DNA of 63,202 nt, the filler included, from Octopus bimaculoides (Eukaryota): assembly GCF_001194135.2 (NCBI RefSeq). It is 7 parts of 7 records of this genome, joined end to end, with 100 filler letters (N's around TTAATTAATTAA, not from the genome) between each part and the next. Parts side by side here need not be neighbours in the genome. Positions count along the whole stretch, not along the records: positions 46,725 to 58,720 come from NW_026380199.1; 6 more parts are not named here. One strand, given 5' to 3'. This document shows, piece after piece, positions 1-63,202 of this stretch (within the stretch, counting starts at the first letter, position 1; each line of letters begins with the position of its first letter). Position numbers and translations under genes: made by a program. Under the pieces are notes generated by a model. It ran no database searches. It saw only the letters and a list, made by a program, of their open reading frames with translations, and was not told the DNA's origin.

Positions 1-35799: not shown

Positions 35800-37719
35800 C
35801 ACATTGAAAACGCTGCAATCGCAGACATTTCCAAAAGGCCATCATTGATATAGTCCGCAAAGAAGGGAGGAAACGAAGGTTGTCACTGAAAAAGCTAGTT
35901 GTTCTCAGAATTCCGTTCGAGGCATTTTTCTTGAATCTCGTCTGGACGACGGCACGAACACGAAGGACGATCACTTTGTGATATTTGTAAAAATGAGCTG
36001 GTTTGACTGTGGGAGAGATCCATAATATGTGAACGGAAGCAGAAGTTATTGTATCAAAGGCCACCACGTACTAAGGGCTTTAAGAGATATTTTCTGAATG
36101 ACTGGCAGTGCCAAAGTCGGCTGAATCGAATCAAACAAGAATGAAAGTATTAAGCAGTAACTTAAAGACTTTTTTTTTTTTTGCCCCAATGAAAGCAAGT
36201 TTATATTTCCATCAGAAACCAAAGCTACAGAATTTGAAGGAGGTTTGGAAAAGCATATAACTTAAGCTGTCAATTCCTGCAGTCAGAAGAGGCTTGGGTC
36301 TCATGTGCAGGAACCAAATCATGAAGCCAATAAATTTCCTCGGGGTTAGTCTATGCGGCGAGGTGTACCAGACGATACTTGAGCACTTCATACTATCATC
36401 AACTGAAAAGCTATTTAATAATGTAGAATTTCTGTTCCAGCAGGATTTGGCACAGCGCATCTGTTCCAGTTTGCATGGATTTCCCGACTCGATTTCGCTA
36501 CCCATCATGATGATCGGATGTAGCATTTGGATCAGTGGGGGAAACATCGTGTTTCTGTAAACAGCTGGTTGATGAAGATTTTTGCTGGACGATGACCCGT
36601 GTATATTCATGTCATGATGTCCGTAGGTGTGTATCACCAACAGATTGCTAGCTTTCTTGCAATGTCTTGCAAAGCGAATGCATCTCTCTTTAATTTAACG
36701 ACATCAATGATTACAAGAAGATTGCTGTATTATCTTTGTTTAGTCGAAAGCGTTTTCCATGAGAGAATCAAAACGCCCGGTAACGTGCAGGTGTAAATGT
36801 CATTATGTGTGACGTCCAGATGTTTGGTGAGTGTCCCAGCAGTGGATTCGCTGTTGCGACGATTTCCAAATGATACTAAAGCCATCAAATGACCTGTAAA
36901 TATAAGAAATTACCAGCGAATATGGAAATAAGCTGCCTTGAACCAAACACAGGCTGCTCTTCAATAAGGCGTAGAACCTGACAGTCACATGTTCTAGGAT
37001 TACAGATATAACCATAGGAAGCTGTATTTCGTATGAGCAGTTTCTGGGAAAGAGTCATCCACTACCAACGGCATGGCCAGGATCATCAAGTATCCGAAGT
37101 ATATTAATGCTAATGTTTATAGACCTGGTAACCACGGATGTTATTAGCCAAGGAAAAATTTCATAGAACTTATCCACAGCGCCAAAACAACAGCTGCCCA
37201 GTTAATACATAATCAATACATAAACATGCTTCCTTGACCAGGTGACTTACCTGACTTGACCCCTAAAGAGAGTATATGGAGTACCGTTAAAAAGAACAAG
37301 ACCATGTTGCCTCCCAGTAATCAGGTAGAGCTAAAGATGGCTATCGAGATTACCTAGCCTTCTATCACTCCCAAACAGTATTACAGGTTGTTTTCCAATA
37401 TGTTACAACATCTTCAAGTAGTGATTGAAACTAAAGGGGCTCCAGCCATGTGATAACTGACATTCCGTAATCACCTTTCAAGTTTTTGTCAACTTGCTTT
37501 ATTGTAATGATATATTTTTGTATTATGCAATCCAGTGAATACACACAGCTTTTCAAATACATGATATAAACCGAAGTTTTCTCCGTTGTTACCCGTATAG
37601 TAGTAACTGTATTTGGTATCTGTTGTCAATATTTCCGGTTTAGTTTCGGATAGAAAACCTTTATAAAATACTCCTCTTTTGCCTTTCATAATTGTTCATA
37701 TTTTCTTCAGATTCCTGTG
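35800..37719 (+). mobile_element. Decayed Tc1 transposon interrupted by a ~716-bp insert
   Basis: Fragments GEIH..TEA.V.VSKATT, VYQTILEHFILSSTEKLF..FLFQQDLA (to 36458) and HSAKTT..LP*PGDLPDLTPKESIW..KGAP (37175-37450); TIR-like 3' end ttcagattcctgtg-TA. Confidence 0.75.
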
Positions 37720-37754
37720 TACACACACACACACACACACGCACACACACATTA

Positions 37755-38137
37755 TTTTACTCTTCTATTCTTTTACATATTTCAGTCATTTGACTTCTGC
37801 CATGCTGGAGTACCGCCTTAAAGGGTTTTAATCGAAGAAATGGACCTCAGGACTTAATCTTTGTAAGCCTAGTACTTGTTCTATGGGTCTCTTTGCCGAA
37901 CCGCTCAGTTACGGGGACATAAACACACCAACATCGGTTGTCAAGCGATAGTGGGGGAACAAACACAGACAATAAGACACACACACATACACATATATGG
38001 TGGATTTCTTTCCGTCTGCCAAATTCACTCACAATGCTTTAATCGGCTCGAGGCTATTGTGGAAGACACTTGCCAAGTGGAACTGAACCCAGGACCATGT
38101 GGTTGAGAAGCATGCTTCTTACCATGCAGCCACGCCT
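37755..38137 (-). mobile_element. SINE family B, near full length
   Basis: Collinear with 3590-3957; head caggcgtggctgcatggtaagaagc on the minus strand. Confidence 0.85.
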
Positions 38138-38639
38138 GATATATTATATTTTTTATACCAATATTGAATACATCGCTTTAGCAAGAATCTAATACTTTTA
38201 CTCGTGAGTTTGAGTTCTATCCCATTTATGAGAACTTCAACTTTTATTTTTTCATTGATTTTTCTTTGTAATATTTCTAATACAGTTTGCAAACTAATTA
38301 AATTTAAAACTATTTAGTTTTTATTTTAAAAACATACATTTAACCGTAATATCACTTAAATGAAATGTTGGTTCAAATTTTTAGCAATAATGCTACCCTT
38401 TCATAAATAACACCAGCCTACGATATATTTTCATAATCTATAGAAAATAATATTTCAAACACATTCACCTGATGGATAATGGTTTCTTCGATCAAGGTCG
38501 TTTTATTTGTAAGATAGCATGAAAGTACGTATACGTAGCTAATACATCTAGAAAGTATTTATAAATTACACCCGTTTTTGTTTTGTTTATAGCTAGTCTA
38601 GATAGCAGTATATAAATGCGAAAATTATTCTATCTAGTA

Positions 38640-38704
38640 ACTCTTTTACTCTTTTACTTGTTTCAGTCATTTGACTGCGGCCATGCTGGAGCACCGCCTT
38701 TAGT
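38640..38704 (-). mobile_element. SINE family B 3' end (rest in gap)
   Basis: actcttttacttgtttcagtcatttgactgcggccatgctggagcaccgcc. Confidence 0.85.
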
Positions 38705-39483
38705 NNNNNNNNNNNNNNNNNNNNNNNNNNNNNNNNNNNNNNNNNNNNTTAATTAATTAANNNNNNNNNNNNNNNNNNNNNNNNNNNNNNNNNNNNNNNN
38801 NNNNCTCTTTAGAAGTAATTGTCCCTTTGCTATCACCACTAGATAAGAAACAATAAAATCTGAGACAGTTAAAACTTTTGTCTTGAATCAATTACTAGCC
38901 TGATAGACTCGGCTATGTCAAGATGGATTTATGTATTCTTCCTCACATTTGGATTTTTATGTATTCTCTCTCCCATTTGGATTTGAAATGTTGCCACATT
39001 TATAATATGTCTTTTTTCTGCATTTTCGTGCAGCTGAAGATTGCTCTTCATATTGCATTTACGGTAATGCTCGCATTACTTAAATAAATTGAAGTAGCAT
39101 GAAACGTGCGTACTGCAATCACCTTTGAAATCCGTGTTGCTTATTTTTTTATATATATATATAAATATATATATATATATTCGGTACGACAAGAAAATAT
39201 TGGGAATATATTTTGAACTTTCAATACCTGCCATTATGCTTATTGCTGAACACCGAAGAAATAAATTTGCAACATTATATAATTTTTCTACAACTGTTAT
39301 GTAGTTATGGCGGTAATTTACCGAAATGCGTATATGTCCTATATAGCACTGAATATTATATCTGTTTTTTGTATGCTATTTTTTTACAATTTCTGGGATC
39401 GTGTTCAGTACTATAGCCTATCCTGAGTTTAATGCTACGCGTCGTACTACACTGGATACTGGAGTGATGTGCGAAACTCTTCA

Positions 39484-39537
<54 letters not shown>

Positions 39538-39699
39538 GTTTGTTCAGTATAAAACCGTTCTGTTTTTTTTTTATATAACATATTTTATACAAACCGTAAA
39601 AATCATCAAACGTCTCTCTTTGCTGATCCCCTGATTGTTGACTGTATCACATGTTCACATATTAACTGTACCGAAAGAGAATGTCGTATTTTCAAGCAA

Positions 39700-39950
39700 A
39701 TAGTCTGACATCATACTACGAATATAAAAACAATTGCAGAAGATCCACATCAAACATCGGGACTTTATTCCTGGGTTTTAATCAACCTTGCTCTGCTATG
39801 CAAGATCATCTCGAACAGATTGGGAAAGCGTATAAAGAAGGAAAGTGGGTACCTCATGACCTGTCTCCTGAGAATAAAGCAATGCCGTCAACAATTCGCT
39901 AATTAGGAATAAACAAACACTTTTTTGTTAATTGAAATATGACAATGGAT
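39700..39950 (+). mobile_element. mariner transposase fragment
   Basis: IAEDPHQT..DHLEQIGKAYKEGKWVPHDLSPENK (WVPHEL motif). Confidence 0.8.
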
Positions 39951-40353
39951 AGTTGTACCTCCCTGTGCTTCAATGAGCAGTTCAAAATTATATTTCCGAT
40001 CATATAAACCACTTTGAATATTATTTTAGTAAGTTTAAAGCGATTTCTTTTGTACCGTAAACCATTTACCATTTCTGTGGTACCCACCTACCGCTTCCCT
40101 TCACACCTTAAGCTGGTGCTTATTTTGCTTAATGTTTATTCGAGCGCTAGCTGAGGTGACAAGACGATCACAGTAAAATACCAGTGAAGTACTTTATTTT
40201 ATCGACTCGTAAGGGATAAAAGGCAAAACTAACGTGAGCGGGGGTTGAACTCAGAAGGGAAAGAGCTGGAAGAAAATCTGCTAAGAATTTTCCTCTGATG
40301 CGCTAACGATTCTGCCAGCTCTGCGTCTCGCCACCATCGGAAAAAGGATTAAA

Positions 40354-40571
40354 TTCGTTTCTACTCTAGGCACAAGGCCCGAAATTTTGGGGGGAGGGCG
40401 CCAGTCGATTGCATAGACTCCAGTACACAACTGGTACTTAATTTATCGACCCCCGAAAGGATGAAATGCAAAGTCGACATCGCCGAAATTTGAACTCAGA
40501 GCGTAAAGATGGACGAAATGCCGTTAAGCATTTCGACCGGCGTGCTAACGATTCTGCCATCTTGCCGCCTT
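40354..40571 (-). mobile_element. SINE family A, full length (older copy adjacent at ~40130-40330)
   Basis: Full collinearity with 7874-8080. Confidence 0.9.
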
Positions 40572-41317
40572 AAGGAAGGATTGAATTGAAATAAGAAAAT
40601 GTGCGAAAACACAAAGACAATAACCTATGCAAGATTGTGAAGAAACCCTGCCTGAAATAACAGTCAAATATCCCTCAAAATGAAGGCTTGTAATTTGAAA
40701 CACATTATAACTGAATAAAAAAAAGTGATAGTTACGGTTGGAACGTCTTCTGTTAAACCTGATTTAGATTTAAACAACAACAACAACAACAACAGTAAAG
40801 AAATGTGTCGTTGTTGTCATTTAACACCATGCCAGTTCGAATTCAAGAGACCAATCGTTAAGAGCGCTCTAGAAGTGACAATCACGTCGTTTTTGAAAAG
40901 GCTATCCTGTATATTAGGGGTAAATTTTCCTACGTAACTCTTCTCTTTCATGAGACGGTTGATTGTGATTTTGAGGAAAATTTGACTGCTATTTCTAGCT
41001 GTTAGAGTGTTTTACNNNNNNNNNNNNNNNNNNNNNNNNNNNNNNNNNNNNNNNNNNNNTTAATTAATTAANNNNNNNNNNNNNNNNNNNNNNNNNNNNN
41101 NNNNNNNNNNNNNNNAGGAATTTATCTGTAAAAATATGTGACACTTATTCAGTAGCCATTATAAAACTCTGAGTTTCGGATGCCAGGGTGGGAGCCCACG
41201 CCAACATCTCTTCAGTTATCTGGCCAATTGAAAATTCCTGTGAAAAATCTATATACATACATACATACATACATACATACAGATGCATACATAAAAAAAA
41301 AAAAAACGAGATATGTA

Positions 41318-41395
41318 TGCGCAAGCGTGATTGTGCGGTAAGAAACTGGCTTCCCAACCACACGTTTCCGGGTTCAGGTTCTATATGTGACTGTT
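41318..41395 (+). mobile_element. SINE family B head fragment in the Tc1 leader
   Basis: gcgcaagcgtgattgtgcggtaagaaactggcttcccaaccacacgtttccgggttca. Confidence 0.7.
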
Positions 41396-41400
41396 TAATC

Positions 41401-42445
41401 ATGCCATGTACAAAAAAAGCCTTGGAACTTTCTGAATTTCTAAGTGGCCGTATTGAAGGTCATTCTGAAGGTGGACATTAGTCAGCATAAAATTGCAGAA
41501 AACCTTGGAATCCCGCTTTCTACAGTTAATAGAGTGGTTGTGCAATTCACCAGAGAGGGGAAGGAGTTCACATCACCTTTCCCAGATCAATCAGGGCCCT
41601 TTGACGATCCTTCTCTTTAGTAAGAGAAGTATGGAGGAAAACCCTCGTCGCAGAGCCTCTGACATAGCAGAACAAGTTGATGTCAGTCCCAGAACAGCTG
41701 TCAGGTATCTCCACAAACTTGGTTACTATGGCAAAGCAACAAGAANNNNNNNNNNAAACTTGGTTACTATGGCAAAGCAACAAGAAAGAAGCCACTTCTT
41801 CGACCAGCCAACATGAAGCGGAGAAAAGATTGGGCCAGTGAGATGGTGGAGAGGACACTAGCATTTTGGGACATAGTCATATTCTCTGATGAGTCCAGAT
41901 TTGCTGTTTTTCCTGACAGTGGTCTGGAGACTCTGTGATCAAGAATTTGATGTGAAAAGATTGCAGCCAACAATGAAACATGGCAACTATTCTGTGATGG
42001 TCTGGGGAGCGATTTAGAGCAATGGTTGATCAGAGCTGGTGGAATGTGAGGGAAACATAAACTCAGATAAATATGTGTCCATATTGTAGAAAGGACTCCT
42101 TCAAATTTTCTCCAGTGGTGAAATGGTTAAAGAAGACTATTTATGGAAGATGGGGCTCCTTGTCACACGGCTAAAATGACCCAAGATTTGGATGAGAATG
42201 GCATTAAAAAGCTTCGATGGCCAAGTCAGTCACCAAATATGAACCCTATTGAATACCTCTGGGACATAACGGACAGGACACTTCATAAAAAAAACAAGAA
42301 AGCATCTCCAAAGCTAGATCTTTTGCGATTACTGCATGAAACTTGGCAAAAAATTCCACAAGAGAATACATGTCATCTGATCAGTAACATGCCTAATAGG
42401 GTCCTTGCATTGAAAAATGCAAAGGGCATCTCTACTAAATATTAA
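41401..42445 (+). pseudogene. Near full-length Tc1 DD(34)E transposase pseudogene
   Basis: [75 protein letters not shown]; several frameshifts and stops; D-to-E spacing is 33 here, probably a lost codon. Confidence 0.9.
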
Positions 42446-43234
42446 ATATTCACATTATAACAATAAATGAATAATTTGAATGTATAATTTCAGATCTGAA
42501 TAAATTTTAATGATTATAAGTGTGTCTATTTACTTCTGTCATNNNNNNNNNNNNNNNNNNNNNNNNNNNNNNNNNNNNNNNNNNNNNNNNNNNNNNNNNN
42601 NNNNNNNNNNNNNNNNNNNNNNNNNNNNNNNNNNNNNNNNNNNNNNNNNNNNNNNNNNNNNNNNNNNNNNNNNNNNNNNNNNNNNNNNNNNNNNNNNNNN
42701 NNNNNNNNNNNNNNNNNNNNNNNNNNNNNNNNNNNNNNNNNNNNNNNNNNNNNNNNNNNNNNNNNNNNNNNNNNNNNNNNNNNNNNNNNNNNNNNNNNNN
42801 NNNNNNNNNNNNNNNNNNNNNNNNNNNNNNNNNNNNNNNNNNNNNNNNNNNNNNNNNNNNNNNNNNNNNNNNNNNNNNNNNNNNNNNNNNNNNNNNNNNN
42901 NNNNNNNNNNNNNNNNNNNNNNNNNNNNNNNNNNNNNNNNNNNNNNNNNNNNNNNNNNNNNNNNNNCAAAGTTGGGTATAGATACGAATGATTCATGTAC
43001 TCCGTGTACACATCACACCAGTGTGTGTGTGTGTGTGTGTGTTATATGCTTTTCTGTATATGGGTGAGTACGAGTGTGACTGTGTGTGTGTGGGGGGATA
43101 TGGGGGTGTCAGTGTATTGTTTAATTAAGTTAAATTTGATTAATCATTATCTGTTTCAGTTAGTTCATAGTTTTAATCACATGTTTGATGCATCATCCAC
43201 ACACACACTCTCCCCCACCCCCACACACATACAC

Positions 43235-43285
<51 letters not shown>

Positions 43286-44444
43286 CTCTCTCTCTCTCTC
43301 TCGCGCACACACACACACACATTGTCCGTGTATCTGTGTATGTATGTTATGGATGAATTACATACGTGTGTGTGTGTATATATATNNNNNNNNNNNNNNN
43401 NNNNNNNNNNNNNNNNNNNNNNNNNNNNNNNNNNNNNNNNNNNNNNNNNNNNNNNNNNNNNNNNNNNNNNNNNNNNNNNNNNNNNNNNNNNNNNNNNNNN
43501 NNNNNNNNNNNNNNNNNNNNNNNNNNNNNNNNNNNNNNNNNNNNNNNNNNNNNNNNNNNNNNNNNNNNNNNNNNNNNNNNNNNNNNNNNNNNNNNNNNNN
43601 NNNNNNNNNNNNNNNNNNNNNNNNNNNNNNNNNNNNNNNNNNNNNNNNNNNNNNNNNNNNNNNNNNNNNNNNNNNNNNNNNNNNNNNNNNNNNNNNNNNN
43701 NNNNNNNNNNNNNNNNNNNNNNNNNNNNNNNNNNNNNNNNNNNNNNNNNNNNNNNNNNNNNNNNNNNNNNNNNNNNNNNNNNNNNNNNNNNNNNNNNNNN
43801 NNNNNNNNNNNNNNNNNNNNNNNNNNNNNNNNNNNNNNNNNNNNNNNNNNNNNNNNNNNNNNNNNNNNNNNNNNNNNNNNNNNNNNNNNNNNNNNNNNNN
43901 NNNNNNNNNNNNNNNNNNNNNNNNNNNNNNNNNNNNNNNNNNNNNNNNNNNNNNNNNNNNNNNNNNNNNNNNNNNNNNNNNNNNNNNNNNNNNNNNNNNN
44001 NNNNNNNNNNNNNNNNNNNNNNNNNNNNNNNNNNNNNNNNNNNNNNNNNNNNNNNNNNNNNNNNNNNNNNNNNNNNNNNNNNNNNNNNNNNNNNNNNNNN
44101 NNNNNNNNNNNNNNNNNNNNNNNNNNNNNNNNNNNNNNNNNNNNNNNNNNNNNNNNNNNNNNNNNNNNNNNNNNNNNNNNNNNNNNNNNNNNNNNNNNNN
44201 NNNNNNNNNNNNNNNNNNNNNNNNNNNNNNNNNNNNNNNNNNNNNNNNNNNNNNNNNNNNNNNNNNNNNNNNNNNNNNNNNNNNNNNNNNNNNNNNNNNN
44301 NNNNNNNNNNNNNNNNNNNNNNNNNNNNNNNNNNNNNNNNNNNNATTGGTTTTACGTAGCTCTTCAAGGAAAAAAGAAGAAAAAGGAAAGAGAGAAAGCA
44401 GGTACCCCCCCTCTCTCTCTCTTTCTTTGTGTTCTGCCTGTCAC

Positions 44445-44492
<48 letters not shown>

Positions 44493-44792
44493 CTCTCTCA
44501 CACACACACACAAATACATACGCATACGAATACACACACGTGTATATAAATGTATACACCTTTGTTGATTCACTTTACCTGTGAGCGATATTGGAGTAAT
44601 ATCTGTCTGTCTGACTGTCTGTCTGTCTGTATCCATCTGTTTATCGGCCTGTTTGACTGTCAGTCTGTCTGTCTGTGAGTCAGGCTTTCTCTCTCACTCA
44701 CTCCCCTTCCCTCTGTACCAGCCTTTCTAGAGCTTTCCGGCATTTCAGTCCTGCTTCCGAAGCGAGATTTTAATGATAATGCCCCAGTATGG

Positions 44793-44844
<52 letters not shown>

Positions 44845-44996
44845 CGCCGAGGTTGATTTTACATTTCATCCTTTCAGGGTCGATAAATTAAGTACCAGTT
44901 GAGTACTGGGGTCGATGTAATCAACTATCCCCCTCCCCCAAATTTCAGGCCTTGTGCCTATAATAGAAACCATTATAAGGCGGCGAGCTGGCAGAA
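44845..44996 (+). mobile_element. SINE family A 3' half directly followed by the head of another copy
   Basis: ...ggccttgtgcctataatagaaaccattat|aaggcggcgagctggcagaa then gap. Confidence 0.85.
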
Positions 44997-46198
44997 NNNN
45001 NNNNNNNNNNNNNNNNNNNNNNNNNNNNNNNNNNNNNNNNNNNNNNNNNNNNNNNNNNNNNNNNNNNNNNNNNNNNNNNNNNNNNNNNNNNNNNNNNNNN
45101 NNNNNNNNNNNNNNNNNNNNNNNNNNNNNNNNNNNNNNNNNNNNNNNNNNNNNNNNNNNNNNNNNNNNNNNNNNNNNNNNNNNNNNNNNNNNNNNNNNNN
45201 NNNNNNNNNNNNNNNNNNNNNNNNNNNNNNNNNNNNNNNNNNNNNNNNNNNNNNNNNNNNNNNNNNNNNNNNNNNNNNNNNNNNNNNNNNNNNNNNNNNN
45301 NNNNNNNNNNNNNNNNNNNNNNNNNNNNNNNNNNNNNNNNNNNNNNNNNNNNNNNNNNNNNNNNNNNNNNNNNNNNNNNNNNNNNNNNNNNNNNNNNNNN
45401 NNNNNNNNNNNNNNNNNNNNNNNNNNNNNNNNNNNNNNNNNNNNNNNNNNNNNNNNNNNNNNNNNNNNNNNNNNNNNNNNNNNNNNNNNNNNNNNNNNNN
45501 NNNNNNNNNNNNNNNNNNNNNNNNNNNNNNNNNNNNNNNNNNNNNNNNNNNNNNNNNNNNNNNNNNNNNNNNNNNNNNNNNNNNNNNNNAAACAAGTAGC
45601 GAGGTAAATAAAAGATGAAAGGGAGATAACACAAAGAACTTGTTGCAGTTGTTTCCCTTCATTTTACTTCGCTGTCTCAATGGAATATCATTTTAACGTT
45701 GATTTTGAAATTAAAAATAAAGTTTTTTTTTTTTTAAGTGCAAATATAATTATTAGATAATTTATTTACACAATCCCCAAAACACCAATACATATACCTA
45801 GATCAAAAGGAACTGTTTCATCATAATTCAAACAGCAAAAGTGACGGATGGAATACTGCCCCAACATCCGGTTACCAGGGTTGCTGGTTCATCTACTACT
45901 ACTACTACTACTACTACACACAAACACAAACACACGCACACACACAAACACACACACATACACGCAAACAAACACATACAACGAAATACATACACAGAGA
46001 AACACACACACATGCACACACAAAACACACACAAAACACACAAACACACACGTAAGTAGAGCATCATGCACATATTGCATAAGAATATGGATATTACGTA
46101 AGTTATGGCCTCTTGAAACAGCTGTAGAGATAAGACCCAATATAAGTATTCTGTTCTTTTGCTATCTTTTTCCTTTCTGCACAGTATGTATGCATGTA

Positions 46199-46250
<52 letters not shown>

Positions 46251-46724
46251 AGTTTATCTATATATCTACCGATCTACGTATAATGTATCTCTCTCTCTCT
46301 TTCTCTCTCTCTTTATATATATTTGAATACACTCATAAAATGCGTATACACATGAATATGCACACATACATGAACATATAATAGTAAAGGTTAAGAACTG
46401 CGAAACGAAGGCTGTGGAATACGAATGCCAAACAAAGTCTTCAGCTAGATTACACAGACTTAACAACAGGATGCTATTCCTAACCATATTCTTCAGGTGT
46501 GTTTAATAACGGTGTTTTGTTTACTATATTTTAATTTGGGTTTTGGTGATGATGAATATGTAGAGAATGCAAGAATGCACCAACGCGACACACGCTTAGC
46601 GGGAAAAATTCCTGAACGTGTGTGNNNNNNNNNNNNNNNNNNNNNNNNNNNNNNNNNNNNNNNNNNNNTTAATTAATTAANNNNNNNNNNNNNNNNNNNN
46701 NNNNNNNNNNNNNNNNNNNNNNNN

Positions 46725-46767
<43 letters not shown>

Positions 46768-47417
46768 TTATAAAAACATACTTATGAATACATATATATA
46801 TACACACACATACATATATATGTTTATATTAAAGATTTGTAGGTACCAATTTACATATTAGACACATTTTTGGGTGGGGCTGGTATGTAAACATTAAAGA
46901 TTTGCAGTTATGTGATGCTTCATTATGCAAGCAGAGGATACTATAAGGTATACTGTTTCCAAAAGTCAGTACCCCTTTCTATTGCGTCAGCGGTGCTCTT
47001 ACATTATTCTGTTAACGTTATTTCTACAGATATTGTGTAGAACTTATAGCCAGCACTGTTTTTTGTTACATTTCGTATTGAGACACGTGAGTGTGTGTTA
47101 GTAAATAGACAATGTGATCAAAGACAAAAGTGGGTAATGAATGTATATGCCATATTTTCTGGATTGTTGCCTCTTCTTCAGCACCCATCTAACTCACTAT
47201 TACCTCCAAACACATTGCTTATATAGTCACCGCATACAGTGATATTAAGTTATTGGATATACCATTTACACATTAGACGCATTCCTGGGGATGGTATGTA
47301 AACATTTAGTATATCTTATAGTATATTGTGTTTGCATAATGAAGTACCACATACCTACAAATCTTAAATGTTTAGATATCTGTAGAAATAACCATAACAA
47401 AATAATATATATATATA

Positions 47418-47451
<34 letters not shown>

Positions 47452-48300
47452 NNNNNNNNNNNNNNNNNNNNNNNNNNNNNNNNNNNNNNNNNNNNNNNNN
47501 NNNNNNNNNNNNNNNNNNNNNNNNNNNNNNNNNNNNNNNNNNNNNNNNNNNNNNNNNNNNNNNNNNNNNNNNNNNNNNNNNNNNNNNNNNNNNNNNNNNN
47601 NNNNNNNNNNNNNNNNNNNNNNNNNNNNNNNNNNNNNNNNNNNNNNNNNNNNNNNNNNNNNNNNNNNNNNNNNNNNNNNNNNNNNNNNNNNNNNNNNNNN
47701 NNNNNNNNNNNNNNNNNNNNNNNNNNNNNNNNNNNNNNNNNNNNNNNNNNNNNNNNNNNNNNNNNNNNNNNNNNNNNNNNNNNNNNNNNNNNNNNNNNNN
47801 NNNNNNNNNNNNNNNNNNNNNNNNNNNNNNNNNNNNNNNNNNNNNNNNNNNNNNNNNNNNNNNNNNNNNNNNNNNNNNNNNNNNNNNNNNNNNNNNNNNN
47901 NNNNNNNNNNNNNNNNNNNNNNNNNNNNNNNNNNNNNNNNNNNNNNNNNNNNNNNNNNNNNNNNNNNNNNNNNNNNNNNNNNNNNNNNNNNNNNNNNNNN
48001 NNNNNNNNNNNNNNNNNNNNNNNNNNNNNNNNNNNNNNNNNNNNNNNNNNNNNNNNNNNNNNNNNNNNNNNNNNNNNNNNNNNNNNNNNNNNNGTAGATA
48101 TATATATGTATTGTCATTAGAGTTTATAAGATGAAAGTATATAGGGAATTTTTCACAAGGAATGTTAGCATCTCACTTGAGGATTGAAACTGGCTCACTG
48201 TCTTTATTCAATGAGGTCTTACAGCCATTTTTACAGCGCACGCATGCACCCCCACCCCCGCACGTACAGATCTATATATATACATTCTTGTATGAAATGT

Positions 48301-48306
48301 TTTATT
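48301..48306 (-). promoter_or_regulatory. Candidate AATAAA polyadenylation signal for the GPCR-like gene (second candidate at 48203-48208)
   Basis: tttatt on plus strand, ~135 and ~230 nt downstream of the stop; a common hexamer in AT-rich DNA. Confidence 0.25.
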
Positions 48307-48439
48307 CATATTTCCAGTATGGGATGTGGACATAGTATATTTCATACATAAATTAATATTTAAATGTTGACATTTCTGAGATTCCATGATGGAGCTGCAT
48401 GGAGAAACCAACCACATTACAAGATCTTTGTAGAATATT

Positions 48440-50083
48440 CTAGAGTTGACTGATTCTGCTGTCTGATGGTACTACTGAAGGTAACATTGACTGAGTTTCT
48501 TTCAGAGCAGTGTCTTTGTCAGCTCCGAGGCAGCACTGGCTGAGCATAGTACGAAAGGCTTTGTAAACTGCGGCATCTGTGAAAATAACTGTGAGGGGGA
48601 AGATAACTGTTGAGAGACCAGACAGAGCTGTGGTACAGATGAGGCTGTTGATGTAAGAATCCACAGAGATGAGACTACGAATGGCCTCCGTTAGATAAAC
48701 TGGCATTATAGAAACAAGGAAGCTGATGAGCAAGATGACACAGATCTTGTAACACTGGGTCATGCTTACGTTGTGGATCTCCTTGCTGATTGATGGGTGC
48801 GATTCTTCCTCCACCACCGATTCAACCGTGATTCGTGGTGGTACAGAAGACTTTTTGCCAATTGACTTAAATGATGTTGATGCTTCCTCGATGCTGGACG
48901 GTGTCCGAACACTTGGCGGTTGAAATGGATTTGGAGGCAGATCTTCAGCAGATTTGAATGATGATATACTGCTATGGCTTTTCGGATCTTCCAATTGGGC
49001 CTGCAATGCTGCAATATCTACCGAAAACTTCCGGACATATTGATATCCTTGTGCTTGGGTCTGGTGGTCTGTGTAGCCATTGTCACCAATTTCTCCAAAT
49101 TGGCAGATTGTGTGCCGCCTTCGACCGAACATTTGCAGGAATGCTCCTGAATTAAAGCTGAAGCTATTTTTCTTATGTGTTGGTGGCTCAACTTGTGTCA
49201 CACCCGATGGATTATTGCTTACAAGTAACTGGTTTGGGGGGTGGGAATTCTTTCGCAATGGTTTTGATTTCAGCTCTTTGTACTCACCACCAGAATCACT
49301 TGGAGTCAACGTAGGTAGGGTTATGGAGTGTTCGGATGTGGAAGCTACAGAGTTTGCTCTGGGTTTTTCTATTGTCTTCTGTTTGAGTTTTACTGCCAGA
49401 AACAGAAGGCATTTAATGAACAATAAGCCAATTAATATGGTAAGCACCAGGACCTTCATAAGGTAAGACTTACTATTGAAGATGTGATAAAATGATTGAC
49501 TATCTGCAGATAGTTCATATGAATATGATAGCACACCATACAAAACACCAATAGCAAATCCTATGCTTATAACCAATGGTAGCCCAATATAAACTAAGAA
49601 CTTTCGACAGGCTTTTGAGCAACCATATTGACTCAGTAAGAACCAAAGAGCTATCAAAAACAACAGTCCGGCCTTGGTTGCAATTAAGAGTAGATATAAT
49701 GAATGTGTTGTCTCCTTCATAGACAGGAACAATGTGTTACCATTATGATACATCAGTAGACAAATGATCTCCAATGGTGACCATATCACATTGAAAATGA
49801 TGGCAATTATGAGGAGTGTAGTTAGTAGAATGTAGTAGTGATCCTTTATCAGACGGCCAATGGCCAGTGTTGTAATTACAACACTACTGCTGAGGAATCC
49901 AACCACCGCTGTGAAAGCCAAAGCAAACATCGAGACAATTAAAGAATGTGCCCGAAATACCTGTGCTGCTCTTTCACCGTTTTCTCCCATGCTGTCATTA
50001 AATGTAGAAAGTATGGTGACTGTAAGTATTTCTGGGAGACTGCCATTGCTTGGCACAGATTCCGATTCCTCGTTCATGTTCAT
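48440..50083 (-). CDS. Divergent 7-transmembrane class A (rhodopsin-like) GPCR-like orphan receptor, 547 aa, single coding exon
   Basis: Only long complex ORF. Hydrophobic helices at ~aa 48-75, 83-110, 128-150, 162-185, 207-231, 444-466 and 478-501; N-glycosylation sequons N13 and N29; G..S..V in TM1 (GN-like), F....P in TM6, P in TM7, helix-8-like YKAFRTML then CC; first Met among M1/M3 uncertain. Confidence 0.85.
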   Translation of the reverse strand: MNMNEESESVPSNGSLPEILTVTILSTFNDSMGENGERAAQVFRAHSLIVSMFALAFTAVVGFLSSSVVITTLAIGRLIKDHYYILLTTLLIIAIIFNVIWSPLEIICLLMYHNGNTLFLSMKETTHSLYLLLIATKAGLLFLIALWFLLSQYGCSKACRKFLVYIGLPLVISIGFAIGVLYGVLSYSYELSADSQSFYHIFNSKSYLMKVLVLTILIGLLFIKCLLFLAVKLKQKTIEKPRANSVASTSEHSITLPTLTPSDSGGEYKELKSKPLRKNSHPPNQLLVSNNPSGVTQVEPPTHKKNSFSFNSGAFLQMFGRRRHTICQFGEIGDNGYTDHQTQAQGYQYVRKFSVDIAALQAQLEDPKSHSSISSFKSAEDLPPNPFQPPSVRTPSSIEEASTSFKSIGKKSSVPPRITVESVVEEESHPSISKEIHNVSMTQCYKICVILLISFLVSIMPVYLTEAIRSLISVDSYINSLICTTALSGLSTVIFPLTVIFTDAAVYKAFRTMLSQCCLGADKDTALKETQSMLPSVVPSDSRISQL

Positions 50084-50749
50084 TGTTCTTATATTATCGT
50101 GTTTCTAGAAATGCAGATAGTGATACATCTATTTTCCTTTTTTTTAATTTTTTATTGCAAATATGTATATAATATCATGTGTTTATTTCTCTCTCTCTTG
50201 AGATATATATATATAGATATAGATATACTTATATATACATATATTGATGAATATGTATAGATTTTTCTGTACACACTGTATAGGAATATGAATGTATATG
50301 TAAGCAAACAGATTCACATTTCTCTGTATCTGACCATCTTCAGATATTTCAGAAATATTTCAGAGTAGGTCTTGTGTAGTTATTGGCAGTTACAATTTCC
50401 ATTTCGTCCAAAATTTTCCATTAAAATTATTTTGTTTTCTTTATATTTATTATCTTAATCATTTTGTTGAAATGTAGCATTCTGGGAAAAACTTAATGTT
50501 GTTTGTTGATTGGTTGATAAGATTCTGGGGAGGAGAGTGGGATGTTATCTATGAGTTTGTGTCACTTGTCTTCCTTTTTTTTTTTTACTCAAATATATTT
50601 CTCAGATTTTTGGGTTATTTTTTGTGTCCTACTGTTTTACAATCAAATATTTATTCTGTCATTGGTTATTGATGATGAATTATATACATATATATTGTTG
50701 TATTTCCATCTCTTTATCCAATTTCTTCTTTCTTTTCATTGCAAATTTT

Positions 50750-50793
<44 letters not shown>

Positions 50794-51375
50794 AAGGATA
50801 AAAAAGTGTATATCCTTGATTAATCTTGGCTGTTGTTTTCAGAGAAGTCCCGAGTTTAATTGAGTTCAGTGTTGTCAGAAATCTGAAAATAACAATATTA
50901 GAATAACGATAAAAATACATGAGTAAATAATAATAATAATAATAATAATAATTATAATAAAACAACAATAATATGACAATGAAATACAACATTATTGTCA
51001 AATAAAATGAAAGACACATTTGATAATGCATTCTTCACTACACTATGACTGAAAATAGAAGGCACAGTGTATCTGAATGCTTAACAAGTTTGCTTTGCCT
51101 CCATTACACTTCAGGTTTTCTCCATTGCCTGGCATCTTGAACAAAATGTTTGTTTTCTATAACCCCAAATCAACCCAAACTTTCTAAGTGAAATTGGGAA
51201 AATGGCAGAAGTCTTTCCAGTGGATTGTACCATAAGTTTAAAGGTCTAACCTTGTCATATACTGTGTCACACTGATTTTGCTTGGGTATTAAGTTACAGC
51301 TTCACATATCAGTGGAATACTCAACCACTTACATGTTAATTCAGGGGCAGATAATTCTGTTTATTAAAATTATTA

Positions 51376-51585
51376 TTGTTAGCATGCTGGACAAAATGCT
51401 AAGTGACATTTTATCCAACTTTATGTTCTGAGTTCAAATTCCGCCTAGGTCAACATCGTCTTTTATTCCTTTTGGGGGTTGATAAACTAAGTACCAGTGA
51501 AGCATTGGTGTTGATTGACTAGTCCTCTCTCTACAAAATTCAGGCCATGCGCCTATAATAGAAAGGATTATTATTATTATTATTA
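51376..51585 (+). mobile_element. SINE family A, strongly CpG-depleted
   Basis: gagttcaaattcc B-box and (ATT) tail; most CpGs of the 26999 copy read TG/CA here. Confidence 0.8.
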
Positions 51586-51835
51586 TTTTATGTTTGACTT
51601 TTGTTTTGCATTTGTACAAGTTGGATCCAAGTCTCACCCAGAGACCTCAAGAGACAACAAGTTAGAAGTTCATGTAGGTGTTATGCCTAGGGTACCATAT
51701 ATTTGGATTTGTATATAGTGTTGTTCTAGAGAATGTTTAAGAAACCATAAGAAAATTATGTGTTTGTTTTAAAATTTGAGATCACATAGACAGTATTTTA
51801 CGTAGGACATGGGCAGTTCCCATGAGCACTATCTT
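51585..51835 (-). mobile_element. R4/Dong-like LINE 3' end
   Basis: Minus strand VLMGTAHVLRKILSM* followed by 3' UTR ending at an AAT-rich tail. Confidence 0.7.
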
Positions 51836-51847
51836 TTGAACTTCAGC

Positions 51848-51881
<34 letters not shown>

Positions 51882-52104
51882 TATTATTATTATTATTATT
51901 GTTATTATTATCACCATCATTGTCACTGTCATCAACATCGTTTCCTTTTACTAATCATGACTCAACAACCACAACAATGACAACAGCAACAACTTACAAA
52001 AGGAACAAACAGTTTTTCTGTTTGAAATATTTACATACTTGAGGAGTTAGCGGAAGACAAGAGACTGGTTTGAATTATTTGAAGCTACAGCCCGTCTCCA
52101 TTCA

Positions 52105-52759
52105 TAGTCAGCAGTTTCACCACCACCACCGTCACTACCACCATCATCATCACTACCACAATCGCCACCACCATCATCACCATCGTTATCATCACTACCA
52201 TTGCCTTCATCCCCAGCATCACCTATTCAATTGCTGCTCACAGTCATCATTATCATCATCATCATCATCACTACCACTGTCAGCACCACCAGTGTTGCCT
52301 TCATCCTGAATACCATCATCAACAATCATTATCATCATCATCATCAACAATCATTATCATTATCATCATCAACAATCATTATCATTATCATCATCATCAT
52401 CATCAACAATCATTATCATCATCATCATTGTTATTATTCACCATCATCACTATTATCATTATCATTCATTGTTGTCATCATCACCACCACCACCATCACC
52501 GCTACTATGATCACCTACTACATCACTATTACCACCACCACCACTACCACCACAACGACAACCATGTTACCACAATCACTATCATCACCAACCTCACCAC
52601 TACAGTTGCTGCTACAATTACCCCCCCCCCCTCCTGCCTCTCCCTTCTCATCTTCCCTGGTATTCTTGCCACTGCCACTATCACCTTCACCACAACTACC
52701 TGTAGAGCTGCCACACCCACAACCACTGCTGCCAAAGCCACCGCTCCTAACCTCACCAC
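52105..52759. repeat. Degenerate (CAT/CAC)n trinucleotide tract with internal atcatcaacaatcatt duplications
   Basis: Direct reading. Confidence 0.85.
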
Positions 52760-53286
52760 CGCCACTACCACTATCATTCNNNNNNNNNNNNNNNNNNNNN
52801 NNNNNNNNNNNNNNNNNNNNNNNNNNNNNNNNNNNNNNNNNNNNNNNNNNNNNNNNNNNNNNNNNNNNNNNNNNNNNNNNNNNNNNNNNNNNNNNNNNNN
52901 NNNNNNNNNNNNNNNNNNNNNNNNNNNNNNNNNNNNNNNNNNNNNNNNNNNNNNTTTGTAATATGTGGACATGAATAGAATCATGAATGTGTGTATATCT
53001 GTGTTTGTAGCGTTGCATGTGCATGTATATGCAAACGAAGTTGTGTGTAAATGTGTGTGTGTGTGTGTGTGTGTGTGTATTTATGTGTGTATGCAAGTGA
53101 AGTTGTGCATAGATATACTTCCACATATATATGTGTGTGTGTGTGTTGTATGTTGAAATATTACATCATATCAAGACTGCAAGCGAAAAAAAAAAAAATA
53201 GGAACAGATTACATTGAAAAGATTTCAATATTTGAGTAACTGACATTGGTATTGGACATTTTGTAGTCCACATTTTATGTTGAAAC

Positions 53287-53590
53287 ATCATCATCATCAT
53301 TTAGCATCTGTTGTCCATGCTGGCATAGGTTGGATGGTTTGGCCAGGGCTGGTAAGCTGAGGGGCTGCACTGGACTCCAAGTGTGATTTGGCATGGTTTC
53401 TACAGCTGGATGCCCTTCCTAACACCAACCACTCTGAGAGTGTAATGAGTGCTTTTTTATGTGCCACTGGCATGGGTACCATTTGCATGACACCAATATC
53501 TACCACAACTATAATTTCACTTGGCTTGATGGGTCATCTTCTCAAACACAGCATATTGCCAAGGGTCTCGGTCATTTGTCATTGCCTCCA
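53287..53590 (-). mobile_element. Retroposon family D (SINE-like, (GAT)n tail)
   Basis: ctacagctggatgcccttcctaacaccaaccactctgagagtgt matches the reverse of 54577-54834. Confidence 0.75.
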
Positions 53591-53626
53591 TTGAATATCT
53601 TTGTATATATGTATGTTTATGAATGA

Positions 53627-53949
53627 TTCCCAGACCGGGTGTTGTGAGTGTTTATTGAGCGAAAACACCTCAGGCTCCACAAGGCTCCGGCAGGGGATGG
53701 TGGCGAACCCTGCTGTACTCTTTCACCACAGTTTCTCTCACTCTTACTTCCTGTTTCTGTTGTGCTTGTAATTCAAAGGGTCAGCCTTGTCACACTGTGT
53801 CACGCTGAATATCCCCGAGAACTACGTTAAGGGTACACATGTCTGTGGAATGCTCAGCCACTTGCATGTTAATTTCACGAGCAGGCTGTTCCGCTGATCG
53901 GATTAACTGGAACCCTCGACGTCGTAAGCGACGGAGTGCCAACAACAAC
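53627..53949 (+). mobile_element. SINE family C, 5'-truncated, with 14-bp TSD ATGTTTATGAATGA
   Basis: TSD at 53613-53626 and 53950-53963; (CAA)n tail. Confidence 0.92.
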
Positions 53950-54576
53950 ATGTTTATGAATGACACTGACTGTATAACAGCTACAATCATTTACTACTAT
54001 GTCAAGGTAAGAAGAGAGAGAGAGAGAGATGCACCCGCCCTTTCCTAGCCTTCCAATAGTTCTGCCAGTCCCTGGATTTGTACTCTTTTTTCATGAACCC
54101 TGAAGAGAAGAAAGGAAAAGTTGATGTTGGCAGGATTTGAACTCAGGACATAGATATTGCTACGTGTTCTATCCAGTGTGCTAACGACTCTGTTAGTTCA
54201 TCAGCCTGGAGTTGGATTAACAACAGAACACTAGCGGCTTATCTATAGGCACTGTGGAACTATAGCACCCTCTATTTCCACTCGATATTATCAATAACAT
54301 TCAATATAATGGGTCCTTTTTTCTTTAATTCTTTGTTTATACTTGTACATTATATAATCCTTAAGCTTAATGTCAGTAGTCATCCCGTGTCTATGAAAAA
54401 AATACAAAAATCCTTGTATAAAACTGTGTCCTTCACAGTTCCAGCGACACGGTGTTGTGCACATGCTCACATGTTTGAGATAGGAAGTTTCACGCTATGG
54501 AGAGAGAGCCCTATGTGAATGACAGTGCTGACTTTTGTGTTCTAGTGAAAGGTAGTGTGTTTCTTTTTGATTCCAA

Positions 54577-54834
54577 GTGTGTTCTGGTGGCACATAAAAT
54601 ACACCATTTTGAGCGTGGCCGTTGCCAGTACCGCCTGACTGGCTTTCATGCCGGTGGCACGTAAAAGCACCCACTACACTCTCTGAGTGGTTGGCGTTGG
54701 GAAGGGCATCCAGCTGTAGAAACTCTGCCAAATCAGATTGGAGCCTGGTGTAGCCATCTGGTTTCACCAGTCCTCAGTCAAATCGTCCAACCCATGCTAG
54801 CATGGAAAGCGGACGTTAAACGACGATGATGATG
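54577..54834 (+). mobile_element. Retroposon family D
   Basis: ggtggcacgtaaaagcaccc...gggaagggcatccagctgtagaaac...ggacgttaaacgacgatgatgat. Confidence 0.8.
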
Positions 54835-55444
54835 TGTTATGCTTAAAAATATGTTTATATTCTTGAATGTGATAAAGTTTNNNNNNNNNNNNNNNNNNNN
54901 NNNNNNNNNNNNNNNNNNNNNNNNNNNNNNNNNNNNNNNNNNNNNNNNNNNNNNNNNNNNNNNNNNNNNNNNNNNNNNNNNNNNNNNNNNNNNNNNNNNN
55001 NNNNNNNNNNNNNNNNNNNNNNNNNNNNNNNNNNNNNNNNNNNNNNNNNNNNNNNNNNNNNNNNNNNNNNNNNNNNNNNNNNNNNNNNNNNNNNNNNNNN
55101 NNNNNNNNNNNNNNNNNNNNNNNNNNNNNNNNNNNNNNNNNNNNNNNNNNNNNNNNNNNNNNNNNNNNNNNNNNNNNNNNNNNNNNNNNNNNNNNNNNNN
55201 NNNNNNNNNNNNNNNNNNNNNNNNNNNNNNNNNNNNNNNNNNNNNNNNNNNNNNNNNNNNNNNNNNNNNNNNNNNNNNNNNNNNNNNNNNNNNNNNNNNN
55301 NNNNNNNNNNNNNNNNNNNNNNNNNNNNNNNNNNNNNNNNNNNNNNNNNNNNNNNNNNNNNNNNNNNNNNNNNNNNNNNNNNNNNNNNNNNNNNNNNNNN
55401 NNNNNNNNNNNNNNNNNNNNNNNNNNNNNNNNNNNNNNNNNNNN

Positions 55445-55774
55445 ATCAACGGAACAGCCTGCTCGTGAAATTAACGTGCAAGTGGCTGAGCACTCCACAG
55501 ACATGTGTACCCTTAATGCAGTTCTCGGGGATATTCAGCGTGACGCAGTGTGACAAGGCTGACCCTTTGAATTACAGGCACAACAGAAACAGGAAGTAAG
55601 AGAAAATTGTGGTGAAAGAGTACAGCAGGGTTTGCCACCACCCTCCGCCGGAGCCTCGTGGAGCTTTAGTTGTTTTCGCTCAATAAACACTCACAACGCC
55701 CGGTGTGGGAATTGAAACCGTGATCCTATGACTGCGAGTCCACTGCCTTAACCACTGGGCCATTGCGCCTCCAC
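55445..55774 (-). mobile_element. SINE family C (3' end in gap)
   Basis: tRNA-like head gtggaggcgcaatggcccagtggttaagg on the minus strand; collinear with 57370-57756. Confidence 0.9.
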
Positions 55775-57369
55775 TAGTTTCTGATGTATACTTACTTAAA
55801 ATGAACACACCAGCATAGAGGACAGGACTGAAAGAAACAAGGCTGGATCTAAACTTGCAAAGGTAGTTGGGCTCTAGCCATGAAATGTGGTAGTATAGAC
55901 CAAACCAACGCAAATGATGGGAATGAAATAATAAACATGATTGGGCCTAGTCTAAAAAGTGGTTATGGGCCTAAATTAGCAATGATAGTTGTGCTGAAAC
56001 CAGAAAACTAAGCAAAGTAGGTTAGGATCACACCAGCAAAGGTGATACTGTAAACGACACCCACAAAGTTGATGGAATCAAAATACTAAACATTGATGCA
56101 CATGTTTGTGGGCCCCAAACAGTAAGGATGGTAAGAACAACAGTCAAGGTTTGTAAATACCAAACTACAATCTAGTAAAAGGTAATTGGGCAACTACCTC
56201 AAATGTAGTTTAGATGGCTGTCCTTCAGTTATTGGGTCAGATGAGAATATGCTTCTGTGACCCTATTTCAGTTTTGGCTCTTTACAAGCCACCAACAGCA
56301 TTAGCAGTATGAAGACATCCATTCAGAGACTCTCAGACCCCACTGCACTTTGCTCAGTCTCTTTTGTCAGGAAATTAAAACTAAACCATTGCTGTAATTT
56401 GCTTTAACTCGCTCTACCTTGCCAGCCATCTCCATCGCTTTCTATATCCCTTGCAATCTCTCAAAACTAATCAGCTGTCTCTGCTTCTGTTTCTCTCTGC
56501 AGTTAGCTATGTCTGACTGTCTATCTTCTCCCCCGCTCTCTCTCTCACTCAATCAATCTATCTATGTTGGTCTGTCTCTCTCTGTCTGTCCAGCTCACCA
56601 TATTTAACTGTTTTATCTATTTGTTTGTCTCTCCTTCTTTAGCTATCTATCTCCGTCTCTCTCTCTCTTTCTCTCTCTCTGATTGTATGTATGATTCTCT
56701 AGCTACTTACCACTCTCTCTTCACAACTTCTTTCACCTCTTTCTCCCCTACTTCGTTTTAATTTCCTCCTCATCTTCTTTATAGACTTCATCTCTCCCCA
56801 TCACCAATCAATTTCTCTCCCCCTCTTTCCTTGACTCTACTGCCACCCTTTTCTCAAGCTGTGCGTCTGTCCACTCATTAATTAAAGAGTCAGTTCATTT
56901 GCTCACTTCTCCTGGATTAGGATTTCCTCCTTTCATTATTTCAGTTTTCTAATTATTCCTTTTAGGTCTGCCATGTCTGTCTGCCCATCCATCTGTCTGC
57001 CCATCTATCACTTTCTCTTCTCATTATTGTTCATTTTGTCTTCTCTCTCCTCCAGTCACCTCCTTCCCCCAATCATCTCCCTCTTCCACTTATCTTTCTC
57101 CTCCAGTCATCTCCTCCTCTGGTCATTTTTCTTCTCCAGCTTTTTCAACTCCAGAAAGATGAAAGACAGAGTTGACCACTCTAAGATTTGAACTCAGAAC
57201 ATAAAGAGCTAAAACAAATATTGCAAATCATTGTTTATTCCAACAATCTAACAAGTGTGTCAGTTTATTACCTTTATAAAAAAAATGAGAATTATAAAAA
57301 AAAAAAATGATTTCTTATATTTGTCACTGGAGTATAATTGGTATTTCTACTATTGACATAAGAACAATA

Positions 57370-57756
57370 TGTTGTTGTTGGCACTCCGTCGCTTACGACG
57401 TCGAGGGTTCCAGTTGATCCAATCAACGGAACAGCCTGCTCTTGAAATTAACGTGCAAGTGGCTGAGCACTCCACAGACATGTGTACCTTTAACGTAGTT
57501 CTCGGGGATATTCAGCATGACACAGTGTGACAAGGCTGGCCCTTTCAATTACAGGCACAACAGAAACAGGAAGTAAGAGCGAGAGAAAGTTGTGGTGAAA
57601 GAGTACAGCAGGGTTCGCCACCATCCCCTGCCGGAGCCTCGTGGAGCTTTAGGTGTTTTTGCTCAATAAACACTCACAACGCCCGGTCTGGGAATCGAAA
57701 CCGCAATCCTATGACCGCAAGTCCGCTGCCCTAACCACTGGGCCATTGCGCCTCCA
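57370..57756 (-). mobile_element. SINE family C, full length, 13-bp TSD CATAAG(A/G)ACAATA
   Basis: A-box TGGCCCAGTGG, B-box GGTTTCGATTCCC; TSD at 57357-57369 and 57757-57769. Confidence 0.92.
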
Positions 57757-57770
57757 CATAAGGACAATAA

Positions 57771-58380
57771 ATGAGGTGGGATACTACAGGGAGGAGAGGT
57801 TAACAGAGATTGTATGTTCCAACATCACTACACTTTACATGTCTGATGAAATGAGGTATATTACAGAGAAGAGAGGGTAACAAAGACTGTTTTAATATTA
57901 CCACATTTCACACTGTCTGATGAAATGGGGGACATTGTAGAGAGGAGAAGTTATATGTTTTAATATTGCTACATGTCAGATGTCTGAAGTGGGATGTACG
58001 TTATAGACAGGAAAGTTTAATAAAGAATATGTCTTGATATTAACCACATTTCACACTGTCTGATGAAACGGGGGACTTTATAGAGAAGAGAGGTTAATAA
58101 AAACTGTATGCTTTAATATTGTTACACATGAGATGTCTGTGAAGTGGGGGGTATATTACAGAGAGGAGATGTTAATAAAGGACATATGTCTTGATATTAC
58201 TACATTTCACATGTCTTGTGAAGTGGGGGACATTATAGGGAGGAGAGGTTAATAAAGATTATGTGTTTTAATATGACCACACTTTATGTCTAATGAAGTG
58301 TGGCGGGGGGGATATTACAGGAAGGAGAGTTTAATAAGGATTATATGTTTTAATATTGCCGCACTTCACATGTCTGATGC
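57771..58380. repeat. Diverged minisatellite, 8 units of ~64-83 bp
   Basis: Unit pattern gtggggg.tattacagagaggagaggttaataaag..tatgttttaatatt.c.aca.ttcacatgtctgatgaa. Confidence 0.85.
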
Positions 58381-59569
58381 TACAGGTTCGGTAGTAATTC
58401 AACTGCACCAAATGATTTGCCATTCATACTGACATTAAGAAATATATAGGAAACTAAATTCTTATGCATACACACACAATGCACACATATACATTCACAT
58501 TCATTCATACATACATGTATTCACACAAACATCTACATCCATGCATATCCACACACATACAGATATACATTCTCACATACACATGCATATATTTATTTAC
58601 ACATACATACACATGCACTCACACACACACATCAACATAAACATGCATGCACATATACATTCATAGATCTGTGCACACGCACACATACACACACACACAC
58701 ACACATGCATCTATACACACNNNNNNNNNNNNNNNNNNNNNNNNNNNNNNNNNNNNNNNNNNNNTTAATTAATTAANNNNNNNNNNNNNNNNNNNNNNNN
58801 NNNNNNNNNNNNNNNNNNNNTTTTTCTATGCACACACAAGGAGACAGTGGTACATACATACATATACACACATGCACACACATACATAAAAAACACACAC
58901 ACACACACAGACATACATACACACATGCACACACACATGCATACATACATACACACCCATGCACACATGAGACACACGCATGCACAAAAACAAAAAAAAA
59001 GCAAAAACAGAACGCAACGTGAATAACGGACAGAATCAAGACTATTGAAAAGGTTGCAAGACGCAACGAAAATTTTAGGAAAATAAAAATAATAAGTGGA
59101 AATTTTAACGGTGCGTNNNNNNNNNNAGGTTGCAAGACGCAACGAAAATTTTAGGAAAATAAAAATAATAAGTGGAAATTTTAACGGTGCGTGTGTTAAA
59201 TTTTAAGGCACGATAAGAAAATGACTCTCCCCAGACACAACGGAAATAAATGAATTAATGGAAAATTAAATTTAACGAGATAAATTCTGCTGATCACTAA
59301 AAATTGAATAACAAACTTTGCAAAAAGTGAATTTTTACCGGCCACCAACTTGGTAGCCAGGTTGTGAATAAATGTAACTTATTTTAACCATCATACTTTA
59401 AAACTTAAGGTTTTGCAGATTTATGCAGTCCCAGATACCGTGATTATTTGAGAAATATTAATCAAGGATTTGCATTCCCTCCCTAAGATCCCATGTTCAG
59501 CCATACTTTGCTACATACGGTTCGGCATGTATCATGTATGTATGTATGTATGTATGTATGTATGTATGT

Positions 59570-59730
59570 GAGCGCAAGCTTGGTTGTCTAGTTACTGAGT
59601 TCGTTTTGGAACAACATAACTTCGAGTTCAGTCAACTATTGTAACTTGGGAAAGTATCTTCTACAATAACCACAGATCAAAATTGGTCTTGTGGGTGAAT
59701 TCGACAAACGGAAACGGTGCGGAAACCCTA
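59570..59730 (+). mobile_element. Old SINE family B head
   Basis: ttcgagttcagtc...aacttgggaaagtatcttctacaata...acggaaac. Confidence 0.55.

Positions 59731-63202: not shown

What the first reader, a model, noticed from the sequence alone, without database searches (positions are those of the whole stretch)
48440..50083. Intact orphan 7-TM receptor that has lost every canonical class A activation motif
Seen: a stop-free 547-aa ORF in a window where all other coding sequence is decayed, with seven hydrophobic segments spaced as in class A GPCRs. The end of TM3 reads IALWFLL where D/E-R-Y is expected; TM2 has no LAxAD aspartate (TLLIIAI); there is no Cys at the top of TM3 or in ECL2; TM6 reads FLVSIMP instead of CWxP; TM7 reads FPLTV instead of NPxxY. 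Established: these motifs form the ionic lock, sodium site, disulfide and Tyr toggle, and receptors lacking DRY can be G-protein-uncoupled or arrestin-biased. Inference: this is a maintained, atypical (decoy, scaffold, constitutive or sensory) receptor, possibly an undescribed lineage-specific family.
Basis: partly seen in the sequence, partly recalled or inferred. Interest (0 to 1): 0.75.

Follow-up and report, generated by a model that had tools for sequence, protein, structure and literature searches.

The report
Divergent octopus orphan GPCR, conserved loop
This is an intact, selectively maintained octopus gene for a very divergent rhodopsin-type receptor that has lost nearly all the usual activation motifs; it belongs to an apparently undescribed mollusc-and-annelid family whose best-conserved part is a phosphorylation-site-rich block in the long intracellular loop, not the membrane core.

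Summary
Window 48440-50083 (minus strand) is a 547-aa single-exon ORF with seven hydrophobic segments, far longer than chance allows. It is 97% identical to O. vulgaris, 72% to Argonauta, and dN/dS is 0.12-0.16. Alone it matches no Pfam or PDB entry. Family profiles match class A GPCRs (E=7e-19), two relatives pass Pfam 7tm_1, and an AlphaFold model (TM pLDDT 90-98) finds only class A receptors.

Hallmark positions read S1.50, A2.50, W-F-L for DRY, I6.48 and F-P-x-x-V for NPxxY. TM4 has no Trp, TM5 has no Pro, and the conserved disulfide is absent. Only L2.46, F6.44, P6.50 and P7.50 survive.

The gene is not cephalopod-specific. Named homologues are all molluscs or annelids. Annelid-type members still keep N1.50, D/N2.50, both Cys and Q-R-L, so the loss was stepwise.

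It is near-invariant across both phyla and more conserved than the helices. Molluscs also end in S/T-x-V/L (18/18).

My best reading is a ligand-sensing 7TM protein that signals through this loop and the tail rather than through canonical G-protein switches. That mechanism is inferred and not tested.

The parts
48440..50083 (-). Complete single-exon CDS (547 aa plus stop codon at 48440-48442) of a divergent class A-type orphan 7TM receptor. The exact protein is on record for O. bimaculoides assembly GCA_001194135.2, contig LGKD02085329.1.
   Evidence: chance test; dN/dS 0.12-0.16
49952..50083 (-). N-terminal extracellular segment (residues 1-44) with sequons N13-G-S and N29-D-S. It is the fastest-evolving part of the protein (omega 0.77 against Argonauta).
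49379..49951 (-). TM1-TM5 (residues 45-235). Hallmark positions: S66 (1.50), L90 (2.46), A94 (2.50), N98 (2.54), W101-x-P103-x-E105 at the outer end of TM2, W147-F148-L149 in place of DRY. TM4 has no Trp, TM5 has no Pro, and there is no Cys at 3.25 or in ECL2.
48767..49378 (-). Third intracellular loop (residues 236-439, about 204 aa), predicted mostly disordered.
48944..49168 (-). Hyper-conserved ICL3 core module (residues 306-380), the most conserved region of the protein. Entropy-based conservation is 0.79 against 0.57-0.66 for the TM thirds. Against Argonauta it has 7 nonsynonymous and 41 synonymous differences.
49106..49126 (-). G320-R-R-R-H-T325-I: invariant basophilic (R-R-x-T) phospho-acceptor-type site. 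R322, R323, H324 and T325 are invariant in all 50 aligned family members.
48980..49045 (-). Y347-Q-Y-V-R-K-F-S354-V-D-I-A-A-L-Q-A-Q-L-E-D-P-K368: a second invariant basophilic site (R-K-x-S) followed by a short helix. It is 17/22 identical to the annelid Owenia, against about 18% identity for the whole protein.
48524..48766 (-). TM6, TM7 and helix 8 (residues 440-520). Key positions: F455 (6.44), S458, I459 (6.48), P461 (6.50), T465-E466 at the outer end of TM6, Y477-x-N479 at the outer end of TM7, F495-P496-L-T-V499 in place of NPxxY, D503, and C517-C518 (possible palmitoylation sites).
48443..48454 (-). C-terminal I-S-Q-L-COOH, a class I PDZ-ligand-type ending (S/T-x-V/L). It is present in 18/18 molluscan members and 3/32 non-molluscan members.
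48203..48306 (-). Two AATAAA hexamers, 133 and 231 nt downstream of the stop codon (48301-48306 and 48203-48208). These are candidate polyadenylation signals.
   Evidence: sequence match only

Best explanation
The ORF is the functional, single-exon gene of a highly derived member of the rhodopsin-type (class A) GPCR superfamily. It belongs to an apparently undescribed family found in molluscs and annelids; no octopus paralogue was found.

Shown:
- It has a 7TM class A fold and is homologous to class A receptors.
- It is under purifying selection.
- In the octopus lineage, nearly all residues that normally carry activation from the ligand pocket to the G protein have been replaced. These are the Na+-site D2.50, the R3.50 ionic lock, the W6.48 toggle, N7.49/Y7.53, P5.50/Y5.58 and the TM3-ECL2 disulfide.
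- The loss was stepwise. The annelid-type relatives already lack W6.48, N7.49 and Y7.53. Molluscs then lost R3.50, D/N2.50 and the disulfide. Cephalopods also lost N1.50.
- Selection instead holds three things: (i) polar and charged residues at the extracellular ends of TM2, TM6 and TM7; (ii) a near-invariant disordered-loop module in ICL3 with two basophilic-kinase-type sites (RRHT325, RKFS354) about 29 residues apart plus a short helix; (iii) in molluscs, an S/T-x-V/L C-terminus.

Inferred:
- The protein still senses something at a conserved outer pocket.
- Its output is not classical G-protein activation through the TM3/5/6/7 microswitches and ICL2.
- Output instead goes through phosphorylation-regulated docking of a conserved cytoplasmic partner on the ICL3 module. 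Candidates are a 14-3-3 dimer on the two phosphosites, or a kinase, phosphatase or arrestin-like adaptor.
- PDZ scaffolds position the receptor through its tail.

Confidence by step: about 0.95 that it is a maintained divergent class A family member, about 0.6 that the ICL3 module is the main functional interface, and about 0.35 that signalling is essentially G-protein-independent.
For: Real gene:
- 547-aa ORF against a maximum of 159 aa in shuffles.
- 97%, 72% and about 52% identical full-length orthologues in O. vulgaris/O. sinensis, Argonauta and other cephalopods.
- omega 0.16 (dS 0.095) and 0.12.

Class A homology:
- The molluscan profile finds only class A GPCRs, though weakly.
- The mollusc-plus-annelid profile gives E=7e-19 to 5-HT1A, then NPY1R, GPR84, alpha1A and GPR101.
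- 4 of 21 members match 7tm_1. P0069 and P0071 exceed the 7tm_1 gathering score.
- The AlphaFold model has TM pLDDT 90-98 and pTM 0.69.
- All top-50 Foldseek hits are class A receptors, best E=5.5e-5, target TM-score up to 0.69.

Motif states and stepwise loss.

Conservation pattern:
- ICL3 core 0.79, against TM outer thirds 0.66, middle 0.59, inner 0.57, and ICL2 0.42.
- ICL3 core exceeds all TM positions at p=8e-10. Outer exceeds inner at p=0.006 in molluscs.
- Region-wise dN against Argonauta is 0.04 for the ICL3 core and 0.13-0.18 for the TM regions.
- R322, R323, H324, T325, Y347, Y349, R351, K352, S354, V355, D356, A359, L360, Q363, L364, P367 and K368 are invariant in 50 sequences.

Tail and module:
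- PDZ-type ending in 18/18 molluscs. The CVCYC motif is in 28/32 non-molluscs and 0/18 molluscs.
- The module has no counterpart in Pfam or the PDB.

Functional analogy: SREB receptors are class A orphans with altered DRY/CWxP/NPxxY, no Pro in TM5 and an exceptionally conserved long ICL3, and unconventional partners have been proposed for them (PMC10670248).
Against: - No experimental or expression data were available. Logan contigs carrying the squid orthologue could not be shown to be transcripts.
- The phosphosite, 14-3-3 and PDZ readings are consensus matches only.
- Some GPCRs with degenerate DRY/NPxxY still couple to G proteins. The annelid-type relatives keep R3.50, so the ancestral protein may have been a conventional receptor.
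- Long conserved ICL3 segments also occur in ordinary G-protein-coupled aminergic receptors.
- The outer-versus-inner conservation difference is significant only within molluscs. It is not significant across the whole family (p=0.17).
- The AlphaFold confidence for the ICL3 module is low to modest (pLDDT about 40-63), so nothing structural can be said about docking.
Confidence: 0.55

Rival explanations
1. It is a conventional ligand-activated, G-protein-coupled class A receptor (for example for an amine, peptide or lipid) that uses unusual residues at the microswitch positions. On this reading the conserved ICL3 block is simply its regulatory and desensitisation region.
For: - Clear class A homology and fold.
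- Conserved polar residues at the outer ends of TM2, TM6 and TM7, consistent with a ligand pocket.
- Relatives retain N1.50, D/N2.50, the disulfide and R3.50.
- The nearest solved matches are aminergic or peptide receptors with long ICL3.
Against: - In octopus R3.50, D2.50, W6.48, N7.49, Y7.53, P5.50 and Y5.58 are all replaced.
- ICL2 and the cytoplasmic thirds of the helices, which form the usual G-protein interface, are the least conserved parts (0.42 and 0.57). The ICL3 core scores 0.79.
Confidence: 0.3
2. It is a ligand-independent 7TM scaffold, chaperone or decoy. The bundle would be only a membrane anchor for the ICL3 module and the PDZ tail.
For: - The ICL3 core is far more conserved than the bundle.
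- The activation network and the disulfide are lost.
- The PDZ-type tail is fixed in molluscs.
Against: - The bundle is still under clear purifying selection (omega about 0.13 for TM1-5).
- Within the bundle, the extracellular ends are the best-conserved parts in molluscs, including invariant E105 and N479 and near-invariant E466 and Y477. That is hard to explain for a mere anchor.
Confidence: 0.12
3. It is a lineage-specific chemosensory receptor of cephalopods, as one of the reader's options ('sensory') suggests.
For: Lophotrochozoans have large lineage-specific class A expansions thought to be chemosensory (PMC11886862).
Against: - No octopus paralogue was found: every cephalopod hit is a full-length protein at 97%, 72% or about 52% identity, consistent with orthologues.
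- It has homologues across molluscs and annelids.
- The extracellular TM ends are conserved rather than hypervariable, the opposite of the pattern reported for those expansions.
Confidence: 0.02
4. It is a chance ORF, a decaying pseudogene, or a 7TM protein that is not a GPCR.
For: The single sequence has no Pfam or PDB hit.
Against: - The ORF is far longer than chance allows.
- Full-length orthologues are intact, with omega 0.12-0.16.
- Family profiles and the predicted fold match class A GPCRs only.
Confidence: 0.01

Closest known systems
Class A (rhodopsin-like) GPCRs, Pfam PF00001 7tm_1. Best solved matches are 5-HT1A/1B/2A, NPY1R, GPR84, alpha1A-adrenoceptor, GPR101 and adenosine A1/A2A.
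   Same: Seven-helix fold with helix 8 and an extracellular N-terminus carrying sequons. Homology is detectable through family profiles (E=7e-19). L2.46, P2.59, F6.44, P6.50 and P7.50 sit in register. A long ICL3 is shared with many aminergic receptors.
   Different: The octopus sequence alone is below detection for Pfam and the PDB. N1.50, D2.50, C3.25/ECL2-Cys, DRY, W4.50, P5.50, Y5.58, W6.48, N7.49 and Y7.53 are all replaced. There is no specific affinity to any one subfamily: E-values for amine, peptide and lipid receptors are similar.
SREB orphan receptors (GPR27/SREB1, GPR85/SREB2, GPR173/SREB3)
   Same: This is the closest match for how it may work. SREBs are class A orphans with modified DRY (TRY), CWxP and NPxxY (NPxxC) and no proline in TM5. 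Their long third intracellular loop is exceptionally conserved, which has led to proposals of unconventional partners or signalling (PMC10670248).
   Different: SREBs are studied in vertebrates and keep R3.50, W6.48 and N7.49/P7.50. They have no canonical PDZ ligand. No SREB sequence could be retrieved with these tools, so homology of the loops was not tested. From memory only, the SREB ICL3 lacks the RRHT...YxYVRKWSVD...ALQxQLENPK block. I treat the resemblance as convergent until a phylogeny says otherwise.
Atypical chemokine receptors and other DRY-altered 'decoy' or arrestin-biased GPCRs (established knowledge, not tested here)
   Same: Altered DRY region associated with loss of G-protein coupling.
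   Different: Those receptors keep most other class A microswitches and the disulfide, bind known chemokines, and have short ICL3. Here almost the whole network is gone, and the conserved element is a long-loop module.
Taxon-restricted orphan rhodopsins of flatworms (PROF1/Srfb, fwRhods)
   Same: A precedent for spiralian, phylum-restricted class A orphans with very low similarity to other receptors (PMC6114109).
   Different: Those are lineage-expanded multi-gene groups. [quoted passage not shown] This family shows no octopus paralogue, spans two phyla and lacks those motifs. No sequence relationship was tested.

Membership tests
Class A (rhodopsin-like) GPCR superfamily | Seven transmembrane helices with an extracellular N-terminus and cytoplasmic helix 8 | tested here: met
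   Seven hydropathy peaks. AlphaFold2 models seven long helices plus helix 8 with TM pLDDT 90-98. N-terminal N-x-S/T sequons.
Class A (rhodopsin-like) GPCR superfamily | Significant sequence similarity to the family (Pfam 7tm_1 or solved class A receptors) | tested here: met
   Not met by the octopus sequence alone. Met through homologues: family profile against the PDB gives E=7e-19, 4/21 members hit 7tm_1, and P0069 (39.0 bits) and P0071 (41.5 bits) exceed the 30.5-bit gathering score.
Class A (rhodopsin-like) GPCR superfamily | Fold match to solved class A structures | tested here: met
   All top-50 Foldseek PDB hits are class A GPCRs. Best E=5.5e-5, probability 1.00, target TM-score up to 0.69. 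E-values are modest because about 200 loop residues are disordered.
Class A (rhodopsin-like) GPCR superfamily | N1.50 and D2.50 (sodium site / LAxAD) | tested here: not met
   S66 and A94 in octopus. Non-molluscan members have N1.50 (24/27) and N/D at 2.50 (22/27). Molluscs carry D/N one turn up, at 2.54.
Class A (rhodopsin-like) GPCR superfamily | C3.25-ECL2 disulfide | tested here: not met
   No Cys at the top of TM3 or in ECL2 in octopus, and no ECL2 Cys in any aligned mollusc. Both Cys are present in annelid-type members.
Class A (rhodopsin-like) GPCR superfamily | E/DRY at the cytoplasmic end of TM3 | tested here: not met
   W147-F148-L149 in octopus. Bivalves have Q-N-x. Annelid-type members mostly have Q/H/Y-R-L, so R3.50 is kept there.
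Class A (rhodopsin-like) GPCR superfamily | CWxP in TM6 | tested here: not met
   S458-I459-M-P461. Only P6.50 (and F6.44) is retained. W6.48 is absent from all 35 sequences of alignment A2.
Class A (rhodopsin-like) GPCR superfamily | NPxxY in TM7 | tested here: not met
   F495-P496-L-T-V499. Only P7.50 is retained. Non-molluscs have H-P-x-x-L.
Mollusc/annelid ICL3-module family (defined here) | RRHT...YxYVRK[F/W]SVD[I/V]xALxxQLxxPK block in a 200-430-aa ICL3 of a single-ORF 7TM protein | tested here: met
   Invariant residues 322-325, 347, 349, 351-352, 354-356, 359-360, 363-364 and 367-368 in 50 sequences. 75 cluster representatives at E<=1e-10 in the exhaustive search.
SREB family (GPR27/85/173) | Orthology or sequence similarity to SREBs, with the TRY and NPxxC variants | not tested
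   No SREB sequence could be retrieved with these tools. The motif states differ: WFL and FPxxV here, against TRY and NPxxC in SREBs. I therefore claim only a functional analogy.

The most novel reading that the evidence does not exclude
A spiralian (mollusc plus annelid, possibly wider) family of class A-derived 7TM proteins has shifted its conserved function from the G-protein microswitch network to a dedicated signalling module in ICL3. That module has twin basophilic phosphosites plus a short helix and has no counterpart in Pfam or the PDB. On this reading the family is an independently evolved, SREB-like, G-protein-independent 7TM signalling or scaffolding system. The octopus protein would be its most stripped-down natural example, and molluscs have additionally rewired the tail from a Cys-rich CVCYC motif to a PDZ ligand.
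Probability: 0.3. Interest if true: 0.65.

Novelty: new variant of a known kind. Interest (0 to 1): 0.5.

Why it matters
If the loop-centred reading is right, this family is a natural experiment in what a rhodopsin-type fold does once the canonical activation network is dismantled step by step. Living intermediates exist: annelid-type, then bivalve/gastropod, then cephalopod.

It offers a compact, invariant intracellular module whose partner could be found by simple pull-downs. It also gives an invertebrate parallel to the unresolved SREB orphans.

For cephalopod genomics, it adds a conserved, probably single-copy orphan to a receptor repertoire otherwise discussed mainly in terms of lineage-specific expansions.

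If it instead proves to be a conventional receptor, it would show that G-protein coupling tolerates simultaneous loss of R3.50, D2.50, W6.48 and NPxxY.

Tried and rejected
- Single-sequence Pfam and PDB searches found nothing useful: best hits were YxzE at E=2.6 and SLAC1 at E=0.5. Profiles were needed.
- A second named-collection search with the wide alignment only re-found molluscs, because the word index is swamped.
- Most annelid-type and other distant members come from unnamed ENA/Logan/JGI assemblies. Literature searches for their accessions (GCA_022702875, GCA_022702835) found nothing, so their taxa remain unknown.
- I tried to infer expression from Logan contigs that carry the squid orthologue in 65 runs. 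The shared 5' ends are explained by an upstream poly(A) run that breaks assemblies, so no inference was made.
- I looked for arginyl-tRNA-synthetase exons in the window, because that gene hosts the Argonauta orthologue. tblastn of six-frame Argonauta fragments found only the receptor ORF and short repeats.
- Rfam and tRNA scans of the piece found nothing.
- The ICL3 module alone, searched against the PDB, gave one spurious hit: the rhamnose-binding lectin CSL3, with per-domain E of 5.8-13. Pfam gave no hit.
- The nearest non-family GPCRs from the exhaustive search (P0107, P0113) resemble NPY, angiotensin and aminergic receptors about equally, so no sister family could be named.
- My first DRY mapping was off by one column. 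It was corrected using the Q-R-L column of the non-molluscs and the 5-HT1A alignment.
Full report
**1. The observation**

The piece (46725-58720) contains one long ORF, on the minus strand at 48440..50083, encoding 547 aa from ATG to stop. An in-frame stop lies seven codons upstream of the ATG. In 300 composition-preserving shuffles of the piece the longest ATG-ORF was 159 aa (mean 91). With the ORF's own base composition, the chance of 547 stop-free codons is about 2e-14.

A 19-residue hydropathy scan gives seven peaks, at about 45-72, 84-108, 124-152, 160-185, 207-235, 440-467 and 476-500. A stretch of about 204 residues separates segments 5 and 6. The N-terminal 44 residues carry two N-x-S/T sequons.

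**2. It is a real, maintained gene**

The exact protein is on record for assembly GCA_001194135.2, contig LGKD02085329.1 (14,036 bp). A paper identifies that assembly as Octopus bimaculoides (PMC10700109).

Full-length orthologues exist:
- O. vulgaris and O. sinensis, 97% identity, 547 aa, annotated 'hypothetical' or 'uncharacterized LOC115213908'.
- Argonauta hians, 72% identity.
- Three further cephalopod proteins, 51-54% identity.

Nei-Gojobori estimates on codon alignments give:
- dN/dS = 0.16 against O. vulgaris (dS 0.095; 19 nonsynonymous and 34 synonymous differences).
- dN/dS = 0.12 against Argonauta (dS about 1.4, near saturation).

The coding sequence is a single uninterrupted ORF in octopus and Argonauta, and in the three distant-member contigs examined (L003, L005, L006). 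I could not obtain expression evidence. Contigs carrying the squid orthologue in 65 sequencing runs all break at an upstream homopolymer, so they cannot be told apart from genomic contigs.

**3. What it is**

On its own the protein matches nothing in Pfam or among solved structures. Its relatives settle the question.
- A profile of 21 molluscan homologues matches only class A GPCRs in the PDB, although weakly (best E=2.9e-4). Four of the 21 hit Pfam 7tm_1.
- An exhaustive HMM search of 1.84 billion cluster representatives found 125 proteins at E<=1e-3 and 75 at E<=1e-10.
- A profile that includes the more distant full-length members matches 5-HT1A at E=7e-19. NPY1R, GPR84, alpha1A, GPR101 and H1 follow closely.
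- Two distant members pass Pfam's own gathering score for 7tm_1.
- AlphaFold2 with a 50-sequence alignment gives a seven-helix bundle plus helix 8, with pLDDT 90-98 in the helices and pTM 0.69. The long loop is disordered (a first model with 21 sequences).
- All 50 best Foldseek matches in the PDB are class A receptors: 5-HT2A/1B/2C, adenosine, muscarinic, beta1 and orexin. The best E is 5.5e-5 and the target-normalised TM-score reaches 0.69.

The protein is therefore a class A-derived 7TM receptor. It has no specific affinity to any characterised subfamily. The nearest non-family hits resemble peptide and amine receptors about equally.

**4. Motif states and the order of loss**

The 5-HT1A alignment and the family alignments fix the Ballesteros-Weinstein register. 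The octopus residues at each hallmark position are:

| Position | Octopus residue(s) |
|---|---|
| 1.50 | S66 |
| 2.46 | L90 (kept) |
| 2.50 | A94 |
| 2.54 | N98 |
| 2.59 | P103 (kept) |
| 3.49-3.51 | W147-F148-L149 |
| TM4 | no Trp |
| TM5 | no Pro, no cytoplasmic Tyr |
| 6.44 | F455 (kept) |
| 6.47 | S458 |
| 6.48 | I459 |
| 6.50 | P461 (kept) |
| 7.49 | F495 |
| 7.50 | P496 (kept) |
| 7.53 | V499 |
| C3.25 / ECL2 Cys | neither present |

The non-molluscan members are less derived:
- 24/27 have N1.50.
- 22/27 have N or D at 2.50. Owenia reads AFAD.
- Most have a Cys at the top of TM3 and one in ECL2.
- 15/27 have R3.50, typically as Q-R-L.

All members, however, already lack W6.48, N7.49 (H instead) and Y7.53.

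The inferred order of loss is:
1. The TM6/TM7 switches were altered before the mollusc-annelid split.
2. R3.50, the 2.50 polar residue and the disulfide were lost in molluscs. The acidic or amide residue reappears at 2.54, where non-molluscs have Cys, which looks like a positional swap.
3. N1.50 is retained in some bivalves and a gastropod but is Ser in cephalopods.

The octopus protein is thus the most stripped-down end of a graded series.

**5. Distribution**

Every homologue that carries a source name is a mollusc or an annelid.
- Molluscs: Octopus (three species), Argonauta, Ylistrum, Crassostrea, Dreissena, Babylonia, Candidula, Plakobranchus.
- Annelids: Owenia fusiformis, Dimorphilus gyrociliatus, Lamellibrachia satsuma.

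Arthropod, nematode and vertebrate proteomes are abundant and named in the same collections. Their absence among the named hits suggests a lophotrochozoan-restricted family. This is an inference, because many members come from unnamed assemblies. No octopus paralogue was found: each cephalopod hit is a full-length protein consistent with one orthologue per species.

I found no description of the family or its motifs in the searchable literature.

**6.

The most conserved part of the protein is not a helix. It is a block in the third intracellular loop. In octopus it reads G320-RRRHT325-I ... Y347-Q-Y-V-R-K-F-S354-V-D-I-A-A-L-Q-A-Q-L-E-D-P-K368.

- Across 50 aligned members from both phyla, R322, R323, H324, T325, Y347, Y349, R351, K352, S354, V355, D356, A359, L360, Q363, L364, P367 and K368 are invariant.
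- The 22-residue second half is 17/22 identical between octopus and the annelid Owenia. The whole proteins are about 18% identical.
- Entropy-based conservation among molluscs is 0.79 for the loop core. It is 0.66, 0.59 and 0.57 for the outer, middle and inner thirds of the helices, and 0.42 for ICL2. The core exceeds all TM positions at p=8e-10.
- Between octopus and Argonauta the core has 7 nonsynonymous and 41 synonymous differences. Its dN is 0.04, against 0.13-0.18 in the TM regions.
- The block contains two basophilic-kinase-type consensus sites, R-R-H-T325 and R-K-F-S354, about 29 residues apart. AlphaFold predicts a short helix at 357-371 with modest confidence.
- Annelid-type members add an acidic run with F-D-x-K-M and often a third R-R-G-S site.
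- The module has no counterpart in Pfam or the PDB.

Two further patterns are worth noting:
- All 18 molluscan members end in S/T-x-V/L, a class I PDZ-ligand type ending (-SQL in cephalopods; -TQV, -TEV or -SQV in others). Only 3 of 32 non-molluscs do. Conversely, 28/32 non-molluscs and 0/18 molluscs carry a Cys-rich W-x-CVCYCNIGKG tail motif.
- Within the molluscan bundle, the best-conserved positions cluster at the extracellular ends of TM2 (W101, P103, E105), TM6 (T465, E466) and TM7 (Y477, N479). Outer exceeds inner at p=0.006. The difference is not significant across the whole family (p=0.17).

**7. How it most likely works**

Shown: a class A fold, purifying selection, loss of the canonical activation network, and the conservation pattern above.

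Inferred: conserved outer-pocket residues suggest the protein still binds something. However, the parts that normally contact and activate G proteins are gone or poorly conserved. These are R3.50, Y5.58, Y7.53, ICL2 and the inner helix ends.

I therefore favour a model with two elements. First, conformational or constitutive signalling is read out through the ICL3 module. This would be phosphorylation at T325 and S354 by a basophilic kinase, creating or gating a docking site. Two sites about 29 residues apart would suit a 14-3-3 dimer, and other adaptors are equally possible. Second, the PDZ-type tail localises the receptor in molluscs.

The described system that looks most similar in operation is the vertebrate SREB group (GPR27/85/173). 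SREBs are class A orphans with altered DRY/CWxP/NPxxY, no Pro in TM5 and an exceptionally conserved long ICL3 that motivated searches for unconventional partners (PMC10670248). I do not claim membership. The motif states differ, and no SREB sequence could be retrieved with these tools to test it.

The main rival is an ordinary G-protein-coupled receptor with unusual switch residues, to which I give about 0.3. A purely ligand-independent scaffold gets about 0.12. A chemosensory expansion member, a pseudogene or a non-GPCR are effectively excluded.

**8. Novelty and verdict**

The gene itself is already predicted in public annotations as an uncharacterised protein. UniProt flags the O. vulgaris orthologue with the family-1 GPCR profile. 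What appears new is:
- recognition of a mollusc-annelid family defined by an invariant ICL3 module;
- the graded dismantling of class A hallmarks along the lineage to cephalopods;
- the tail rewiring in molluscs.

I classify it as a new variant of a known kind and score interest at 0.5. It is a solid, testable lead and not a categorical surprise.

Noticed in passing
L002 (Argonauta hians BAAFZT010000013.1), whole 21.6-kb locus; compare window 46725-58720: In Argonauta the orthologous receptor gene lies inside, and on the strand opposite to, a gene whose product carries arginyl-tRNA synthetase domains. It is therefore probably nested in an intron. In the 12-kb window piece I found no conserved exon apart from the receptor ORF, so nesting in O. 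bimaculoides is undetermined.
   Followed up: partly
window 53625-53954, 55445-55774, 57366-57757: Three copies (88-96% identical) of an interspersed repeat of about 330 nt. One copy is inverted relative to the other two. Shorter repeat fragments at 53384-53456 and 54663-54735 also match several places in the Argonauta locus. This is probably a SINE- or MITE-like element.
   Followed up: partly
window 57952-58375: Tandem array of a 77-nt unit (5.4 copies, about 68% matches), also scored as a 155-nt unit, with related copies from 57775.
   Followed up: no
window 52100-52560: Long imperfect (CAT/CAC)n-type microsatellite block with strongly negative GC skew. It produces spurious His/Thr/Ile-rich 'ORFs' (for example 52201..52974) that are not genes.
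   Followed up: no
window 50751-50795; L008-L011 5' ends: A 45-nt homopolymer (T on the gene's strand) lies about 670 nt upstream of the receptor's ATG. The squid orthologue has an A run about 300 nt upstream that terminates all assembled contigs.
   Followed up: no
window 50105-50111 (minus strand): The sequence tttctag, ending 21 nt upstream of the ATG, looks like a 3' splice acceptor. This would fit a non-coding 5' exon. O. sinensis lists two protein accessions with the same protein sequence for the orthologue. This rests on a sequence match only.
   Followed up: no
family alignments A2/A4 (TM2 columns of octopus A94 and N98): There is an apparent positional swap in TM2. Non-molluscs have N/D at 2.50 and Cys at 2.54. 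Molluscs have Cys (Ala in octopus) at 2.50 and D/N at 2.54. This is a possible compensated relocation of the buried polar residue by one helical turn.
   Followed up: partly
window about 47450-48090, 52780-52960, 54850-55440: Runs of N (assembly gaps or masked sequence) inside the piece generate long artificial 'X' ORFs in the ORF list.
   Followed up: no
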